DNA from: Candidatus Limnocylindria bacterium
Lineage (GTDB): Bacteria > Eisenbacteria > RBG-16-71-46
Direction of reading: 5' to 3'
NCBI GenBank assembly: GCA_035632955.1
Contig: DASQFU010000032.1
Span: 1-62,261 of the forward strand
DNA length: 62,261 bases
Shown: positions 1 through 62,261 of the stretch, in pieces
Layout of the letters: each line of letters opens with the position of its first letter
Numbering within the stretch: position 1 is the stretch's first letter
Notes under the pieces: model-generated
Seen by the model: only the letters and a program-made list of their open reading frames with translations
Database searches by the model: none
What the model was told of the DNA's origin: nothing
Made by a program: the position numbers and the translations under genes

Positions 1-280
1 TCGCGAGCGCGACGGCGCCGGGTGGCGCGTGCGTGCGACGGTTCGCAACGACGGCACGGGCAAGATGGCGCTCGACGTCGCCGCCGTGCGCGGCGAGCGC
101 TGGGAGAAGGACGGCAGTCCTGCGAAGGGCTACCGCGACGCGCGCTCGCAGACCGTGCTCGGCCCCAAGGAGACGCGGGAGATCGAGATCCGGAGCGACT
201 TCGAGCCGGAGCGCGTGGTCGTCGATCCCGATTTCACGGTGCTGCAGCTCGAGCGCAAGAACGCGACGGTGAAGTTGTAG
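1..280 (+). CDS. C-terminal end of a gene truncated by the window edge, resembling the tail of M1-aminopeptidase/ABC-permease fusion proteins
   Basis: Open frame from the window edge to TAG at 278-280; ends ...PERVVVDPDFTVLQLERKNATVKL, a VxVDPD motif typical of M1 peptidase C-termini. Confidence 0.45.
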   Translation, partial: RERDGAGWRVRATVRNDGTGKMALDVAAVRGERWEKDGSPAKGYRDARSQTVLGPKETREIEIRSDFEPERVVVDPDFTVLQLERKNATVKL

Positions 281-431
281 GGTTCGCGACGTATCCATCC
301 GGGCAAACCCGAATGAAGGCGAGCGCCTCCCTGTAGCTGTTTCGCCGTGCGTCCGACGTTAGGACGAGCGGTTCTAGATCTAGCCGGCTTCTGTGATCCG
401 GAACAACCTCCAAGGTTGAGCCAGAGACGAG

Positions 432-460
432 AAACCCCCGGCAGGTTGCCCCGCCGGGGG
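432..460 (-). terminator. Intrinsic terminator-like hairpin downstream of the 525-854 gene
   Basis: Stem CCCCCGGC (435-442)/GCCGGGGG (453-460), followed on the minus strand by TTT. Confidence 0.6.
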
Positions 461-524
461 TGAAGTCGCGCCGCTCGTCCCTTGCCCTAGCACCATTCGA
501 GCGAACGCGACGAATGCTGTGGAG

Positions 525-854
525 CTACACCGCGCGACCGCGCCGGTTGTGCTTGAGCCGGTAGATCGCGCGACTTTCGTGATTCTGAGCCCGCGCGATG
601 CGATGCCGCTCGCGCGCCGTCACCCGCCCGTCCAACTTGGCGCGCGCTTCCATCCGGTGGATGTGACGCTGGCCGGCGCGCAAACGGACGCGCTCGCCGC
701 GGGTGAGCTGGCCGCACTTCGATCCTTGATGGATGCGTGCGCTCTGGCGTGCTTCGCGCCGGTCGATCCGCGGCGTCCAAGTGCCCGCGGAGGCGATGCT
801 CGCCGCGAACGTCGTGAGGACTGCCACCAGCAGGACCATGGTGATGCGCTTCAT
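525..854 (-). CDS. Small secreted basic protein (TPRIDxR...xQG...GQLT type), function unknown
   Basis: ATG at 854 preceded by GAGGAG (861-866); signal peptide MKRITMVLLVAVLTTFAASIASA; repeated helical Arg/His-rich units. Confidence 0.8.
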   Translation of the reverse strand: MKRITMVLLVAVLTTFAASIASAGTWTPRIDRREARQSARIHQGSKCGQLTRGERVRLRAGQRHIHRMEARAKLDGRVTARERHRIARAQNHESRAIYRLKHNRRGRAV

Positions 855-1222
855 CGAAACCTCCTCGGCGGAGAATCTCTCCGCCGGATGCATCATGGGG
901 AGCCTTGCTCGTCTCAGTGTCGCGCGCGCGATGCGCGAGCCTCGGTTCCCCGGCCTGCGTGCTTCGGACCTGACCCATCGAAACGTTTGCCGGGAGGCGT
1001 TTGGGCGTTGCGCCCTTCGCGCGCTCGTTGAGAAGCATGTGCACTCCGTGTGCCGAGCATCGAGAGCGGCCGAGAGACGCGCTCCGTCAACGGGTTATGC
1101 GATCGGCATCCAGCGGCCCGGAGCCGGGCGGCGGTGCGACGTGTCCCGCCGCGTGCAGCCGCAGGGCGGTGGGCTGGCCCCCGCGGGGCAGCGAAGCGAT
1201 TCCAGACGGCGGAGGGAGCCGG

Positions 1223-2437
1223 TTACTCCAGCTTTCTCCACAGGCGCGCGGCGCACTCCCGCGCTCGCGCCGCCACCTCGCGCTCGTCCACGGTCACGAG
1301 CGCGCCGTCGTCGAGAACCACCTCGCCGGCGACCATCGCTCCCGACACCGGCCCGCGCAGCAGACCCGAGCCGATATGGGCAGCCAACGTGCGCGCGCTG
1401 AGCTCGGTCGCCGGTTGATAGTCGATCAGCACGAGGTCGGCCGGCGCACCGGGAACGATCTCGCCGAGCCGCTCGCCGAACGGCCCGGCCGCCCAGCGCG
1501 ACCCGGAGACGAAACAGCGACGGTAGTGCGGCTCGGGCTGACCGCCGAGCGTCCACGGCGTCGTCTCGCCAAACGGCGGCGCGTTGATGCCGCCGTCGCT
1601 GCCCCACGCCGGCGTCAGCTCGCGGCCGAGCGCCGCCGTGGCTCCGGCGCCAATCGCCGCCAGCGCGTCGCCGCGCTCGTGCGCTTCGCTCAGCAGGCGG
1701 CGCGGCGCCTGCTCGGCATGCGCCCACAGCGCCGGCAACTCGACGCGCGTCCCGAGGTCGCCCGCCCAGCGCTCGCCCGGCGTCGCGTCCAGGGCGAGCT
1801 CGATGTGGACGGGCAGCCCCTCGCCCGCGCGCGCGAGCGTTTCCCCGACCAGTCGCTCGACGCCCGCCAGCGATTCGGCGCGCACACCGAGCAGCGCCCT
1901 CAGCTTGCCTTCGCGCCGGCGCCGGATCTCCGCGGCGAGACCGACCGACTCGTCGACCGCATCGCGCTGGGCTGCCGCCGTGTCACCTTCGGCAGCGCCA
2001 TAGCACGTCGCGACCCGGACGCCGAGCTTACGCGCGGCACCGGCGATCTCGGACAGCGACAGATCCAAGCAGCCGCTGGAGCGGTGGAAATCGCACACGG
2101 TCGTTACGCCGTGACGAACGCCCTCGACCAACGCCGCGAGCGCCGACCAGTAGACGTCCTCCGGTGAGAGCGCGCGCTCGTAGTTGGCCCAGCCTTCCGG
2201 CGTGCGCAGCCCGAGCCCGCGCGCCAGATGCCGCCCGAGATGTGCGTGCGCGTTCACCAACCCCGGAATCAACACGCGGCCGCGCGCCGGCCACAGCGTC
2301 TCGTCCGGGAATGCGGCCGCGATCGCGGACGCCGGGCCGACTTGAGCGACGTGGGCGCCCACCACGCGCACGGCGCCATGCTCGATCACCTGAGGCTCGT
2401 CGCCCCCCGTCACCACCAGGCAGGGGCCGACGATCAT
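1223..2437 (-). CDS. Amidohydrolase family protein (SsnA-like), partly degenerate active site
   Basis: Start overlaps the upstream stop (ATGA, 2434-2437); PGLVNAHAHL, TTVCDFH, GSDG and GEIVPGAPADLVL motifs. Confidence 0.8.
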   Translation of the reverse strand: MIVGPCLVVTGGDEPQVIEHGAVRVVGAHVAQVGPASAIAAAFPDETLWPARGRVLIPGLVNAHAHLGRHLARGLGLRTPEGWANYERALSPEDVYWSALAALVEGVRHGVTTVCDFHRSSGCLDLSLSEIAGAARKLGVRVATCYGAAEGDTAAAQRDAVDESVGLAAEIRRRREGKLRALLGVRAESLAGVERLVGETLARAGEGLPVHIELALDATPGERWAGDLGTRVELPALWAHAEQAPRRLLSEAHERGDALAAIGAGATAALGRELTPAWGSDGGINAPPFGETTPWTLGGQPEPHYRRCFVSGSRWAAGPFGERLGEIVPGAPADLVLIDYQPATELSARTLAAHIGSGLLRGPVSGAMVAGEVVLDDGALVTVDEREVAARARECAARLWRKLE

Positions 2438-3795
2438 CGCTTCTCGGCGTCCACGCGCCGCTCGATCGCTCGCGCCTCGGTCCAGGCGTCGGCGAGCACG
2501 GCCAGCGGATCGAGCGTGATCCAGCGCTGGTCGCGGAACAGCACGCGTCCGGCCACCATCGTGAGCCGCACGTCGCTCGGGCGCGAGGAATGGACGAGCG
2601 CCGCGTAAACGTCGCTCTCCGGCGTCGGCCCGTGATGCGGCCGGGTGGCGTCCACGACGATCACGTCCGCTTGCTTGCCGACTTCGAGCGATCCGATCTG
2701 CGCCTCGAGTCCGAGCGCGCGCGCGCCATCGCTGGTGGCGAGCGCCAGGACGTCGCGCGCCGAGAGCGGGCGATCCGCGTGTCGCACCCGCGAGACGCCG
2801 GCGGCCAGGCTCATCTCCGCGAATGGATCGAGCCGGTTGTTGCACGCGGCGCCGTCGCTGCCGAGGCCGCAACGGATGCCGGCGTCCTTCCACGACAGCA
2901 CCGACGCGAGTCCCGAGCCAAGCTTGAGGTTCGAGCCCGGGCAGTGCACCAGCGCCGCATCCGCGCGGCCGAGCTCGGCCAGCTCCTCCGAGTCGAGCCA
3001 CACGCCGTGGGCGCCGACGAAGCGCTGGCCCAGCAGTCCGAGGGTCGCGAAGTGGCGGGCCGCGGTGCGGCCGACCGCGCGCTCGACTTCATGGCCTTCG
3101 CCCGAGCTTTCGGCGATGTGCGTGTGGATCAGCAATCCCTCCTCGATCGAGAGGTCATGGACGTCGCGCCACAATTCCTCGCTGCAGGAGAGGATGAAAC
3201 GGGGCGCGAGCGACACGTGAAGCCGGCCGCCTCCACTGCCGTGGAACCGCTTGACCAGTGCGCGCACTTCGTCGAGCGCGGCGCCCGATCGTTCGATGAG
3301 CGGCTCCGGGACGCCTTCGCCCTGGTCCATCAAGGCCTTGCCGAACACCGCGCGGATGCCGGCGGACTCGATCGCTTCGCCGATCGCGTGCGTGTGATGC
3401 ACGGTGCCCATGTCATTCACGCACGTCACGCCGGCGCCGATCAGCTCGCACAGGCCGAGCCGCGCCGAAGCCGCGACCGACGATTCGGTGTGTGCGGCTT
3501 CGAACGGCCAAATCGCCTCCCGCAGCCAGCGCAGCAGGTCGCTCTGCTCAGCCGCACCGCGGAACAAGGTCTGGCACAGGTGCAGGTGTCCCTCGACGAA
3601 CCCGGGCAGCACCCAGCCCCCGGCGGCGTCGTAGGTCTCGTCGACCTGGCCTTCGGGCAGCGCGAGCAGCGCCGCCGGGACAGTCTCGCCCAATGCGGCG
3701 ATCCTGCCGTCGACGATCAGGAGATCGCCGCGCTCGACGGTGCCGGCGGCGTCCATGCACACCAAGGTTCCGGAACGAAAGAGGAAGCTGCTCAG
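2434..3795 (-). CDS. Amidohydrolase (MtaD/DadD/AtzB-like nucleoside or base deaminase family)
   Basis: PGFVEGHLHL, IHTHIAE, GAHGVW, HCPGSNLKLGSG and GSDG motifs; probable CTG start at 3795 behind GGGAGG. Confidence 0.9.
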   Translation of the reverse strand: MSSFLFRSGTLVCMDAAGTVERGDLLIVDGRIAALGETVPAALLALPEGQVDETYDAAGGWVLPGFVEGHLHLCQTLFRGAAEQSDLLRWLREAIWPFEAAHTESSVAASARLGLCELIGAGVTCVNDMGTVHHTHAIGEAIESAGIRAVFGKALMDQGEGVPEPLIERSGAALDEVRALVKRFHGSGGGRLHVSLAPRFILSCSEELWRDVHDLSIEEGLLIHTHIAESSGEGHEVERAVGRTAARHFATLGLLGQRFVGAHGVWLDSEELAELGRADAALVHCPGSNLKLGSGLASVLSWKDAGIRCGLGSDGAACNNRLDPFAEMSLAAGVSRVRHADRPLSARDVLALATSDGARALGLEAQIGSLEVGKQADVIVVDATRPHHGPTPESDVYAALVHSSRPSDVRLTMVAGRVLFRDQRWITLDPLAVLADAWTEARAIERRVDAEKR

Positions 3796-3999
3796 GTGGG
3801 AGCCTCCCTGCCTGCGAGCGCGCGGCATCCGTGCCGCGTCGAGCGCTGCGACGTCAAGGGAACGCGCCGGGTCGTCACCACGATCGGTTCAGGTGCCGGC
3901 CCGGCGCGCTCGCGCGCATGGCTCTGTCGCGTGCGCGAAAAATTCCCACCGGTGGTTCGCGGTGTCAAGCGACGCTCGTGCGCGCTGCGTCATTCACGT

Positions 4000-4028
4000 T
4001 TGACCTGTGCGGGTCGCTCGCCGATACT
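4000..4028 (+). promoter_or_regulatory. sigma70-type promoter of the cold-shock gene
   Basis: TTGACC (4000-4005), 17 nt spacer, GATACT (4023-4028). Confidence 0.55.
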
Positions 4029-4171
4029 TCCGCGCCGATGAGTTTCATGGTGACGTGCTAACGACGTGAGCGTGTCAGCCGCGAGATTCTCCTTCGCGGC
4101 TTTTGTCGTACCGAGGCATCCCGCCTCGGGCAGTTGGGGTCGTGGACCCCGGTGAGAAAGGGAGCAACACG

Positions 4172-4372
4172 ATGGCAGCTGGCAGCGTCAAGTGGTTCAA
4201 CGAAGCGAAGGGGTTCGGATTCATTTCTCAGGAGGGCGGCGAAGACGTCTTTGTTCACTACAGCGCGATCGAAGGCTCGGGGTTCAAGACCCTGGCCGAA
4301 GGCGAGCGAGTCGAGTTCGAGGTCACCAAGGGCCCGAAGGGCCTGCAGGCGGCCAACGTCCGGAAGGCCTGA
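4172..4372 (+). CDS. cspA: Cold-shock protein
   Basis: [18 protein letters not shown] (RNP1), DVFVHYSAI (RNP2), 66 aa; RBS AAAGGGAG upstream. Confidence 0.97.
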
Positions 4373-4415
4373 AACGTCCCCTGGACTTGACGCCGGCAAC
4401 TGCCGGTGTGGATGA

Positions 4416-4453
4416 ACGCGAGGCCCCGGTCGAAATGACCGGGGCCTTCGCGT
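4416..4453 (+). terminator. Hairpin downstream of cspA
   Basis: Stem AGGCCCCGGTC (4421-4431)/GACCGGGGCCT (4437-4447), extendable by ACGCG/CGCGT. Confidence 0.6.
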
Positions 4454-4530
4454 CGCGCGCGAGCGCTTTCCTCGCCATTCCTGCATCCCTCGCGATTGAC
4501 CCGCTCCGGAGGCGGGCCTACTGTTCACTC

Positions 4531-5958
4531 ATGGAGTTCCACTCCGAGCTGCCTTTGACCGAAGCGGTCGAGGTGTCGGACCCGCTTGCCGCGGCACGGT
4601 CTCTCGCCAACCTCCCGTATCCCTTCCTGCTCCATTCCGCGCTCGATGGGCCGCGGGCGCGCTGGTCGTTCTTCGGCGCCGACCCGTTCGCGGTGTTCCG
4701 CGGCGACGACTACGACGGGGCGCTCGCGATGTGGCGCCAGCTCTCGCAGCAAGTGCTGGGCAGCGATCCGTCGCCGACCGTGATTCCGTTCACGGGTGGC
4801 GCGGTCGGCTATTGGGCCTACGATTTCGGCCGGCGCTTCGAGAAGATTCCGAACATCGCGATCGACGACCTCGGCCTGCCCGACACGCTGCTCGCGTTCT
4901 ACGACGTGATCGGGGCCTACGATCATCAAACCCGCCAGTCCTGGCTGTTCTCGAGCGGATTGCCGCTCGACGATTCTCTGCGCCTCGGCCGCGCGGAGCA
5001 GCGGCTGGGACAGTTCGTGCGTCTGCTCGCCTCCGGGCGCAGGCCGAGCGGGCCGCTGCCGCGGCCGCACGAGCGCCGGACGTTTCTGCACAGCACGTTC
5101 TCTCCGGACGGCTACCGGCACGCCGTGGATCAGGTCCAGGCGCACATCCGGGCCGGCGACATCTTCCAGGCCAATCTTTCGCAACGCTGGACCCTGAAGC
5201 TCGAGTCGTCCGATTCGGGCCCGTTCGCCCTCGCGCTCCACGATGCGCTCACGCTGGTCTCGCCCGCCCCGTACGCGAGCCTGTTGATCGCCCCCGACCA
5301 TGCGATCGTGTCCTCGAGTCCCGAGCGGTTCATCGAGCTGCGCGGTGCCAGGATCGAGACGCGCCCGATCAAGGGCACGCGGCCACGCGGCATCGACGAG
5401 GCCGAAGACGCGCGCTTGCGCCGCGAGCTGCACTCGAGCGGCAAGGACCGCGCCGAGAACGTCATGATCGTCGACGTGCTGCGGAACGACCTCGGGCGCG
5501 TCAGCGAAACGGGGTCGGTCGAGGTGACGCGGCTGTGCGATCTCGAGACGTTCCCGCACGTGCATCACCTGGTCTCGACCGTGATCGGCGAGCTGCGCGA
5601 AGACCTCGACGCGTTCGATCTGCTGCACGTCACCTTCCCCGGCGGCTCGATCACGGGGGCCCCGAAGATCCGGGCGATGGAGATTCTCGACCGGCTGGAG
5701 CCGGTGCGACGCCACATCTATACCGGGGCGATCGGCTACGTCGACTGGCGCGGGGACGCCGACTGGAGCATCGCGATCCGGACCGCTCTTGTCACGCCGG
5801 GCGCGGTCCATTTCTCAGCCGGCGGCGGCATCACGGCGGAGTCGGATCCCGAAGCCGAGTATCAGGAGACGCTGCACAAGGCGGAGGGTCTTCGCCAGGC
5901 GCTCGAGCGGGTCGCGGGTCCGATCGAGCTGGCGCCGGACGTCGTCGCGTCTCGATAG
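4531..5958 (+). CDS. pabB: Aminodeoxychorismate synthase component I
   Basis: Chorismate-binding fold motifs: PFTGGAVG, GDIFQANLS, SSPERF, TRPIKGTRPR, KDRAENVMIVDVLRNDLG, FPGGSITGAPKIRAM, WSIAIRT. Confidence 0.92.
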   Translation: MEFHSELPLTEAVEVSDPLAAARSLANLPYPFLLHSALDGPRARWSFFGADPFAVFRGDDYDGALAMWRQLSQQVLGSDPSPTVIPFTGGAVGYWAYDFGRRFEKIPNIAIDDLGLPDTLLAFYDVIGAYDHQTRQSWLFSSGLPLDDSLRLGRAEQRLGQFVRLLASGRRPSGPLPRPHERRTFLHSTFSPDGYRHAVDQVQAHIRAGDIFQANLSQRWTLKLESSDSGPFALALHDALTLVSPAPYASLLIAPDHAIVSSSPERFIELRGARIETRPIKGTRPRGIDEAEDARLRRELHSSGKDRAENVMIVDVLRNDLGRVSETGSVEVTRLCDLETFPHVHHLVSTVIGELREDLDAFDLLHVTFPGGSITGAPKIRAMEILDRLEPVRRHIYTGAIGYVDWRGDADWSIAIRTALVTPGAVHFSAGGGITAESDPEAEYQETLHKAEGLRQALERVAGPIELAPDVVASR

Positions 5959-5967
5959 AGGCGCTCC

Positions 5968-6843
5968 GTGAGCGAAGCACCTTCCCGCGGTCGCGCCCGG
6001 TGGCTCGACGGCCGCCTGGTGCGCGGAGCGGAAGCTGCGCTGTCGCTCGACGACCGCGGGGCCCGGGACGGCGAGGGGCTGCTCGAGACGTTGCGCGTCT
6101 ATGCCGGGCGCCCGTTTCTCTGGGAGCACCACCTCGAACGCCTGGTGGTGGCCGCGGCCGAGCTCGGATTCCCGGTGCCCCCCTCACCCGCGATCCTGCA
6201 CCGGGCGGTTCAGGAGCTGCTGGCCGCCGAATCGCTCGCCGACGCAGCGGTCCGGATCACCGTGACCCGTGGCGTGCGCGGCGTACGACCGGGGCGTCCC
6301 GCGTGCTGGATCGAAGTCGAGCCGATCGCCGCCCGACTCTGGAAGGGCACGCGCGCTGGCTCCGCCCGGGTCGTGTTCTCGAAACGCCCGTTCGAGCCGG
6401 GACCGCTCGGCCGCTACAAAACGACCAGCCGCCTTGTCTATCACCTCGCGCGCGACGAGGCGCGAGCCGCTGGCGCCGACGAGGCGTTGCTCGTGAGGCC
6501 GGAGGGTCAGGTGCTCGAAGGCTCGTCCAGCAACCTGTTCGCGGTCACGGGCGGCGTGGTGCTGACTCCGCCGCTCTCGGCCGGCATCCTGCCCGGGGTG
6601 ACGCGGGGGCTGGTGCTGCGGCTGTGCGCCGAGACCGGCATTCCCGCGCGAGAGCAGGTCATCGAGAGAGACCTGCTCGCCTCGGTCGAGGAGCTGTTCC
6701 TGACCAGCGCGCTCCAGGAAGTCGTGCCGGTCGGGTGGCTCGAGGGCCGGGCGCTCTCCGAACCCAAGGTGGCGCCTCGGTTGCTCGCCGGCTATCGCGA
6801 CGCGGTCGCGAGCGCCGCGATGCGCCCCCTGACCCACGCCTGA
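5968..6843 (+). CDS. Class IV PLP aminotransferase (4-amino-4-deoxychorismate lyase-like)
   Basis: DRGARDGEGLLETLR, HLERL, YKTT (PLP Lys), EGSSSNLF, ILPGVTR; directly after pabB. Confidence 0.9.
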   Translation: MSEAPSRGRARWLDGRLVRGAEAALSLDDRGARDGEGLLETLRVYAGRPFLWEHHLERLVVAAAELGFPVPPSPAILHRAVQELLAAESLADAAVRITVTRGVRGVRPGRPACWIEVEPIAARLWKGTRAGSARVVFSKRPFEPGPLGRYKTTSRLVYHLARDEARAAGADEALLVRPEGQVLEGSSSNLFAVTGGVVLTPPLSAGILPGVTRGLVLRLCAETGIPAREQVIERDLLASVEELFLTSALQEVVPVGWLEGRALSEPKVAPRLLAGYRDAVASAAMRPLTHA

Positions 6844-6996
6844 AGCGGCTTCACCCAGGTGTGCCCGAGCCGTAACAGTTCTTCGGGCGCGATGCTCGGA
6901 GGCCCGGTGCCCGCGAGCCTGCGCGAAATCTCAGCGAATCCGGAAATCGTTGAAATCCGTAAGCGTGCGGGCGTCTCTCAATGAGTGGCGGCGCCG

Positions 6997-7012
6997 TGGC
7001 ATGCACGATGCA
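6997..7012 (+). promoter_or_regulatory. Candidate sigma54 (-24/-12) promoter
   Basis: TGGCATG-CACG-ATGCA with exact GG-N10-GC spacing, 124 nt before the hydrolase ATG. Confidence 0.55.
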
Positions 7013-7135
7013 TTCATGTCCATTTCGAGCCGAGCCGGTGGTTCCAGCCCTGTGGTTTGGAGGTCGCCGGCGTGACACACCACGAATCGAGCGGACGATT
7101 CGGGCAAGCGAGTCGCCGCGGGTAAGAACCGAACC

Positions 7136-8551
7136 ATGCCCGTCAAAGGCGGCCGTCTCGACTTCCTCGCTCCGCACCTGCTGCGGAGTCAGCTGCTGCG
7201 CCCGGGATTCGTCAGCCTGAGCCTGCGGCTCGGCGTCGCCCGGCAGATGCCGCCGTGGGCCAAGCTCCAGTTCACGAACTCCGGCGTCTCCCCGGAAGAT
7301 CTCGAGAAGGTTCTCAGCCGCATCGGCAGCCTCGAATCCTGGGTGGACGAATGGGAGAGCCTGGGGCGCCGCCACGAGCAGGGCGGTCGTGACGCGTTGG
7401 CGCTCGGCCGCAGCGCGGATGCCGCGCATCGCTTTCTGGCCGCGGCCTCGGCCTACAACTTCGGCCAGTACGTGATGTTCCTCGACATCGCGCGCAAGCG
7501 GCAGCTTCACGAAGCGTGCGTGCGCTCGTACGCGCAGGCCGCGCCGATGTTCGACCCGCCCGCGGTGGCATTCGAGGTTCCCTTCCGCCGCCAGAGCCTC
7601 AAGGGCTATCTGCGGCTGCCGAAGGACGTCCGCCCGGCGCCCGTCGTCGTGCTGTTCAACGGCACCAACGCGGTCAAAGAGGAGATGCATTGGTGGGGCG
7701 AAGCGCTGCTCGAGCGCGGGATCGCCGTCATCGCCTTCGACGGCCCGGGACTCGGGACGACGTTTCACCGGATGTCGATGGTGGCCGAGCCGCGACCGGT
7801 CGGCCAGGCGATCGTCAATGCGATCGAAGCCCGGCCCGAGCTCGATCCCGAGTCGATCGCGTTCTTCGGCATGAGCCTCGGCGGCTATCTCGCGATCCGG
7901 ATGGCGTCGCACGACACGCGCGTCAAGGCGGTCGGCGCCGTGAGTCCGCCGTACTCGGCCGACGTCTATTGGAACGTCACGCTCTCCGCCATGCGCCGCG
8001 AGCTGGCTGCGCTCTACGGCATCGACGAGCGCGAGATGGGCGCTGCGGTTCATCGCATCACGCTCGCGGAAATCCTGCCCCAGCTCCGCTGCCCGCTGAT
8101 GGTCTCGGGTGGCGGCCACGATCTGATCACGCCCGGCAGCGAAGCGTGGCGCATCTTCGAGGGCGCGCGCTGCGAGCGCGAGCTGATCTACTACCCGAAA
8201 GGGGCGCACGACTGCTTCAACGTGATGGACGACCTGCGCCCGCGCATGGTCGGCTGGCTGGCGCGCCACCTCGAGAAGCACCGCACGCGATACGCCCTAC
8301 CGCACGCGAGCGGCAACGGAACCGCGCCGGCGTGGATGGCGGCCGGAGCGGTCGACCCGGATTTCGCCGACGCACTGGAGGGCGACGTCCCGCGCCTCGT
8401 CTGGCATCGCGCGGCAGCCCCGCCGTCGCTGCCGCCGCCGTCCGCGCGCCGCGTCTGGCCGTGGAGCCCGGCGCATGCCAACGGCACCCACGTCGTGCAT
8501 CGGACCGCGGCGCCGGGGCCGTTCGAGCCCTCGCTGCGAACGTCGCGCTGA
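7136..8551 (+). CDS. Alpha/beta hydrolase (2,6-dihydroxypseudooxynicotine hydrolase/FrsA-like) with a Pro-rich C-terminal extension
   Basis: GYLRLP, FDGPGLG, nucleophile elbow GMSLG, GGHD, GAH. Confidence 0.85.
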   Translation: MPVKGGRLDFLAPHLLRSQLLRPGFVSLSLRLGVARQMPPWAKLQFTNSGVSPEDLEKVLSRIGSLESWVDEWESLGRRHEQGGRDALALGRSADAAHRFLAAASAYNFGQYVMFLDIARKRQLHEACVRSYAQAAPMFDPPAVAFEVPFRRQSLKGYLRLPKDVRPAPVVVLFNGTNAVKEEMHWWGEALLERGIAVIAFDGPGLGTTFHRMSMVAEPRPVGQAIVNAIEARPELDPESIAFFGMSLGGYLAIRMASHDTRVKAVGAVSPPYSADVYWNVTLSAMRRELAALYGIDEREMGAAVHRITLAEILPQLRCPLMVSGGGHDLITPGSEAWRIFEGARCERELIYYPKGAHDCFNVMDDLRPRMVGWLARHLEKHRTRYALPHASGNGTAPAWMAAGAVDPDFADALEGDVPRLVWHRAAAPPSLPPPSARRVWPWSPAHANGTHVVHRTAAPGPFEPSLRTSR

Positions 8552-8556
8552 CCGCT

Positions 8557-9282
8557 TTAGGCTAGCCGGCGGGCCGCGCCGCTCAGCTTGCTCCGATACA
8601 TGCGACTGTCGGCCTGATCGATCAACGCGCTCGCGCCCACGCGTCCATCGGAGATCACGATCCCGAGGCTCAGCTGGGAGTGTGCCGGCGAGCGCTCCCG
8701 GAAGTCACGTTCGATCCGGTGCGCCAGTAGCTCGGCGCCCGTGCGGTCGGTGACCAGGGTCATCACGAACTCGTCTCCCCCGACGCGATAGGCGACATCG
8801 GTGCCGCTGCGCGAGCACGAGCGCAACACGGCGCCGAGCGTGCGCAACGTCTCGTCGCCGAAACCGTGGCCGAAACGGTCGTTGAGCTGCTTGAACTCGT
8901 TGATGTCGAGGTAAAGGAGCGCCAGCGGCTCGCTCAGACGCTCCGATCGGCGCAGCCCCAGCGGCAGGTCGCGTTCGAGCGCGCGCCGGTTGCCGAGCCC
9001 GGTCAGAGGATCCGTGAGTGTGAGCTGCTCGAGATCTTCGAGATGGCGACGCGTGTAGATCTGCTCGCGCCGGATCAGGCTCACCACCCAGTATCCGATC
9101 ACGAGGATGACCGCGGAGTTTACGATCTCGCGGATGGCCTCGCGCGGATTCGCCGGGAGGCGCCCATCCTCGAACCAGCTCCCGATCCACGGCAGCATCG
9201 CCGTCAGGAGCAGGAACAACGCCGGCAGCACAAGGATTCGTCGGGCGACGAGACCTCGGCGATAGGGGGCGACCAGGCTCAT
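8557..9282 (-). CDS. Membrane-anchored diguanylate cyclase (2 TM + GGDEF)
   Basis: Two hydrophobic helices, TDPLTGLGNRR, DINEFKQLNDRFGHGFGD, RVGGDEF. Confidence 0.92.
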   Translation of the reverse strand: MSLVAPYRRGLVARRILVLPALFLLLTAMLPWIGSWFEDGRLPANPREAIREIVNSAVILVIGYWVVSLIRREQIYTRRHLEDLEQLTLTDPLTGLGNRRALERDLPLGLRRSERLSEPLALLYLDINEFKQLNDRFGHGFGDETLRTLGAVLRSCSRSGTDVAYRVGGDEFVMTLVTDRTGAELLAHRIERDFRERSPAHSQLSLGIVISDGRVGASALIDQADSRMYRSKLSGAARRLA

Positions 9283-9490
9283 GCTTCTCCCGCGACCAGG
9301 TGACGGCCTGCTCATCCGCGTGCCGCAGCATAGGGACGCTCTCGGTCGGGGGTCAACACGCGCACCGGCCTCGCGTCGCGGAGCGCGCGATCGTCGTTCG
9401 GCGAGCGCGCGCGTCCCCTGACACGTGCGCGAAAAACCTGATAGGCTTGCCGCACTTTCGCCGCAAGTGCCTACCCGGTTGGAGGATTCG

Positions 9491-9964
9491 ATGCCCGGAG
9501 TCGACGCCCAGGCTCGTGTTCGGCCGCTCGACGAGCTGGATATCGGGAGCATCGTGAGCATCGACGAGCGCATCACCGGCATTTACCGGCCGGACGTGTG
9601 GGAGCAGCGGATCGGCTACTACATCCGCCGCGACCCCGAGGCCTCGCGGGTCGCCGAAGTGCAAGGTCGCGTCGTGGGATTCATGCTCGGCGACCTGCGC
9701 GCCGGCGAGTTCGGGCTCGAGGAGCCGAGCGGCTGGATCGAGCGCTTCGGCATCGATCCCGACCACCGCGGCCACGATCTCGGCCGGCAGTTGTTCGAGG
9801 CGGTGCTACGGCATTTTCGTGAACGAGGCGCGGTGACCGTCCGAACGCTGGTGGATGGAAAGGACACGCGCATCGACGGATTCCTGCGCGCGCTGGGCTT
9901 CACGCCCTCTCCGCTGCAGGCGCTCGAGATTCGACTCCAGCCGGGTCCGCAGGAGCGAACATGA
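9491..9964 (+). CDS. GNAT family N-acetyltransferase
   Basis: RBS GGAGG at 9481-9485; VAEVQGRVVGF, FGIDPDHRGHDLGRQL (motif A), FLRALGF. Confidence 0.88.
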   Translation: MPGVDAQARVRPLDELDIGSIVSIDERITGIYRPDVWEQRIGYYIRRDPEASRVAEVQGRVVGFMLGDLRAGEFGLEEPSGWIERFGIDPDHRGHDLGRQLFEAVLRHFRERGAVTVRTLVDGKDTRIDGFLRALGFTPSPLQALEIRLQPGPQERT

Positions 9965-11283
9965 AGGTCGAGAAGATCACGCTCGAGAAGAAGTATCACG
10001 ATGCCGTCGAGCATTGGCGCCGGCATTGGATGCCCGACTACGAGCTGCTGATGACGCATTGGGACAAGTACTTTCCGAAGGACGAGCCGTTCTGCCTGTG
10101 CGCCAAGCTGGAATGCGGGACACCGGAGACGATTCCGGTCGGCGACCACGCCGGCGAGAAGAAGCGCGCCCAGCCCGACCAGTTGAACGAGGAAGAGGCG
10201 AAGCATCTGCTCGCGATCATCCGCGCCCAGGCGTCGACCGAGTTCGGCTCGATCCAGCAGCATTCCGGCACGCTGGCGCGCGCCCAGGACGACGAAGATC
10301 GATTCTGGGTGCTGCGGGTGATGGCCGAGGAGCTGCGTCACGGCTATCAGATGTTCCATCTCCTGCTCTCGCAGGACTGGAGCCGCGCGTCCGGAGGCGT
10401 GAAGGGCGAAGACATGGTCGAGGAGATCCTCTCGATGGGGACCGGCTCGCACGTGCTCGACGCCTTCAACCTCGACTACGACTCGTTCGTCGACAACGTG
10501 TGCTTCGCGGCGCTCATCGACCGCGTCGGCAAGTATCAGCTCACGATGCAGAAGGCGTGCGCGTACAAGCCGATGGCCGACAGCATGCCGCCGATGCTGC
10601 GCGAAGAGGCGTTCCATCTCGCGGCCGGCGTGATCCCGCTCCGCCGCTGGGCGCAGCGCGCGGCTCATGGCAACGTGTTCATCACCATGTCCGCGATCCA
10701 GAAGTCGTTCAACAAGTGGTACCCGCGCGCGCTCGAGATGTTCGGCGACGAGCGGGGCGGCGACAGCAACATCCGGATGGGCTTCAAGGACATGAAGAAC
10801 CGCCAGGCCCAGGATCTCTACATCGAGGAAGTCACCCGCATGGTGCGCGACATCAACGCCCGCTACCTGCGGGCGCGCTTCCCGGGCTACACGCTCGAGC
10901 GGGTCGAGCAGGTGCTGGACGAGCTGGAGCGCGACCGGGGCCGCCACGACGGTGTCACGTTCGAGGATCTGCTGCGGCTGCCGGACCGGCGCTTCTTCCG
11001 GCGCAAGGGCGAGCCGGCGTGGACGATGGTGGGCGTCGAAGGCGAAACGCACACCGACGCAGAGGCCTACCTGCGCTCTCTCGCGACCCATTTGCCCGAG
11101 CCCTACATGGCGAGCCGCGACATGAAGACCTATGCGGAAACCCTCCGCCAGGTCGCCACCGGCGAGCTGACCGTCGCCGACGCCATCAAGAAGATGCCGA
11201 AGCTCAAGCGAGTCGGCGGCACCTGCCCGTGCTCGCGGTCGGTGCGCTGGGTGGTGGAAGAGTCGGCGACCAACGGGCACTAG
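9961..11283 (+). CDS. BoxB/PaaA-like diiron aryl-CoA epoxidase family protein (divergent)
   Basis: Diiron ligand pattern QASTE...EELRH...IDRVGKYQL...REEAFH; LPDRRFFRRKG resembles the BoxB C-terminal region; ATGA overlap with the GNAT gene. Confidence 0.75.
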   Translation: MKVEKITLEKKYHDAVEHWRRHWMPDYELLMTHWDKYFPKDEPFCLCAKLECGTPETIPVGDHAGEKKRAQPDQLNEEEAKHLLAIIRAQASTEFGSIQQHSGTLARAQDDEDRFWVLRVMAEELRHGYQMFHLLLSQDWSRASGGVKGEDMVEEILSMGTGSHVLDAFNLDYDSFVDNVCFAALIDRVGKYQLTMQKACAYKPMADSMPPMLREEAFHLAAGVIPLRRWAQRAAHGNVFITMSAIQKSFNKWYPRALEMFGDERGGDSNIRMGFKDMKNRQAQDLYIEEVTRMVRDINARYLRARFPGYTLERVEQVLDELERDRGRHDGVTFEDLLRLPDRRFFRRKGEPAWTMVGVEGETHTDAEAYLRSLATHLPEPYMASRDMKTYAETLRQVATGELTVADAIKKMPKLKRVGGTCPCSRSVRWVVEESATNGH

Positions 11284-11305
11284 TCAGACCGTCCCCCGGA
11301 GACCG

Positions 11306-12919
11306 ATGCCCGATCGCGCCACCGTCGCCTACTTCTGCATGGAGTACGGGCTCGACGCGTCGTTCCCGATCTATGCCGGTGGACTCGGGGTGCTGGCGGG
11401 TGACTTCATCAAATCGGCTCACGACCTCGGCCTGCCGATGGTGGCGATCGGATTGCGCTGGGAGCGCGGCTATTGCGTCCAGCGCATCGGCCCCGACGGC
11501 CAGCCCTACGACGAGTTTCCCGAGTACGATCACGGCTTTCTCCGAGACACCGGCGTGCGCGTCCGAGTCCGCGTGCGTGGGAAGGAAGTGGCGTGCGCGG
11601 TGTGGGTCACGGACCGGTTCGGGCACGTTCCGCTCTACCTGATCGAACCGTACCGCGACGCCGATCGCTGGATCACGCGGCGGCTCTACGAATCCGGCAC
11701 CGATCCGCGTCTGGCCCAAGAGATCCTGCTCGGCATCGGCGGCCTGCGCGCGCTCAACTGGCTGGAGCCATCCGTCACCACCTATCACTTCAACGAGGGA
11801 CACGCCGTGTTCGCCGGCGTCGAGATGATCTGCGAGCGCATGGAAGGCGGCATGCCGTTCCCGGACGCGTGGGCCGACACGCGCCGGCACATCGTCTTCA
11901 CCACCCACACTCCGGTGAAAGAAGGCAACGAAGAGCATCCGCTCAAAGAGCTCCGCCGCATGGGGGCGTGTCTGGAGCTGTCGGAGGCCGAGATGCGGTC
12001 GCTCGGCGGCGACCCGTTCAACATGACGGTCGCGGGCCTGCGGTTGTCGCGGCGCGCCAACGCCGTGTCCCAGCTCCATGCGGAGACCTCGCGCTCGATG
12101 TGGGGCGCGATCGCCGACGCGGCGCCGATCGAAGGGATCACGAACGGCGTTCACGCCCCGACCTGGCAATCACCGCAGATTCGCTCCGCCGCGCGCGATC
12201 CGCAGGCGCTGTGGGCGGCGCATGGAGAGCACAAGCGCGAGCTGGTCGCCGAAGTCGAGCGCCGCACCGGCGTGCGCTTCGATCCGGACGCGCTGCTGAT
12301 CGGGTTCGCGCGCCGGGCCGCAGGCTACAAGCGGCCCGATCTGATCCTGCGCGACGAAGCCTGGCTCTCGCGACTGTTCGCCGAGCATCCAGTGAATCTG
12401 CTGTTCTCGGGCAAGGCCCATCCCGACGATCGCGGCGGCAAGGGCGTGGTCTCCCATCTGGTCGCGGCCCAGGGCAGGTTCGAGGGGCGGGTCGTGTTCC
12501 TCGAGAACTACGAAATGAACCTCGGCCGGCTCCTGACGCGCGGCTGTGACGTGTGGCTCAACAACCCGGTGCGGCCGCTCGAGGCGAGCGGCACCTCGGG
12601 CATGAAGTCGGCGCTCAACGGCGGGCTCAACTTGAGCATCCTCGACGGCTGGTGGCCGGAGGCGTGCGAGCACGGCGTCAACGGTTGGGCGATCGGCTCG
12701 ATCGACAGTGGCGACGACGTGCGCGACCTGAAGGCGCTCCAGGAGGTGCTGATCCGCCAGGTGCTGCCGGCCTGGACCGATCCGCCGCGCTGGATCGGAA
12801 TGATGCAGGCGAGCCTCGCGACGGCGGAGGCGCGCTTCACCTCCGATCGCATGGTGCGGGAGTACTTCGAGAAGCTCTACCTGACGCCGAGCGACGTCCC
12901 GGTCGCGCACTCACGCTGA
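11306..12919 (+). CDS. glgP: Alpha-glucan (glycogen/maltodextrin) phosphorylase, compact form
   Basis: YFCMEYGL, YAGGLGVLAGD, HFNEGH, FTTHTP, GITNGVH, GFARR..YKR, GKAHP, EASGTSGMK (PLP Lys). Confidence 0.93.
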   Translation: MPDRATVAYFCMEYGLDASFPIYAGGLGVLAGDFIKSAHDLGLPMVAIGLRWERGYCVQRIGPDGQPYDEFPEYDHGFLRDTGVRVRVRVRGKEVACAVWVTDRFGHVPLYLIEPYRDADRWITRRLYESGTDPRLAQEILLGIGGLRALNWLEPSVTTYHFNEGHAVFAGVEMICERMEGGMPFPDAWADTRRHIVFTTHTPVKEGNEEHPLKELRRMGACLELSEAEMRSLGGDPFNMTVAGLRLSRRANAVSQLHAETSRSMWGAIADAAPIEGITNGVHAPTWQSPQIRSAARDPQALWAAHGEHKRELVAEVERRTGVRFDPDALLIGFARRAAGYKRPDLILRDEAWLSRLFAEHPVNLLFSGKAHPDDRGGKGVVSHLVAAQGRFEGRVVFLENYEMNLGRLLTRGCDVWLNNPVRPLEASGTSGMKSALNGGLNLSILDGWWPEACEHGVNGWAIGSIDSGDDVRDLKALQEVLIRQVLPAWTDPPRWIGMMQASLATAEARFTSDRMVREYFEKLYLTPSDVPVAHSR

Positions 12920-12934
12920 GAGCGCGACCCCGCC

Positions 12935-13420
12935 TCAGGTTGCTTCGGAAGCAGTCTCGTGCCCCTGGAGCGCCTCCACGTACTCCTCGGGCAGCCGGTG
13001 ATGGCGCGCGCCGGCCAGTATCGTGTCCAGGTAGCGGCGCGACGGGGGCGAGGGATTCGAGGGGCGCGCCAGATACGCGGCCGCGCGCACTCGCCGCGGC
13101 ACCGAGCCGTCGTCCGGCCGCACCAGCTCCACGGTGATCAGCTCGCGGTCGTAGAGATTGTGCTGGTTGCCGGGCCCCTGGAATCCCTCCAGCCGATCGA
13201 GGGTCGCGAGATCCTCGTCGCCGACTTCGTGGATCATTCCCCACACCGTCTGACCATGTGCATGCGTCACGCTCGCCATGCCGCCGCCCCAGTGATCGGA
13301 GTAGCGCGGGAACACGAGCCGGTGGTCGTGCAACACGGCGAGCCCGACCATGTGGTGCCCGGGCGCGCGCTCGCGCATCTGCGCGGGATTCAAGTTGGAT
13401 GCGTAGGCGAAGTAGAGCAT
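12935..13420 (-). CDS. Gamma-glutamylcyclotransferase family protein
   Basis: MLYFAYASNL, LDRLEG, PSRRYLDTILAGA. Confidence 0.88.
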   Translation of the reverse strand: MLYFAYASNLNPAQMRERAPGHHMVGLAVLHDHRLVFPRYSDHWGGGMASVTHAHGQTVWGMIHEVGDEDLATLDRLEGFQGPGNQHNLYDRELITVELVRPDDGSVPRRVRAAAYLARPSNPSPPSRRYLDTILAGARHHRLPEEYVEALQGHETASEAT

Positions 13421-13596
13421 GTGGCGCGAGATTCCTCCCCGTTCACGTCGGCCAGAATACCGCAAATCGCGAGGGATCGAGGCGGAGCAAGCCGGACGGC
13501 GCGCCGCTCCGTTGTCAGGCCAGAAGGTCGCGGCTATGATTTCGCCCGCTTCGGTCGCGCACGTCTGCTTTCCAGGTCCAGAATGCACGGAGACAT

Positions 13597-14328
13597 GTGA
13601 TGTCCCTGGATTTCCTCGCTTTCGGCCCGCATCCCGACGACGCCGAGATCGGAGCCGGAGCGCTGCTCCGGAAGATGAAGGCGCTCGGGCACTCGACCGG
13701 CATCGTCGACATGACGACGGGAGACATGGGCTGGGGCACCCCCGAGATTCGCGCGGGAGAGAGCGATGAGGCCGCGAAGATCCTCAAGCTGGACGTGCGG
13801 GAGAATCTCGATCTCGGCGATGGCCGCATCGAAGACACCTTTGAGAATCGCTGCGCCGTTTCGGCCGTGATCCGGAAGCATCGGCCGCAGATCCTCCTCT
13901 CCCCTTATTACCAGTTGCCGATCGGTCGTGGCCTCGGACACAACGACCACTACAAGACCGGACAGCTGGTCGCGAACGCCTTCAATCTCGCGCATCTGCG
14001 CAAGGCGCCGGTCCCGGGCGAGCCGCACCAGGCGAAGGCCGTCTTCTTCTACTTCCTGCCGCCAGGAACGCCGCCGACCTTTATCGTCGACGTGACCGAG
14101 CACTTCGACGACTGGATGGCCGCGATCAACTGCCATCGGAGTCAGTTCGCCAATCCCGAGCGGCCGCGGCCCGCGAGCGTCCCCGCGGTGACCGAGGTCT
14201 TCGAGTCGTATGCTCGCTACTGGGGCTGGCAGATCGGCGTGCGCTATGCACAGGCATACCTGTCGGTCACGCCGCTGCGGATCGGCGACCCTTTGTTTCT
14301 CGTCAAGGACGTGGTGGCTCGACCCTGA
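13597..14328 (+). CDS. bshB1: PIG-L family deacetylase, bacillithiol BshB1-like
   Basis: FGPHPDDAEIG, VDMTTGD, IRKHRP, HNDH, AINCHRSQF. Confidence 0.8.
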   Translation: MMSLDFLAFGPHPDDAEIGAGALLRKMKALGHSTGIVDMTTGDMGWGTPEIRAGESDEAAKILKLDVRENLDLGDGRIEDTFENRCAVSAVIRKHRPQILLSPYYQLPIGRGLGHNDHYKTGQLVANAFNLAHLRKAPVPGEPHQAKAVFFYFLPPGTPPTFIVDVTEHFDDWMAAINCHRSQFANPERPRPASVPAVTEVFESYARYWGWQIGVRYAQAYLSVTPLRIGDPLFLVKDVVARP

Positions 14329-14347
14329 CCGCCGTCGGAGGTTTCGC

Positions 14348-16081
14348 ATGAATAGGTGGATGATCGCGCTGATGTTGCTGGGATGCGTGGCGGCCGCCCC
14401 GGCGCTCGCGGCCGACGGCCCGGACGCGCGCTTCTCGGCGATGGCCGAGGAGTATCTGGCGCGCTGGCTTGCTCGCGCCCCGCACGTCGCGACCCGGCTC
14501 GGTGTCCACGACGGCGATGCGCTGCTCTACCCCGTCACCGAAGCGACCGTGGCGGAGGACGTCGTCTGGCTCAAGCGCTTTCGCTCGCGCCTCGAGGCGG
14601 TCCCCCGCGCGCGACTATCCTTCGACAACGCGCTCGACCGGGACGTGCTCGCCGCTCGCATCGAGCGCGAGCTGTTGAACCTCGAGGTGATCCGGCCCTT
14701 CGAGCGCAATCCCAACTTCTATCTCGACCTGATCGCCGGCTCGGTCCAGTCGCTGCTCCAGCGCAACTTTGCCTCCCCGTGCGAACGGATCCGCTCCGCC
14801 TCGCGCCGGCTGGCGCGCGTGCCCGAAGTACTGCGGGCCGCGAAGCTCAACCTGCGGAACCCCCCGAAAATCTACACGGAAGTGGCGATCACGCAGTATC
14901 AGGGCGCTCTGCGCTTCTACCGCGAAGTCGTGCCGGCGCTGGCGCGCGGATGCAAGGATTCCCAGGCGCAGGCCGGCCTCGCCGAAGCCGACTCGTCGGC
15001 GGTCAAGGCGGTCGAGAGCTTCCTCGCCTTTTTGCGCGAGGATCTACTGCCGGCCTCGACCGGCAGCTATGCGCTCGGCCGCGAGGTCTACCAGCGCAAG
15101 CTCGCGGCCGACGAGATGGAAACCACTCCGGTCGATACGCTGCTCGCCATGGCGTGGGCGGCGCTCGAAGAGCATCGCGTGCGGATGGAAGCGCTGGCGT
15201 CGCAGATCGCGCCGGGGCAGGGAGTGGCGGCGGCGCTCGACTCGCTCGAGCAGGAGCGCCCCGAGGCGTCGCAGCTCGTGCCGTTCATCGCCGCGCAGCT
15301 CGACACGATCCGCGATTTCCTGCGCCAGGCCGACGTGATCACGATGCCGGCGAAGGAGAACCTGAAGGTGCGCGAGACGCCTTTGTTTCAGCGCAGCCTC
15401 TCGTTCGCGTCGATGGATTCACCCGGCGTCTGGGAGAAGCGCGCCACCGAGGCGTATTACAACGTGACGCCGGTGGACCCATCCTGGACCGAGCAGCAGA
15501 AGCAGGATCACCTCGGCTTCTTCAATCGTTATGCGTCGGAGATCGTCTCGATCCACGAGGCGTTGCCCGGGCACTACTATCAGTTCCTCGTGCTCAAGAA
15601 GGTGCCGTCGCGGCTGCGCCAGGTGCTGGGCGCCGGGAGCAACGTCGAGGGTTGGGCGCACTATTGCGAGCAGATGATGCTCGAGCAAGGCTACGGGGGT
15701 GGCGACCCGCGCTACCAACTCGCGCAACTGGTGCTCGCCATTCGGCGGATCGGCCGATTCATCGCCGGCATTTCGCTGCACACGCAAGGCATGACTTACG
15801 AGCAAGCGGTCCAGCTCTTCCAGGAGCGCTGCTACATGGAACCGGTGAACGCGGAACGCGAGGCGCGCCGCGGCACCTCGGACCCGACCTACCTCGTCTA
15901 CACGCTCGGGAAGTGGCGGATCCTCGAGCTGCGGGCGGAGGTGAAGCAGCGGCTCGGGGACCGATTCCGGCTCAAAGCCTTCCACGATGCCCTGCTGAGC
16001 CAGGGCAGCGCCGCCCTGCCGGTGGTTCGCGCCGGCGTGTTGCGCGAGCTGACGGGCGACGCCACGGACCGCGGCGAGTGA
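14348..16081 (+). CDS. DUF885 family secreted protein (putative metallopeptidase)
   Basis: Signal peptide MNRWMIALMLLGCVAAAPALA; HEALPGHYYQ and EGWAHYCE motifs; YTLGK near the C-terminus. Confidence 0.88.
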   Translation: MNRWMIALMLLGCVAAAPALAADGPDARFSAMAEEYLARWLARAPHVATRLGVHDGDALLYPVTEATVAEDVVWLKRFRSRLEAVPRARLSFDNALDRDVLAARIERELLNLEVIRPFERNPNFYLDLIAGSVQSLLQRNFASPCERIRSASRRLARVPEVLRAAKLNLRNPPKIYTEVAITQYQGALRFYREVVPALARGCKDSQAQAGLAEADSSAVKAVESFLAFLREDLLPASTGSYALGREVYQRKLAADEMETTPVDTLLAMAWAALEEHRVRMEALASQIAPGQGVAAALDSLEQERPEASQLVPFIAAQLDTIRDFLRQADVITMPAKENLKVRETPLFQRSLSFASMDSPGVWEKRATEAYYNVTPVDPSWTEQQKQDHLGFFNRYASEIVSIHEALPGHYYQFLVLKKVPSRLRQVLGAGSNVEGWAHYCEQMMLEQGYGGGDPRYQLAQLVLAIRRIGRFIAGISLHTQGMTYEQAVQLFQERCYMEPVNAEREARRGTSDPTYLVYTLGKWRILELRAEVKQRLGDRFRLKAFHDALLSQGSAALPVVRAGVLRELTGDATDRGE

Positions 16082-19000
16082 AAGCCGTGACCGAACGCTT
16101 CGCCGGCCGTTACGCGCTGCTGCGGCGCCTCGGGCAGGGAGGCATGGGTGAGGTGTTCCTCGCGCGCGACCTGTCCACGCGCCGTGAATGCGCGCTCAAG
16201 CGTCTGACCGCGCCCACCGCCGCGCCGGAGATTCTGAGGCGCGAGTTCGCGGTGCTCGCCCGCCTGCAACACCCGGCCGTGGTCGCGGTCCACGAGCTGG
16301 ATTTCGCGCCCGATGGCAGCCCGTTCTACACCATGGAATACGTGCCCGGGCTGCCGGCCGACCGAGCGCTGGAGCCCGGCGACTGGCCGGGGTTCGCGTT
16401 CGCCGCGACCGAGGTGGCGCACGGGCTCGAGGTTCTTCACGGGCTGGGCGTGGTCCATGGCGACCTCAAGCCTTCCAACGTCCTGATCGTGAAACCGGCG
16501 AACGCCGGACCTCTTCCCTCGGCCGTACGCTTGCTCGATTTCGGCCTCGCCGCACTGCTCGGTCAGCCGGCGCACGGACATCGGGGCACGCCGGGCTACG
16601 CCGCGCCGGAGGTGGTGCGCGGCGAGCCGCCGTCGCCGGCCGCCGACCTCTACGGTTTCGGTGCCCTGCTGTACGCGATGATCACGGGGCGGCCGCCGTT
16701 CCAGGGCGAGAGCGCGCAGGCGTTGCTGCGCTCGCAACAGGCGGGACCGCCGCCCGCCCTGCCCCTGGCGGAGCGCGGAGCGAGCCCGGGGCTGGTTCAG
16801 CTCGTGCTGAGACTGATGGCGCCCGACCCGCGCGAGCGGCCCAGGGACGCGGGCGAGGTGCGCCGCGAGCTGGAGGGCCTCTATCCCGCCGCCCGGCGAC
16901 CGCTCGCGGATCGGCTTCAGGCCGCATCGATCGTCGGGCGCGAACGCGAGCTCGCGAGGCTCGAGCACTGGCTGGCGATGCACGCGACGCGCTCCCGCGT
17001 CGCGGTCGTCTCGGGTCCGGCAGGCGCTGGAAAGACCGTGCTGCTCGCCGAAATGGCGGCTCGCGCCGCCCTGTCCGGGCGCAGCGTCGCGCATCTGTCG
17101 TGCTCCTCGTTCGCGGAGCCGGGCGCCGTCGCTCTCGCCATCGCTCGGCGCTGGGCGGGCGTCGCGCAAGCGGAGGCGGACGAGGCTCCGGCGAATCTCG
17201 CCCCGGACCTCCGCAGCTTGCTGGCGCGTCGCTCGGCGACGTTGGACGAAAGTCATCTGGACCGGCTCGTGGAAGCGGTCGTGGCGTTGGGGCGCGCTGC
17301 CACGCGACCAGACCGCATGCCGGTCGTCTTGCTCGACGACGCCGAGCGTCTGGACCCGTTGTCGCGCGCATTCGTGATCCGGCTCGCCCTACACCCCAAG
17401 GCCGCTCCGGCGGTTTGGATCTGGGCGCGGCGCAGCGGTGAGGGAATCGACGCCGACGAGGGCGAGCGCGTGCTGCTCGAAGCCGGGGCTGCGCACCGGC
17501 TCGCGCTCGGCCCGCTGGAGGAGCCCGAGGTCGAACGACTGGTCGCCGCACGGCTGCATCAGACTCCTCCCGCCGCTCTGCTCGCGTTCTTGTGGAAGCG
17601 TGCGGCGGGACATCCGGGACTGACGGTCGCGCTGCTCCAGACCGCGGCCGCGGCGGGGGCGGTGCGCGAAAGCGACGCCGGCCTGATCGTCGACGCCGCA
17701 ACCCTGGAGACGTTGGAGCTGCCCGCCAGCTTCGAGGCGGCGCTGCTCGCCCGCTTGAAGGCACTACCCGAGCCGTCGCGTGCCGTCGCCGCGGCGTTAG
17801 CGATCTGGGGACACGGGCTCGAGCCGCGAGCGGCGCTCGAGCTGGCGAGCGCCGGACGAGCGGAACTCCTGCCGCCGGCGACGCTCGAGACGCTCGTGAG
17901 CTCAGGGCTCGCGGCGCGCGATGCCGAAGGTCGTGTGGGGCTCGCGCCGCCGGCTTTGGCCGAACGGCTGGTCGAAGGGCTTCCCTTCGAAATACGCCGC
18001 GCGCTGCATCGGGCGGCGCTCGCAGTGCCTGGACTCTCCGAAACGTCCCGGTTCCACCACCTCTCGGGAGCAGGCGACGTCGCCGCTGCGCTCGATGCCG
18101 CGGAACGAGCGCTGGCCGAGCATCCCGATCCCGGATTCGCGGCCCAAGCCGCGGCGCTGGCCGAGTCCGAGGCGCCGCAACGTGCCGCGGCCTGGCGCGA
18201 GCGTCACGCGCGCCTGCTGTCCGCCGCCGGGCGCTATGCCGACGCGATTCCGTCGTTCGAGCGGGCGCTGGCCTTGGAGCCTCGCGGCGAAACGCGGCAC
18301 ACGTTGCGAGTCGCGCTTTCGACGGCGTGCCTGCGCGCGGGCGACGCGGTGCGGCTGGCACAGGTCACGGCAGAAGCGCTGGCGGATGATCCCCCGCCCG
18401 CGCTGCGCTCGCGGATCCTGAGCAACGAGGCTGCCGGACATCTCGCGCTCGGCGCCCTGGATCGCTCGCAGGCGATCGCGCGGGAAGCTCTCGATCTCGC
18501 GGAAACCGCCGCCGATCCCGAGGCGATCGGCGTCGCATCCGTGACGCTCGGCGCGGTGCTCGGGCGGCTCGGACAGCTCAACGCCGCCGCGACTCTCGCG
18601 CGCCGCTCCTATCAGGCGCACGAGCAGTGCGGGCAGACCACGGGCTCGATCCGGGCGCTGGTGCTGCGCGGCTGGGTCGCGCACGCGCGCCAGGACCTGG
18701 CCGACGCGGACGGCGCGTATCGCGAAGCCTTGACCTTGGCGCGCGAAAATGGCCTGCGCCTGGCGCTCGAGGAAGTGCTCGTCAATCGCGCGGTGCTCCT
18801 GGGCGAGATCGGGCGCTGGAAGGAAGTGCGCGAGATCCAGGCGGAGGCCGCGCGCCTGGCACTCGAAGACGGCCGGCCGGGGGGAGCCGCGGTGGCGCTC
18901 GCCAATCTGGCGTTGCTCGAAGGACTGACCGGCGGGTCACGCTCAGCCTTGCGCAGGGCCCGCGGGGCGTTGCGGCTGGCGCGCAAGTACCTCCCGAACA

Positions 19001-21219
19001 ATCGCCCGACGGCGTTGCGTGCACTGGCTCAGGCTTACCGGTACACCGGCTGGCCGGCGAAGGCGGAACGCGGCGCCCGGCGCGCGTTGAGCCTGGCGAT
19101 CGAGATCCCTTCCGATGCCGACACGGAATGGTCGCGGATCGAGCTGATGCGTTGCTGGATGGCACTCGAGCGCTGGGAGGAAGTCAACGAGCTCGCGGAG
19201 CCGGCGCTCGACCCCCCACCGCGCATCGGCTCGATCGGTCTGATCGTGCTCGCATCGCTGGCCGGGCGCGCCGCGCTGCGAAACGGACATCTCGCGCTCG
19301 CCGAGGAGCGGCTCGCGCTGTGCAACCGCTGGCTCTCCGGGCGCGCTGCTCCCTTCGCCGCGGCCCAGACGGAAATGCTGCGAGCCGAGCTAGCCATGGC
19401 TCGCGGGAGCGCCGTGGACGGCATTCAGCACGCCGAGCAGGCATTAAAGACGCTGGCCTCTCTGCCGGCGCCGGCGGAGCGAGCCGCGGCTGCGGTCGAG
19501 TTCGTTCGCGTCGCGCTCGGGCGGCCGATCGACTCCGAACTGCCGTTCGGCGATTGGCTCGATCAGGCGGCGTCGACCTTCGAGCGACTTGGCGATCGCC
19601 GGGGGCACGCGGAGGCGCTGCGGTTGCAGGTCCAGTGGCTACGGCGGACCACGTCGGGCGCGCGCCGCACGGTACGCGATCGGGACCTGATCGAAGCCGT
19701 GAGCCGGCTGCTGAACTCGATGTCGGATCTCCGCAAGCTCACGCAGCGTGCGATGGAACTCGCCGGCGAGCAGCTCAACGCCGAACGCGGCGTGTTGTTG
19801 CTAGCTGATCCCGAGACCGGAAACCTGGAGCCGATGGCGGACTACGGCGCCGTGGACGCGACGACTCGCCACGACGCCGTGGGCTACAGCCGCCGGGTCG
19901 TCCAGCGCGTGGCCGAGAGCGGCGACAGCCTGCTGATCGGCGACGCGCCCAGCGACCCGAAGGCGCTCTCCGAGAGCGTGCTCGGCCTCGGGTTGCGCTC
20001 CATCGTGTGCGTGCCGATGTTCGTGAACGGACGCGTGGTCGGCGCCGTGTACCTGGACGACTCGCGTCGCTCGGCGACTTTCAGCGATGAGGATCGTGCT
20101 CTGCTCGAGGGGTTTGCGCAGCTCATGGCGCTCGCGATCGAGAAGAGCCGGGGCCATATCGAGGTGATGCGGGCCAACGAGGAGCTGGTCGGCGAGAACC
20201 TGGCGTTGCGTCAGGAAGCGACGGCGCGCTTCCAGCCGCGCGCGGTGATCGGCCCCAGCCTGGCGATGCAGCGCGTGATGGCAGTCGTCGAGCGAGCCGC
20301 GAACTCCTACGCCACGGTGTTGATCACCGGCGAGAACGGCACCGGCAAGGAGCTGATCGCCCGCATCCTCCACTATCACGGCAAGCGCGCCGCGATGCCG
20401 TTCGTGTCCGTGAACTGCGGGGCGATTCCCGAACAGCTCCTGGAGAGCGAGCTGTTCGGCATCCTCTCGTACGTGGCGACCGGCGTGCACGCGCGGGAGG
20501 GTCGCTTCGTCCAGGCGAACGGCGGCACGCTGTTCCTGGACGAGATCGGAGAGATGCCACTCCGCCAGCAAGTCGCGTTGCTGGCGGTGCTCGCGAACCG
20601 GGAGGTCCAACCGGTCGGCGGCGGGCCACCGATTCCCGTGGACGTCCGGATCATCGCCGCCACCAACCAGGATCTGCGCCTTCAAGTCGAGCAGGGGGCG
20701 TTCCGCCGCGATCTCTACTACCGTCTCAACGTCGTCCCGATCGAAGTGCCGCCGTTGCGCGAGCGTAAGGCGGACATCCCGACACTTGCCCGGCACTTCC
20801 TGGCCGAGTTCGCGCGCCAGCAGGAGCGCGAAGTGCCCGGGCTTTCGCCCAACTTCCTCGCCGTCCTGATGCAGAGCGATTGGTCGGGCAACGTGCGCGA
20901 GCTCCAGAACTACGTCGAGCGCGTGCTGGCGATGACCCCGGGCGATCTCCTCGAGCCCATTCCGCTTCCGCGCGATCTCGAGGACCGCGCCGGCTCGTTT
21001 CGCGTCAGGAGCGGACATACTTTGGGCGAGATGGTGGAAGCGCTCGAGCGCCGCATCATACTGGAGACGCTGGAGCGAGCCGGCGGCAACCAAAGCCTGG
21101 CGGCGCGCGAGCTTGGGATGACGGAACAGTCGATGCGCTACCGTATCCGCAAGTACGACCTCGGCTACCCTCGCCAGAATCAGCGATTTCGTTTAAACAG
21201 GCGAAACCGGCCCAACTAA
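16078..21219 (+). CDS. Hybrid Ser/Thr kinase - STAND/AAA ATPase - TPR - GAF - sigma54-type AAA+ - Fis HTH regulator (1713 aa)
   Basis: Kinase LGQGGMGEV, ALK, HGDLKPSN, DFG, GTPGYAAPE; GRERELARL, GPAGAGKT, VLLDDAE; helical repeats; GAF (SIVCVPM...VGAVYLD); GENGTGKE, LFLDEI, IIAATN, FRRDLYYRL, GNVRELQN; GNQSLAARELG; GTGA overlap with the DUF885 stop. Confidence 0.93.
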   Translation: MKAVTERFAGRYALLRRLGQGGMGEVFLARDLSTRRECALKRLTAPTAAPEILRREFAVLARLQHPAVVAVHELDFAPDGSPFYTMEYVPGLPADRALEPGDWPGFAFAATEVAHGLEVLHGLGVVHGDLKPSNVLIVKPANAGPLPSAVRLLDFGLAALLGQPAHGHRGTPGYAAPEVVRGEPPSPAADLYGFGALLYAMITGRPPFQGESAQALLRSQQAGPPPALPLAERGASPGLVQLVLRLMAPDPRERPRDAGEVRRELEGLYPAARRPLADRLQAASIVGRERELARLEHWLAMHATRSRVAVVSGPAGAGKTVLLAEMAARAALSGRSVAHLSCSSFAEPGAVALAIARRWAGVAQAEADEAPANLAPDLRSLLARRSATLDESHLDRLVEAVVALGRAATRPDRMPVVLLDDAERLDPLSRAFVIRLALHPKAAPAVWIWARRSGEGIDADEGERVLLEAGAAHRLALGPLEEPEVERLVAARLHQTPPAALLAFLWKRAAGHPGLTVALLQTAAAAGAVRESDAGLIVDAATLETLELPASFEAALLARLKALPEPSRAVAAALAIWGHGLEPRAALELASAGRAELLPPATLETLVSSGLAARDAEGRVGLAPPALAERLVEGLPFEIRRALHRAALAVPGLSETSRFHHLSGAGDVAAALDAAERALAEHPDPGFAAQAAALAESEAPQRAAAWRERHARLLSAAGRYADAIPSFERALALEPRGETRHTLRVALSTACLRAGDAVRLAQVTAEALADDPPPALRSRILSNEAAGHLALGALDRSQAIAREALDLAETAADPEAIGVASVTLGAVLGRLGQLNAAATLARRSYQAHEQCGQTTGSIRALVLRGWVAHARQDLADADGAYREALTLARENGLRLALEEVLVNRAVLLGEIGRWKEVREIQAEAARLALEDGRPGGAAVALANLALLEGLTGGSRSALRRARGALRLARKYLPNNRPTALRALAQAYRYTGWPAKAERGARRALSLAIEIPSDADTEWSRIELMRCWMALERWEEVNELAEPALDPPPRIGSIGLIVLASLAGRAALRNGHLALAEERLALCNRWLSGRAAPFAAAQTEMLRAELAMARGSAVDGIQHAEQALKTLASLPAPAERAAAAVEFVRVALGRPIDSELPFGDWLDQAASTFERLGDRRGHAEALRLQVQWLRRTTSGARRTVRDRDLIEAVSRLLNSMSDLRKLTQRAMELAGEQLNAERGVLLLADPETGNLEPMADYGAVDATTRHDAVGYSRRVVQRVAESGDSLLIGDAPSDPKALSESVLGLGLRSIVCVPMFVNGRVVGAVYLDDSRRSATFSDEDRALLEGFAQLMALAIEKSRGHIEVMRANEELVGENLALRQEATARFQPRAVIGPSLAMQRVMAVVERAANSYATVLITGENGTGKELIARILHYHGKRAAMPFVSVNCGAIPEQLLESELFGILSYVATGVHAREGRFVQANGGTLFLDEIGEMPLRQQVALLAVLANREVQPVGGGPPIPVDVRIIAATNQDLRLQVEQGAFRRDLYYRLNVVPIEVPPLRERKADIPTLARHFLAEFARQQEREVPGLSPNFLAVLMQSDWSGNVRELQNYVERVLAMTPGDLLEPIPLPRDLEDRAGSFRVRSGHTLGEMVEALERRIILETLERAGGNQSLAARELGMTEQSMRYRIRKYDLGYPRQNQRFRLNRRNRPN

Positions 21220-21372
21220 CTCTCACGCAATCGAATAAACCTCGTCCACCACCCGCAGATCGCCGAAGTCGGCGATGGTGGGATCGTTGGGTGGCGAACG
21301 ATCGCTCGATCTTGATCTGATAAACCTCAACGTTGCAATCGAATAGAGGCATCTCGCGGGACCGGACGGACA

Positions 21373-21388
21373 TGGCACGGTCCTGGCC
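21373..21388 (+). promoter_or_regulatory. Candidate sigma54 (-24/-12) promoter of the downstream three-gene operon
   Basis: TGGCACG-GTCC-TGGC; GG at 21374-21375 and GC at 21386-21387, 48 nt before the ATG at 21436. Confidence 0.6.
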
Positions 21389-21435
21389 TTCATGAGTTTT
21401 CCTAACTCGCCGGGAAACCACTCATGGAGGTCGTC

Positions 21436-21729
21436 ATGCGATCTAACCGCAGGACTCTTTTCGTCGCGTTTCTGATCAGCGCCGCGCTCGTCTTTGGCTC
21501 GCAGTCCGCATTCGCTCAGTTCACCGGAAATCCGCCTTCCGGCGGCAGCTCGATGAGGCCGACAGGCGGCGAGCCCAGCGCGCCGGCACCCGCCATCGGC
21601 TCGCGGACTCCGGTCTTCGGGCACGGAATCGCGCGGCCCTTCGTCTCGAGCTCGTGGGTTTCCCGTACCGGGCTCGCGCTTCGAAGCACGTCGTTCCGCG
21701 TCTGGCAGAGTGTTCTGCTGCCGTTCTGA
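21436..21729 (+). CDS. Small secreted protein (97 aa), unknown function
   Basis: RBS GGAGG at 21426-21430; signal peptide ending ..SAFA|Q; Gly/Ser/Pro-rich middle; amphipathic C-terminus. Confidence 0.75.
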   Translation: MRSNRRTLFVAFLISAALVFGSQSAFAQFTGNPPSGGSSMRPTGGEPSAPAPAIGSRTPVFGHGIARPFVSSSWVSRTGLALRSTSFRVWQSVLLPF

Positions 21730-22280
21730 TGACAATGATGGCGTCGCGTCAGCCCCAGCGAGTGGCCAGGGGGGCTCTGCATTCGCCCCCCGAGCAGCTC
21801 GTTCTGCGCCATCGCCACAGCCTGACGAACGTGCTGCTGCTCGGCGGTTCGGCGAGCGAGCGTCTCCGTTTGGCGCGCGCCTTCCACCGCGAGAGTCCGC
21901 TCCGACTCGGCTCGTTCGTGCCGGTCGACTGTGCCCGGCAGGAGGCCGCACTGCGCGCGGCGCTGAGCGGCTGGGTCTCTGCGGCGGGGCCGGGACCGAC
22001 GGCACATGGTCTGCAGAGCGCCGAGCACGGCACGTTGTTCCTCGACGACGTCGATCGACTCGGCGTCGATTCTCAGCGTTTGCTGATGACGCTCGCCACC
22101 AGCTCGCTCGGCGACCGCTGGTTCGCGGAGTCGACGCCGCGCGTGGGCCGTTTGGTCTGCGGCAACGCCGCTGATCTCGCCACCGTCGCGGCCGAGGGCC
22201 GGTTTCTGCCGGCGCTGTTCGACGCCCTGGACAAGATTCGTGTCGAGCTGGATGTCGTTTCACGCGGAGGGGCGGCCTGA
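21729..22280 (+). CDS. Stand-alone degenerate sigma54-activator AAA+ domain (pseudo-ATPase)
   Basis: TGATG coupling; NVLLLG...ARAFHRES...FVPVDC...AEHGTLFLDDV...SQRLL...GRF aligns with the NtrC AAA+ core, but Walker A Lys, GAFTGA and Arg fingers are absent. Confidence 0.78.
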   Translation: MTMMASRQPQRVARGALHSPPEQLVLRHRHSLTNVLLLGGSASERLRLARAFHRESPLRLGSFVPVDCARQEAALRAALSGWVSAAGPGPTAHGLQSAEHGTLFLDDVDRLGVDSQRLLMTLATSSLGDRWFAESTPRVGRLVCGNAADLATVAAEGRFLPALFDALDKIRVELDVVSRGGAA

Positions 22281-22657
22281 TGCTGCGCGGCTCCCCCGCG
22301 ATCGTGTTGTTGAGCGCCCGACCGGAAGCGCACGCAATCCTCGTCGATTCGCTGTGCGAAAGAGGCGTGACCGTCCGTGTCGCACGCCCTCCGGTCCGGG
22401 CGCTCTCTTGGCTGCGGGCAGAGCCCGAGCTGGTGCTGATCGATCTCGTGCACGGCGCGGGATTGAGTCCACAACTGGTCACGGCTCTGAACTCCAGACG
22501 CGGGCGCACTCGCGTGCTGGCGCTTCACTGTGGTGGGTTCGGGAATGATTCGTCGATGGCCGGCCTGACCGTCGACGGATTCTGCCGCGCCGATGCGACT
22601 GATTTCATCGCCGGCGCCCTGTCGACCTGCCGGCGGGTTCCCGCGACCACCCATTGA
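22280..22657 (+). CDS. Atypical single-domain response regulator receiver
   Basis: TGATG coupling; (beta/alpha)5 pattern with PELVLIDL; no acidic pocket and no conserved KP. Confidence 0.65.
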   Translation: MLRGSPAIVLLSARPEAHAILVDSLCERGVTVRVARPPVRALSWLRAEPELVLIDLVHGAGLSPQLVTALNSRRGRTRVLALHCGGFGNDSSMAGLTVDGFCRADATDFIAGALSTCRRVPATTH

Positions 22658-22891
22658 GCTCGGCACGTCACGTGCCTGCTCCTAGGCGCGGTACGTGTTT
22701 TGACCCCAATGTGACCCCGTGTCGTGCAAGACGCCCGTCCCGGGGATTGCAAACGGACAACGTGGACATCCAGCACGACCCGCGTTGACCCGCACGCATC
22801 GTAAGCCCTAAATTGGTTCGATCGATTGCCGACCATGGATGGCTCGGCACTCCCACCCGCCCCCTCGGCGCATACGATCAGGAGGTTGTTC

Positions 22892-23818
22892 ATGTCGCTC
22901 CGCGCCCAGCGACTTTGGGGTGCTTTGCTCCTCATCGTCTTGACTGCGTTGCCGACCACGACGGTCACCCGCATCGCCGAAGCGCAATCCTCGTCCGGTC
23001 CGTCGGTTCAGAAGCGGACGATCACCCGATCGACCGCGAAGCGAAAGGTGCGGCGGCGTGTCCGCCGGGCCCCGCCGGGCGGCGTGTGGGCCCGGAACGC
23101 GATCGTCATGGATCCGGCGACCGGCGAGATCCTCTACGAGAAGAACTCGAGCAGCGCCGTGCCGATCGCGAGCCTGACGAAGCTCATGACGTCCTTGGTG
23201 TTCCTGGAGCAGTCCCCTGACCTCGAGCGCGAAGTCGAAGTCACGCAAATCGAGCTCAGCGGAGCCGGACGGACGAAGCTCCGTAGCGGCGAGCGCGTGA
23301 GGCTCGACGATCTCCTGCACATGAGCCTGATGGTCTCCGACAACGCGGCGACCCGGGTGCTGGTGCGTGAGTCGGGACTCGGCACCGAAGACTTCCTGGC
23401 ACGGATGAACAGCAAGACCGTCGAGATCGGGCTCGCCCGCACTCGGTTCGTCGAGTTCACGGGTCTCGACGAACGCAACGTATCGACCGCCGCCGACTGC
23501 GCGCGGCTCCTGCGCGCCGCTGCGGAACATCCCGTCGTGCAGAAGATCAGCACGACTCGGACGCACGAGTTCCGCTCCGCGACGCGGCAGCACCTGTTCG
23601 GCAACACCAATCGGCTGGTGTACGGCCGCTACGAAGTCCTCGGCGGCAAGACCGGATTCATCAACGAGGCCGGCTACTGCCTCGCCACCTGGGTCCGGAC
23701 TCAGGGACGCGACATGATCGCCGTCGTCCTCGGCGCTCCCACCGCGGCGACCCGTTTTGCGGACGTCACCCGCCTCGTCCAGCGCACCACGACGCCCGCC
23801 GTTACCGCGACCCACTAA
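22892..23818 (+). CDS. D-alanyl-D-alanine peptidase, S11 family (PBP7/PbpG-like)
   Basis: RBS AGGAGG; signal peptide; ASLTK (SxxK), SDN, GKTGF. Confidence 0.93.
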   Translation: MSLRAQRLWGALLLIVLTALPTTTVTRIAEAQSSSGPSVQKRTITRSTAKRKVRRRVRRAPPGGVWARNAIVMDPATGEILYEKNSSSAVPIASLTKLMTSLVFLEQSPDLEREVEVTQIELSGAGRTKLRSGERVRLDDLLHMSLMVSDNAATRVLVRESGLGTEDFLARMNSKTVEIGLARTRFVEFTGLDERNVSTAADCARLLRAAAEHPVVQKISTTRTHEFRSATRQHLFGNTNRLVYGRYEVLGGKTGFINEAGYCLATWVRTQGRDMIAVVLGAPTAATRFADVTRLVQRTTTPAVTATH

Positions 23819-23825
23819 TCGCTCG

Positions 23826-24626
23826 ATGATCGCCCGCGATCGCCTGCGCGGCCTCCTGACCGGGGTCGTCGCAGGAGTCGCGGGCGGTTTGTTCGGTGTC
23901 GGCGGTGGTCTCGTGCTGATCCCCCTGCTCACGAGCTTCTTCGGATTCACGCAACACCAGGCGCACGGAACCTCGCTCGCCGTGATGGGCGCCACGGCGC
24001 TGGCCGCGACCGCCGTCTACGGCGCGTTTGCGCACGTCGCCTGGCTGACCGCCGCAGCGGTGGCGCTCGCGAGCGTGTGGACCGCCCGCTATGGCGCGCG
24101 CTTCGCGACCCGGACGTCCCCCGTCGGGCTCAGGCGGGCGTTCGCGGTGTTCATTGCGGCCGTCGCGCTCCGGTTGCTGTGGCTACCGCCGGCGGTCGCC
24201 GACGCGCCGCTGTTCCACGGAGCCACCCGGTTGGGCTTCGATCTCCTGCTCGGATGCGCGGTCGGGCTCGTCTCCGGCTACATGGGAGTCGGCGGCGGCA
24301 TCCTCGCCGTTCCCGCGTTCACGCTCGGTCTGGGTATGACGCAGCAGGCGGCGCAGGGGACATCCCTCGCGATCATCATCGTGACCGGGCCTGCGGGAGC
24401 GTTCGAGCATTCCCGTCACGGGAACGTGGTCTGGGCCTTGGTGCCGATGCTGGCTCTGGGTGGCTTTGCCGGGGCGCCACTCGCCTCCTGGCTCGCGCAA
24501 CTAGTTCCCCATGAGTCGTTGGTGCGCGCGTTTGCCCTATTCCTGCTCGCCAACGCGGTCGCGACCTGGGTGCAGGGGGGGCGGAAGGACCCAAGCCCGG
24601 GACCCCTGCCCGTCAAGGGCGGCTGA
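23826..24626 (+). CDS. TauE/SafE (DUF81) family permease
   Basis: Twice-repeated GLFGVGGG..P / AHGTSL and GVGGG..VP / AQGTSL halves; hydrophobic throughout. Confidence 0.92.
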   Translation: MIARDRLRGLLTGVVAGVAGGLFGVGGGLVLIPLLTSFFGFTQHQAHGTSLAVMGATALAATAVYGAFAHVAWLTAAAVALASVWTARYGARFATRTSPVGLRRAFAVFIAAVALRLLWLPPAVADAPLFHGATRLGFDLLLGCAVGLVSGYMGVGGGILAVPAFTLGLGMTQQAAQGTSLAIIIVTGPAGAFEHSRHGNVVWALVPMLALGGFAGAPLASWLAQLVPHESLVRAFALFLLANAVATWVQGGRKDPSPGPLPVKGG

Positions 24627-24907
24627 CACCCATCGACCGGCGAAGAGAGGCTCCGGATTGGCCGGAACAGGCCCAGAGTCCCTGCTTGAAGCGGTCTATG
24701 GCCGTCGGCTAGACTTATCGTGGCTCGAATACCAAACGTATGCTGAATGGTGTTCCGCCGGAGCCTTTGGGCGCGGTGGATCGGGCCGAAACGCATCGAG
24801 GCCGCGAGACGGCCGCCACCTCCACGCCTGGCATCGGTTTCGGGTCGAGCGGTATCTCCGCGAGCCCCGCTATGCATCACGGTCCATCACCCTGCAAGGA
24901 GCCCCTG

Positions 24908-25603
24908 ATGAAGAGATCAGCTATCACGCTGCTCGTTCTGCTCGCGACGTGCGCTCTCGCGAGCTCCGCGTTCGCCGCCAATGTCGTCCGCATCAGCCAG
25001 GTGTACGGCGGCGGTGGCAACAGCGGCGCGCAGTTCTCCAACGATTATGTCGAGCTCCACAACTCTGGCGGCGTTCCGGTCGATATCAGCGGCTGGTCGC
25101 TCCAGTACGGCTCCGCCACGGGTACGGTCGACCTGGGCGCATGCACGAACTGTCTCACGGTGTTGCCGGCCGGCTCCGTCATTCCTGCCTGCGGCTACTT
25201 CCTGATCCAGCTCGCCGCCGGCGCGACGCCGAGCGGTGCACTGCCGACGCCCGACTACGCCGCTCCGCAAGCGACCGCCAACAACCTCGGCGCCACGGCC
25301 GGGAAGATCGGTCTCAAGAACAACGGCACCACGACGCCGTGCTCGCCGCAGACCGCGTTCGTCGACCTCGTCGGCTGGGGTGCAACGGCCAACTGTTTCG
25401 AGACCGCGGTTGCCCCCGCGCCCAGCAACAGCACGATGCTGGTCCGGGCTGGAGCCGGTTCGACGGATGTTGACAACAACAGCACGGATTTCACGGCCGT
25501 CGCCGCGACGCCGCGTAACTCGCAGAGCGCCGCGAATCCGAACTGCCAGGTGACCCCGACCCTTCGCGAGACGTGGGGCAAGGTCAAGTTCCTGTACCGC
25601 TAG
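24908..25603 (+). CDS. Secreted lamin-tail-domain protein with C-terminal [10 protein letters not shown] motif
   Basis: Signal peptide ..SSAFA; [40 protein letters not shown]. Confidence 0.88.
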
Positions 25604-25622
25604 TCGCAGTTCCGCTGAACGA

Positions 25623-25657
25623 GAAGCCCCGCTCCAACGAGCGGGGCTTCTTCTCTT
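25623..25657 (+). terminator. Intrinsic terminator
   Basis: 12-bp stem GAAGCCCCGCTC/GAGCGGGGCTTC, loop CAAC, followed by TTCTCTT. Confidence 0.85.
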
Positions 25658-25699
25658 GGGTCGCGCTCTCGCCGTCAAGGGCGACCAGCCGGCGGGCGT

Positions 25700-25933
25700 T
25701 TACGACTCGAAGTGATTCGGCTCGCCGCGACGGTACCGGGAGAGCTGAAGCGAAAAGCGCCGGACCTCCTCCGACTCGCCGGACGCATTCGCCAATGCGA
25801 TCGCTCGTTCGCACGCCGCGATCGCTTCCGGGAAGCGTCCCTGTTCCGCGTACGCCCCGGCGAGCGTGGAGAAGATCGCCGCCACCGGCTGCGGGCTGTG
25901 GTCTCTCGCGCGCTCGGCGAGCCGCACGGCCTC
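25700..25933 (-). pseudogene. 3-prime remnant of a TPR-repeat protein gene
   Basis: EAVRLAERA...[30 protein letters not shown]...LSRYRRG is a typical terminal TPR pair; no RBS or N-terminus. Confidence 0.7.
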
Positions 25934-26241
25934 TGGGGTCCAAACTGTCGGAGTTTCACACCGGATATCGCGCCTTCTCGCGTGAGCTGCTCGAATCGCT
26001 TCCGTTGGATCGCAACTCGGACGACTTCGTCTTCGACAATCAGATCCTAGCCGAGATCCTGTGGCGCGGAGCGCCGATCGCCGAGATCTCGTGCCCGACG
26101 AACTACTTCCACGAGGCTTCGTCGATCGGATTCACGCGCGCCGTGGCGTACGGGTTCGGGTGTCTTCAGACGGGAGTCGCTTACCGCCTCGCGAAACTCG
26201 GGGTGATTTCCTCCCCGCTATTCCCGCCCCGATCCCCCTGA
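25933..26241 (+). pseudogene. 3-prime remnant of a GT2 (polyprenol-phosphate glycosyltransferase-like) gene
   Basis: [20 protein letters not shown]...[12 protein letters not shown]...[13 protein letters not shown] is the C-terminal third of a GT2; the DxD half is missing. Confidence 0.78.
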
Positions 26242-26552
26242 AATTCGCTCTCGACTTCGAGCCACACGCCCGTGGTCCCGCTCCTCGACCGCGTCGGCTT
26301 CGGGCTCCGGACGTAAGGCGTTCCGACGCTTTCGTGTCCCGTCAGGTATGCGTCCTGCACGGGCGGGCCGCCTTTTCGGGGTGCCGGGTGAGCCGGCCCA
26401 TCGCGAGGGTGGCCGGCAACGCCCAATCACCCTAGGCCGAACCGAGCACCCCGTTCGGAACCCTTGAGTTCGGAGGCTGCCTGTTTCTCAACGGACAACT
26501 TGCCAACAACTTAGGCCTGGCTGAATCGGCCTGTGCATTTTTCCCACGCTCC

Positions 26553-26568
26553 CGGCGAATGATTTGCT
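26553..26568 (+). promoter_or_regulatory. Weaker candidate sigma54 promoter upstream of the Lon-like gene
   Basis: CGGCGAA-TGAT-TTGCT, GG-N10-GC spacing, in an AT-richer intergenic stretch 84 nt before the ATG. Confidence 0.4.
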
Positions 26569-26651
26569 AATCGCAAGGGTGGCGGACTTCCCACCCAGAA
26601 CCCGGGAGGCCGACTGGGCAGCTCCCTGCGACCCGTCCCAGAGGTCCCAAC

Positions 26652-28502
<1,851 letters not shown>

Positions 28503-28550
28503 CCGACCGCCTGTCCCCCCGCGCGGGGGTGTGCTTAATTCGCGCACCTC

Positions 28551-30131
28551 ATGCGCTCATCCCGACCGCGACCTCGTGCGAGCGAGGCTCGGCGTCAGCC
28601 GCGCGCGATTCCTGCCGGGGCCGTTCCGCTGCTCTGGTCCGTGGGCTTCGCACTCGCGCCGCTCGTGCTCTATCTCGCCCTGGTCCCGCCGGTTTCTGGC
28701 GACAAGGACGGCAGCGAGTTCACGCTGGCGCTCGCGACCAGCGGCATCCCGCATCCGACGGGATATCCCATCTATACCCTCGCCGGCCACGGGTTCGCGC
28801 GACTGATCCACGCGTTCGGCGCGACCTGGCCGTATGCGGCCAACGCGTGGAGCGCGGTGGGAGCCGCGGTCGCGTTGTTCTTCTTTCATGCGACTGCAGT
28901 CCGCCTCCTGCCCGGGGGTCCCGTCCCGCGCGCGCTCGTGGCCGGCGCCTGCACGCTGTTGCTCGCGCTCCATCCCGTGTTCACGATGGAAGCCACGCTG
29001 GCCGAGGTCTACAGCTGGCATCTCGCGTGGCTCATGGGTCTGATCCTGCTGTTCGTGAGCTGGATGACGCGTCTGAACCACGAGCCGCGGCCGAGCTCCG
29101 GGTGGTCACGGCGCGCCGCGCTCTGGGGCGTCGCGTGCGGTCTCGGGCTCGCGCACCATTTCACCTCGGTGCTGTTCGCGCTTCCTGTCTCGCTGGCGCT
29201 CGCGCTCGCCCTTGCTCGCACCGGACACTGGCGAGCCCGTCTGGTGCTGGTCGCGGTTGCGGGCGCGGCGCTGCCACTCGCCGCATACGGTTACCTCGTG
29301 TTTCGCGCGTTCCACCCCGCGGCATGGCAATGGCCGCTCCTCGATGGATCGTTCGCCGGCATCCTGCGACACGTCACCGGCGTGGACTACCAGCGCTACC
29401 TGGGTCGTTTCGCGCCCAACGTGGTGCAGGCGCGCTGGCTCGCGCTCTATGTCTACCCGTTGCTGGTCGTCGGGTTATCCACGCTCGCCATCGGAGCGGC
29501 ACGTGCGCGCGATGCCGGCGGGCGCTGGATCCGCGTGACGCTGCTTGCCGGGGCCTCGTTGCAGCTCGTCCACGCGTTCAACTACGGCGTGACCGATCCG
29601 GCGTCGTACTTCCTGCCGCCGCTGGCGATCTCACTTCTCGGTGTGCTCGGGCTCGCATCCTGGTTGGCAGCCCAAGGCCGAACCGCTGTCGCGCTGGGCG
29701 CGGTCGTCGCGGTCACCCTGGTGGCCGGCGTCTCGTGGATCCCGCTGGCGGTCGAGCGCCGCGCGCTACTGGGCGCTTTCGAAGGGAATATTCGGACCAT
29801 GTGGCGCGCCATCCCGGTCGATGACGCATTCGTCTTCTGGGCCGATGACCTGTCGATGCGCCTGCACGAGTACCAGCTCCTCGCCGGCGAGCGGCCTCAC
29901 CTCGACGTCGAGAACCCGCACGCCTTCACGTATCCCGAACCGCGCCGAAGGTTCGCACAGCGCCACGGATTCGATCCGCTCGCCGGGCTCGATCCAATCA
30001 CGCGCGAGAAGCTGGCCCGCATTCCCGAGAACGTCAGCCGCCAGACGTCCCGCCCGGTGGTCGTGTTCGATCACCTGAGCGGATCGGTCCGCGTCGTGCC
30101 AAAGGCCGAGTCGCACGAGCTCTCGCGTTGA
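28551..30131 (+). CDS. DUF2723 (TMEM260-like) GT-C membrane glycosyltransferase
   Basis: DGSEFTLA...GIPHPTGYPIYTL, AEVY, GLGLAHH; multiple TM helices. Confidence 0.85.
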   Translation: MRSSRPRPRASEARRQPRAIPAGAVPLLWSVGFALAPLVLYLALVPPVSGDKDGSEFTLALATSGIPHPTGYPIYTLAGHGFARLIHAFGATWPYAANAWSAVGAAVALFFFHATAVRLLPGGPVPRALVAGACTLLLALHPVFTMEATLAEVYSWHLAWLMGLILLFVSWMTRLNHEPRPSSGWSRRAALWGVACGLGLAHHFTSVLFALPVSLALALALARTGHWRARLVLVAVAGAALPLAAYGYLVFRAFHPAAWQWPLLDGSFAGILRHVTGVDYQRYLGRFAPNVVQARWLALYVYPLLVVGLSTLAIGAARARDAGGRWIRVTLLAGASLQLVHAFNYGVTDPASYFLPPLAISLLGVLGLASWLAAQGRTAVALGAVVAVTLVAGVSWIPLAVERRALLGAFEGNIRTMWRAIPVDDAFVFWADDLSMRLHEYQLLAGERPHLDVENPHAFTYPEPRRRFAQRHGFDPLAGLDPITREKLARIPENVSRQTSRPVVVFDHLSGSVRVVPKAESHELSR

Positions 30132-30153
30132 CGCGAAGACGCGAGCCGCGGCG

Positions 30154-30537
30154 CTACCCGGGCCCAGTGCCTTCCACGTCTTCGTCGCGTACCTCGCCGC
30201 CGCGTTCGAGCGCCTGGAGGTAGTCGGCGATCAGCGCGCGCGCCTCGGCGACCTCGCGCCTGCGCACCAGGATCTCTCCCCACGCCGACGTGGACCAGTC
30301 GCGCCGCACCGAGCCGTAGCCCGGCAAGGTCGCGCTGCGCAGGAGCGCGCGAATGCCTTGATGCTCCAGGATCCCGCACAGCAGCGCGCCGGCAGCGGCG
30401 TCCGGAACCCGGTGCACGACTTCGGGCCCCTCGCCATCGGCGCCCCGCGGCGGCTCGTCGGCGAGGACCGCACGGCACTTCGGGCAGGCCACGACGGCCG
30501 GGGGATATTCGGCGCCGCACTCCGGGCAGAATCCCAC
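30154..30537 (-). CDS. Zinc-ribbon + DUF2007 (PII-like) protein
   Basis: FCPECGAEY...CPKC; LLCGILEHQGI...EILV...AEARALI. Confidence 0.8.
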   Translation of the reverse strand: MGFCPECGAEYPPAVVACPKCRAVLADEPPRGADGEGPEVVHRVPDAAAGALLCGILEHQGIRALLRSATLPGYGSVRRDWSTSAWGEILVRRREVAEARALIADYLQALERGGEVRDEDVEGTGPG

Positions 30538-30551
30538 GTGAGCGGAGTCGC

Positions 30552-31757
30552 TCAGCCGGCGCGCACGGCGGTCACGTGGTGTTTGAGGCGGGCGGCCGCC
30601 GCGACGATGTCCTCGCGCCGCGTCGCGAGCGACATCCGCACCCAGCCGCGATACTCCGCACCGAATGCGGTTCCGGGCAGCACCGCGACTCCGATCGACA
30701 GCCACTCCTCGATCAGCGCCCAGATGTCGCGCCCGGCCAGCGCCAAGCCGACGTCGGCGAACGCATAGAACGCTCCCTGCGGAGCCGGCACGCGAATCGC
30801 CGTCTGGCCCGCCAGCCCTTCGAGGAGCCGATCGCGCCGGTCCTGATAGGCGCGGCGCATGCTCTCGACCGCCGTTTGCTCACCCGTGACCGCGGCACGG
30901 GCTGCGCTCTGAACCGAAGGGAACACGCCGTGGGTCGTGTAGAAGGCGAGCAACGGCCCGAGCACGGCGCGCAGCGCCGGAGGAGCGGCGAGATAGCCGA
31001 CCCGCCATCCCGTCATCGCGTACGACTTGGAGAAGGTGTAGACGCTCAGGGTGTGCTCGCCCATGTCCGGAAGCGATCCGATGCTGTGGTGACGAGTGCC
31101 GTCGAACAACACGTGCTCGTAGGCCTCGTCGCTGATTACCCATAGATCGCGCGCGCGCGCGACGGCCGCGATCGCCTCCAGATGTTCGCGCGACAGGACG
31201 GCGCCGGTCGGGTTGTTGGGGGTGTTGAGATAGAGACCGCGCGTCTCGGGACGCAGCGCGCTCTGCAGCCGAGCCGCGAGTCCGGCCGGATCCAGGCGTC
31301 CTTCCAAAACGTCGAGATAGGCCGGCATCGTGCGGTACGTGGCGCCGTGAGCGAATCCGACCAGCTTGGGGATCGCCATCCAGTGCGGTGACAGCACCAG
31401 GACCTCGTCGCCCGCGCCGAGCAACGCCTGGAACGCCAGGTAGAGCGCATGCGTGCCGCCGTTGGTGACGACCACGTCATCGGGCTCGCACGCGATTCGA
31501 TTCTCGCGCGCCAGCTTTTCGACCAGCGCGAGTCGCAGCGGCATCGAGCCCCGCTGATCCGGATAGTGGGTCTCGCCGGCGCGAGCCGCGGCCGCGAGCG
31601 CCTCGACGACGTGCGGCGGAGTTTCGAAGTCCGGCTCGCCGCGCTCCAGATGGAGGATGTGCTCGCCGGCCAGCTCGCGGGCGCGGGCGGCGGCCATCAC
31701 CCGGCCCAGCTCGGAGGTCATCGCCAGCACCGGGCGGTCCGCGATCAGTCTGGGCAC
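30552..31757 (-). CDS. Class I/II PLP aminotransferase (aspartate aminotransferase-like)
   Basis: GEPDFETP, NTPNNPTG, SDEAYE, SKSYAMTGWRVG, VLPGTAFG. Confidence 0.95.
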   Translation of the reverse strand: MPRLIADRPVLAMTSELGRVMAAARARELAGEHILHLERGEPDFETPPHVVEALAAAARAGETHYPDQRGSMPLRLALVEKLARENRIACEPDDVVVTNGGTHALYLAFQALLGAGDEVLVLSPHWMAIPKLVGFAHGATYRTMPAYLDVLEGRLDPAGLAARLQSALRPETRGLYLNTPNNPTGAVLSREHLEAIAAVARARDLWVISDEAYEHVLFDGTRHHSIGSLPDMGEHTLSVYTFSKSYAMTGWRVGYLAAPPALRAVLGPLLAFYTTHGVFPSVQSAARAAVTGEQTAVESMRRAYQDRRDRLLEGLAGQTAIRVPAPQGAFYAFADVGLALAGRDIWALIEEWLSIGVAVLPGTAFGAEYRGWVRMSLATRREDIVAAAARLKHHVTAVRAG

Positions 31758-31917
31758 GTGGTCAATCCTCCGCTCCGAATGCTCGAGACCTGGCGGTTCG
31801 CGAATCTAGCATGGGGTCCGTGCCCCAGGAAACGTCGGCCGGCCTCCCCGGCACGTGGCGCGACTCGCGCGCGCCGCGAACACCAGAACCGCGACATAGA
31901 GGCGGATCGAGGTTGCG

Positions 31918-31933
31918 CGGCACGCGCCTTGCC
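31918..31933 (+). promoter_or_regulatory. Candidate sigma54 promoter of the GAF protein gene
   Basis: CGGCACG-CGCC-TTGCC, exact GG-N10-GC spacing, 48 nt before the ATG. Confidence 0.55.
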
Positions 31934-31981
31934 TTGCTCTAGTGGCACCTCGACCGTTCCCTTCCACCTGGGGGTTTTGCC

Positions 31982-33340
31982 ATGTCGAAGTTCGATCTCC
32001 GGGACATCTCGGAGCGCCTGGCCGCGTCGCGGGACACCGAGGCGGTGGTGTTCGAGTTCCTCGGATATCTCCAGGCCGTGCGCTCGGATTGGCGCGCTTC
32101 GCTGGCCTTCTACGAGGTCAGTCGCGACGCCCTGGTCAATATTTACGAGCGGCATGGGAACCGCCTGGCGCGGAAAGACGTCGTCCTCCCGGCGGACGAT
32201 CTGCCGCCGCGACTCGTGCGAAAGTTCTTTCATCCCAGTGCATTTTTCAATACGGCGAACCGCCGATCGCTTCTCACCCACCTATTCCAGTCGTCACCGT
32301 ACTACGAGCCCGATCCGATCGAGGCGCCGGGGCTCATGCCGCTGACGCCGATTCCGAACTGGCAATCGTGCGTGTGTCTCCCGCTCGCCGATCAGGAGGA
32401 CCTGATCGCGATGGTCGTGATCGTGAGCGACAGGAAGGGTGCGTTCGGCAGCAAGACCATCGGCGAGATCATTCCGCTCAAGAGCATGGCGGCCCTCGCG
32501 CTCGCTCAGCATCTCCACCGCTCCGCGCGGCCGCGGGCCTCCGACGATCGCAGCGCGCGCGCCGCCGCGGCCGAGTTCCAGGAACGCATTCGCCGGCTCA
32601 ACGCCGAGACCGCGGAGCTGACCGAGGAGAACAAGGTCAAGGCCGCCCGGCTACAGGCGCTCGCGTGCGAGATCGAGCTGCTCGACAAGAGCTCGAATCA
32701 GTACAAGCAGGAGCTCGATGGCGTGAAGAGCCAGCTGTTCGCGCTCGAAGAACAATCGGCCGCCGCGACCCAGCATCTGTCCGAGGCGTACTCGCAGCTC
32801 ACCGACACTCAGACCCGCCTCGCGGGTCTGCAGAGCACGGTCGGGTTCCTCAAGGAGGCGTTTCAGGTGCTCTCTCAGGAACACGACCCGGACGCGTTCT
32901 CGCACACGCTGGTGACCTGGTTCTGTGAGCACTTCGGCCTCGACCGCTGCAGCCTCATGGTGCTCGACGGATCCAAGGAGACGCTGCGGATCAGCGCGCA
33001 GCAGGGCATCGATCCGGCGATCGCCGACAACGTGAAGGTGCGGGTCGGGCAGGGCATCGCGGGATGGGTCGCGCACAATCGCAAGCCGCTGCTGGTGCGC
33101 GTGCGCAAGGACGCCGAGTCCGTGAAGCACACCCATCAGGACGCCTACAACTCGGATTCGTTCATCTCGGTGCCGCTGATCTACAACAACCGTCTTCGTG
33201 GCGTGCTCAACCTGAGTAACAAGCGGGACGGTGAGCCGTTCGACGACCTGGATCTGGATCGCGCGCTGCTCGCCGGATCGATCATGGCGATGACGCTCGG
33301 CGCGCAGGACGTGTCACGCCGATCCGCCGCCTGGGCGTAG
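31982..33340 (+). CDS. GAF - coiled coil - GAF protein with no output domain
   Basis: N-terminal GAF-like region (SCVCLPL...AMVVIVS), about 100 aa of heptad coiled coil, C-terminal GAF (GQGIAGWVA, SFISVPL, GVLNLSNK, PFDDLD). Confidence 0.82.
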   Translation: MSKFDLRDISERLAASRDTEAVVFEFLGYLQAVRSDWRASLAFYEVSRDALVNIYERHGNRLARKDVVLPADDLPPRLVRKFFHPSAFFNTANRRSLLTHLFQSSPYYEPDPIEAPGLMPLTPIPNWQSCVCLPLADQEDLIAMVVIVSDRKGAFGSKTIGEIIPLKSMAALALAQHLHRSARPRASDDRSARAAAAEFQERIRRLNAETAELTEENKVKAARLQALACEIELLDKSSNQYKQELDGVKSQLFALEEQSAAATQHLSEAYSQLTDTQTRLAGLQSTVGFLKEAFQVLSQEHDPDAFSHTLVTWFCEHFGLDRCSLMVLDGSKETLRISAQQGIDPAIADNVKVRVGQGIAGWVAHNRKPLLVRVRKDAESVKHTHQDAYNSDSFISVPLIYNNRLRGVLNLSNKRDGEPFDDLDLDRALLAGSIMAMTLGAQDVSRRSAAWA

Positions 33341-33863
33341 CCGAGGCGCCCGGCCGCGAGCTAGCCGCGCGCAGCTCTTCGAGTGCCTGGCGGTGGGAAG
33401 CGAAGGCGATCCTCCGAGGCGGTTGCTCGAGCGGGAAGAACCTCGCCTCGAGCGCGTCGTCCCCCGGCTTGAGCCTGCCGCCGACGCGCACGCCGGTGTA
33501 GAGGATCAGAACCGCCCGCGCGCGCGGGTCGTCGCGACCCGCATAGACGCCGAACAAGCCCGTCAAGCGCGCGGCGATGCCGGTCTCTTCGAGCAGCTCG
33601 CGCCGCGCGCATCGCCGCGGCGTCTCGCCGTACTCCATGAATCCCGCCGGCAAGCACCACGCTCGCGCCGCGGGCGCATAGCGCCGCCGCACCATCAGCA
33701 CTCCACGGCGCTCGACCAGGATCACGCCCGCGGCCGGCACGGGGTTGCGGTAGAGGATCAGCCCGCATGCCGGGCACGTCGGCCGGGATTGCCCGTGATC
33801 CTCGCGAGGGATCAGCCGGGTTCCACAGCGGGGGCAGAAACGAGGTCGCGCCAGCGTCGACAT
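33282..33863 (-). CDS. Zinc-ribbon NUDIX hydrolase
   Basis: RFCPRCG...CPACG..YRNP; Nudix box GFMEYGETPRRCARRELLEETG. Confidence 0.92.
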   Translation of the reverse strand: MSTLARPRFCPRCGTRLIPREDHGQSRPTCPACGLILYRNPVPAAGVILVERRGVLMVRRRYAPAARAWCLPAGFMEYGETPRRCARRELLEETGIAARLTGLFGVYAGRDDPRARAVLILYTGVRVGGRLKPGDDALEARFFPLEQPPRRIAFASHRQALEELRAASSRPGASATPRRRIGVTRPARRASSP

Positions 33864-34056
33864 GGACGTCGCACACTGCCACGAGCGGGCGGCGCAAAGG
33901 AAGAGCCCGGTCGTCGTCGCACGACCGGGCTTCCTCGCCACCGCCTCCAGAGGGCGTCGCGCTGCACCTTACCGTCCGGCTAACGCGCCATTCATGTCTG
34001 ATTGGCGCGGACGGCTCGGACCGACGCCCCCTTCGGGCGGTGAACTTCGTTCCTCG

Positions 34057-35043
34057 TCAGTTGCGATCCATGCGATCCAGTCTCTCGCGCAGCTCGCGCA
34101 GCTCTTCCCGCAGCTCGCGCAGCTCTTCGCGCAGCATCCGGCCGTCAGGTCCTTCGGGCCTCAGGACCCGAATGCGCTCGCGATCGCTGAACCCGAGTGA
34201 TTCGCGGCCCATCGCCCGCCGGCGCGCGGGCGCCGCGTCCAGCTCGGTCTCGAAGGTGCGGCGAGCGCCCTTGCGGATCACCCGCAAGGAGACTTTGCCG
34301 TCCGCGTCGTTCAGGGCGCGGATCAGCGCTTCCGCATCGGCGACCGTCCGATCGCCGACACCCGTGATCACGTCACCCGCCTTGAGCCCGATTCGATCCG
34401 CGGGCGTGTCCGGCAACACTTCGACGACGAGCGCGCCCTTGCCGTCCTTGACTCCGAAGTAGTCGCCGAGATCCGCGTTCAAGGTCTCGACGCGGACGCC
34501 GAGCCGGCCGCGACCCATGCCCCGATACAAAACGTCCGGTTCGGGCGCCGGCATAACGTCCACCCGGCCCTTGCGGATGGCCGGCGGCGACGGCGGCACC
34601 GGAACGTCGAACTCCTCGGACTCGAGATCACGAGTCTCCTCTCCCGAGTCTCGGCCGGCGAGCCGGGCCTCGAGCGTGTGGCGCTCGCCGTTGCGAACCA
34701 CCACCAGGCTCACGCTCTGACCGACGCGCGCGCCGCGAACAACGCTCGACAGCTCGTCCGGCGTGTGGACGGTGCGCGAGTTGACGCTCACGATCACGTC
34801 ACCCTTCTCGACTCCGGCGCGCTCCGCCGGACTGCCGCTCACGACACGGTTGACGAGCACTCCGTCACCGCGGAAATCCATGGCGTCGCGCAGGCTGCTG
34901 GTCATCTCCTGCGTGTACACGCCGAGCCACGGCGTCTCATTACGATCCTGGGCTCGAGCGCCCCCGACCAGCGCACCCGCGAGGCCGAGCGCGCACACAC
35001 AAGCACCCAGACCCCAACTCACGAGGCCTGCCGGCTTCCTCAT
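34057..35043 (-). CDS. Secreted tandem-PDZ protein with C-terminal coiled coil, no protease domain
   Basis: Signal peptide; PWLGV...GVLVNRVVSGSPAERAG...GDVI and RLGV...GALVVEVLPDTPADRIG..AGDVI; LREELRELREELRELRE. Confidence 0.88.
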   Translation of the reverse strand: MRKPAGLVSWGLGACVCALGLAGALVGGARAQDRNETPWLGVYTQEMTSSLRDAMDFRGDGVLVNRVVSGSPAERAGVEKGDVIVSVNSRTVHTPDELSSVVRGARVGQSVSLVVVRNGERHTLEARLAGRDSGEETRDLESEEFDVPVPPSPPAIRKGRVDVMPAPEPDVLYRGMGRGRLGVRVETLNADLGDYFGVKDGKGALVVEVLPDTPADRIGLKAGDVITGVGDRTVADAEALIRALNDADGKVSLRVIRKGARRTFETELDAAPARRRAMGRESLGFSDRERIRVLRPEGPDGRMLREELRELREELRELRERLDRMDRN

Positions 35044-35173
35044 TGAACCCCTCCTTTTGTGCTAGCGTCCCAACTCCATCGTTGTCCCAGGGAGCGCTGT
35101 GCTTTACAACGCCCCATCCCCCGTCGCGGTTCCCGGAAGTTGCCTGCTCCGCACCGCGAGCCCGCGGAGTCTC

Positions 35174-36547
35174 ATGAAGGTCAATGACGTGTTAAGCCTG
35201 GACCTCGCCGACCTGGCCATCGGCGGCAAGAGCCTGGCCCGGCACGACGGGCGCGTCGTGTTCGTGGACCGCGGGCTCCCCGGCGATCACGTGCGTGCCC
35301 GGCTCACGCGGGTTAGACACAGCTATGCCGAGGCAAGGTTGGAATCGATCGAAGAGCACTCCGCAGACCGGGTGCCGACCGACTGCCCGCACGTCCACCA
35401 ATGCGGCGGTTGCCGCCTCCTGGATCTGGCCTATCCCGTCCAATGCCGGATCAAGGAGCGTCACGTGCGGGAAGCGCTCGAGCACCTTGCGGGAATCGCG
35501 GCTCCGCCGGTGCGATCACTGGTGCCCGCTCCCGAAATCTTCGGCTACCGGAACAAGATGGAGTTCAGCTTCCATCCCGGGCCGCAGGGGGCAGTGCTTG
35601 GGCTGCACGAGCGCGGGACCTTCGATCGGGTGTTTTCGCTCGCCACCTGCCTGCTTCCGAGCGCGCTCACCGTCGAGATCGTCCGGCTGACGCAACGCTT
35701 CGCGATGGATCACGGATGGGCGGCGTATCACGCGCGAACGCATCAGGGCGTGGTGCGCTTCCTGACGGTCCGGCATTTGCCGGCCACGGATCAATGCGGC
35801 GTGAGTCTGGTCGCGGCATCGGACGCGGTGCCGGGGATCGAGCAGTGGGCGCGCGCGCTGGCGGCACTCTCCCCGACCGTGCGGACCGTGAGCCTGCTGC
35901 TCAACCGTGGGCGAGCGAACGTCGCGGTCGGCGAGGAAGAGCGCGTGCTGCACGGCGAGGGCGTGCTGCTCGAGCGCGTGCTCGGGCTCGAGTTCGAGGT
36001 TTCGGCGGGCGCTTTCCTGCAGACCAACAGCCGCCAGGCGGGAACGTTGTACGAAACGGCGCTGCGGGCCGCGGAGATCGGCAGCCACGAGACCGTGCTC
36101 GACCTCTATTGCGGCACCGGGACCTTGACGCTGATGTGCGCGCGGCACGCTCGCGCGGCGGTAGGCGTCGAGAGCGCCGGCACCGCGGTCGCCTGCGCGC
36201 GTCGCAACGCCGGCCGGAACCGAGTCACGAACGCCCGCTTCGTGGAAGGCGAGGCGCGCCGGGTGCTCCGCGAGTGGGCGCGCGGAGAACGGGCGGACGG
36301 CGTGCAGCCGGCGGTCGTGGTCGTGGATCCGCCCCGCGCCGGGCTCCACCCTCGAGTCGTGGCGCGGGTCACCGAGCTCGCACCCCGGCGGGTCGTGTAC
36401 GTGTCGTGCAACCCGGCGTCTCTGGCGAGGGACGTCAAGGACTTCGCGGCGCGGGGCTATGCGCTGGCCGAGGTGACGCCGATCGACATGTTCCCCCACA
36501 CGCCCCACATCGAGTGTGTGGCGCGGCTCGACCGTGCGGCCGCTTGA
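35174..36547 (+). CDS. rlmD: 23S rRNA (uracil-C5)-methyltransferase
   Basis: TRAM domain, CPHVHQCGGC, YRNKMEF, FLQTN, DLYCGTG, VDPPRAG, YVSCNP, DMFPHTPHIEC. Confidence 0.93.
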   Translation: MKVNDVLSLDLADLAIGGKSLARHDGRVVFVDRGLPGDHVRARLTRVRHSYAEARLESIEEHSADRVPTDCPHVHQCGGCRLLDLAYPVQCRIKERHVREALEHLAGIAAPPVRSLVPAPEIFGYRNKMEFSFHPGPQGAVLGLHERGTFDRVFSLATCLLPSALTVEIVRLTQRFAMDHGWAAYHARTHQGVVRFLTVRHLPATDQCGVSLVAASDAVPGIEQWARALAALSPTVRTVSLLLNRGRANVAVGEEERVLHGEGVLLERVLGLEFEVSAGAFLQTNSRQAGTLYETALRAAEIGSHETVLDLYCGTGTLTLMCARHARAAVGVESAGTAVACARRNAGRNRVTNARFVEGEARRVLREWARGERADGVQPAVVVVDPPRAGLHPRVVARVTELAPRRVVYVSCNPASLARDVKDFAARGYALAEVTPIDMFPHTPHIECVARLDRAAA

Positions 36548-36635
36548 GCCATCCCGAACCCCGGCCGCCGTGCCGCCTGGTCGGCTTTGCAAACGCTTGC
36601 GCTTCGAGGTGAAGCGCTTTGCTAGACTCGTCCGA

Positions 36636-37382
36636 ATGCGATTCGCTCTCGTCGCTTCCCTGGCGCTCCTATTCGCCTCGAACGCCCTCGCCGCGCCTAC
36701 TCCCGTGGACAGCGGGACGTTCATCGTCAGTCAGGGCGAGCGCCGGCTCGGCACCGAAGTATTCGTGGTTCAGGGGCGCGGAGATTCGCTGCTGATGACA
36801 TCCCTGGTCGAGCACACGGTCCCGACCCCCGATGGCGACGTCCCGCTGGAGAAGAGCTCCTTTCTGGTCGCCAGCCTGTTCGACTTCGGGCTCCGGCGGT
36901 ACGACTCGCATCAGATTTTCCGCAACCGGCGGCTATCGCGGTCGGTACAGGTCGCCGAAACCACGCTGACGATCTATCGCGAGCTGGACAAGGCCGGCAA
37001 TGCAGACGTCATCGCTGCGCCGCCGGGGCGCTTGTTCATCATCGACCCGATGATGTTCTCGCTGTTCGACCTCATGTGCCTGAGCCTGCACGAACGCACC
37101 TTCGAAACGCGTCCGCTGTCGGTGCTGGTGCTCGGCCCCAGCGACAGCCTGCTCCAAGCGCGTGTCACCGACCTCGGCACCGAGACGATCCGCTGGGGCG
37201 AGCGAACCATTCAGGCGCGCAAGCTCCAGATCGGCGACGACCAGACGTCGTTCTTCGCCTGGGTCGACCCGAAGGGCGCGATGCTCCGCCTCCATCAGCC
37301 GCAGCAGGATTTGCGCGTCGAACGCCGGCCGCCGGCCGTCAAGAAGCGCGCGCCGCGGCCCGCGAAGCCGCCCGGAGGCTGA
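36636..37382 (+). CDS. Secreted hypothetical beta-rich protein
   Basis: Signal peptide MRFALVASLALLFASNALA; coherent codon usage; basic C-terminal tail. Confidence 0.75.
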   Translation: MRFALVASLALLFASNALAAPTPVDSGTFIVSQGERRLGTEVFVVQGRGDSLLMTSLVEHTVPTPDGDVPLEKSSFLVASLFDFGLRRYDSHQIFRNRRLSRSVQVAETTLTIYRELDKAGNADVIAAPPGRLFIIDPMMFSLFDLMCLSLHERTFETRPLSVLVLGPSDSLLQARVTDLGTETIRWGERTIQARKLQIGDDQTSFFAWVDPKGAMLRLHQPQQDLRVERRPPAVKKRAPRPAKPPGG

Positions 37383-38859
37383 GCCACTCGAGCAGCAGGC
37401 GCACGCCGAATCCGGTCCCGCCGCGGCGCTCGTGCGGCCGGTCCGCCGGCGACCAGGCGGTGCTCGCGATGTCGAGATGCGCCCACCGCATGCCGCGCGC
37501 GAAGTGCTTGAGGAAGACCGCGGCTAGGGTCGCTCCGCCCTCACGACCTGCGGAGTTCAGCAGGTCTCCGGTGTCGCTTCGCATCTCGGCGGCGTACTCG
37601 TTCCACAGCGGCAGCGGCCACAGCCGTTCGCCCGACGCCGCGGCCGCGCCGGACAGCTCCCGCGCCAGCGCCTCGTCCTCGGTGAACAGGCCGGCCGCCA
37701 GATGCCCGAGCGCGATCGTGACGGCGCCGGTGAGGGTCGCGAGATCCACGACCACGGTCGGTGACAGGCGTCGCGCATAGGCGAGCGCATCGGCCAGCAG
37801 CAGCCGGCCCTCCGCGTCGGTGTTGGTCACCTCCACGGTCGTGCCGTCCAAGGTCCGGACGATGTCGCCGGGCTTGAGCGCTCGTCCTCCCGGCATGTTC
37901 TCGACGGTCGGGATCAGCCCGACGACGCGAAACGGCGGCGCGACCGACGGCAGCGCGGAGAACATGCCGAGCACGGCCGCCGCTCCTCCCATGTCGTACT
38001 TCATCCGCTGCATGCCCTCCTTCGGCTTGAGGGAGATGCCGCCGGTATCGAACGTGACGCCTTTGCCGATCACGACCACGGTTTCCTCACGGGCGTGGCC
38101 GGCGGGGCGATGGTCGAGAACGATGAAGCGAGGCGGATGAACGCTGCCGCGCCCGACGGCCAGCACCGCGCCCATCCCGAGCCGCTCCATCTGCGGCACT
38201 CCGAACACCTCGACCTTGAGCCGAGCACCCCGAGCGATCTCGCGCGCGTGCGCCGCGAGCCGTTCCGGATCCAGATCCTGGCCCGGCGTGTTGACGAGGT
38301 CGCGCGCCAGACAGGCGGCTTCCGCCCAACCGGCTCCACGCGCCACCGCCTCGCGGACCTGGCGCGCACGTGACGCGTCGTGCTCGATCACCTCGAGGCG
38401 CCGGAGCGGAGCCTCCGGCGCCCGCGTGCGATAGGCGCCAAACCGATACTGGCCGAGCACCGTCCCCTCGACCGTGGCTTGGGCCGCACGCTCCGGCTCC
38501 AGCCCGCCGCGTCCGGCGCCGTGGATCACGGTCGCAAGCGTCGCGACCCCGAGCGCACGAGCCTTGTGTGCCGCCTGCGCCGCAGCCAGCCGGACGCGGT
38601 GGAGATCGAGCTCCGCCCGCGGTCCGAGCCCGACCAGGATGACGCGGCGCGTGCGCAAGCCGCGCGGATAGAGCACCAGCGTCTCCAGAAACCGTCCGGT
38701 GAAGTCGCCGGCGCGGCGCACGCTGGTGATCGCGCCGCGCGTCGCGCGATCGACGGCGAGGGCGGCGCCGCGAAGCGCGCCACCATCCTCGACGATGCCC
38801 ACGACCCAAGCCGCCACCGGCCGAGCGGCAACGTTGCCATGCTTGACCTGGACTTGCAT
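37339..38859 (-). CDS. pepA: Leucyl aminopeptidase (M17)
   Basis: ARDLVNTP, GKGVTFDTGG, MKYDMGG, NTDAEGRL, DLATLTGA, WAHLDIA. Confidence 0.95.
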   Translation of the reverse strand: MQVQVKHGNVAARPVAAWVVGIVEDGGALRGAALAVDRATRGAITSVRRAGDFTGRFLETLVLYPRGLRTRRVILVGLGPRAELDLHRVRLAAAQAAHKARALGVATLATVIHGAGRGGLEPERAAQATVEGTVLGQYRFGAYRTRAPEAPLRRLEVIEHDASRARQVREAVARGAGWAEAACLARDLVNTPGQDLDPERLAAHAREIARGARLKVEVFGVPQMERLGMGAVLAVGRGSVHPPRFIVLDHRPAGHAREETVVVIGKGVTFDTGGISLKPKEGMQRMKYDMGGAAAVLGMFSALPSVAPPFRVVGLIPTVENMPGGRALKPGDIVRTLDGTTVEVTNTDAEGRLLLADALAYARRLSPTVVVDLATLTGAVTIALGHLAAGLFTEDEALARELSGAAAASGERLWPLPLWNEYAAEMRSDTGDLLNSAGREGGATLAAVFLKHFARGMRWAHLDIASTAWSPADRPHERRGGTGFGVRLLLEWLSLRAASRAAARAS

Positions 38860-39142
38860 TCGTATCCCCCTGGCGCCATGCAAAACGCATCCGAACGCAC
38901 AACTCCCGACCCGCGTGGGTCGTCGGGTCGTGAAACGGTCGCGGACGGAGGCGCTTCGACTTGAAGATTCGTTACGCCGGCTGGCATTCTATCGCGGTTG
39001 CGCGTGACTCCCGGTGATCGAGTTACGTATCATCGCGCGGCGATCTTCCAGCGGCCAAGACGGTCACGTGGAAGCCTCCGCCAACCAGGCGGAGGAACGA
39101 GGATGCCGGCTGGGATGCCGGCGGAGCAAAAGGAGCGTAGTA

Positions 39143-39925
39143 ATGCGTACTGTGTCGAGAGCTGTCTTGGCGACTCTGTTGCTCGCCGGTGTGTTGGCCG
39201 GATGCGCTAGGAAACAAACCGACGAGGCGTTGTATTCGAGCAGCGACAGCCTGCTCGCGTCGGATCCGACGGAGCAGACGTCCGGGGACCTCACACCCCA
39301 GACCGACTATCGGCCTGCGGAGCCGCCTCCGGCCGCGCCCGCCCGTCCCGCTCCGGTTTCCAGGCCGAGGCCTTCTCGCCCGGCGCCCGCGCCGGATCCA
39401 GCGCCTTCGAATCCCGGCGTGACGGTTCCCGCCGGCACGGACCTACAAGTGTCGGTGGACGCGAAGATCTCATCGCAGACCGCTCAGTCGGGCGACACTT
39501 GGACCGGCGTGATCAACGCTCCGGTGGTCGTGGATGGCGAAACCGTCATTCCGGCCGGCAGCACGGTGACCGGCACCGTCACCGGCGCCATGGGAGCGGA
39601 ACGAGGCAGCCGCGCGTTCCTGGTGCTGGCGGTGAGATCGATCGACGTCGGCGGCAAGACCTACTCGGTCTCGGCCGGCACCGACAGCATCATCGCGGGT
39701 TCGACGCGCGCGCGGAACCTGGGCGCGATCGCGGGCGGTGCCGCGGCCGGCGCGCTGATCGGCAAAGCGGTCGGCGGCAGCGGCAAGGGCGCATTGATCG
39801 GCGGCCTGATCGGCGGCGCGGCCGCAACCGGCGCCGTCGCGAAGTCGAAGGGCTATCAGGTCGAGCTCAAGCAAGGCACGGAGCTGACGTTCAACGTCAA
39901 TCGCTCGGTCGCGATTCGATCTTGA
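39143..39925 (+). CDS. Lipoprotein with Pro-rich linker, beta-rich domain and glycine zipper
   Basis: RBS AAGGAG; lipobox LAGC; PAGTDLQV...GDT; AIAGGAAAGALIG...GALIGGLIGG. Confidence 0.85.
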   Translation: MRTVSRAVLATLLLAGVLAGCARKQTDEALYSSSDSLLASDPTEQTSGDLTPQTDYRPAEPPPAAPARPAPVSRPRPSRPAPAPDPAPSNPGVTVPAGTDLQVSVDAKISSQTAQSGDTWTGVINAPVVVDGETVIPAGSTVTGTVTGAMGAERGSRAFLVLAVRSIDVGGKTYSVSAGTDSIIAGSTRARNLGAIAGGAAAGALIGKAVGGSGKGALIGGLIGGAAATGAVAKSKGYQVELKQGTELTFNVNRSVAIRS

Positions 39926-39955
39926 TGATGTAGGGCTCGGGATCCAGTGATCTCC

Positions 39956-39995
39956 CCGAGGGCGGAGGCGATCGGCCTCCGCTCTCGGTTTTTTT
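39956..39995 (+). terminator. Intrinsic terminator
   Basis: 14-bp stem CCGAGGGCGGAGGC/GCCTCCGCTCTCGG followed by T7. Confidence 0.92.
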
Positions 39996-40150
39996 GCGCG
40001 CCTGGCTCGGACTCGGGACGCGCCTGCACAGAGTGTCCCTGTCCCGCGACGACCTTGACGACGTCTCCGTGTGAACGCCGGAGTACACGGCGCGGCCGAT
40101 CCGGTAAAGGAGCTCCCAAGCGGGGTAACGGCTTGGCGGTCCCGGCTGCG

Positions 40151-40166
40151 TGGCACGACGCCTGCA
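40151..40166 (+). promoter_or_regulatory. Candidate sigma54 promoter of the 40244 lipoprotein gene
   Basis: TGGCACG-ACGC-CTGCA, near-consensus, after a strong terminator and 78 nt before the ATG. Confidence 0.65.
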
Positions 40167-40243
40167 GCGCGCGATGGCGGCCTTTGTCCCGCCCTTCGCC
40201 CTAGGGCCCGCGCCAGTCCCTGGCGCCGTTTGGAGGAACGCTC

Positions 40244-41176
40244 ATGCATTCGCCGAATCGACTGACCCTGATCCTGCTCCTCGTGCTCGGCTTCCTCGCC
40301 GGCTGCAGCCCGAGCGGCGACCCTCTCTCACCCGGCGAGCCGGACGGCTCGGGCAGCGACCAGACCGAGGTCCAGGACGAGATCGCGCGCCATCCCGACA
40401 TGGTCGAGGACGGTGTGTACGAGAGCGAAGGAACGATCTGGTTGGGAACCGTAACGCCCCAGGGCTCCCTCGCCGCGATCACGCCGCTCACCTATTGGCG
40501 CAAGATCACGAGCGTGGACCGGCGCCTCGAGGTCGTCTTCAGCGATCCCGACTCGAGCGATCGCCCGACCACGGCGACGGTCACCGTTCACAAGCGCCTC
40601 CACGGCAGCTTCAACATTCTGACGGGCGACGTCCCCGAGGACAGCGTGCGCAGCGTCGTGCGCAAACGATTGAACGATCATTGGGTGCGGCGTGTCCTGC
40701 TGAAGCGCATCTGGTCGGAGGACGCGAGCGACCGCAACCGGTGGCGCTGGCGGTGGCGCGTGGCGGCGATCACCGGCGTTCAGGTCACTGCGCACGAGGC
40801 GCAGACTCGGATCGTCAGCCTCGAGGTTCAGGCGGGGGTCATGGACACGACGATCACCGATCCGCTGGTGTTCTTCCGGCTGCGCCGCATCCTCCAGCTC
40901 GAGCCTGAGACGGAAGTGACGCTGACCGTGACCACGCTGCGAAACGACGACGTCGTCGTGCTCCATCATCGGGACCGGCGGTTCCGCTTCCACAACAACG
41001 GCGACAACACGTACAGCGGAGTGTGGCGCGTGGGCGCGGTGGCGGGGCTCCGGCACGTGGGGGTGAACGCGCTCTCGCACGGGACGCTGTACGACGATCA
41101 GGAGCGGTACGATTCGCAGTCCTGGATCCTGCCGTACCTGGTGCGCCCGAACCAGCTCGCGGAGTACGCGGACTGA
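40244..41176 (+). CDS. Hypothetical lipoprotein
   Basis: RBS GGAGG; lipobox LAGC; beta-rich body; no family recognised. Confidence 0.8.
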   Translation: MHSPNRLTLILLLVLGFLAGCSPSGDPLSPGEPDGSGSDQTEVQDEIARHPDMVEDGVYESEGTIWLGTVTPQGSLAAITPLTYWRKITSVDRRLEVVFSDPDSSDRPTTATVTVHKRLHGSFNILTGDVPEDSVRSVVRKRLNDHWVRRVLLKRIWSEDASDRNRWRWRWRVAAITGVQVTAHEAQTRIVSLEVQAGVMDTTITDPLVFFRLRRILQLEPETEVTLTVTTLRNDDVVVLHHRDRRFRFHNNGDNTYSGVWRVGAVAGLRHVGVNALSHGTLYDDQERYDSQSWILPYLVRPNQLAEYAD

Positions 41177-41188
41177 CGTTCTAACGAT

Positions 41189-41234
41189 GCGCTGCGGGCC
41201 GCCGGTCCGGAACGCCGGCGGCCCGCGGCGTTTC
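41189..41234. terminator. GC-rich hairpin between convergent genes
   Basis: Stem GCGGGCCGCCGG/CCGGCGGCCCGC. Confidence 0.7.
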
Positions 41235-41240
41235 AGCGCC

Positions 41241-41756
41241 TCACTCGGGCTCGTCGTCTTTCGGCGCCGATTTGCGGCGGCTGAACAGCTCGGCCCACTC
41301 CTCGAGCTCTTTCCTCGTCAGCGTGGTTGGCTTCTCGCTTTGATCCTCGGATTCCGCCTGCGACGGGAGCAAGCTCGCCAGGAACAGGTCGGAGATCGCG
41401 ATGTCGGCGCCCATGGCGCGAGCGTGACGCGCGACTTCGAGGTCGGACGTCACCACGGTCAGCCGCTCCACCCGCTCGATCTGGTCTTCGACCAAATCGC
41501 GGATCAGATCGTCGGCCTTGGCCGGAGGGCGTGCGTAGCGGACCGCCACCCGGCCGGAGGGTTCATCGTGGCTAACGTCGTTCGCACCATCGAACACGAC
41601 GACGAAGCGTGAATCTCCCGGCCCGACCGCCCAGGACAGGAGGTTCACGAGCTTCTCGCGAGATTCGCGCAGGGTCCGCGACGGCCCAGGCTTGAGATGG
41701 GGCGAGCGCAAGATCAGGTTGTAGCCATCGATGACGATCAGCCGTTCGAGCGCCAT
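41241..41756 (-). CDS. YacP/Rae1-like NYN domain nuclease
   Basis: IVIDGYNL, VVVFDG, ADDLI, VVTSD. Confidence 0.88.
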   Translation of the reverse strand: MALERLIVIDGYNLILRSPHLKPGPSRTLRESREKLVNLLSWAVGPGDSRFVVVFDGANDVSHDEPSGRVAVRYARPPAKADDLIRDLVEDQIERVERLTVVTSDLEVARHARAMGADIAISDLFLASLLPSQAESEDQSEKPTTLTRKELEEWAELFSRRKSAPKDDEPE

Positions 41757-41864
41757 GTTTGCCTCACTTCGTTCGCCCGACTGATCACACCCGGCCAATC
41801 CCAACGTCGCGCGGCGCGCCGGGAGTCCAGCGCGCCGCGGAGCTGGTCACGATGGCAGCCCGCC

Positions 41865-43136
41865 CTACTGTCTTCCGCCCCGCGCCGTGTGAACGATCGT
41901 GCCGAGATCTCCGACCGCCCAACCGCGCAACGCGTCCACGAAGAACACGTCGTTGAGCTGGACGCTGGCATGCGAGATCTGCGGGTCCCACGTCAAGCCG
42001 CCGTCGTCGGTGCGCAGCACCGACCCTTGTCCGCTGTTCGAGCCGACCGCGTAGCCGATCAGGTCGGTCGGATAGTACACGCCCTGGAGCTGGAACTGAG
42101 CTCCGGCGTTGCGTAGCTCCCAGCGCGTGGTGTCCGGCTGGCTCGTCCGCGGTGTGACCCCCTGCTGCCCGACCGCCCATGCGAGCGGCTCACTTCTCCG
42201 GAACACCGAGCGCAGGGGTTGAGAGGTCAGCGCCGGCAGCATGACGAACCAGCTCAAACCGCGATCGTGGGTGCCGAGAATGACGCCGCCGTCGCCCACG
42301 GCCCAGCCATCGCGCGTGCCGGTGAACGAGACGCTGTTGAGGTTGTTTGCGGTCGGATTGACCTTTTGCCAGGAAGCGCCCCGGTTGAACGTGTGCAAAA
42401 TGACGCCATTGGTCCCGACCGCCCAGCCGGTGTCTGGAGACGCGAACGTGACGTCGCGCAGCGTCTCGCCCGTGTTCACCTGCGAGTTGTTGAGCCGCGT
42501 CCAGGTGGATCCGCTGTTTACCGTCTTGAGCACGGTGCCGTTGGCGCCGACCGCCCAGCCTTCGAAATCGCTCGTGAACCAGACAGCGTTCAGCACGAAC
42601 GCCGTGTTGCTGACCTGTCGCTCCCAGACCGCGCCGGCGTCGTCGGTGTGAACGACCGTGCCTCCGGCGCCGACCGCCCAGCCACGCCGGCCATCAGGCC
42701 GGAAGAACACGCCGTTCAAGTCGGCGTTGTTGGCGTCGCTGTCCTGGGAGAACCAGCCCGTGTCCGGGAACACGCTCACGATCGACGAGTCGCTGAATCC
42801 GCCGGCACTCGCGAGCACCCAAGCGCTGCCCTCGCCGACGGCTCGCACGCGCCCCGCCGTGACGGTGATGATGCCCGGGTCGCTGGTGCGCCACTGGAAC
42901 GTGGCGTTCTGCACGGCCACGCCACTCGTGTCGAACGCGACCGCGGTGAACAGGCGCGTCTGCCCGATCTGGAGCGTGTCCGTGAACGGAGTCAAGGTGA
43001 CGGCGCTCAGGGGCGGCAGAACCGGCGCGACCAGATTTGTGCTGGAACAGCCAGACATGGAAAGCGCGAGCCAGGCGCCGAGCGCGCCCAGGAAGGCGAC
43101 GATTCGTGGCGGGCGATTCGGGTTCGGTGAGCTCAT
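41865..43136 (-). CDS. Lipoprotein with Ig-like domain and Ycf48/BNR-like beta-propeller
   Basis: Lipobox MSGC; Big_2-like W.TSDP..ITV; about six repeats of LxxVxF...GWAVG..GxILxTxDxGxxW. Confidence 0.88.
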   Translation of the reverse strand: MSSPNPNRPPRIVAFLGALGAWLALSMSGCSSTNLVAPVLPPLSAVTLTPFTDTLQIGQTRLFTAVAFDTSGVAVQNATFQWRTSDPGIITVTAGRVRAVGEGSAWVLASAGGFSDSSIVSVFPDTGWFSQDSDANNADLNGVFFRPDGRRGWAVGAGGTVVHTDDAGAVWERQVSNTAFVLNAVWFTSDFEGWAVGANGTVLKTVNSGSTWTRLNNSQVNTGETLRDVTFASPDTGWAVGTNGVILHTFNRGASWQKVNPTANNLNSVSFTGTRDGWAVGDGGVILGTHDRGLSWFVMLPALTSQPLRSVFRRSEPLAWAVGQQGVTPRTSQPDTTRWELRNAGAQFQLQGVYYPTDLIGYAVGSNSGQGSVLRTDDGGLTWDPQISHASVQLNDVFFVDALRGWAVGDLGTIVHTARGGRQ

Positions 43137-43425
43137 GGGCACCAATGGTAGCGAAGTGTTCTCGCGCCCGCCATTCGGGCACGGTTGGAGACGGCCAGGG
43201 CCGGAGACGGCTTGCAAGAGCGAGGCCCGACATCCGCCATTGCCAGATGGTCACTTAGCGGGCTCCCCAAACGCGATCCGGCGCAGGATTGCGCGGCCAT
43301 GTGACGCCTTTTCAGCGGTGGGCAACGCAGGGCCCCGGGCTTGTCTGGCCGCGACAGGTGCCGTAACGTGCCGCCCCCGCGGCGCCGGCCCTCCGCGCCG
43401 CCTCCGACCACCTGGACCCGCCCTC

Positions 43426-44370
43426 ATGCTCGAGGTTCTCGACGTCACGAAGTCGTACGAGGGGCGCGCGGTTGTCCATCGGGTCTCGTTCCAGGTGGAG
43501 ACGGGAGAGGTATTCGCCTTGCTCGGTCCGAACGGAGCGGGCAAGACAACCCTGATCCGGATGATCACGGACATCCTGCGGCCGGATTCGGGGGCGATCC
43601 GCCTCGACGGACAGCCGATCGACCGGCGCTTCCAGCAACGCATCGCGTACCTGCCGGAAGAGCGCGGGCTCTACCGCCGGTCCAAGGTCATCGAAGTGCT
43701 CGCGTACTTCGGAGAGCTGAAAGGCCTCACGTCCTCCGAGGCGCGCCGCGAAGGCCTTGCCCTGCTCGAGCGAGTCGAGCTGCGCGAGTGGGCCGACCAC
43801 CAGGTCCAGGCGCTCTCGAAGGGGATGCAGCAGAAGGTTCAGCTGTGCACGGCGCTGATCGGCCGGCCGCGGCTGCTGATCCTGGACGAGCCGTTCAGCG
43901 GCCTGGATCCGCTGAACGTCGAGCTGTTCGAGGAACTGCTGCAGGAGCGGCGCGCCGCCGGCAGCACGGTGCTGCTCTCCACCCACCAGATGAACAAAGT
44001 CGAGGAAGTGTGCGACCGCGCGCTGATGATCAATCGCGGCCACATGGTCCTCTACGGATCCGTGCGCGAGATCCGGCGGCGCCACGCGGACCATGCCGTG
44101 GTGGTGCGGACGGAGAGCCCGATCGCGGACATCCCCGGCGTGAAGTCGATCGCGGCCGTGAACGGCGTTCACAAGCTCACGCTCGAGCCGGACGCGACGC
44201 CCCAAGCCGTGCTGCGGGCGCTTCTGGCGCGCGACGTCGCCATCGAGTCGTTCGCGCTCGCCAGCCTGCCGCTGGAAGACATCTTCGTCAAAGTCGTGCG
44301 CGAGGGCCTCGGGCTCGACCACGGCCTGAGCGGCCCTCCGACCTTGGACGAGCCCGCGGCGGTCCGATGA
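43426..44370 (+). CDS. ABC transporter ATP-binding protein (NatA/YhaQ-like)
   Basis: GPNGAGKT, YLPEERGLY, LSKGMQQK, LILDEPFSGLDP, STH. Confidence 0.95.
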   Translation: MLEVLDVTKSYEGRAVVHRVSFQVETGEVFALLGPNGAGKTTLIRMITDILRPDSGAIRLDGQPIDRRFQQRIAYLPEERGLYRRSKVIEVLAYFGELKGLTSSEARREGLALLERVELREWADHQVQALSKGMQQKVQLCTALIGRPRLLILDEPFSGLDPLNVELFEELLQERRAAGSTVLLSTHQMNKVEEVCDRALMINRGHMVLYGSVREIRRRHADHAVVVRTESPIADIPGVKSIAAVNGVHKLTLEPDATPQAVLRALLARDVAIESFALASLPLEDIFVKVVREGLGLDHGLSGPPTLDEPAAVR

Positions 44371-45683
44371 TCCGTTCGTGGCCGCGTGTCGGGGTGGTTG
44401 CGCGCCGGGAGCTCCTGACCACGGTGCGCCGCAAGGCGTTCATCCTGACCGTGCTCGGGACTCCGGCGTACTTCGTGTTCGTGATGTGGCTCTCGGCCTC
44501 GGCGGAGATGAAGGAGCGGCGTCAGGTTCTGAAGGAGCTCGACGCGATCGCCTTGGTCGATTCGTCGGGACTCTACGCGCAGGCGTCGGGGGAGATGCTC
44601 ACCGAGCTGCGCGCCGACCAGAGCCCGTTCGCCCGCTCCGGCGGACCCGCGGCCGCGATCGATGCGTTCCCGGCCCAGTCCTTCCGCACCGAGGTTCGCT
44701 CCTATCCCGACCTCGCGCGCGCCGAGGCGGCGCTGCGCGCGAAGCAGGTGAGTCAGGTGCTGGTGGTGCCCGCCGACTATCTCCACACCGGGCAAGTCCG
44801 CCGCTACGCGCGCTCGAGCAGCCTGTTCTCGTCCGCGGATCGTCGGGCGATCTCCGCGTGGCTGGCGCGCAACCTGATCGCGGGCCGAGTCGACTCGTTG
44901 CTGGCGGCGCGCGCCGCGCGGCCGGCCGAGAACGAAGTCCTCTACACGTTGAATGCGCGCGGACAGTTCGAGCTCAAGGACGAAAATCGCGAGCTGGTGG
45001 ACTTCATGCTGCCGCTTATGTTCACGGTGCTGCTCGGCCTCTCGATCACGCTCGGCGGGCAATATCTGCTCCAGGGCGTCGCCGAAGAAAAGGAATCGCG
45101 GATCCTGGAGTCGTTGCTGTGCACCATGAGCCCGGAGGAGCTGATGGCGGGTAAGCTCGTCGGACTCGGGGCGGCCGGGTTGCTCGTGGTCGCGATCTGG
45201 GTCGGCATGGGCCTGCTGTTCGTCGGGCCCACGCTGGCGATGATGCAGGTCGAGATCCCGGCTGGACTGCTGGCGCTGGCGCTCGTCTATTTCGTCCTCG
45301 GGTACCTGTTCTTCGGCAGCCTGATGATCGGCATAGGCGCGGTCACGAACCACATGCGCGAAGCCCAGCAGTTCGCGGTCTGGTTCACGTTCGCGAACTT
45401 CGTCCCCTTGATTCTGATCACCAGCATTCTCGGGCGGCCGAACTCGCCCCTCGCGGTGTTGCTCTCGCTCCTGCCCCCGACCGCGCCGACGACGATGATG
45501 ATGCGAATGACGGCGCCCTCCGCCTCGGTGCCCCCGGCCCAGATCGTCCTGTCGCTGGCGCTGCTCGCTGCCACCGCCCTGCTCGCCCTGCTCGGCGCGG
45601 CCCGGGTGTTTCGGATCGGGCTCCTCATGTACGGCAAGACGCCGAGCCTGCCCGAGATCCTGCGTTGGGCCAGGCGGGGTTAG
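44367..45683 (+). CDS. ABC-2 type permease (NatB/YhaP-like)
   Basis: ATGA overlap; VARRELL...RRKAF, GVAEEKESRILE, LMAGKLVG; six TM helices. Confidence 0.92.
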   Translation: MIRSWPRVGVVARRELLTTVRRKAFILTVLGTPAYFVFVMWLSASAEMKERRQVLKELDAIALVDSSGLYAQASGEMLTELRADQSPFARSGGPAAAIDAFPAQSFRTEVRSYPDLARAEAALRAKQVSQVLVVPADYLHTGQVRRYARSSSLFSSADRRAISAWLARNLIAGRVDSLLAARAARPAENEVLYTLNARGQFELKDENRELVDFMLPLMFTVLLGLSITLGGQYLLQGVAEEKESRILESLLCTMSPEELMAGKLVGLGAAGLLVVAIWVGMGLLFVGPTLAMMQVEIPAGLLALALVYFVLGYLFFGSLMIGIGAVTNHMREAQQFAVWFTFANFVPLILITSILGRPNSPLAVLLSLLPPTAPTTMMMRMTAPSASVPPAQIVLSLALLAATALLALLGAARVFRIGLLMYGKTPSLPEILRWARRG

Positions 45684-45870
45684 AGCGGCCCGGTCAGCCG
45701 CGGCCAATCTCCGCCTGCCGTTGCAGATTGCCGACAGTTCTTCGGCTTGACGCCCGGCCAGCCGGGGCCGGAAAAAGGCCTTGGCAGGACGGTCGACGAG
45801 GAGCGACAATCACTTAGCAGGTCAAGGCCAGTCCGTCCGCACTGGGGAACGGGACTTGCTCGACTTGCAG

Positions 45871-46085
45871 TGCGGCGTTGGACCTGAGATCCGACGCCCC
45901 AAGCGGTTCAAGAGCCTCACGGCGTCTCGTAAAGACATGGGTCCGAGAGACCCCGGCCGCCGGCGAGGGTGGAAGCTGAAAGATCAGGCGACAAGAGCCT
46001 GGGTCGTCGCTTCTCTCTTGAATGGCGGGCGTATCGTCCGCCAGAAACGGGATCGCCCGGTCCACGGACCGGGCGCTTTCGTTTT
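45871..46085 (+). ncRNA. Candidate structured small RNA, family unrecognised
   Basis: No credible ORF; several nested hairpins closed by TTCAAGAG/CTCTTGAA; ends in a plus-strand terminator. Confidence 0.35.
46054..46085 (+). terminator. Intrinsic terminator
   Basis: Stem CGCCCGGTC/GACCGGGCG, loop CACG, followed by CTTTCGTTTT. Confidence 0.7.
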
Positions 46086-46122
46086 CCGGGCAATCCCGCT
46101 TCCTGCCTCCTCCGCCGAGCCT

Positions 46123-46451
46123 CTAATGGCTCCCGGCCGTCGTGTCGGGAGTAGCGCCTGGCGGGTTGCGCGGGGCATCCCACGGCGGCGGTGGCGGGAA
46201 GACGAGCGCGGCCCCGGTCGCGGTCGACCCGGGGGCAACGCGTCCGGAATCTTGTGGCTCACGGCGGGCAGGGTTCTTCAAGTAGGCGGCGATGGCGTTC
46301 GCATCCTCGTCCGTCAGGTGCGAGTACGAAGGCCAGGGCATCGGCGGCAGGAGCTGCGAGCCGCCTCGGCGGGCGGCGGCTTCGCGGCCGTGCACGAGAG
46401 CACCACGGCCACCAGGACCATCCCGCTGCCGGCGACGGCTGTCCATCGCAT
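46123..46451 (-). pseudogene. Cytochrome c lipoprotein pseudogene (internal deletion plus frameshifts)
   Basis: Frame 1 MRWTAVAGSGMVLVAVVLSC; frame 2 SQLLPPMPWPSYSHLTDEDANAIAAYLK; frame 3 LPAVSHKIPDALPPG; back to TGAALVFPPPPPWDAPR; no CxxCH. Confidence 0.7.
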
Positions 46452-46636
46452 CCAGTTCGGTTCTCCGCAATCATGGGGTCGGCCTGCTGAGCGGCGACAA
46501 GTTGAGAAGCGTGAGGCCGCTTGTCAATGCTCCGGAACCACGACGGCGCGTTGCGAGCGCGGCGTGATTCTCCGAAACGTGCCGCGCCCACCGCGCCTTG
46601 CGCGGACCGAGGCGAGGGCTCACAATCGCCGGCCCT

Positions 46637-48415
46637 ATGCGACAGCTCCGGCTGGGCCTGGCTCAGCTCAACGCGACGGTCGGAGACCTCGACGGCAACT
46701 TCCAGCGCGTCGTGGAGAACATCGAGCGCGCCCGCGAGCTCGGTGTCGAGCTGATCGCGTTCCCCGAGATGGTCATCACGGGCTATCCGCCCGAAGACCT
46801 GCTGCTCAAGCCGTCGTTCATCGAGCGCGCCGTCTCGCGCACCCGCGATCTGCTACCGCACACGCGTGGCCTGACGGTCGTGGTCGGCACCGTGGAGCGC
46901 GACGTGGATCTCTTCAACGCCGCCGCGGTGCTGCATGACGGTCAGTGGATCGGGACCTACCGCAAGCGCTATCTGCCGAACTATGGCGTGTTCGACGAGA
47001 ACCGCTACTTCATGCCGGCCACCCAGACCCCGGTGTTCGTGCGCGACGGCACGGTGATCGGAGTCAACATCTGCGAGGACATCTGGTATCCGGGCGGCCC
47101 CGTCGAGGAGCAGGTGATCCGGGGCGGCGCGGAAGTCATCCTCAACCTCTCGGCCTCGCCGTATCACGCGGGCAAGGCGCAAGGCCGCCGGCGCATGCTG
47201 TGCACGCGTGCCGCCGACAACATCGCGATCGTCTGCTACGTGAACCTGGTCGGCGGGCAGGACGAGATCGTCTTCGACGGGGGCAGTCTCGTCGTCGACG
47301 AGCAGGGGCAGGTTCTCGCCGAGAGCGACATGTTTTCCGAGGATCTGCTGGTCGCCGACGTCGAGTTGAACGGCGTCTTCAGCACGCGCCTCCACGACCC
47401 GCGCCTGCGCAAGGAGCGCGCACTGGGCGGCGGCGAGCCGATCGCCCGCGTCGACCTGCCGCCATTCGCGGCCGTGGATACGAACGCCGCGAGCGACGCG
47501 GGCGGCGGCATGGCGACCGCGGTCTCGACCAAGCCCGCACTCGATAGGCGGATCGCGATCCGGCGCGAGCTGGTAGCCGAAGTCTACGACGCCCTGGTGC
47601 TCGGGACTCGCGACTACGTGCGCAAGAATGGCTTCTCGTCCGTGGTCCTCGGCCTCTCCGGGGGCGTGGATTCGGCGTTGTGCGCGTGCCTCGCCGCCGA
47701 TGCGCTCGGCCCGGCGCACGTCGTCGGCGTCTCGATGCCGTCCGAGTTCACGTCGGGGGCCTCCAAGGAGGATGCCGAGTCGTTGGCGAGGGCGCTCGGA
47801 TTCCGCTTCTACGCGATCCCGATCCAGGACGTTTTCGAAGCCTACCGGCGTGCGCTGCAACCTGCATTCGTGAACCGCGAGGCGGACACCACCGAGGAGA
47901 ACTTGCAGGCTCGTATCCGCGGCAACTACCTGATGGCGCTGTCGAACAAGTTCGGCTGGCTGGTGCTCGCGACCGGCAACAAGAGCGAAGTCTCGGTCGG
48001 CTACAGCACGCTGTACGGAGATCTGGCCGGCGGATTCGCGGTGCTCAAGGACGTGTACAAGACGATGGTCTATCGGCTCGCCCAGTATCGGAACCGCATC
48101 GGCGGCACGACGCCGATCCCCGAGCGGACCTTGACGCGGCCGCCGAGCGCCGAGCTCAAGCCCGATCAGACCGACCAGGACTCCCTCCCGCCCTACGACG
48201 TCCTCGATCCCGTGCTGAGGTTCTACGTGGAGGAGGACCGCTCCGCCCACGAGATCGCCGCACTCGGCTACGACGAATCGCTGGTCCGGCGCATCGTCCA
48301 CCTGGTGGACCGCGCCGAGTACAAGCGGCGCCAAAGCCCCCCCGGGATCAAGATCACGCCGCGCGCGTTCGGCAAGGACCGACGGCTCCCGATCACGAAC
48401 CGCTGGGAGGGGTGA
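46637..48415 (+). CDS. nadE: Glutamine-dependent NAD+ synthetase
   Basis: LAQLNATVGD, FPEM..TGYPPEDLL, YRKRYLPNYGVFDE.RYF, ICEDIW, GLSGGVDS, NLQARIRG, TGNKSE, SAEL. Confidence 0.96.
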   Translation: MRQLRLGLAQLNATVGDLDGNFQRVVENIERARELGVELIAFPEMVITGYPPEDLLLKPSFIERAVSRTRDLLPHTRGLTVVVGTVERDVDLFNAAAVLHDGQWIGTYRKRYLPNYGVFDENRYFMPATQTPVFVRDGTVIGVNICEDIWYPGGPVEEQVIRGGAEVILNLSASPYHAGKAQGRRRMLCTRAADNIAIVCYVNLVGGQDEIVFDGGSLVVDEQGQVLAESDMFSEDLLVADVELNGVFSTRLHDPRLRKERALGGGEPIARVDLPPFAAVDTNAASDAGGGMATAVSTKPALDRRIAIRRELVAEVYDALVLGTRDYVRKNGFSSVVLGLSGGVDSALCACLAADALGPAHVVGVSMPSEFTSGASKEDAESLARALGFRFYAIPIQDVFEAYRRALQPAFVNREADTTEENLQARIRGNYLMALSNKFGWLVLATGNKSEVSVGYSTLYGDLAGGFAVLKDVYKTMVYRLAQYRNRIGGTTPIPERTLTRPPSAELKPDQTDQDSLPPYDVLDPVLRFYVEEDRSAHEIAALGYDESLVRRIVHLVDRAEYKRRQSPPGIKITPRAFGKDRRLPITNRWEG

Positions 48416-48480
48416 CGCGCGCCCGCCTCGGGCAGCCACCGCGGGCCGAGACGTGCGGCCGCCAGCTGCTCCGCAAACGA

Positions 48481-48508
48481 GAAGCGGGCCCGTGACGGAG
48501 CCCGCTTC
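48481..48508. terminator. Hairpin between convergent genes
   Basis: Stem GAAGCGGGC/GCCCGCTTC. Confidence 0.7.
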
Positions 48509-48531
48509 GTCGTCGCAATGGACTGGTTGGA

Positions 48532-49092
48532 CTAGAGACCGGCGTCGAGCACCAGCACCAGGAAGCCGTCGTCCACTCGCACGTTGTAGGTGCCGCCAGG
48601 GGTGCCGACGGTGTAGATGGTGAACCTGCCGTCACCCTCGGCTTCGTCGAGCACGATTTGCTTTCCCGCCGCATCGAGCAGCGCCGCCGAATCGTCCCAG
48701 GACAACGTCACTGTCTCGGTGGCGGAACCCGCCGCACCGATCGACGCCGGCCCCCAGAGCTTGGTGGCGTTGTTGATGACCGCCTGGGCGTTCGCATGGT
48801 TGGTCGTGCCGGCGTCGATGTAGACCGTCACCGTGCCCGCCGGACCCAGGGTATTCGTGAACGTTCCGAGTACCGCAAAGTCGCTCAGTCCTTTCAGCTT
48901 GTCCTTGTTGTCCGCGTAATCGGAGATTCTGTTGAGGTCGACCGTGACCCTTTCCATGTTGTCGGTCGCGTCGATCGTAAACGGATTGGGGAGGTCAAAA
49001 CTCGCGAGAATCTGCGCGGACGTGAGCACGCATCCCGTCGAGGTCAGCGCCGCCAGCGCCAAGCCCGAAAAGATCCAACGAGCCGTCTTCAT
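48532..49092 (-). CDS. Hypothetical lipoprotein
   Basis: RBS GAGGAGG; MKTARWIFSGLALAALTSTGC lipobox; beta-rich. Confidence 0.8.
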   Translation of the reverse strand: MKTARWIFSGLALAALTSTGCVLTSAQILASFDLPNPFTIDATDNMERVTVDLNRISDYADNKDKLKGLSDFAVLGTFTNTLGPAGTVTVYIDAGTTNHANAQAVINNATKLWGPASIGAAGSATETVTLSWDDSAALLDAAGKQIVLDEAEGDGRFTIYTVGTPGGTYNVRVDDGFLVLVLDAGL

Positions 49093-49103
49093 GCGCGCCC
49101 TCC

Positions 49104-49646
49104 TCAAGGCATGCTCACGAGGCTGTACGACGCCCCGAGCGTGATGTTCGCGAACTTCTGGGACGTCTCGTCGGTGGTCACCATGTTGAACTCGCCGCGC
49201 GCGTTGACGCCGATCTTGGGGATCGGCGAGAAGCCGATGCCGAGCCCGAAGTTGTAGCCGATGTCGGTGATGTCTTCGGAGCCGTCGCGCTCGATCTTGT
49301 ACGAGCCGATCCCGGCGAACGGGAAGAACTGGACTCCGGTGCCGAACGTGAACAGCACGTTGGCGCCGAATCCGGTGTTCTTGCCTCCGTCCCGCTCGAA
49401 CGTCGTCGGGCCGAACGTCTCCTCGACGTTGCCGAGCGACGAGGTGGCAAAGAACGGCTCGACCGTGAGCAGCGGCACGAGGTTCACGGGAACACGGACA
49501 CCGAACTGGGATCCGTTCGACGAGAGGTCGTTGACGATCGGGATGCTGGCTCCACCGAACGCCCCGATGCCGATGCTGGCAGCGGTCGCCGTGGTGCTAC
49601 CAAGGGCGAGCGCGACCAACACCGTCGCGAACATCTTCTTCATCAT
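49104..49646 (-). CDS. Outer-membrane beta-barrel protein (OmpA-like/porin-family 8-stranded)
   Basis: Signal peptide; alternating amphipathic strands; FFPFAGIG, GYNFGLGIG, ITLGASY. Confidence 0.82.
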   Translation of the reverse strand: MMKKMFATVLVALALGSTTATAASIGIGAFGGASIPIVNDLSSNGSQFGVRVPVNLVPLLTVEPFFATSSLGNVEETFGPTTFERDGGKNTGFGANVLFTFGTGVQFFPFAGIGSYKIERDGSEDITDIGYNFGLGIGFSPIPKIGVNARGEFNMVTTDETSQKFANITLGASYSLVSMP

Positions 49647-49841
49647 GCGACCTCCTTATAGGCGGGGGATTGAGTCGACGCGCCGAATGGCGATGTGGCT
49701 GAACCCCGCGAGCGGCAGCAGTCTAGCAGCCGACCGCTTCGCGTCAAGCAAACGCAGACGACCGCGGGGTGTCCTCGGCGATGCGCGCTGCGTCACGCAT
49801 CGCGGCTCTCGCGATGCGGGGTTCGCGTGCGCCGCGTGCGC

Positions 49842-50528
49842 TCATTGCACGACGCGTACGGCGATCACGTTCGCGTTGCAGCATCGCGTCAGCAGCTCCG
49901 CGATGTGCTCGAGCCCGACGGACAGGTGCCCGCCCGCGCGGTCGGGCGGGCAGAAGATGACGACGAGCAGATTGCGCGTCTTGGCGGTCACCGCGGTGCG
50001 CTGGGAGTCCGAGGTCGGAGCGCCGAACGGCCCGCCGTCGTCGGCCAGCACCAGACGTCCGGCGAGATTCACCCACTGCTTGCGGATGCCGGCGTAACCT
50101 TCGGTTTCGCGACCGACGCGGACCCGGACCGTGCCCTTGACGAGATCGCGGTCGTAGAGACCGAGCGGGAGCTGGTGCTCCAACGAGCACAGGTTACAGA
50201 CGTCGACCGCCGCGTTCACATGCGGCAGACCCTTGCCCTGCAGCACGCGGCGCAGCAGGGCTTCACTGCTCGGTCGCGTCTTGGTCGGATCGATGTCCAA
50301 CTGGTGGAACATCGCCCGGGTCTCGGCGACTCCCGGGATGTCCGCGGGCTGTTTGCCGGCATAGTGCGCGGCAAGGCGAGCAGTGAGGCGGTCGCGCTCC
50401 TCCTCGAACTCCGCCGGCAGGCGCCCGAGCTGAACGCCTTCCGCCTCGAGCAAGCCGAGCGCGACCACGCCACGCAAGCCATCGTCCACGGTGAGATGGA
50501 GGCTCTGACTGCGGGCCTGGAGGGACAT
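49842..50528 (-). CDS. Stand-alone B3/B4 domain protein (PheT-type tRNA editing fold)
   Basis: RBS GGAGG; IDPTKTRPSSEALLRR, NAAVDVCN..SL...PLGLYD, LVLADDGGPFG. Confidence 0.9.
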   Translation of the reverse strand: MSLQARSQSLHLTVDDGLRGVVALGLLEAEGVQLGRLPAEFEEERDRLTARLAAHYAGKQPADIPGVAETRAMFHQLDIDPTKTRPSSEALLRRVLQGKGLPHVNAAVDVCNLCSLEHQLPLGLYDRDLVKGTVRVRVGRETEGYAGIRKQWVNLAGRLVLADDGGPFGAPTSDSQRTAVTAKTRNLLVVIFCPPDRAGGHLSVGLEHIAELLTRCCNANVIAVRVVQ

Positions 50529-50801
50529 TCGTGTTCCTCCGGCTGAACCCGGCGCGTGCGACGTGCGCCGAGCGCCTTCGCCGATGTCGTGGCGAAGACG
50601 CGGAAAAAGAAGCGGGCGGCGGGAACTCCCTTTCCGACCCAACACACAAGACGGCGCAAAGGCCGACCGTACGCTGCGGCCAACATCATGTCATCGCCGC
50701 CCGCCTGCTCATCATCGTTGGTTGCGGGCGTCGGGGTGGGAGCCGATCTAGAAACGCAGGCGCTCACCCCTTCGTTGCGGCGACCGTAAATCGTCCGCGC
50801 G

Positions 50802-50830
50802 AACATAGCGTGACGCGCGCTCGCGCCCAA
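50802..50830 (-). promoter_or_regulatory. Candidate sigma70 promoter of the B3/B4 gene leader
   Basis: Minus strand TTGGGC (50830-50825), 17 nt spacer, TATGTT (50807-50802). Confidence 0.45.
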
Positions 50831-50961
50831 GAGGATTTCGCGCGGGGTCCTATGCGCTGTGTTTCACGACGAGACGAATCCGCTTGACTTCGCTTTCACG
50901 CGCAATCGATCGGGCTTGCAGCAAGGATGCACATCGACGGCCACGCGTCGATGCGCTGTGT

Positions 50962-53676
50962 TCATGCGCTCGGGAGCGATTCTTCGCGATCCGCAGGCGG
51001 CAGCTTGCGCTCGATCGACACGACGCGATAGCGGCGGGGCGCGCCTTCGTGATCGAGCTCCACCGTGTCGCCGATCGACTTGCCCATCAGCGCACGGCCG
51101 ACCGGAGCCTGGAACGACACGACGTGGTCGCCGTGGTGCTGCTCGCCTTCGCCGAGGATCCAATAGGTGGTCAGCGCATCGTCGCTTTCGAGCACCACCT
51201 CCGTGCCAAGCCCGACCACCCCTTCCTCGAGCTCCGCATCTTCGACGAACCGCGCGCGACCCAGGCGGAGCTGCAGCGAAGCAACCTGCTTGCTCACGTT
51301 CGCCTGCTTCAGCTTCGCGGAATGGTACTCCGCGTTCTCCTTCAGATCGCCGAGCTCACGGGCCTTCTGAATCGTGGCCGGGATCGTGGTCCGCAGCTCG
51401 CGCTGCAGCCGTTCGAGCTCGCTCTTGAGCCGCTTCCACGTGGCGCGGGTCATCACCGGGATGTCGATGTCCCCTTGCTGGCCAACCTGGGAGAACAGCT
51501 TCGCGGTCCGCTGCTCCCTCGCTCCGTGCACGGTGTCGACCGCTTCCCCGAGGCCGAAACGGCGAGCGGCATCGAGGGCCGGGAATAGATAGCGGTCGCT
51601 CGAGCGCCACTGGCGGAGGAGAACCGTGAATTTGAGCACCAGCCTCTCCGGGCACGGCACGTTCGCCAGGTGGCGGTCGAACGCCCCCTGAGGCTCGAGC
51701 CAGGCGAGCACCTTCTCGGCCACCGAGGGCTTGGGACGATCCTCGATCACCGCGAGCGCCGCCCACAGCAACCGCCAGCCGTTGGGATGCGGCGGCGGCA
51801 TCGCCAGCTCGCGCTCCAGCATGCGTATCGCGGCCGCCGGATAGCGCGCCGCGTGTTCGACCAGCGTGCGCCGCATATCGTCGCGACCGGATTCGTCCAG
51901 AGCCTCGCGGTAGCGCTCGGCCGCTTCGCGCACCGAGGAGAATCGCGAGTCGAGCGCGGAGAGCAGGGCGTCGGCCTCGACACCGGCCGCGTGTGAAGCG
52001 TCGAGCAGATCGCGCTGCTCGCGCTCGCCGGAAAGGTCGGAGATCGCGAGCCCTCGCTCCCACAGCTCGCGCAACGCCGATCGCCATTCCTCCATGCGGG
52101 CCGGAAACCAGCGCGAGAAGTAGAGACCGGCCCGGGCGCGATCCGCCAGCACTCCCTCCTCGTCGAGCAGCGCCCGTTCGACGAACTTCCCGAAGCGCTG
52201 CTCCACCGTCGCTTCGGCGGTCGGATGCTGAGTGAGGAACTTGCGCAGCGTCGCGAGATTGGTGCGCACCGGCTTGCCCGGCGCGAGCGGCGGCAGCGGT
52301 AGCGGCGGCTCCACGGATCCCTGCGCGCGCTCCGGCGCCAGCCGGTAGTGCTGCTCGAAAGCCCGCGCGCTGTCCACTCGCGCGTCCTGCTCGGCCGCCG
52401 CACGCACCCGGCGGTAGAAGGCCGTCCACTCCCCGCTCGGAACCAGATTGGCCCCGACCAGGAACACCTTCAGCTTCTGCGCGTCGGCGGCGCCGCCGAG
52501 CGCGCGCAGCGCGCGCACCAGCATTTCGCCCGGCGCCTCGGCGCGCAGGCGTTGGAGCTCGCCGGGATCGGTCAGATGGAGCAACCGGAGATCGTCCTCT
52601 GCGATGGGCGTGAGGCTCCGGCGCGCGGCTGGGTACGGCATGCGATGGCCTCGCGAGCGCGCGAAGTCGATCACCACCACCTCGCCGTCGTCGGAGACGA
52701 CGCGGCCCGGCCCGAACGACCCGTGCAACACGGCGCGGCCGGGCGGCAGCGCGGCGATCTGATCGAAGCGCTCGAGCGCCGGCAGCAAAGGCTTGAGCGG
52801 GTCCGAGAGTCCGGAGGCGGCCAGCACGGCCTTGGCGTCCGGGAGTGCCTGGCCGGGGCCCGCGGCGAGCGCGATCAGCAGCGGCGCCCGGAACGGCTCG
52901 CCGCCGGCTGCGCCCAGGGCCAGGATCGCGCGCGTGGCGACGGCGCGCAGCGCGGCATACCCGTCCCCGGCCCGTCCCCGCTCCGCGATCACCGGCAGCG
53001 CGATCGCGATCAACTGCTGGGATTCGGTGAACGCCTCGTGTTCGGCGAGCCTCGGGAGCGTGTCGATCAGATTCACCAGCGCTTCGGCGTCGCCGTGCTC
53101 GGCGAACTCGAGCGCCGCCTCCTCGAGACCGGCGTAGCGCCGCTCTTCCGCAAAGCGCGGCAGCAGCTCGGCCAGCAACTCGCGACGATGCTCGCCCTGA
53201 CCCGCTTCGTCGAGGCGCACGGCGAGCAGCAGACCGAGCTCGAGGTCGTCGGGCATCAACGCCCAGGCGCGCTCCAGCGCTTCGATGCGCTCGGGGTCGC
53301 GGCCGAGCCCTTCGTGGGCGCGGACCAGCAGGTGCGCGGCGGCGTGCGTCTCGTTCAACGCCAACGCGGTCTCGGCGACCGCCGCGAGCGGCTCCCACGC
53401 CGCGGCCGCGACCAGGCGCTCGCCGAGTGCCAGGAGCGTCTGATGCGCGCGCTCGAGCTCGCCGTTGAGCGCGCACGCGGCCGCCAGCAGGTATTCGACG
53501 CTCGAGCTGGCGCCCGGCTGACGCAACCTCGCCGCGCATTCGTCACGCACGTACACGACCTGTCCCTCCGCGTGAGCACGATGGGCGAGATCGTCCAGGC
53601 GGTGGCGCGTCTCCGGATCGAGAGCGGTCGGCTCCTCGCCACGAAGGATCGGCGGCAGCTCGTCGCGTAAGGTCAT
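50962..53676 (-). CDS. greA: Long-form GreA/GreB-family elongation factor with a ~740-aa N-terminal extension
   Basis: C-terminal MTRATWKRLKSELERL...ARELGDLKENAEYHSAK...VGLGTEV...SFQAPVGRALMGK; N-terminal helical repeats and an HGSFGPGRV..IDF segment. Confidence 0.88.
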   Translation of the reverse strand: MTLRDELPPILRGEEPTALDPETRHRLDDLAHRAHAEGQVVYVRDECAARLRQPGASSSVEYLLAAACALNGELERAHQTLLALGERLVAAAAWEPLAAVAETALALNETHAAAHLLVRAHEGLGRDPERIEALERAWALMPDDLELGLLLAVRLDEAGQGEHRRELLAELLPRFAEERRYAGLEEAALEFAEHGDAEALVNLIDTLPRLAEHEAFTESQQLIAIALPVIAERGRAGDGYAALRAVATRAILALGAAGGEPFRAPLLIALAAGPGQALPDAKAVLAASGLSDPLKPLLPALERFDQIAALPPGRAVLHGSFGPGRVVSDDGEVVVIDFARSRGHRMPYPAARRSLTPIAEDDLRLLHLTDPGELQRLRAEAPGEMLVRALRALGGAADAQKLKVFLVGANLVPSGEWTAFYRRVRAAAEQDARVDSARAFEQHYRLAPERAQGSVEPPLPLPPLAPGKPVRTNLATLRKFLTQHPTAEATVEQRFGKFVERALLDEEGVLADRARAGLYFSRWFPARMEEWRSALRELWERGLAISDLSGEREQRDLLDASHAAGVEADALLSALDSRFSSVREAAERYREALDESGRDDMRRTLVEHAARYPAAAIRMLERELAMPPPHPNGWRLLWAALAVIEDRPKPSVAEKVLAWLEPQGAFDRHLANVPCPERLVLKFTVLLRQWRSSDRYLFPALDAARRFGLGEAVDTVHGAREQRTAKLFSQVGQQGDIDIPVMTRATWKRLKSELERLQRELRTTIPATIQKARELGDLKENAEYHSAKLKQANVSKQVASLQLRLGRARFVEDAELEEGVVGLGTEVVLESDDALTTYWILGEGEQHHGDHVVSFQAPVGRALMGKSIGDTVELDHEGAPRRYRVVSIERKLPPADREESLPSA

Positions 53677-53796
53677 GCCTGCTCGGGCGCGGGTGGGGGC
53701 GATAGGGTCGGTCAAGGGGTCACGAATGATGTCGAAAACACCGCGGCGAGGCAAGCGCTTGTGCGCGTGCGTGCTCGGCCCCTAGACTGCCGGCTC

Positions 53797-54357
53797 GTGA
53801 AGATCTATACCCGCACCGGAGACGACGGAACCACGGCACTGCTGGGAGCCGGGCGGCTCTTGAAGTCGGACGTGCGCGTCGAAGCCTACGGGACGGTCGA
53901 CGAGCTGAACGCGGCGCTCGGCTCGGCCCGGGCACAGGACTCGGGCAGCTGGCTCGCCGAGCCGTTGAGCGCGATTCAATCGCAGCTCTTCATGGTCGGC
54001 GCCGAGCTGGCCGCGCGCTCGAGCGAGTTGCTCGCGAAGCTCGACCGTGTCGGCGAGCCGGAGATCGCGGCCCTCGAGCGTGAAATCGACCGGCTCGACG
54101 CCGAGCTGCCTCCTTTGAAGCAGTTCGTCCTGCCGGCGGGAACGCCGTTCGCGACCTCGCTGCATCAGGCGCGCACCGTGTGCCGCCGGGCGGAGCGTCG
54201 CGTGGTGGCGCTCGCCCAGAGCGAAACGGTCGCGCCGCACGTCATCCGCTACCTCAATCGGCTGGCCGACCTGTTGTTCGTCATGGCCCGCTGGAGCAAC
54301 CAACGCGCGGGCGCCGCCGAAGTGCCGTGGCGTCCCGAAAAACGTCCTGGGGCATGA
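53797..54357 (+). CDS. PduO-type cob(I)alamin adenosyltransferase
   Basis: KIYTRTGDDGTT, AYGTVDELNAALG, FVLPAG, ARTVCRRAERR, YLNRLADLLF. Confidence 0.95.
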   Translation: MKIYTRTGDDGTTALLGAGRLLKSDVRVEAYGTVDELNAALGSARAQDSGSWLAEPLSAIQSQLFMVGAELAARSSELLAKLDRVGEPEIAALEREIDRLDAELPPLKQFVLPAGTPFATSLHQARTVCRRAERRVVALAQSETVAPHVIRYLNRLADLLFVMARWSNQRAGAAEVPWRPEKRPGA

Positions 54358-54712
54358 CTCGGCCCGACGCGGTGACGGCTGGACATCCGAGGCCCTCATC
54401 CCCATAATGCGGGCACACGCCGTTCGAGGAGGATCGATGATCCGGATGCCGGCGGGAACAGACCCGGCAACCGCGCCCCTCGCGGGTGGCTCCCTGATCT
54501 GAGCGCCGCCCTCGCTGAAATCGCGAGCGCGAACTTCGCGGCGAAAGCAACCGACCGCCTCCTTCGAGACTTGCCGAGGAGACGCCGCCGCGTCCAGGAC
54601 CCTGACGGCGGCGATGCACCACAGCCGCTGCGAGGTTTGCCGAACCACCGCACCCCACTTGGTGCGATTCCCCTACCCGCGGGCCTGTTGCCTGGGCCGC
54701 GAAGGAAACCCG

Positions 54713-55909
54713 ATGAGACCACGCCGTCGCCGACCCCGCGGTCCGCGTCCCACCACTCCCGGCACTCCCGGCGAGACACCCGCCGCCGGCGCACCCACCC
54801 AGCTCGGGCCGCGGCCGGCAGGACGCCGGCGCCGGCGCCGTAGCGGCAACAACCGCCCGATCAACAGCTCTCCGGGCCCCTACGCCGGCGCCAACAGCGG
54901 CGGCCGCGAAGCAACGACGTCGCAACGGCCACCGAGCCCCGGTCCGCGGCGCGGCGGCCGGCGTGGGCGGAGCGGCCCGCGCGGCAATGGCCCAGGAGAG
55001 CGGCGTCGCGGGCTCGAGGTGCTGCGCGATCTCCAGCAGATCGGCGTCGCGCTCGATCCGACCGAGCGGCTGCTGCTCGAGCTTCCGCCCGGCAAGGCCG
55101 AGCCGCCCTACGGGGATCGCATCACCGGTCGTGCGATCGACCTGATCGCACCGATCGGCCGGGGCCAGCGATGCCTGATCGTGTCGCCCCCCAAGGCCGG
55201 CAAGACCCGCATCCTCCAGATCATCGCGGCCTCGGTCGCGTTCAACCACCCCGAGGTCGGGATCTACGCGCTGCTCGTGGACGAGCGCCCGGAGGAAGTG
55301 ACGGATTTCCGCCGCAACACTCCGGCCGAGGTGATCGCGGCCTCGAGCGACATGAGCGTGGACGAGCACATCGAGACCGCCGAGCACGCGATGGAGGTCG
55401 TGGCCAGCAAAGTGCTCGAAGGCAAAGACGTGGTGCTGCTGCTCGATTCGATCACGCGACTGGCTCGTGCCTACAACGCGGGCGCCGAGGGCAGCGGGCG
55501 CACGATGTCGGGAGGCCTCGATTCGGCGGCGATGCAAGCCCCGCGGCAGATCTTCGGCGCCGCACGCAAGATCGAGGACGCCGGCTCACTGACGATCGTC
55601 GGCACCGCGCTGGTCGACACTGGCTCGCGCATGGACCAGGTGATCTTCGAGGAGTTCAAGGGCACCGGCAACATGGAGCTGGTGCTGTCGCGCGAGCTCG
55701 CCGAGAAGCGCATCTACCCGGCGATCGACATCGCCAAGAGCGGTACGCGCAAGGAAGAGAAGCTCTATCCGCCCGAGATCGTCCCGCGGCTCCATTTGTT
55801 GCGCCGCGGACTGGCGGGACTCCATCCGGTCGAGGCGATGACCAAGCTGCTCGAGCTGCTCACCAAGCTGAAGAGCAACCAGGACATCTTCGACCTGCTC
55901 AAGTCGTGA
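54713..55909 (+). CDS. rho: Transcription termination factor Rho, short form lacking the OB-fold RNA-binding domain
   Basis: DLIAPIGRGQR, PPKAGKT, DERPEEVTD, LLDSITRLARAYN, SGGLD, IFEEFKGTGNME, YPAIDIAKSGTRKEE; about the first 100 aa are low-complexity R/G/P. Confidence 0.93.
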   Translation: MRPRRRRPRGPRPTTPGTPGETPAAGAPTQLGPRPAGRRRRRRSGNNRPINSSPGPYAGANSGGREATTSQRPPSPGPRRGGRRGRSGPRGNGPGERRRGLEVLRDLQQIGVALDPTERLLLELPPGKAEPPYGDRITGRAIDLIAPIGRGQRCLIVSPPKAGKTRILQIIAASVAFNHPEVGIYALLVDERPEEVTDFRRNTPAEVIAASSDMSVDEHIETAEHAMEVVASKVLEGKDVVLLLDSITRLARAYNAGAEGSGRTMSGGLDSAAMQAPRQIFGAARKIEDAGSLTIVGTALVDTGSRMDQVIFEEFKGTGNMELVLSRELAEKRIYPAIDIAKSGTRKEEKLYPPEIVPRLHLLRRGLAGLHPVEAMTKLLELLTKLKSNQDIFDLLKS

Positions 55910-55968
55910 GCTCGCGCCCGCGACGCCTGCATGGGCCGGCATGAGTTGAGCGGAGCGTCCCTACCGAG

Positions 55969-57843
55969 ATGAACGCCCTGGCCGCCACGGGTGCGGTGCG
56001 ATCTTCTGCATCTCGCCGAGACTTCCTGCTCGGGTTGGCCGGACTCGCGATCGCCGCGTCCGCCACGTGGTCCGCGTTCCGTCTCGCGCGCATTGCCATA
56101 TCCGATCCCGGTCTGCCGCTCTGGGACGAGGCCGCCCAGTGTCTGGCCAGTCTTCGCCTTGCGGATGCGATCCGCCACCTCGACGTGCTGACGTTTCTCG
56201 CCGTCATCAATCAGCAGGTGGTGTGGCCGTTCGTACAGCCCGTGCTTCTGATGCCGTTCTTCCTGGCACTCGGACCCGGCTACGACACGGGCTCGGTTGG
56301 CGGTGCCGTGCTGTTCGTGGCCGCGACCATTGCCCTGTTCGCCGCCGGGGCGGCGCTCCATTCCTCCCGCGGCGCCTGGGTGGGCGCTGCGAGCGCCGCG
56401 CTGCTCCTGGCCGCACCCTACCCTCATGTGTTCGGGACGCTCGGGCTGACCGAGATGTCGGGAGCGTTTCTGCTCGCGACCACGGTGGCGCTCCATGCGC
56501 GCGCCGCGCGTCATCGCGGATTCGATGTGGCGGCGGGCCTCACGACCGCGGCTCTGTTCCTGTGCAAGTACAACTACGGCCTGCTGTGGCTCGTGCCGCT
56601 CGTCTGGCACGAGTGGACGCGCCTGCCCGCCCCTTCGCGATCCGCCGCGACGTCGCAGGTGCGGGCATGGCTCGCAGCCGGGCGATGGATGCAGCCCATG
56701 CCGTTGCTCGTGGGGGCTGGCGGCCTGGCGATCGCCGCGATTCTCGTGACCGGTGGCGGAGTCCTCGATCTACTCGGGCATCGCGTTTCGGTTCACTCGC
56801 CAGGGAACCTGGCCTACGCGCTCTATCTGATCGTGATCGCGTGGGCCCTGTTGCCGGTTCGCCGGCGTCTGGCGGAATGGCGCGATCGCTGGGACCGGCT
56901 CTCGCCACATCACCGCGTGATGCTGGTCACGATCGCGTTCCCTCTCGCGCTGTGGTTCGTGATCCCCTATCCCAATCGCGTCAAAGAGTTCTTTGGCTTC
57001 ATCGTCAACCGCGCGGCCGGGCCATCGCCGTGGTCGCTCGAAGGACTGCTCTACTACCCGCGCGCCTTCGCCTCCGAATACTCGCCAAGTCCCTTCGTCG
57101 GCTGGTCGGTGCTGGCGCTCGCGTTCGTGCCGCCGCGCCCCGGGTATAGGGCGGCGACCCTCGTGTACCGCGCGCTTTGGGTGGGGCTGGTCGCGACCAC
57201 GCTCCACCGCTATCACGATCCGCGGTTTCTCTTCACCGTGGCGCCGCTCGTGTGGCTCAGCGCCGCGCGCGCAGCAAGCGAGCTGGTCGACATCGCGCTT
57301 CGGCCACTACCGTCACAGGCGCGCGCTCTGCTCTCGGGGGCCGTGCTGGTCGCGGTGCTGGCCTGGGTCGCGTGGGGTTCACCGGACGAGTCTCGGGTGC
57401 TCGCCGGGCATCGGGCCTATCGCACGTCCGACGTTTTGGCGCCGGTCATGGACCGTGTGCTCGACCTGGCCCACGAGAAAGACGCCGTGCTGCTCGGCTA
57501 CTCGAACCCACTGAGCCCCGGTCTGCTCGCATGGCATGCGAGACGACGTCGGCCGGAGCGGCCACATCCACGACTGCCGGAGCGGGCCCCGTGGCTCGCC
57601 GAAGGCGCGGACGAGAGCGCCATCCAAGCTCGCATCGCGGGACTGAGAGGTCCCGGGCGCTTGGTGATCGCGGCGATTCCGAAACCTGACTCGCCCGCGT
57701 ACTCCGACGCCTATCGGCGTGAAGTGTGGGCCGACAGCGTGACCGCAGAGCGCCTGGCCATCAGCCCCGGCGTACGTCACGAAGCCGACGAGGAGATCGG
57801 GGTCGCCCGGTTTCGGCTACGCGTTTTTGCCTTCGCGAACTGA
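55969..57843 (+). CDS. GT-C membrane glycosyltransferase (ArnT/PMT-like, GT39/83)
   Basis: PLWDEAAQ, LTEM, LFLCKYNYG, DPRFL; many TM helices and a soluble C-terminal domain. Confidence 0.78.
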   Translation: MNALAATGAVRSSASRRDFLLGLAGLAIAASATWSAFRLARIAISDPGLPLWDEAAQCLASLRLADAIRHLDVLTFLAVINQQVVWPFVQPVLLMPFFLALGPGYDTGSVGGAVLFVAATIALFAAGAALHSSRGAWVGAASAALLLAAPYPHVFGTLGLTEMSGAFLLATTVALHARAARHRGFDVAAGLTTAALFLCKYNYGLLWLVPLVWHEWTRLPAPSRSAATSQVRAWLAAGRWMQPMPLLVGAGGLAIAAILVTGGGVLDLLGHRVSVHSPGNLAYALYLIVIAWALLPVRRRLAEWRDRWDRLSPHHRVMLVTIAFPLALWFVIPYPNRVKEFFGFIVNRAAGPSPWSLEGLLYYPRAFASEYSPSPFVGWSVLALAFVPPRPGYRAATLVYRALWVGLVATTLHRYHDPRFLFTVAPLVWLSAARAASELVDIALRPLPSQARALLSGAVLVAVLAWVAWGSPDESRVLAGHRAYRTSDVLAPVMDRVLDLAHEKDAVLLGYSNPLSPGLLAWHARRRRPERPHPRLPERAPWLAEGADESAIQARIAGLRGPGRLVIAAIPKPDSPAYSDAYRREVWADSVTAERLAISPGVRHEADEEIGVARFRLRVFAFAN

Positions 57844-57996
57844 GCCGAGGTGACGAGCGCGTTCCGGGGTCAACGAAGACTCTGCCTGCGCACGACCGTC
57901 TTTGCCCGATCGCGGCGCCAGGCGGCCGCTTGATGCAAGGCCGTACGTGTAGGAGGATGCCGGCCACAGAGCGAGGTTGTTTTCTCTGAACCTTCC

Positions 57997-58203
57997 ATGA
58001 ACGCCCCCGTCAAACGCCTGTATCGCTCGCGCACCGACCGAAAGATTGCCGGCATCTGCGGCGGCCTCGGCGCCTACATTGGCGCTGACCCGGTCATCTT
58101 CCGGATCATCTGGGTGTTGCTCGTGCTGGGATACGGCTTCGGAATTCTCGCCTACCTGATCGCCTGGCTGGTCATTCCTCAGGAGCCTGCCACTCAGAAT
58201 TGA
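57997..58203 (+). CDS. PspC domain membrane protein
   Basis: KRLYRSRTDRKIAGICGGLGAY..ADPVIFR...YLIAWLVIP. Confidence 0.93.
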   Translation: MNAPVKRLYRSRTDRKIAGICGGLGAYIGADPVIFRIIWVLLVLGYGFGILAYLIAWLVIPQEPATQN

Positions 58204-58245
58204 GCGCCGTGGGTTCGGCGTGGCTCCAGTCCCGCACGGTTGTCG

Positions 58246-58803
58246 CTACGCGCGCTCCACGAACTCCCCGGTGCGGGTGTCGATCTTCACCCGGTTGCCC
58301 GGCTCGATGTAGGGTGGCACCTTGATCTCGAAGCCGGTCTCGAGCGTGGCGGGCTTGGACGTGTTCTGCACCGCGGCGCCTTTGATGTTGGGCGTCGTTT
58401 CGGTGACCGTCAGCTCCACGAACATCGGTACCTCGACGCCCACGACCCGCCCCTCGTAGTACATCGCCTTGAGCATCATGCCCTCGGTCAGGTAGTTCGT
58501 GGCGTCGCCGAGCACGTCGGTGTGCAGCGGGATCATCTCGTACGACTCGGTGTTCATGAAGTGGTACTCGTCGCCGGCCCGGTAGCTGAACTGGAGCGAG
58601 TGTTCCTCGAGATTCGCGCGCTCGACCTTGTCCTCGGAACGGAACCGGTGCTCGGCGTTGGAGCCGGTCTCGATGTTGACCAGGCGCGTCTGCACCATGC
58701 CCCGCCAGTTGCCGGGCGTCACGTGGAGAACGTTGGTCACCCGGTGGGGCCTGCCGTTGTGCATGATGACGTTGCCGACTTTGAGCTGGGTCGCGACGAT
58801 CAC
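58246..58803 (-). CDS. efp: Elongation factor P
   Basis: QLKVGNVI, HVTPGNWRG, QFSY..GDEYHFMNTESYE, VELTVTETTP, KPATLETG, VPPYI..G..VKIDTRTGEFVER. Confidence 0.96.
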   Translation of the reverse strand: MIVATQLKVGNVIMHNGRPHRVTNVLHVTPGNWRGMVQTRLVNIETGSNAEHRFRSEDKVERANLEEHSLQFSYRAGDEYHFMNTESYEMIPLHTDVLGDATNYLTEGMMLKAMYYEGRVVGVEVPMFVELTVTETTPNIKGAAVQNTSKPATLETGFEIKVPPYIEPGNRVKIDTRTGEFVERA

Positions 58804-59014
58804 GGATGACTCCCTTGCAGAACTGAAACGGCGAATCGGTTCACGGCGGCCTGGAACGCGCGTGCACGTCCCGGGAGGCGATTCCGAAGATGGCCGAAGA
58901 TTCTGCCGAAACGCGGCCGCCGGATCAACCGAACGCAGGCCTCGCGCCGATCCTGGGCGACGAAACGGCCCGCCCCCACGACGTGCGTGGAGCGCGGGCC
59001 GTCCGTGAGCGGAG

Positions 59015-61738
59015 CTACTTCACGAGCGCGTTGGCGCCGCCGGGCCCACCCGTGCCCGCCGTTTCGATATCCCGGCCCGCTTCCAGCGCACGCTTGATGC
59101 GGGCGCGCGACTCGAGCAGGTGCGCCCGCGTGTAGTCGCCGAGCGGCGCTTCGCCGGCCAGCGTCTGGCGTGCGCGAGCGTCGATTCGGGTGAGCTGCAG
59201 CCGGGCGAGCGCGCGGGCGTCGTCCGGCGTTGCAGGCGCCGGGGCGACGACCAACGCGGCGAGCCGATCAACGTAGGCGCGCTGCAGCTCCCGCCGCGTG
59301 CTCGGACCTTCGAGCGCGCGCAACCCCGCTACTCCGCCGCCCACCTCGCTCCACAGGGAGCTGGTGAGCCGATCGAACAGCTCGGAGAGCTTGAACGCCT
59401 CCGGCGAGCGCGACTCGGCTTCGCGCACTCGAGCCATTAGGCTCGGGTTCATGAGCCCGCCGAGCAGCGCGTTCTGGATCGCGAACACCTTGTCGTTGAG
59501 GTTGTAGTCCACGCGCGCCTGCGGGGCGAACGGGCCCGGGATGCCCCAGTGACTCCAGCGATCCGGCCCGAGCCGGTTGAGCAACGCCGGCGAGACCTTG
59601 AACGCGTCGGTCGCAAACGCCCGCTGGCTGATCAGAGCCAGCGCTTCCCGCTGCGTCGCCGCCGGGATCGGCACCAGCGGATCGCCGCCGCCGTTCTGGC
59701 CGCGACGAGTCCGGAACTGATGCTGCCCACCGACATACTTGACGCTGAGCCCGAGCGCCTGACCGTACTGGCCGAGCAGGTTGTCCATTGCCCGGCGCAG
59801 CACCGGATATTCGCCCTCGGCGCCGATGATCCGGTCTTCGAGCTTGCCGCTCTTCCACAGCCCGGCGATGTACGCGCTGCGCTCGCGCGCGAACGACAAC
59901 GGATCGGCGCTGAGATCCCAGATGTTCGTGCGCGGGTCGAGCGCGTGCGCCGGGTAGGTGTCGTCATCGGTCGAGTACTCGTGCCCCGGCAACGCGGATT
60001 CGGCGGCGACCTTCTTCATGATCGCGTAATCCGCCTGCGGATCGGCCGCGCCCGTCGGCGTGTGCGCGTAGCGGATCGCCCACACGTCGTAATCGCCCAC
60101 GACCGTGCCGAAGTAATCGCCCTGCTTCGAACGGTCGGCGGCGATGTTCGGCGTCAGGTAGTCCATCACCGACGCCGTGAGCCCGTGCTGCCTGGTCCAC
60201 GACACGTCGTGGAGCTTGTCCACAGGCGTCGCCGTGCTCGAGCGGAAGTTGTGCCTCAACCCGAGCGTGTGCCCGACCTCGTGCATCGTCACCCATGTCA
60301 GCATCTCGCCGAGGAACTCCATCGGCACCGGGCTGCCGGGCGGTAGCGCTCCGTCGACGAGCAGCGCCGTGCGCAGCAGGCCGCCGGCGTCGGCGAGCCC
60401 CATCTGCGCGTCGCAGCGCAGGTCCTGCGGCAGATACGAAGGCCAGTTCCCGAGCGTGGGCTGCACCATCTCCGCCAGCGCGTCGGGACCGACGTAGCGG
60501 CGGTATGCGTTACGCCAGTTCTGAACGAACGCGCCCTCGATCAGGATATCGGCATCGAGAATCTCGCCGGTGCGTGGGTCGCGCCGCGAGGGTCCGATCG
60601 CGCCGAACGCCGGCTCGTGCGAGACGATCCAGCGAATCGTGCTGTAACGGACATCCTCGGGATCCCAGTTGGGGTCGCTGGGCGCGTCTACGGCGACGAT
60701 CGCGTCCCTGAACCCGGCGGCTTCAAAGGCCTTCCGCCACGCCTCGACCCCCTTCTTGATGTAAGGCCGGTACTCCACCGGCACGGTGTGATCGATGTAG
60801 AACGTGATCGGCTTGACCGGCTCGGAGAGTGTGGCGTTCGGGTCCTTCTTCTCCAATCGCCAACGGTTGGCGTAGCGGACCCAGAAGCTCTCGTGGTTGT
60901 CGTGGCTGAAATCCTTCACCACCGTGAGGAAGTTGCCGACCCGCTCGTCGGCGAGCCGCGGCATCATCGGCTGGTCGGGCAGCTTCGAGAACGAGTAGTG
61001 GACGGTCAGCGGAATGTAGCGGTCGTCCGGCACCGACGAGAGATCGAGCCCCTGGCGGTCGCCGGGCGCGTACGTGAGCAGCGCCTCGATCTCGACGTTC
61101 TCGGGGAACACTTTCGCGGAGGTGATGGCCGACCGATCCTTGTCGAAGCGCGCGGGCTTGTTATTCATCGCCTGGCGCATGCCATCGCCGAGATCGGTGA
61201 GATCGCTCACCAGGAAGGGCGCGAAGTCGACGAGGAGCGCCTTGCTCGAATCGTGGACGCTCTCGATCTTGAGCTTGGCGAGCACCGAATGGCCGTGCGA
61301 GAGGTCGCGCGCCGCCTCGAACGGGCTCCCCTTGGGCGCGACGAAGCGCGTGTTCTTCTCGAGCACGATCACGTAGTCGCCGTTGCGCTGGAATTCGAGC
61401 ACGCGATCGTTGAGCGGCAGGCCGCCGAGCAGGAAATGCGACCCGATGCCGCGCGCCAGGCTGAAGATGCCGAGCACCGGCGTGTCGAGCTGGCTCGCAG
61501 GCAGCTCGAGGTAGAGGTTCTCGCGTTTCCTATAGAGCGTGAAGAAACCGCTCAGAACTTCGGCATCCTTGGTCACTTTCTTCCACTCCTGATACGGCTT
61601 GTCCTTGTCGGCCGTAGCCTCGCTTTCCTTCCCCTTGGCGGGCTTCTTGGGTGCGGCGACGGCCGCCGAGGCGAGCCCGAGCAATCCGATCACGGCCAGC
61701 GCCAGGGAGGCGCGAAAAAGCGGGACGCGCGACGACAT
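59015..61738 (-). CDS. Secreted Zn-dependent metalloprotease (EcxA/DUF5117-DUF4953 type)
   Basis: RBS GGAGG; signal peptide; PRLADERVG, RWRLEKKDP, DPEDVRYS, DPRTGEILDAD, HEVGHTLGLRHN, Met-turn SVMDY. Confidence 0.93.
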   Translation of the reverse strand: MSSRVPLFRASLALAVIGLLGLASAAVAAPKKPAKGKESEATADKDKPYQEWKKVTKDAEVLSGFFTLYRKRENLYLELPASQLDTPVLGIFSLARGIGSHFLLGGLPLNDRVLEFQRNGDYVIVLEKNTRFVAPKGSPFEAARDLSHGHSVLAKLKIESVHDSSKALLVDFAPFLVSDLTDLGDGMRQAMNNKPARFDKDRSAITSAKVFPENVEIEALLTYAPGDRQGLDLSSVPDDRYIPLTVHYSFSKLPDQPMMPRLADERVGNFLTVVKDFSHDNHESFWVRYANRWRLEKKDPNATLSEPVKPITFYIDHTVPVEYRPYIKKGVEAWRKAFEAAGFRDAIVAVDAPSDPNWDPEDVRYSTIRWIVSHEPAFGAIGPSRRDPRTGEILDADILIEGAFVQNWRNAYRRYVGPDALAEMVQPTLGNWPSYLPQDLRCDAQMGLADAGGLLRTALLVDGALPPGSPVPMEFLGEMLTWVTMHEVGHTLGLRHNFRSSTATPVDKLHDVSWTRQHGLTASVMDYLTPNIAADRSKQGDYFGTVVGDYDVWAIRYAHTPTGAADPQADYAIMKKVAAESALPGHEYSTDDDTYPAHALDPRTNIWDLSADPLSFARERSAYIAGLWKSGKLEDRIIGAEGEYPVLRRAMDNLLGQYGQALGLSVKYVGGQHQFRTRRGQNGGGDPLVPIPAATQREALALISQRAFATDAFKVSPALLNRLGPDRWSHWGIPGPFAPQARVDYNLNDKVFAIQNALLGGLMNPSLMARVREAESRSPEAFKLSELFDRLTSSLWSEVGGGVAGLRALEGPSTRRELQRAYVDRLAALVVAPAPATPDDARALARLQLTRIDARARQTLAGEAPLGDYTRAHLLESRARIKRALEAGRDIETAGTGGPGGANALVK

Positions 61739-62184
61739 GAGAAATCCTCCAAAGTGACGGTTCGGATGCGAAGCACCGGTGCCACCAATCATGCACCCGC
61801 ACCGAAGCGGATCGTAGCGGGAAGTCGGATCGGGAGCTTAAGTCGCGGCGAAGCGTGGTCGCGCGGGGCTCTGACCGGCGCGGTATTTCGACGAACCGGC
61901 GGCGCGCTTCGCCGCCCGGCTGCGTTCATGTCCTGCCGGTTTCTTCGGTTGGGTGCACCAGGCGGAGGGGCAAACCAGAGCCCAGATACACCCGCTCCGA
62001 AGGCTATACGCCGGAACGGTCCAAGCATTAGCTGTATTGACCCAACCCGGCTCCTATAGCAGATGAGCTGGATGTTGCCGCGATTCATACGCTCCGCGCC
62101 GCCGTTGACCCCGACTTGACGACCCGGGCAGGGAAGGTCTTCGTGACGCGGGGCCGTGGGCTGTTGCGCACGCGCGTAGACGCA

Positions 62185-62219
62185 CGAAGGGCCGGAGGAT
62201 GGTTCCTCCCGGCCCTTCG
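62185..62219. terminator. Hairpin, probably terminating a minus-strand gene that ends at 62244
   Basis: Stem CGAAGGGCCGGAGG/CCTCCCGGCCCTTCG with one bulge; minus-strand ...GGEDF-TAG ends 25 nt away. Confidence 0.65.
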
Positions 62220-62261
62220 CGGTGTGACGCTGCAGCGCTCGGACTAGAAGTCCTCGCCGCC

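Follow-up and report, generated by a model that had tools for sequence, protein, structure and literature searches.

In the window, the 62,261-nucleotide stretch of DNA analysed here, a giant protein that we call BIG is encoded immediately upstream of a -24/-12 promoter element and of three small genes, for an exported protein, a degenerate AAA+ subdomain ('dead AAA+') and a pseudo-receiver (Table 1). Judged from sequence, we give about even chances to the overall reading that these genes make up a self-contained unit of sigma-54 regulation in Candidatus Eisenbacteria, with feedback. We propose that BIG acts in the cytoplasm and would integrate several inputs through its Ser/Thr kinase, its STAND nucleotide switch and TPR sensor, and its GAF domain. 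Active BIG would use its HTH to assemble at three TCGC-N8-GCGA dyads, which lie on either side of the BIG stop codon, three BIG dimers making one hexamer, and its AAA+ ring, carrying a VATGV L1 loop, would open the adjacent GGCACG-N4-T(C/G)GC sigma-54 promoter. The resulting transcript would encode a small Sec-exported protein, the invariant output, and usually also the dead AAA+ alpha/beta subdomain and the pseudo-receiver. That BIG activates the adjacent promoter is probable. We are more tentative, at somewhat less than even chances, in proposing that the dead AAA+ and the pseudo-receiver act back on the BIG ring, in either direction.

Table 1. Positions of the genes, domains and promoter-region elements in the window (BIG domains by residue number)
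Feature	Position	Strand	Remarks
PIG-L family deacetylase (BshB1-like)	13597..14328	+	first gene of the upstream trio
DUF885 protein, N-terminal signal peptide	14348..16081	+	PF05960, E 2e-99 (Pfam)
Giant 1713-aa activator (BIG)	16078..21219	+	Pkinase + AAA_16 + TPR + GAF + Sigma54_activat + AAA_lid_14 + HTH_8 (Pfam)
BIG Hanks-type kinase	residues 12-255
BIG STAND/AAA_16 NTPase	residues 285-442
BIG TPR region	residues ~700-1040
BIG GAF	residues 1217-1355
BIG sigma-54 AAA+ core and lid	residues 1391-1638
BIG Fis-type HTH	residues 1653-1693
BIG L1 loop variant YVATGV, replacing GAFTGA	20470..20487	+
Putative enhancer box 1, TCGCCAGAATCAGCGA	21171..21186	.	within the 3' end of the BIG gene; also encodes R-Q-N-Q-R
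Putative enhancer box 2, TCGTTTAAACAGGCGA	21189..21204	.	7/8 core bases; 18 bp past box 1; also encodes R-L-N-R-R
Putative enhancer box 3, TCGCCGAAGTCGGCGA	21260..21275	.	7/8 palindromic pairs; 114 nt 5' of the -24 GG
Sigma-54 -24/-12 element, TGGCACGGTCCTGGCC	21373..21388	+	predicted transcription start near 21398-21399
Small exported protein (predicted), 97 aa	21436..21729	+	signal peptide ending AFA, followed by Q; mature N-terminal motif QFTGNPPSGGSS; basic, Trp-containing C-terminal part
Stand-alone degenerate sigma-54-type AAA+ alpha/beta subdomain (dead AAA+), 183 aa	21729..22280	+
Pseudo-receiver, 125 aa	22280..22657	+	(beta-alpha)5 fold; Asp55 kept; acidic Mg2+ pair missing

BIG, the probable activator, and its adjacent promoter

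A preliminary description of this DNA had called the giant protein a kinase-STAND-TPR-sigma54 activator. Pfam finds these domains, and the missing phenylalanine of the GAFTGA loop is a point that the earlier layout claim had not weighed. Most orthologues keep the kinase motifs (G-loop, ALK, HGDLKPSN, DFG and APE), and many keep Walker A and Walker B of the STAND domain. The AAA+ domain has intact Walker A (GENGTGKE), Walker B (LFLDEIGE), FRRDLYYRL and GNVREL motifs. BIG has at least 646 relatives, the best 120 of which are mostly ~1,700 aa long with the same domains, and several of the copies at NCBI carry the name 'sigma 54-interacting transcriptional regulator [Candidatus Eisenbacteria bacterium]'.

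The L1 loop of BIG is one residue shorter than the GAFTGA version and has no conserved aromatic residue; in mutant work on PspF and NtrC, the GAFTGA phenylalanine is reported to be needed for open-complex formation. The variant form, ELFG-I-x3-(V/I/T)-A-T-(G/D/E)-V, is common to BIG orthologues of four families (f1, f3, f5 and f17), and G[AS]FT[GD]A is found in 16 of the 17 other bEBPs of the window genome. Given these 17, the promoter might be fired by another bEBP, and BIG would then be a dyad-bound repressor, anti-activator or scaffold beside a canonical activator. The loop without its aromatic residue and the 16 canonical-loop bEBPs would suit this reading, but we consider it improbable. 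VATGV is kept in four families together with intact Walker A/B motifs, arginine fingers and sensor II, with the promoter alongside, a pattern that is hard to explain without sigma-54 remodelling; for a GVATGV bEBP of Desulfovibrio, a role in driving sigma-54 promoters has been predicted (PMC4641369); and the locus has no second bEBP as a consistent neighbour. BIG itself is the activator that we favour.

The -24/-12 match noted in the preliminary description is present, and it is conserved in related loci. Our comparison of the core unit took in 27 related loci, spread over four families of a single phylum, and a GGCACG-N4-TCGC -24/-12 element lies 3' of BIG in 24 of them; a pattern search of three f17 loci (L129-L131) gave no match. 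In family loci, GGCA(C/T)-N5-T(C/G/T)GC stands 62-70 nt 5' of the small ORF ATG, and in the order- and class-level loci L037-L039 the element lies ~100 nt 5' of that ATG. When 22 family-level loci are anchored at the GG, only GGCACG...cTCGCc.T is conserved and the flanks have diverged. A loosened form of the pattern occurs five times in the window against 5.2 expected by chance, so that the window count is at chance level and the match draws its significance solely from conservation in related loci. The genome, which is 68% GC, contains an rpoN gene.

Among the 'repeated motifs' reported downstream of BIG, the TCGC-N8-GCGA dyads are conserved and the remaining repeats are not. Such boxes follow BIG in most family loci, where the box 1 position, ~203 nt 5' of the -24 GG, is typically occupied. 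A second dyad lies ~185 nt 5' of the GG in the window locus and in L020, L021, L026, L027, L033, L034 and L123, and another at 101-118 nt in the window locus and in L020, L021, L023-L028, L033, L034, L036, L123 and L132, or at 127-141 nt in L038 and L039. A three-dyad spacing of ~203, ~185 and ~115 nt from the GG recurs in many loci. With 515 copies across the window genome, TCGC-N8-GCGA is common enough that the dyad alone cannot define a regulon.

The exported protein and the conserved core

Each sequence feature of the preliminary description was found where it had been placed, and the gene junctions were likewise verified: a 19-nt gap containing GGAGG that separates the bshB1-like stop (14328) from the DUF885 ATG (14348), a GTGA overlap of the DUF885 stop with the BIG start (16078-16081), and TGATG overlaps at 21727-21731 and 22278-22282 that chain the three small ORFs of the window. 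Small-operon genes of other loci are spaced by 1-11 nt gaps. The BshB1-like product matches PF02585 (E 7.9e-22, Pfam) and scores 178.9 bits against TIGR04001, slightly below the 182.5 cut-off (NCBIfam). Its gene accompanies the module in many family loci, though not all, with an orthologue directly 5' in L021, L023, L024, L025, L027, L028, L029 and L121. The DUF885 gene lies immediately 5' of the giant gene in L021, L023, L024, L027, L029 and L121, lies ~1.7 kb 5' of it in the order-level loci L037 and L038, and is absent from L028, L033, L035, L036 and L039.

In all 27 loci examined, the slot 3' of BIG is filled by a signal-peptide ORF of 60-136 aa. The signal peptide ends in A-x-A followed by Q in 15 of 15 family loci of the first set, and in most of these P-x(0-2)-GG-[STGN] follows a few residues into the mature part. 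Third-position GC of the small ORF is 0.78 (mean 0.80 over 18 loci) versus 0.51 in intergenic DNA, and the protein has no match in Pfam, NCBIfam or PADLOC. We prefer the ATG at 21436, which has GGAGG 5 nt upstream and gives 97 aa, to a less likely start at 21424. The small proteins of the order- and class-level loci end in a hydrophobic helix, and there they look membrane-anchored rather than diffusible.

The invariant pairing of a TPR-containing cytoplasmic regulator with an adjacent small, Sec-exported, fast-evolving peptide that has one short conserved motif could suggest a peptide autoinduction loop of the PlcR/PapR or RRNPP kind. Processing of the exported protein, perhaps by secreted DUF885, would yield a fragment with the Q...P-x-GG motif; the TPR/STAND region would sense this fragment, and more peptide synthesis would follow. 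Transcription of the peptide from what is probably the regulator's own target promoter fits such a loop, as does the translational coupling of DUF885 to the regulator in many loci. We nevertheless think it rather unlikely: we found no support for an importer or for processing, BIG has no membrane segment in an organism that is presumably diderm, the apparent membrane anchor of the more distant small proteins fits it poorly, several loci lack DUF885, and RRNPP receptors are not STAND/bEBP proteins. We retain the exported protein as the output of a promoter that is probably driven by BIG.

Five loci (L123-L127) have neither the dead AAA+ nor the pseudo-receiver and retain activator, promoter and peptide, so both missing genes are dispensable for the core circuit. 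By sequence comparison, the invariant core is activator, enhancer, promoter and exported peptide, with the dead AAA+ and the pseudo-receiver as accessories. The four genes of the preliminary description are accordingly not an obligatory set. It had named conservation and linkage of the small ORFs in advance as a test: the small exported ORF and the dead AAA+ gene are conserved together with activator and promoter, and the pseudo-receiver is frequent only within the window's family.

The dead AAA+ and the pseudo-receiver

The proposal of a dead AAA+ domain is borne out both by its match to bEBP cores and by its motif losses. Searches of Pfam, NCBIfam and PADLOC return only the Pfam families Sigma54_activat (PF00158, E 1.6e-12, 47.9 bits versus a 20.2 cut-off) and Sigma54_activ_2. 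The AF2 model (pLDDT 86.4) has its best Foldseek matches in the cores of FleQ, PspF, FlrC, DmpR and NtrC1 (E 1e-10 to 1e-8). In an alignment of 21 orthologues, Walker A GxxGxGK has become GG(S/T)xxxR with an invariant Arg, Walker B retains its Asp with a variable Glu, and FRxDLYYRL has become FLxxLxDxLDK; both arginine fingers are lost, and GAFTGA, lid and HTH are absent. The family has invariant residues of its own, R45, G145 and L163. As modelled, the protein is a bEBP-core fold stripped of every catalytic and sigma-54-contact motif, and it should be unable to bind or hydrolyse ATP, donate an arginine finger or touch sigma-54.

The dead AAA+ gene lies ~0.5-0.6 kb 3' of BIG in 18 of 18 first-round loci, and likewise follows BIG in three f17 loci and in L132. 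Across the phylum it occurs in ~60 of 206 genomes, as frames of constant length in four families, and it adjoins the BIG gene wherever contig extent permits a check: at least 40 copies lie within a few kb of BIG on a shared contig, the remainder being at contig ends. High-GC DNA contains many long spurious ORFs, three dead AAA+ orthologues (G119, G153 and G158) have an in-frame stop, and an AAA+ gene followed by a REC gene could look like the debris of a rearrangement, all of which might be taken to mean that the small ORFs are functionless, either what is left of an NtrC-type regulator in decay or ORFs that arise by chance in GC-rich DNA. This reading is disfavoured and, we believe, very nearly negligible, given intact frames of constant length with family-specific invariant residues across so many genomes, confident AF2 folds for dead AAA+ and pseudo-receiver, coding-type GC3 and conserved translational coupling.

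The pseudo-receiver also stands as first described, with a receiver fold, the Asp kept and the acidic pair missing. It has His at the Thr/Ser position and His as its C-terminal residue. Its AF2 model (pLDDT 86.8) finds receiver domains as top Foldseek matches (HupR 2jk1, NtrC1 1zy2 and 1ny5, and PhoB; TM ~0.62-0.65), and its sequence has no Pfam match at E <= 0.1 and none in NCBIfam or PADLOC. Orthologues are present in 10 further family loci, with a distant one in L039, and only 7 relatives, none with a Pfam domain, were found in a set of 5.8 billion; it is frequent only inside the window's own family.

If docked at a protomer interface, the dead AAA+ would cap or poison the BIG ring, as negative feedback, or else alter its assembly, and the pseudo-receiver may modulate this interaction. 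Alternatively, both might be co-expressed with the peptide and act elsewhere, serving other bEBPs or two-component proteins in the manner of adaptors or decoys, or helping in the cytoplasm to handle the exported protein. PAS proteins, a HisKA-like protein or full REC-bEBPs occupy the slot after the peptide or dead AAA+ in L031, L033, L035, L123, L124 and L132, which suggests a tie to phosphorelay partners. The dead AAA+ is 28% identical to the BIG AAA+ domain versus 30-33% to other bEBPs, and being no closer to BIG it gives no hint of a dedicated interface; the existence of the core circuit without either protein points the same way. We hold a role elsewhere to be unlikely, though not strongly so, since the dead AAA+ gene is never away from BIG where contigs permit a check, and since loss of all enzymatic, DNA and sigma-54 contacts makes docking on a bEBP-type ring its simplest role. 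Feedback on BIG is the role that we prefer, with the caution given above.

Comparison with known systems

The preliminary description knew of no described system with this layout, and we likewise found no description in the literature searched. On sequence grounds, we regard the layout as a real, undescribed bEBP/sigma-54 regulator-plus-target unit. Its logic does have precedents, the closest by analogy being FleQ/FleT and PspF/PspA, with DVUA0100 as precedent for VATGV. Although FleT has little beyond an AAA+ core, it works as a competent activator subunit. The dead AAA+ differs in having no L1 loop, no lid and neither arginine finger, and it is without the Walker A Lys and the catalytic Glu. 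In Cereibacter (Rhodobacter) sphaeroides, FleQ induces AAA+-only FleT and then works with it, a FleT-FleQ hetero-oligomer altering FleQ output (PMC7277832). A REC-only protein, DrdR, is described as acting on FleQ in an excerpt of PMC13535131. An activator that induces its own AAA+ partner matches the logic proposed here, whereas the partner of the dead AAA+ would be a 1713-aa kinase/STAND/TPR/GAF fusion, and the operon begins with the gene for a small exported protein.

In the phage-shock circuit, PspF switches on a sigma-54 operon, and one product of that operon, PspA, inhibits PspF by binding its AAA+ domain; small membrane proteins from the operon relay an envelope signal. Here, the putative inhibitor would instead be an AAA+ paralogue, and the activator has large sensory modules where PspF has none. 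Neither the small exported protein nor the pseudo-receiver has a PspA family match in Pfam, NCBIfam or PADLOC. HrpR and HrpS form a hetero-hexamer, and the small protein HrpV binds HrpS. Excerpts of PMC3105312 and PMC4145663 present the pair in Pseudomonas syringae as paralogous bEBPs with strictly joint action at a sigma-54 promoter, and HrpV as a negative regulator of the system. HrpR and HrpS are both active ATPases with DNA-binding domains; nothing in the pair corresponds to an isolated dead alpha/beta subdomain that one subunit induces.

DVUA0100 of Desulfovibrio vulgaris Hildenborough, described in a paper that also mentions the PspF/PspA circuit, has a GVATGV loop and is a predicted activator of adjacent sigma-54 promoters (PMC4641369). 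It shares with BIG the L1 replacement (YVATGV/NVATGV here) and a long N-terminal region, reported in that paper as uncharacterised and without mention of kinase or STAND domains. It differs in targeting type III secretion operons and in having no described dead AAA+ or pseudo-receiver partner; for this protein, too, the function is a prediction.

RRNPP cassettes (PlcR/PapR, NprR/NprX, Rap/Phr) resemble the locus in that a TPR-containing cytoplasmic regulator adjoins a small, Sec-exported, fast-evolving peptide gene under its control, a control that is putative here. They are Firmicutes systems that work from sigma-70 promoters with HTH or phosphatase outputs, depend on Opp import, and have receptors of entirely different architecture from BIG. 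The C-terminal 500 residues of BIG, finally, have the GAF-AAA+-HTH_8 layout of GAF-type bEBPs such as NifA, NorR and FhlA, and its best NCBIfam match is NifA, at 362 bits under a 528.85 cut-off. To this layout BIG adds ~1200 N-terminal residues of kinase, STAND NTPase and TPR, a non-canonical L1 loop and an unrelated target operon.

The giant activator and the genes upstream of it

The regulatory unit at this locus, built around a 1713-aa kinase/STAND/TPR/GAF sigma-54 activator, is real, conserved and undescribed, and is a variation on control by bacterial enhancer-binding proteins (bEBPs) and sigma-54. The preliminary description had proposed that this giant protein switches on an operon encoding a small exported protein, a dead AAA+ domain and a pseudo-receiver, and that the last two feed back on it. 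Its observations are borne out, in that every gene junction lies exactly where it had been placed (table) and the arrangement is conserved; its interpretation is supported in part, and a cis-linked bEBP/sigma-54 unit is the best-supported reading of the sequence. The window has a GC content of 66-73% and comes from a MAG of 3.1 Mb in 247 contigs.

Features of the locus (nucleotide positions in the window, or residues of the giant protein where marked aa)
Feature	Position	Detail
bshB1-like gene	13597..14328 (+)	
bshB1-like/DUF885 junction	stop 14328, start 14348	19 nt with GGAGG
DUF885 gene	14348..16081 (+)	
DUF885/giant gene junction	16078-16081	GTGA; DUF885 stop overlaps GTG start
Giant activator gene	16078..21219 (+)	1713 aa
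Pkinase	12-255 aa	
AAA_16 STAND NTPase	285-442 aa	
TPR	~700-1040 aa	
GAF	1217-1355 aa	
Sigma54_activat with lid	1391-1638 aa	
HTH_8	1653-1693 aa	
Putative enhancer box 1	21171-21186	TCGC-N8-GCGA dyad
Putative enhancer box 2	21189-21204	TCGC-N8-GCGA dyad
Putative enhancer box 3	21260-21275	TCGC-N8-GCGA dyad
Sigma-54 -24/-12 element	21373-21388	TGGCACGGTCCTGGCC
Small exported protein ORF	21436..21729 (+)	97 aa; likely start
Small ORF/dead AAA+ junction	21727-21731	TGATG overlap
Dead AAA+ gene	21729..22280 (+)	183 aa
Dead AAA+/pseudo-receiver junction	22278-22282	TGATG overlap
Pseudo-receiver gene	22280..22657 (+)	125 aa
Palindrome	22662-22676	GGCACGT-C-ACGTGCC
Sigma-70-like match	22785-22814	TTGACC-18-TAAATT
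Peptidase_S11 gene	~22891-23818	D-Ala-D-Ala carboxypeptidase

The giant protein contains a bEBP core (PF00158, 209.6 bits against a cut-off of 20.2) in which the AAA+ motifs are intact: Walker A (GENGTGKE), Walker B (LFLDEIGE), arginine fingers (FRRDLYYRL) and sensor II (GNVREL). A Fis-type helix-turn-helix domain follows (HTH_8, E 1.5e-12). The N-terminal domain is a putative Hanks-type Ser/Thr kinase, with the motifs GQGGMGEV, ALK, HGDLKPSN (non-RD), DFG and APE, each present in 14-17 of the 17 orthologues checked. Between them lie a STAND NTPase domain (PF13191, 62.1 bits against a cut-off of 32.6), whose GPAGAGKT and VVLLDD motifs both recur in many orthologues, and a TPR region whose TPR_MalT match, at 33 bits, falls below the cut-off of 45. 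The family has at least 646 members in a metagenome protein set, which bear, where they are named at all, generic automatic names such as 'Nif-specific regulatory protein' or 'sigma 54-interacting transcriptional regulator'.

The sigma-54 contact loop (L1) is where the giant protein departs from canonical GAFTGA: it reads YVATGV, one residue shorter, keeping the Thr and having no conserved aromatic residue. This form is the family norm, as giant-gene orthologues in all four families read ELFG-I-x3-(V/I/T)AT(G/D/E)V, and it has a published precedent in DVUA0100 of Desulfovibrio vulgaris, a predicted driver of sigma-54 promoters with a GVATGV loop (PMC4641369). Two side observations concern such loops. 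The window's own genome holds a second non-canonical bEBP (contig C119, 3715-4416), with L1 DEAFAGA, Walker A GEGGTGKG and Walker B LFLEE. At one related locus (L025, G020:C201) the giant gene encodes a loop close to canonical, GAFTNA, and its kinase region is split over several tblastn segments, with only DUF885 fragments upstream and the dead AAA+ and pseudo-receiver genes still there; this may be a recombinant or decaying locus.

Upstream, the bshB1-like PIG-L protein scores 178.9 bits, just below the equivalog cut-off (Pfam/NCBIfam), and its neighbor matches DUF885 at E 2e-99 (Pfam). The pair stands 5' of the giant gene in many family loci and on a JGI contig (L121), and is missing in several others, including L028, L033, L035 and L036. 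The DUF885 protein has a signal peptide and a HEALPGH (HExxxGH) motif. Translational coupling of its gene to the giant gene recurs in many loci, and the two genes are no more than 2 kb apart in two loci of the same order (L037, L038). That this protein is a secreted peptidase cutting the small exported protein is a possibility, and pure speculation. We also considered an anti-phage defense system, STAND/Avs-like or kinase-based, and rejected it because PADLOC gives generic matches only (the kinase to PD-T4-6 and mad6, the AAA+ domain to RtcR/PspF), there is no effector domain, and the surrounding synteny is conserved housekeeping (PIG-L, DUF885 ... Peptidase_S11, TauE, Lon).

The promoter region and its first product

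The -24/-12 match pointed out in the preliminary description is present, and it is conserved in related loci. A loosened version of the pattern is found at 5 places in the window where chance predicts 5.2, so the match alone carries no significance. An element of the form GGCA(C/T)-N5-T(C/G/T)GC (GG-N10-GC) precedes the small-ORF ATG in the window and in 17 loci, all those from L020 to L039 for which the gap is available; the spacing is 62-70 nt within the family and roughly 100 nt in L037-L039. Six further loci have a -24/-12 element before the small ORF as well, and a pattern search in three loci of family f17 (L129-L131) found none. When 22 family-level loci are anchored at the GG, only GGCACG...cTCGCc.T has high information and the flanks are unconserved; judged from sequence, this conserved island is a signature of selection on the -24/-12 element. 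The usual -12 consensus is TTGC; the clade has TCGC and the window TGGC. A second promoter-like match, at 30787-30800, was dismissed because it lies inside a minus-strand coding region.

Three TCGC-N8-GCGA dyads recur upstream, at about 203, 185 and 115 nt from the GG, and would hold three dimers, enough for one hexamer. Boxes 1 and 2 fall within the last 16 codons of the giant gene, where each dyad is read as Arg-x3-Arg, so that the codons for the protein's Arg-rich tail (R-Q-N-Q-R, R-L-N-R-R) also spell the putative enhancer; conservation of the tail may reflect the DNA sites and not a need of the protein. With 515 copies genome-wide, the dyad is too common to define a regulon alone. A different bEBP might fire the promoter, and 16 of the 17 other bEBPs of this genome have the canonical L1 loop that the giant protein lacks. 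The giant protein, the putative binder and activator, has a Fis-type domain, with upstream sites near the -24/-12 element and an rpoN gene in the genome (contig C206). In a genome-wide dyad scan, promoter and two boxes coincide only at this locus.

An ORF of 60-136 aa lies between the promoter and the dead AAA+ slot in every locus examined. Its signal peptide ends in A-x-A|Q in 15 of 15 family loci of the first set, and the mature N-terminus carries a recurring P-x(0-2)-GG-[STGN] motif (QFTGNPPSGGSS in the window), followed by a Pro/Gly/Ser/Thr-rich middle and a basic, Trp-containing C-terminus; the versions in families f3, f5 and f17 are shorter and end in a hydrophobic helix. In the window its likely start is the ATG with GGAGG 5 nt upstream. 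Searches with tblastn do not link these ORFs to one another, which points to fast evolution; their mean GC3 of 0.80 is coding-like, against 0.51 in intergenic DNA. Neither this product nor the pseudo-receiver has a match in Pfam/NCBIfam. In one locus (L029, G003:C142) about 1.1 kb of extra DNA separates the small ORF from the dead AAA+ gene and contains two ORFs, one of 271 aa with a probable signal peptide and one of 96 aa that is hydrophobic.

The dead AAA+ protein, the pseudo-receiver and the invariant unit

The second product of the operon has the homology and fold of a sigma-54 AAA+ core (PF00158, 47.9 bits, E 1.6e-12; AF2 pLDDT 86.4), and its best Foldseek matches are the cores of FleQ, PspF, FlrC, DmpR and NtrC1. 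It has the marks of neither an ATPase nor a sigma-54 contact or DNA-binding protein. In the family alignment Walker A has become GG(S/T)xxxR, with an invariant R45 in place of the Lys and the P-loop glycines lost; Walker B keeps its Asp and has a variable Glu; both arginine fingers are gone (FRxDLYYRL to FLxxLxDxLDK); and the protein, which has no L1 motif, ends after the alpha/beta subdomain and thus has neither lid nor DNA-binding domain. The presence of invariant residues specific to this family argues for a retained non-enzymatic function. Its short orthologues share 38-50% identity at E 1e-26 to 1e-45, compared with about 1e-13 for the background of ordinary bEBPs. Three orthologues (G119:C239, G153:C146, G158:C203) contain one in-frame stop, TAG or TGA, reflecting either occasional pseudogenization or assembly errors. 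A role for the dead subunit in making up for the VATGV loop was considered and dropped because the presence of the loop is uncorrelated with that of the dead AAA+ gene.

We mapped the window's proteins onto 14-kb neighborhoods of dead AAA+ orthologues. The linkage to the giant activator that had been predicted holds in 17 of 17 loci with upstream contig, where the giant gene ends about 0.5-0.6 kb before the dead AAA+ gene (1.6 kb in L029), and the arrangement extends to the same order (L037, L038), to another family of the class (L039), to three further loci, from family f17, and to L132. A profile built from 21 orthologues and scored against all 206 genomes of the phylum, which form a single class, gave bimodal scores, with about 60 of the 206 genomes carrying the family: 53 of the 88 genomes of f1, the family to which the window belongs, and some from f3, f5 and f17, with none in the phylum's other families. 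In at least 40 cases the copy is no more than a few kb from a giant gene, and the remainder are at contig ends; among the 206 genomes no copy is demonstrably unlinked. Searching contigs with the C-terminal 513 aa of the giant protein recovered 80 loci with generic GAF-bEBPs of other phyla (34-48% identity), in which no dead-AAA+-type ORF was found, HMM scores reaching at most 96 bits and all top scorers lying in full-length bEBPs.

The three small ORFs, which had been expected to travel with the activator as a set, are conserved to different degrees: the exported ORF in every locus examined, the dead AAA+ gene in the roughly 60 genomes, and the pseudo-receiver, after the dead AAA+ gene, in 11 family loci and in a distant form in L039. 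Elsewhere its slot is taken by a full REC-bEBP (L031, L033, and L124, where it directly follows the peptide), a HisKA-like protein (L035), PAS proteins (L123, L132) or a Crp-like protein (L036). Genomes whose giant gene has no dead AAA+ partner (G001, G021, G007 and both copies in G144) still have dyads, promoter and a signal-peptide ORF directly after it, and the invariant unit is therefore activator, enhancer, promoter and exported protein. The two giant-gene copies of G144 (L126, contig C34; L127, contig C55) each have their own sigma-54 promoter and their own divergent signal-peptide ORF (QITDPGPGGGG…, QLTDPPPVGGS…), and look like paralogous regulator-peptide pairs.

The pseudo-receiver is predicted to adopt a (beta-alpha)5 receiver fold (AF2 pLDDT 86.8, topology E-H-E-H-E-H-E-E-H), and the Foldseek top 50 are mostly receiver domains (probability 1.00, TM about 0.6-0.65); there is no Response_reg Pfam match at E <= 0.1. 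The active site is incomplete: at least 90% of sequences retain Asp55, S/T-A/G stands in place of the DD pair, and His occupies the Thr/Ser position. Ten of the 11 family pseudo-receivers end in His (…TTH, …TLH, …QPH, …LIH, …SVH; window 22652-22654), after 20 unconserved residues. The three-gene operon probably ends with this gene, given the sigma-70-like match ahead of the Peptidase_S11 gene. Five nucleotides after the stop lies a perfect palindrome with no T-run, its left arm resembling the -24 box; the palindrome may form a Rho-independent-like hairpin or serve as a site for a protein. A terminator scan after 22657 found none, and Rfam gave nothing at E <= 0.1 over 13000-23500.

Proposed mechanism and comparison with known systems

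In the cis-linked unit, the giant protein would bind the dyads and fire the adjacent sigma-54 promoter, yielding a transcript for the exported protein and two modulators, the dead AAA+ protein and the pseudo-receiver. We infer that the dead AAA+ protein feeds back on the activator ring from its strict linkage, its bEBP-core fold and the loss of all functions except possible protomer docking. A less likely rival is that the two modulators act elsewhere; the variable occupancy of the pseudo-receiver slot speaks for it and the strict linkage of the dead AAA+ gene against it. A peptide autoinduction loop is a further, unlikely rival, for which the gene arrangement is RRNPP-like, with a TPR regulator next to a gene for an exported peptide. 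Firing of the promoter by a different bEBP is likewise unlikely, and a reading of the small ORFs as debris very unlikely. We would give only a slim chance to a fuller, peptide-centered circuit of undescribed type in Eisenbacteria and possibly other uncultured phyla, in which the giant activator both drives and, directly or indirectly, senses the exported peptide with its Q...P-x-GG N-terminus; the dead AAA+ protein, as a 'decoy subunit', and the pseudo-receiver, made from the same promoter, set the gain or end the response by intercalating into the ring; and VATGV marks a distinct class of sigma-54 activators without the canonical Phe.

Textbook models of sigma-54 activation rest on the GAFTGA loop and on rings that are homomeric, or heteromeric with active subunits. 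In the deep lineage described here, a VATGV loop has persisted beside a sigma-54 promoter that is strictly conserved, and the activator is partnered by an AAA+ subdomain that is dead by nature. Were this subdomain to join or cap the ring, it would be a natural case, in bacterial transcription, of an AAA+ machine regulated by a pseudo-enzyme paralogue. The unit is also a minimal natural setting in which to ask how many subunits of a bEBP ring must be active. To our knowledge, most orphan giant regulators have no known target; for the kinase/STAND/bEBP fusions, a large family (at least 646 proteins) that is unstudied, this locus offers a concrete cis-linked candidate. The source organisms are uncultured, and the parts are small enough for reconstitution in E. 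coli.

That no described system has this layout, as the preliminary description had supposed, holds in the literature we searched, on kinase-bEBP fusions, pseudo-ATPase bEBPs and sigma-54 in Eisenbacteria. In PspF/PspA, the target operon encodes an inhibitor of its own activator. Other known bEBP systems for comparison are HrpR/HrpS/HrpV (PMC3105312) and DrdR, a REC-only protein that acts on FleQ (PMC13535131). None of these systems, nor FleQ/FleT, is known to include an alpha/beta subdomain that stands alone and is fully degenerate, an activator of kinase/STAND/TPR/GAF type, or an operon whose first product is an exported peptide. The closest known logic to that of the giant protein and the dead AAA+ protein is FleQ/FleT of C. 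sphaeroides, whose activator turns on an AAA+ protein and then associates with it (PMC7277832).

Follow-up and report, generated by a model that had tools for sequence, protein, structure and literature searches.

A free-standing sigma-54-activator core without catalytic motifs, probably a modulator of the giant kinase-activator encoded beside it in Eisenbacteria

Sigma-54 activators are known to be controlled by sensory domains, by unrelated anti-activators (PspA, NifL, HrpV and FleN) and by hetero-oligomers of active paralogues. HrpV acts as the dedicated negative partner of HrpS and is no AAA+ derivative. Hetero-oligomerisation of bEBPs involves their central domains, as in FleQ/FleT, HrpR/HrpS and RedR1/RedR2, and in the RedR1/RedR2 pair of Aromatoleum anaerobium the inactive partner inhibits the active one (PMC10084136). 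These mixed oligomers, with their inhibitory inactive RedR partner, provide a precedent for interpreting the protein described here, a degenerate bEBP core (the dead core), as a poison of activator rings. The HrpR/HrpS (Pseudomonas syringae) and RedR1/RedR2 pairs resemble our proposal in that paralogous bEBP cores enter mixed oligomers. Unlike the dead core, however, their members are full bEBPs with ATPase activity and HTH.

FleT of Rhodobacter (Cereibacter) sphaeroides is an AAA+-only partner that is expressed from a FleQ-dependent sigma-54 promoter (PMC7277832), and it is believed to hetero-oligomerise with FleQ through the central domain (PMC7277832; PMC10084136). It has been described as a second sigma-54 activator and positive co-activator (PMC7277832; PMC10084136). 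Like FleT, the dead core lacks an N-terminal sensory domain and HTH, and its gene lies behind a sigma-54 promoter beside a master bEBP. The closest known logic to that of the dead core is FleQ/FleT. In contrast to the FleT promoter, we infer the dependence of the dead core operon on the neighbouring bEBP. The proteins themselves also differ, as FleT has a complete AAA+ domain (PMC7277832; PMC10084136), whereas the dead core consists of the alpha/beta subdomain only and every motif is lost.

Other bEBP relatives have abandoned sigma-54. VpsR, Caulobacter NtrC, NtrX, PexR and TyrR have a core homologous to Sigma54_activat that does not contact sigma-54, as is expected for the dead core, and VpsR and NtrX are among its PDB and structural matches. 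As far as is known, these regulators keep the lid, the DNA-binding domain and, in most cases, nucleotide binding, and they act DNA-bound at sigma-70 promoters; the dead core has no lid, nucleotide site or DNA-binding domain. FleT presumably retains Walker A and B, GAFTGA, the Arg fingers and the lid. Outside the bEBPs, clamp-loader delta-prime and the Torsin partners LAP1/LULL1 are non-catalytic proteins of AAA+ fold that occupy a protomer position and set the activity of the active ATPase. LAP1/LULL1 do so by donating an Arg finger, thereby activating Torsin. The dead core has no homology to any of these partner subunits beyond the AAA+ fold and, unlike the Arg finger donated by LAP1/LULL1, Arg is not among the common residues at its finger positions, which points towards inhibition. 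In the literature we did not find a free-standing, lid-less, dead bEBP core described, and the dead core is probably a kind of bEBP partner as yet undescribed.

The dead core was found in the window (the whole stretch of DNA analysed, 62,261 nt), a short distance downstream of the gene for a giant regulator:

16078-21219, + strand: giant regulator, 1713 aa, with Ser/Thr kinase, STAND (AAA_16), TPR, GAF, sigma-54 AAA+ core and HTH (translation; Pfam of orthologues)
21729-22280, + strand: dead core gene, 183 aa, a lid-less sigma-54-activator alpha/beta core (Pfam, PDB alignments, AF2/Foldseek, family alignment)

The Pfam architecture of the giant regulator is taken from its orthologues in loci L001-L003 and L097. 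Its ATPase motifs are canonical, and the only motif deviation is an L1 loop that reads GILSYVATGV in place of GHxxGAFTGA. The giant is presumed to be the cognate activator of the operon that follows it. The dead core gene is linked to the giant throughout family f1, in its sister family f3 and in one more family of the class.

The original prediction had described a free-standing pseudo-ATPase derived from a sigma-54 activator core, in an intact frame coupled to its neighbours on both sides, and the comparisons bear out each part of this description. The frame of 21729-22280 is intact (183 aa) and is coupled by TGATG overlaps to the ORF before it (21727-21731) and to the ORF after it (22278-22282). 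A longer frame from a GTG start at 21654 is possible, although homologues give it no backing. The protein matches Pfam PF00158 (Sigma54_activat) with 47.9 bits, above the cut-off of 20.2, across profile positions 20-167 of 168. NCBIfam gives partial matches to many bEBP equivalogs, all of them sub-threshold. The 35 PDB sequence matches (HMMER) are all bEBP or closely related NtrC-family AAA+ domains, including FleQ, NifA, FlrC, PspF, LuxO, NtrX, NtrC1, ZraR and VpsR. In an AF2 model built with 37 homologues as input (pLDDT 81.4, pTM 0.78), strands and helices follow one another as in the AAA+ alpha/beta subdomain, and Foldseek matches it to the cores of FleQ, PspF, FlrC, NtrX and NtrC1 (E 1e-9 to 1e-8, query TM 0.59-0.67). 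No signal peptide or membrane segment was found in the dead core. By homology the protein is a member of Sigma54_activat, yet as read from its residues it has none of the functional hallmarks of a bEBP.

We compared the motif losses with the HMMER alignments and aligned the protein with all 18 bEBP cores that the same genome encodes; the substitutions listed in the original prediction are as stated. Walker A reads G39-G-S-A-S-E-R45, Walker B reads D106-D107 where DE is expected, and AATN of sensor I is replaced by C-G-N-A. In place of the GAFTGA loop there is a different segment, shorter by 4-5 residues than in the other bEBP cores of the genome. In the Arg-finger segment, FRxDLYYRL has become F159-L-P-A-L-F-D-A-L, so that both Arg are gone. 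The chain stops about 10 residues past beta5, and no lid (AAA_lid_14) or HTH was found by Pfam. The remaining 17 bEBP cores that this genome encodes have canonical motifs or close variants.

Across an alignment of 133 family members, the position of the Walker A Lys is occupied by Arg in every sequence (133/133) and never by Lys, and the preceding Gly is never retained. Walker B Asp106 is kept in 121/133 members, and only 13/133 have Glu where the catalytic residue is expected. At the two Arg-finger positions the commonest residues are L/S/H/D and L/I/V/M, with Arg not among the four commonest at either, and the GAFTGA segment is unconserved within the family. Other residues have become fixed. 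A new D-x-L-D-K motif, invariant in the family, lies on the former Arg-finger helix, and the (nearly) invariant residues are H53, G101-T-L103, Q116, R141, G145, L163, D165, D168 and K169. Also family-specific is HRHSLTN (H28-R-H-S-L-T-N), located just before beta1, for which canonical cores have no counterpart. The best-conserved stretch of the protein is the former Arg-finger helix with its new residues, a pattern that speaks for an interface under maintenance and against decay. A FleQ-like c-di-GMP site was considered and is unsupported: the LFRS segment is absent, and the Arg that aligns there is common in ordinary bEBPs of the genome. The dead core residue concerned is R50, the Arg after Walker A, which aligns with what we take to be FleQ R185.

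A word-indexed search recovered 37 homologues of about 150-240 aa (43-80% identity), the closest of which (P0002) is 80% identical. Among 1.84 billion representatives, searched exhaustively with a profile, 116 clusters (50% identity) matched at E<=1e-30, virtually all of them free-standing proteins of 120-240 aa. No Rosetta-stone fusion that would name a partner was found among these approximately 116 clusters. Long proteins that might have been taken for fusions were rejected, as they are canonical bEBPs with two or three tandem cores whose scores sum. For the search of metagenomes for orthologues, the alignment was trimmed to its family-specific N-terminal part, because the generic GTLFLD pattern swamps the matches. 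Of the 24 other genera in the family (40 relatives examined), 16 have a clear orthologue (E<1e-26), and more divergent copies (30-39% identity) are present in two further families of the class, one of them a sister family.

The intact frame had been taken as a sign of selection, and the comparison of orthologues agrees. Using the Nei-Gojobori method on independent close pairs (distant pairs were left out as saturated, pS about 0.5), dN/dS is 0.12-0.27 in 7 of 8 pairs, among them L001/L097 (0.12), L115/L116 (0.14), L098/L103 (0.17), L102/L111 (0.19), L099/L109 (0.23) and L117/L119 (0.24). The eighth pair, L118/L119, gives 0.51 with few changes between the two sequences. These values resemble those of neighbouring genes (S11 peptidase, 0.08-0.29; TauE, 0.15); the C-terminal part of the giant bEBP gives 0.03. 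At least 13 positions are conserved at 90% or more, several of them in 131-133 of 133 sequences, and there are more than 30 intact orthologues. One copy, on the short contig L113, departs from the others past GRLVV and probably reflects chimerism or truncation. By these measures the dead core is maintained under purifying selection. That it is a decaying remnant without function would explain why every catalytic motif is gone, but this is very hard to reconcile with the low dN/dS, the number of intact orthologues and clusters and the conserved positions, and we give it almost no weight; the pseudogene interpretation is refuted by the dN/dS values, the intact frames and the invariant residues.

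In the tree the family forms one clade (100/100) separated from all canonical cores by about 2.8 substitutions per site. Identity to the AAA+ domain of the giant neighbour is 27-31%, no closer than to other bEBPs. Origin as a recent duplicate of the AAA+ domain of the neighbour is ruled out by this low identity, the separate clade, the long branch and the lack of affinity.

Between the giant regulator gene and the end of the coupled genes we identified the following features:

21171-21186: stricter copy of the distal palindrome, TCGCCAGAATCAGCGA
21189-21204, no strand assigned: distal palindrome-like site TCGTTTAAACAGGCGA, within the 3' end of the giant gene and at -184 relative to the -24 element
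21260-21275, no strand assigned: proximal palindrome TCGCCGAAGTCGGCGA, candidate activator UAS, at -113 from the -24 element
21373-21388, + strand: sigma-54-type promoter TGGCACGGTCCTGGCC, with -24 GG and -12 GC (rare pattern, same place in orthologous loci)
21436-21729, + strand: small secreted protein, first gene of the operon (signal peptide; similar ORF in most loci)
22280-22657, + strand: pseudo-receiver, 125 aa (AF2 and Foldseek; TGATG overlap with the dead core)

The promoter pattern, TGGCA[CT]G-N4-T[TCG]GC, has only 10 matches on both strands of the whole 3.14-Mb genome, which encodes rpoN. Most orthologous loci whose sequence extends far enough upstream have the element in the corresponding position; L013 has none. 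The palindromes upstream of it are of the type TCGC-N8-GCGA: of 17 distinct loci, 12 have a TCG[CT]-N8-[GA]CGA site at about -184 and 15 have one at -103 to -117 (about -114). Two palindromes at fixed distances from a promoter are the classical layout of tandem, here putative, bEBP sites. A conserved sigma-54 operon with tandem palindromes adjoining the giant bEBP makes a functional link of the dead core to a bEBP likely.

The operon comprises three translationally coupled genes, for the small secreted protein, the dead core and the pseudo-receiver. Their junctions in the loci are TGATG/ATGA overlaps or gaps of 3-9 nt, and the three genes are predicted to be co-transcribed from the conserved sigma-54 promoter. 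The likely start of the first gene is the ATG at 21436, 5 nt past GGAGG (21426-21430). Its product carries a signal peptide that ends in A-x-AQ; a PSGG[ST] motif follows, and the C-terminus is Trp-rich. Most loci, among them two of the three without a dead core, have an ORF of about 100 aa with such features at this position. The sequence is fast-evolving, and PSGG[ST] and the Trp-rich tail are usual, not constant, after the signal peptide across loci. In every locus with enough DNA for gene order to be scored, the order is PIG-L, DUF885, the approximately 1700-aa regulator (Pkinase, AAA_16, TPR, GAF, Sigma54_activat, HTH), the approximately 100-aa ORF, the dead core, usually an ORF of about 125 aa, Peptidase_S11 and TauE.

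The giant bEBP occurs without dead core or pseudo-receiver in three genera (G001, G007 and G021). In G001 (L120) the promoter and small secreted ORF are kept and the next gene encodes a PAS-histidine-kinase-receiver hybrid; in G007 (L121) the small secreted ORF is kept and the next gene encodes a TPR-CHAT protein, and a promoter scan of this locus gave no match. In G021 the giant bEBP is followed by two additional bEBP genes. Of the three genera, only G001 had a promoter that the scan detected. A second, paralogous module is present in G010 (L125). As the giant bEBP is kept without the dead core in three genera, the dead core is an accessory rather than an obligatory subunit, and any feedback that it provides would be dispensable. 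Such a distribution is more in keeping with a modulator than with an essential subunit. The predicted core of the system is the activator, the promoter and the secreted protein, to which many loci add the dead core, alone or together with the pseudo-receiver, as a dispensable extra.

The gene order also bears on a role unrelated to bEBPs, in which the alpha/beta fold would have been recruited to act as a scaffold or to bind a small ligand. It might, for example, help to handle the secreted protein of the operon, or take part in cell-envelope processes together with the S11 carboxypeptidase and TauE encoded downstream. Translational coupling to the secreted protein and the constant presence of S11 and TauE downstream are consistent with this, and the long branch from canonical cores leaves room for a changed function. 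However, the dead core has no export signal or membrane segment of its own, G001 and G007 have the small secreted ORF without it, and S11 and TauE each lie behind a separate intergenic gap. We consider such a role distinctly unlikely. We regard the dead core as probably a built-in modulator of the giant kinase-activator.

The third gene of the operon has no Pfam match, and Response_reg was not found at E<=1. Its AF2 model (pLDDT 78) has top Foldseek matches that are all receiver domains (TM about 0.65). The phospho-acceptor Asp55 is retained, Ser12-Ala13 are in place of the acidic Mg2+ pair, His83 is at the end of beta4, and the position of the conserved Lys is R, P or S. Given the receiver fold and Asp55, with loss of the Mg2+ pair and the Lys, we designate this protein a pseudo-receiver. 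It is encoded in most orthologous loci and is absent from L001/L097 and L008/L015, which keep the dead core. The possibility that the dead core and this ORF are one frameshifted gene is ruled out by the receiver fold and by the junctions in orthologues, which are overlaps of 1 or 4 nt in several (L002, L004) and a 5-nt gap in L098. The receiver fold also rules out that the ORF is the missing lid.

The pseudo-receiver raises the possibility that the two proteins form a small signalling pair, an adaptor or substrate of the kinase/STAND half of the giant, phosphorylated by, or docking on, its Ser/Thr kinase or TPR modules and not its AAA+ ring. The HRHSLTN loop and the basic pocket residues R45, H53 and R54 would then provide a phospho-site or a pocket for an anion or a phosphopeptide. 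The lack of a canonical counterpart for HRHSLTN, the invariance of Arg45, the kinase in the neighbouring giant and a pseudo-receiver that retains the receiver Asp and not the Mg2+ site can all be accommodated in this way. The loop could be purely structural, however, and some lineages with the dead core lack the pseudo-receiver, and we regard the pairing as unlikely.

Returning to a modulator of the activator ring, we propose that the operon is turned on by the giant bEBP once this has bound the palindromes, and that the dead core so produced docks on the AAA+ domain of the giant via protomer-protomer contact surfaces. D165, D168 and K169 on the former Arg-finger helix are a likely new contact surface, and the invariant Arg45 probably pairs with the retained Asp106, filling the empty nucleotide pocket. 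Having no ATP binding, no Arg finger and no lid to offer the next protomer, the dead core would cap or poison the ring: the neighbouring active site would be disabled, ring closure would be blocked and ATPase output would be damped. The result would be delayed negative feedback. The pseudo-receiver may be a second partner that tunes or gates binding of the dead core. We put the chance that the dead core, induced by the giant, caps or poisons the ring as delayed negative feedback, with the pseudo-receiver tuning binding, at slightly under even. The narrower version, a hard-wired decoy in which an alpha/beta pseudo-ATPase induced by the giant caps the activator ring and time-limits the response, with the pseudo-receiver as gate, is possible and is offered tentatively.

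Several observations stand against the dead core as a partner of the giant: it shows no specific kinship to the AAA+ domain of its neighbour, no fusion in the family clusters points to a partner, three genera have the giant without it, and the L1 loop of the giant lacks the Phe of GAFTGA, so that sigma-54 competence of the giant is a supposition. The negative, as opposed to positive, sign of the action is wholly conjectural. A positive sign would correspond to a co-factor or specificity switch like FleT, in which a mixed oligomer stabilises assembly or redirects the giant to other promoters. FleT is likewise AAA+-only, is made from a promoter that depends on a master bEBP and is needed with FleQ at later promoters, and synteny and the sigma-54 operon are equally compatible with such a role. 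With no ATPase site, Arg finger, GAFTGA or lid, however, the dead core has nothing catalytic to add, and each copy in a ring would cost one active site. It is thus improbable that the dead core acts as FleT does.

If the dead core damps the ring of the giant as proposed, an AAA+ ring regulated by a copy of its motor that has become a pseudo-enzyme would represent a new principle, and the dead core would be the first described natural dominant-negative AAA+ protomer in enhancer-dependent transcription. To our knowledge, the number of active protomers needed per bEBP ring has so far been studied only by engineered mixed PspF hexamers; the dead core would be a simple natural tool to probe this number. 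For the uncultured phylum Eisenbacteria, the locus represents an undescribed signalling module, predicted to comprise a kinase-STAND-bEBP, a sigma-54 promoter with palindromes, a secreted protein, the dead core and a pseudo-receiver.

The operon that encodes the dead core (the free-standing, catalytically dead sigma-54-activator core) lies downstream of the giant activator, a 1713-aa sigma-54 activator (bEBP). Three features of this region are considered here:

20440-20500, plus strand: L1 loop of the giant activator (residues ~1455-1475)
21171-21388: sigma-54 promoter and upstream palindrome region (compared across L001-L015, L097-L102 and L115, related loci)
21436-21729: small secreted protein, first gene of the operon, with a signal peptide ending A-x-AQ, a PSGG[ST] motif and a Trp-rich tail

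The L1 loop of the giant activator reads ELFGILSYVATG-V, as opposed to ELFGHxxGAFTGA; it has lost the Phe and is shorter by one residue. The orthologue from the related genome G007 has a loop of this type as well (GILGNVATGV). In the genome's 17 remaining bEBP cores, the loop is of the GAFTGA type, with a canonical or near-canonical sequence.

In the window and at orthologous loci, the sigma-54 promoter pattern (TGGCACG-N4-T[CG]GC) is accompanied by two TCGC-N8-GCGA palindromes spaced ~70 bp apart. The proximal palindrome, at about -114, is present in 15 of the 17 orthologous loci and the distal one, at about -184, in 12 of the 17; the distal site falls within the giant activator's own coding sequence, at its 3' end.

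One related genome has the entire module twice: the additional copy is a paralogue (L125, G010:C149:1-3500) and comprises a giant-like activator, the promoter, a secreted ORF that carries PSGGT, and a dead core with 34% identity. In the genus represented by G021 (L122, G021:C6:68500-74000), the giant activator is followed by two more bEBP-like genes that replace the dead-core operon and share 40-44% identity with the C-terminal part of the giant activator.

The sole dead-core family member with a C-terminus that diverges after GRLVV is L113, on a 1120-nt metagenome contig. No continuation past GRLVV was found in other frames, and L113 is likely an assembly chimera or a truncated copy. The exhaustive profile search identified P0160 (800 aa), in which four Clp_N repeats precede two stretches that match Sigma54_activat weakly and are divergent. 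This protein is unrelated to the dead-core family and may be another type of degenerate bEBP-core derivative. P0092 and P0118 each contain three canonical Sigma54_activat cores in tandem (P0092 also has FHA domains); they are either genuine activators with several cores or the product of gene calls that were fused.

The small secreted protein is fast-evolving, and is the most constant of the operon products. Its ORF is retained in both G001 and G007, related genomes that lack the dead core. What the system really produces may be this small secreted protein, which could act, for instance, as a signal or a surface factor.

What the first reader, a model, noticed from the sequence alone, without database searches (positions are those of the whole stretch)
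54713..55909. Rho with the primary RNA-binding OB fold replaced by an Arg/Gly/Pro-rich disordered tail
The ATPase, Q-loop, R-loop and Arg-finger motifs are intact. The N-terminal helical bundle and the OB domain (DGFGFL...DIYVS) are absent, and I found no trace of them in other frames upstream. About 100 aa such as RPRRRRPRGPRP...GRRRRRRSG...GPRRGGRRGRSGPRG take their place. Known: the OB fold binds rut sites, and a disordered insertion drives Rho condensation in Bacteroides. Inference: sequence-independent RNA capture or condensate formation, or a modulatory subunit for a canonical Rho.
Basis: partly seen in the sequence, partly recalled or inferred. Interest (0 to 1): 0.65.

Follow-up and report, generated by a model that had tools for sequence, protein, structure and literature searches.

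The report
Second Rho lacking its RNA-binding domain
This uncultured soil-type bacterium (Candidatus Eisenbacteria) has a normal Rho termination factor plus a conserved second copy in which a floppy, arginine-rich tail replaces the RNA-recognition domain, so it can test whether a Rho motor can load onto RNA without its classical binding site.

Summary
Window 54713..55909 (+) encodes a 398-aa protein. Residues about 100-398 form a complete Rho connector plus RecA-type ATPase, with every catalytic and in-ring RNA-contact residue present. Residues 1-99 are a disordered tail (24% Arg, 20% Gly, 18% Pro, net charge about +22). It has no Rho_N bundle and no OB fold.

The tail is translated and under selection. 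A conserved Shine-Dalgarno and ATG precede an invariant MRxRRRRPRGPRP N-terminus. Three Arg clusters and an NRPxNNxxPxPY motif are conserved through synonymous codon changes.

It is not the cell's only Rho. A canonical full-length rho lies on another contig of the same genome, and 75 of 87 genomes of the family carry at least two Rho genes. The OB-less form is one well-supported clade found in five Eisenbacteria families. Other families carry an OB+ATPase or an IDR+OB+ATPase second Rho instead. It is not NCBIfam's 'paralog_Rho2' and not the published 'Group B/Type 4' form, since both keep the OB. Similar OB-less, basic-tailed Rhos occur sporadically elsewhere (for example Hydrogenedentes) and arose independently.

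Most likely it is an active accessory Rho ring that captures RNA through its polycationic tails. Mixed rings with canonical Rho are not excluded. I file it as a new variant of a known kind.

The parts
54380..54408 (+). Promoter-like site (TGGACA-17-CATAAT) just after the upstream gene's stop. It would give a leader of about 300 nt.
   Evidence: 1 site found against 0.1 expected in shuffles. It is not conserved in relatives, so it is weak.
54702..54706 (+). Shine-Dalgarno AAGGA, 7-11 nt upstream of the ATG.
   Evidence: One search gives the sequence. In one search, AAGGA is at least 80% conserved across 29 family upstream regions that are otherwise unalignable.
54713..55909 (+). Complete CDS of the OB-less Rho paralogue (398 aa plus stop).
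54713..55009 (+). Disordered polycationic tail, residues 1-99.
   Evidence: no secondary structure, pLDDT 33-55. family statistics: length 89-137, R 24%, G 20%, P 18%, net charge +12 to +23, hydrophobic residues 4%.
54713..54751 (+). Arg cluster 1: invariant N-terminal peptide MRPRRRRPRGPRP.
   Evidence: 32 of 43 loci are exact; the rest are cut by contig ends or are near variants. One search shows synonymous codon variation under invariant residues.
54824..54883 (+). Arg cluster 2 plus motif: RRRRRR-SG-NNRPINSSPGPY (family consensus RRRRRRxRGxNRPxNNxxPxPY).
   Evidence: invariant R39-R42, R48, N51, Y57; the motif is unique in the genome.
54947..55009 (+). Arg cluster 3: RRGGRRGRSGPRGNGPGERRR.
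   Evidence: R79, R80 and R99 are conserved.
55010..55132 (+). Connector, residues 100-140. It comprises the helix GLEVLRDLQQIG, then ALDPTERLLLE...GDRITGR. This is homologous to the NTD-CTD linker of canonical Rho.
   Evidence: helix at 100-110; alignment to the genome's own canonical Rho starts at residue 114; the element is also conserved in the divergent OB-less forms.
55091..55114 (+). Family-specific 8-residue insertion GKAEPPYG in the connector.
   Evidence: present in all sequences of the window's family; a gap in the other OB-less families and in canonical Rho.
55133..55906 (+). Rho RecA-type ATPase domain, residues 141-398.
   Evidence: (PF00006), (ungapped alignment to E. coli Rho 155-417).
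55184..55207 (+). Walker A / P-loop SPPKAGKT (E. coli K181, K184, T185).
55283..55288 (+). Catalytic Glu and Arg valve, E191-R192 (E. coli E211, R212).
55445..55447 (+). Walker B Asp, D245 (E. coli D265).
55484..55522 (+). Q-loop AEGSGRTMSGGLD of the in-ring secondary RNA site (R263 = E. coli K283; S266 = T286).
   Evidence: R and S at these positions also occur in many canonical Rhos.
55616..55636 (+). R-loop DTGSRMD (R306 = E. coli K326).
55748..55750 (+). Arg finger R346 (E. coli R366).
53761..54357 (+). Upstream neighbour: PduO-type cob(I)alamin adenosyltransferase. It is syntenic with the paralogue throughout the family.
   Evidence: PF01923, 199 bits; synteny.

Best explanation
The gene encodes an accessory member of the Rho family: an ATP-driven ring RNA translocase.

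It keeps the whole motor: connector, RecA ATPase, the in-ring secondary RNA site, the Arg finger and the bicyclomycin-pocket residues. It has lost both parts of the N-terminal domain. A roughly 100-residue disordered, strongly cationic tail replaces them.

Shown here:
- The architecture.
- Its conservation under purifying selection.
- Its coexistence with a canonical rho.
- Its single origin within Eisenbacteria.

Inferred:
- Six subunits form a ring whose six tails (about +130 charges in total) take over the capture step. In canonical Rho the OB-fold primary binding sites perform this step.
- The tails hold RNA electrostatically, with little sequence preference, and hand it to the central channel. 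ATP-driven 5'-to-3' translocation then proceeds as in canonical Rho.
- Because the canonical Rho in this 70% GC genome is a plain type without any basic insertion, the paralogue probably serves RNAs that C-rich, unstructured rut recognition handles poorly, that is, structured G+C-rich transcripts. This would be a division of labour that Actinomycetota achieve inside one polypeptide.

Whether it acts as a homo-hexamer or also mixes with canonical subunits is open.
For: Motor intact:
- all key residues are invariant in 29 of 29 OB-less sequences.
- only two positions separate all OB-less forms from canonical Rho.
- the fold matches Rho.

No OB fold or Rho_N: (five of five divergent OB-less forms also lack PF07497).

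Tail real and selected:
- conserved SD and ATG.
- conserved motifs.
- synonymous variation.
- similar Arg-rich, net-positive composition in the distant OB-less families.

Accessory status:
- canonical rho at G000:C161.
- all 13 genomes of the family that were sampled hold two Rho genes.
- 75 of 87 family genomes hold at least two.
- apparent 'short-only' genomes hold canonical fragments at contig ends.
- the paralogue core is 83-85% identical between genome pairs whose canonical CTD is 94-95% identical. It is constrained, but less than the housekeeping copy.

One origin: searches give the OB-less clade SH-aLRT 98.

Recurrence elsewhere: searches show independent OB-less, basic-tailed Rhos. This argues that the design works.

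Precedent:
- The disordered insertion domain of M. tuberculosis Rho is required to engage structured Rut sites in a GC-rich genome (PMC13650167).
- Arg-rich insertions of M. tuberculosis and M. luteus Rho raise RNA affinity (PMC11347177).
Against: - There are no biochemical data for any OB-less Rho.
- Deleting the first 27 residues of E. coli Rho abolishes its RNA binding (cited in PMC11347177). Loss of the whole N-terminal domain could therefore cripple loading unless the tail really compensates.
- The tail carries precise conserved motifs: an invariant N-terminal peptide and NRPxNNxxPxPY. These look more like docking motifs for a specific partner than like a generic polycation.
- The link with G+C content is weak, rests on local GC of a few loci, and is not phylogenetically corrected.
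- The core is close enough to canonical Rho (about 52% identity, few class-specific changes) that mixed rings cannot be excluded.
Confidence: 0.6

Rival explanations
1. It is a modulatory subunit. The OB-less protein co-assembles with canonical Rho into mixed hexamers. This changes the number of primary binding sites per ring and adds cationic tails, so it tunes (or poisons) canonical termination rather than acting alone.
For: - It always coexists with a canonical rho.
- The ATPase cores are about 52% identical, and very few class-specific substitutions separate them.
- Hetero-hexamers have been proposed in the literature for species with two rho genes (PMC11347177).
Against: - The paralogue clade is old and sits on a long branch, clearly apart from the canonical Eisenbacteria clade.
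- It evolves about three times faster than the canonical CTD in the same genome pairs. This is not what tight co-assembly predicts.
- The two genes are unlinked, on different contigs.
- No interface analysis or multimer model could be run.
Confidence: 0.2
2. It has a role other than termination. The motor would work as an RNA remodeller, an R-loop or RNP clearing enzyme, or the scaffold of an RNA-rich condensate. The conserved tail motifs would dock a specific partner such as the ribosome, RNA polymerase or a degradosome-like assembly.
For: - The tail holds short, sharply conserved motifs between variable linkers. This is typical of docking motifs.
- R/G-rich disordered regions promote phase separation, and this is reported for the insertion of Bacteroides thetaiotaomicron Rho (cited in PMC11347177).
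- In the window's family the gene is syntenic with a 930-aa GreA-domain fusion protein.
Against: - No partner was identified.
- The synteny holds only within one family and is absent from the other OB-less families, so it may merely reflect relatedness.
- The motifs occur in no other protein of the genome.
- The motor residues are exactly those of a termination factor.
Confidence: 0.13
3. It is an artefact or a decaying gene: a frameshift, a misassembly or a wrong start hides or removes the OB fold, or the 'tail' is an untranslated GC-rich leader read in frame.
For: - In a 70% GC genome any frame looks Arg/Gly/Pro/Ala-rich.
- Gene callers give starts of varying length for homologues, 320-411 aa.
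Against: - The same architecture occurs in dozens of independent assemblies.
- No OB is found in any frame of the contig.
- A conserved SD and ATG and an invariant N-terminal peptide define the start.
- Synonymous variation lies under invariant residues, and all indels preserve the frame.
- The core is strongly conserved.
Confidence: 0.02

Closest known systems
Canonical Rho (E. coli type; 'Type 1' of Moreira et al. 2024, PMC11347177; TIGR00767 / PRK09376)
   Same: It shares the connector and the RecA ATPase domain, with Walker A/B, catalytic Glu, Arg valve, Arg finger, Q- and R-loops and bicyclomycin-pocket residues. It aligns without gaps to E. coli Rho 155-417.
   Different: It lacks the whole N-terminal domain: the Rho_N bundle and the OB-fold primary RNA-binding site. 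A 99-aa polycationic disordered tail takes its place. It is a second copy beside a canonical Rho.
'Group B' (D'Heygere et al. 2013) / 'Type 4' Rho and NCBIfam NF041509 'paralog_Rho2, short form'
   Same: These are also short second Rho copies that lack the N-terminal helical bundle. Such forms exist in other Eisenbacteria families.
   Different: Those proteins keep the OB-fold RNA-binding domain; this one does not. It scores 330 bits on NF041509 against a cut-off of 628, and matches only profile positions 84-357. This is lower than the canonical Rhos of the same genomes score, about 470 bits.
Rho with Arg-rich disordered insertions ('Type 2': M. tuberculosis NID, M. luteus, Bacteroides thetaiotaomicron)
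   Same: It has an Arg-rich intrinsically disordered segment N-terminal to the motor. The organism is GC-rich. The proposed role is in engaging structured RNA or in condensation (PMC13650167; PMC11347177).
   Different: In those proteins the disordered region is an addition between Rho_N and an intact OB fold in the cell's main Rho. Here it stands in for the OB fold, in an accessory paralogue.
'Rho-like' sequences of Moreira et al. 2024 (proteins with only one Rho domain, found in 421 species)
   Same: By that paper's definition this protein is 'Rho-like', because it has the Rho ATPase domain only.
   Different: That class is a residual bin, set aside as non-functional and treated only in a supplement that I could not read. 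The conserved tail motifs, the clade structure and the coexistence pattern described here are not in the main text.

Membership tests
Rho transcription termination factor (canonical; TIGR00767 / PRK09376) | Rho-specific RecA ATPase domain with Walker A/B, catalytic Glu, Arg valve and Arg finger | tested here: met
   K161/K164/T165, E191/R192, D245 and R346 are invariant. PRK09376 scores 370.8 bits (cut-off 315).
Rho transcription termination factor (canonical; TIGR00767 / PRK09376) | Secondary (in-ring) RNA-binding site: Q-loop and R-loop | tested here: met
   R263 (E. coli K283), S266 (T286) and R306 (K326). The same residues occur in many canonical Rhos.
Rho transcription termination factor (canonical; TIGR00767 / PRK09376) | OB-fold primary RNA-binding domain (Pfam Rho_RNA_bind, PF07497) | tested here: not met
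   no hit at E<=1; no hit on the contig in any frame; residues 1-99 are unstructured.
Rho transcription termination factor (canonical; TIGR00767 / PRK09376) | N-terminal helical bundle (Pfam Rho_N, PF07498) | tested here: not met
Rho transcription termination factor (canonical; TIGR00767 / PRK09376) | Full-length equivalog score (TIGR00767 cut-off 509 bits) | tested here: not met
   366 bits, profile positions 141-414 only. The genome's canonical copy scores 716 bits.
Rho transcription termination factor (canonical; TIGR00767 / PRK09376) | Hexameric ring, RNA-dependent ATPase, 5'-to-3' translocation and release of transcripts | not testable with these tools
   This needs biochemistry. Only a monomer model could be made.
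NCBIfam NF041509 paralog_Rho2 (Rho, short form) | Whole-protein score at or above 628 bits over the 360-position profile | tested here: not met
   330 bits, profile positions 84-357. No Eisenbacteria Rho reaches the cut-off.
'Group B' / 'Type 4' Rho (PMC11347177) | Lacks Rho_N but retains the RNA-binding OB domain and the ATPase domain | tested here: not met
   The OB is absent. True examples from other Eisenbacteria families do show PF07497.
Rho with disordered insertion ('Type 2', e.g. M. tuberculosis NID) | Disordered region added before or between Rho_N and an intact OB domain | tested here: not met
   A disordered region is present, but there is no Rho_N or OB to flank it. IDR+OB+ATPase paralogues do exist in families f15 and f16.
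'Rho-like' bin of Moreira et al. 2024 | Only one of the three Rho domains is detectable | tested here: met
   Searches detect the ATPase domain only. The definition was read.

The most novel reading that the evidence does not exclude
A polycationic disordered tail is a complete functional substitute for Rho's OB-fold primary binding site.

Under this reading the paralogue is an autonomous termination factor that loads without reading any rut sequence. It would be specialised for structured, G+C-rich transcripts. Eisenbacteria would then run two parallel Rho systems: a canonical one that reads C-rich RNA, and a tail-based one.

The same solution has arisen repeatedly in unrelated uncultured lineages, for example Hydrogenedentes.
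Probability: 0.3. Interest if true: 0.75.

Novelty: new variant of a known kind. Interest (0 to 1): 0.6.

Why it matters
Textbook Rho action starts when the OB-fold crown recognises C-rich, unstructured rut RNA. How much of termination needs that step is still debated (RNA-centric versus polymerase-bound models).

This protein is a natural Rho motor with the entire N-terminal domain removed and a simple cationic tail in its place. It has been kept under selection across five families of a phylum, beside a normal Rho.

It is a ready-made reagent for two questions:
- Can a Rho ring load, translocate and terminate without a primary binding site?
- Can an Arg-rich disordered region alone select substrates? 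Recent work on the M. tuberculosis insertion domain suggests this.

It also shows that annotation pipelines label as plain 'transcription termination factor Rho' a protein that fails a defining feature of the family.

Tried and rejected
- Protein-query searches of relatives' genomes failed twice. I used family and alignment queries instead.
- The supplement of Moreira et al. 2024, which describes the 'Rho-like' sequences, is not held.
- Literature searches found no description of an OB-less Rho. The terms tried were Rho paralogue, OB-less or NTD-less Rho, and Eisenbacteria plus Rho.
- Rfam found nothing in the leader or the gene. The leader is not conserved apart from the SD, so I dropped the idea of a Rho-type autoregulatory leader.
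- A search of the genome's six frames for the tail motifs found no other carrier. I dropped the idea of a motif shared with other RNA-handling proteins.
- The 'sole Rho' reading floated in earlier notes is rejected.
- Membership in NF041509 is rejected.
- I considered descent of the OB-less clade from the OB-bearing paralogues. The tree leaves it unresolved, and an AU test does not reject one origin for all paralogues (p 0.29) or for the IDR-bearing ones (p 0.30). A recurring N-terminal (G)RRP(R) motif in several families is only suggestive.
- Gene neighbourhoods of the divergent OB-less forms share nothing with the window.
- A link between OB-less forms and higher G+C is weak.

Full report
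**What is there.** Window 54713..55909 (+) is an uninterrupted ORF of 398 codons.
- Pfam recognises only the generic ATP-synt_ab nucleotide-binding domain, even at E<=1.
- NCBIfam's Rho models match strongly, but only with their C-terminal two thirds. PRK09376 scores 371 bits on profile 153-412. TIGR00767 scores 366 bits on profile 141-414, below its 509-bit cut-off.
- Against solved structures the protein aligns without a single gap to E. coli Rho residues 155-417, so E. coli numbering is this protein's numbering plus 20.
- The following residues are all present: Walker A K161/K164/T165, catalytic E191, Arg valve R192, Walker B D245, Q-loop R263 and S266, R-loop R306, Arg finger R346, and the bicyclomycin-pocket residues. 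All are invariant in 29 of 29 OB-less sequences sampled.
- The R-for-K and S-for-T replacements in the two RNA loops are also common in canonical Rhos, including this genome's own.

**The N-terminus.**
- Residues 1-99 are 24% Arg, 20% Gly, 18% Pro and 4% hydrophobic, with net charge about +22.
- An AlphaFold2 model built on 19 homologues gives this stretch no secondary structure and pLDDT 33-55. A helix follows at residues 100-110, then a confident RecA core.
- Foldseek's listed top 50 PDB matches are all Rho chains, over about 290 columns.
- A six-frame search of the whole 3.14-Mb assembly with Rho_RNA_bind finds nothing on the window's contig. No OB fold is therefore hidden by a frameshift.
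- The gene immediately upstream is a PduO-type adenosyltransferase.

**Is the tail translated?** In a 70% GC genome any frame looks Arg/Gly/Pro-rich. Six-frame translation of this genome contains 234 runs of six or more Arg. Composition alone therefore proves nothing. Four observations settle the question.
1. Upstream regions of 29 relatives are unalignable except for an AAGGA Shine-Dalgarno about 7-11 nt before ATG-AGA (window 54702-54706 and 54713).
2. The N-terminal peptide M-R-x-RRRRPRGPRP is exact in 32 of 43 family loci. The rest are cut by contig ends or are near variants such as RRRRSRGPRP.
3. Thirteen tail columns are invariant at the amino-acid level; all but the ATG start use 2-5 synonymous codons. 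Third-position diversity is 1.6 times that of positions 1-2 in the tail, against 3.5 times in the core. Tail lengths vary from 89 to 137 residues with the frame always kept.
4. The tail has internal architecture: three Arg clusters separated by variable Gly/Pro/Gln linkers, and a conserved RRRRRRxRGxNRPxNNxxPxPY block. These motifs occur nowhere else in the genome.

**It is a second Rho.**
- The same genome carries a canonical rho on contig C161. It scores 716 bits on TIGR00767 and 124 bits on Rho_RNA_bind, is about 421 aa, and has the usual helical bundle and OB motifs and no insertion.
- The two proteins are 53% identical over the motor. Similarity begins at residue 114 of the paralogue, in the connector that follows the OB fold in canonical Rho.
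- The organism is Candidatus Eisenbacteria. All relatives at 75-92% identity in named genomes carry that label or are unclassified ('uncultured bacterium') MAGs. The next-best hits, at 50-57%, are essentially all Rhos of other phyla.
- All 13 sampled genomes of the window's family hold both genes.
- In a phylum-wide sample of 201 genomes, 75 of 87 genomes of this family hold at least two Rho genes.
- Three of the four genomes that seemed to hold only the short form turned out to carry canonical rho fragments broken at contig ends. There is no solid case of the OB-less protein being the only Rho. This contradicts the boldest reading in earlier notes of this scan on sister genomes.

**Place among Rho variants.** Eisenbacteria families carry one of three kinds of second Rho, or none.

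| Second Rho | Size | Families |
|---|---|---|
| OB + ATPase | about 370 aa | f7, f12, f13 |
| Long Arg-rich disordered region + OB + ATPase | 650-750 aa | f15, f16, one f12 genome |
| Disordered region + ATPase, no OB | 398 aa here | window's family f1, and f3, f4, f8, f10 |
| None | - | at least eight families |

- The OB + ATPase kind is the published 'Group B/Type 4' design.
- Pfam confirms Rho_RNA_bind in the first two kinds and its absence in five of five divergent OB-less forms.
- On a tree of the motor domain the OB-less proteins form one clade (SH-aLRT 98). This clade is distinct from the canonical Eisenbacteria clade and from the other two paralogue clades.
- The order of branching among the paralogue clades is unresolved. 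An AU test does not reject a single origin of all paralogues (p = 0.29).
- The distant OB-less families keep the connector helix and an Arg-rich, net-positive disordered region of 200 or more residues.
- NCBIfam's 'paralog_Rho2, short form' (NF041509) is a different thing. The window's protein scores 330 bits against a cut-off of 628 and matches only profile positions 84-357. The canonical Rhos of these genomes score higher, about 470 bits.
- In the scheme of Moreira et al. 2024 the protein falls into the residual 'Rho-like' bin (one Rho domain only). That bin is set aside from the 'functional' Rhos and treated only in a supplement I could not read.

**Beyond Eisenbacteria.**
- A profile search of 1.84 billion representative proteins shows only about six 50%-identity clusters above the plateau of ordinary Rhos.
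- Inside that plateau there are other short Rhos with basic disordered N-termini and no OB motifs. One is labelled Candidatus Hydrogenedentes.
- They do not join the Eisenbacteria clade on the tree.
- One of them is nearly an orphan whose nearest relatives mostly keep the OB.
- Loss of the OB in favour of a basic tail has therefore probably happened several times. The Eisenbacteria clade is by far the largest such group that I saw.

**How it probably works.** Shown: an intact, constrained Rho motor; a translated, selected polycationic tail with conserved motifs; accessory status. The remaining points are inference.
- A hexamer would display six tails with about +130 charges where canonical Rho has its crown of OB folds. 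The simplest mechanism is electrostatic, largely sequence-blind capture of RNA by the tails. Hand-over to the conserved Q- and R-loops and normal ATP-driven translocation would follow.
- The disordered insertion domain of M. tuberculosis Rho is required to engage structured Rut sites in a GC-rich genome. This makes it plausible that such a region can dominate substrate choice.
- The canonical Rho here lacks any basic insertion and the genome is about 70% GC. A division of labour between the two Rhos is therefore attractive.
- The only direct hint for that is a weak, uncorrected trend of OB-less forms toward the higher-GC families.
- The paralogue's core evolves about three times faster than the canonical CTD between the same genome pairs (83-85% against 94-95% identity). 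This fits an accessory rather than an essential role.

**Rivals.**
- Mixed rings with canonical Rho cannot be excluded. Only two positions separate all OB-less forms from canonical Rho, and hetero-hexamers have been suggested for two-rho species.
- The sharply conserved short motifs could instead dock a specific partner or nucleate condensates.
- Synteny with a 930-aa GreA-domain fusion protein holds across the window's family but not beyond it, so I give it little weight.
- Artefact and pseudogene readings are contradicted by the evidence above.

**Verdict.** The proposed functions remain untested. This is a new variant of a known kind: a conserved OB-less, polycationic-tailed Rho paralogue that current family models and the literature do not describe.

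Noticed in passing
window 50962..53754 (-): A 930-aa protein whose last 150 residues or so are a complete GreA/GreB unit (GreA_GreB_N 67 bits at 766-834; GreA_GreB C-terminal domain 53 bits at 843-914). About 760 N-terminal residues precede it with no Pfam match. Ordinary GreA is about 160 aa. The gene is divergently transcribed from the PduO / OB-less-rho pair and is syntenic with it across the family (57-69% identity where full-length), but not in the other OB-less families.
   Followed up: partly
window 55091..55114 (residues 127-134): An 8-residue insertion GKxxPPYG sits in the Rho connector. It is invariant in the window's family and absent from the other OB-less families and from canonical Rho. 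Together with the tail's PxPY it gives two Pro-Pro/x-Tyr elements per subunit. Their meaning is unknown.
   Followed up: partly
window 54716..54718 (codon 2): The second codon is AGA in 28 of 29 family members, and the first Arg cluster favours CGT. Both look atypical for a genome of about 70% G+C (codon usage was not measured). This may be a translation-initiation constraint at the start of a very GC-rich gene.
   Followed up: no
window 55969..57843 (+): A 624-aa polytopic membrane protein with no Pfam match lies directly downstream. It is conserved downstream (48-59% identity) in about ten family loci.
   Followed up: partly
loci L137, L140, L179, L184, L185 (Eisenbacteria families f15 and f16) and L180 (f12): These second Rho copies of 650-750 aa have a 300-400-residue Arg/Gly/Asp/Pro-rich disordered N-terminus followed by an OB fold and the motor. 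In the f15/f16 copies (not L180) the N-terminus begins with a conserved M-x-K-S-S-R-x-[WY]-G-R-R-P-R peptide. A similar (G)RRP(R) element sits near the N-terminus of OB-less forms of families f3 and f4. This hints at a series: OB, then IDR+OB, then IDR only.
   Followed up: partly
proteins P0126 (Candidatus Hydrogenedentes), P0129, P0130, P0150, P0211: These are independent OB-less Rho-like proteins of 314-396 aa with Lys/Arg/Asn-rich or Arg-rich N-terminal tails of 30-110 residues. They fall outside the Eisenbacteria clade. Whether their genomes also hold a canonical rho was not determined.
   Followed up: partly
G000:C48, + strand frame starting near 49888: A 539-codon open frame contains ...GPRRRRRRGRRGRGGG.... 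It may be another genuine protein with an Arg/Gly-rich disordered segment in this genome.
   Followed up: no
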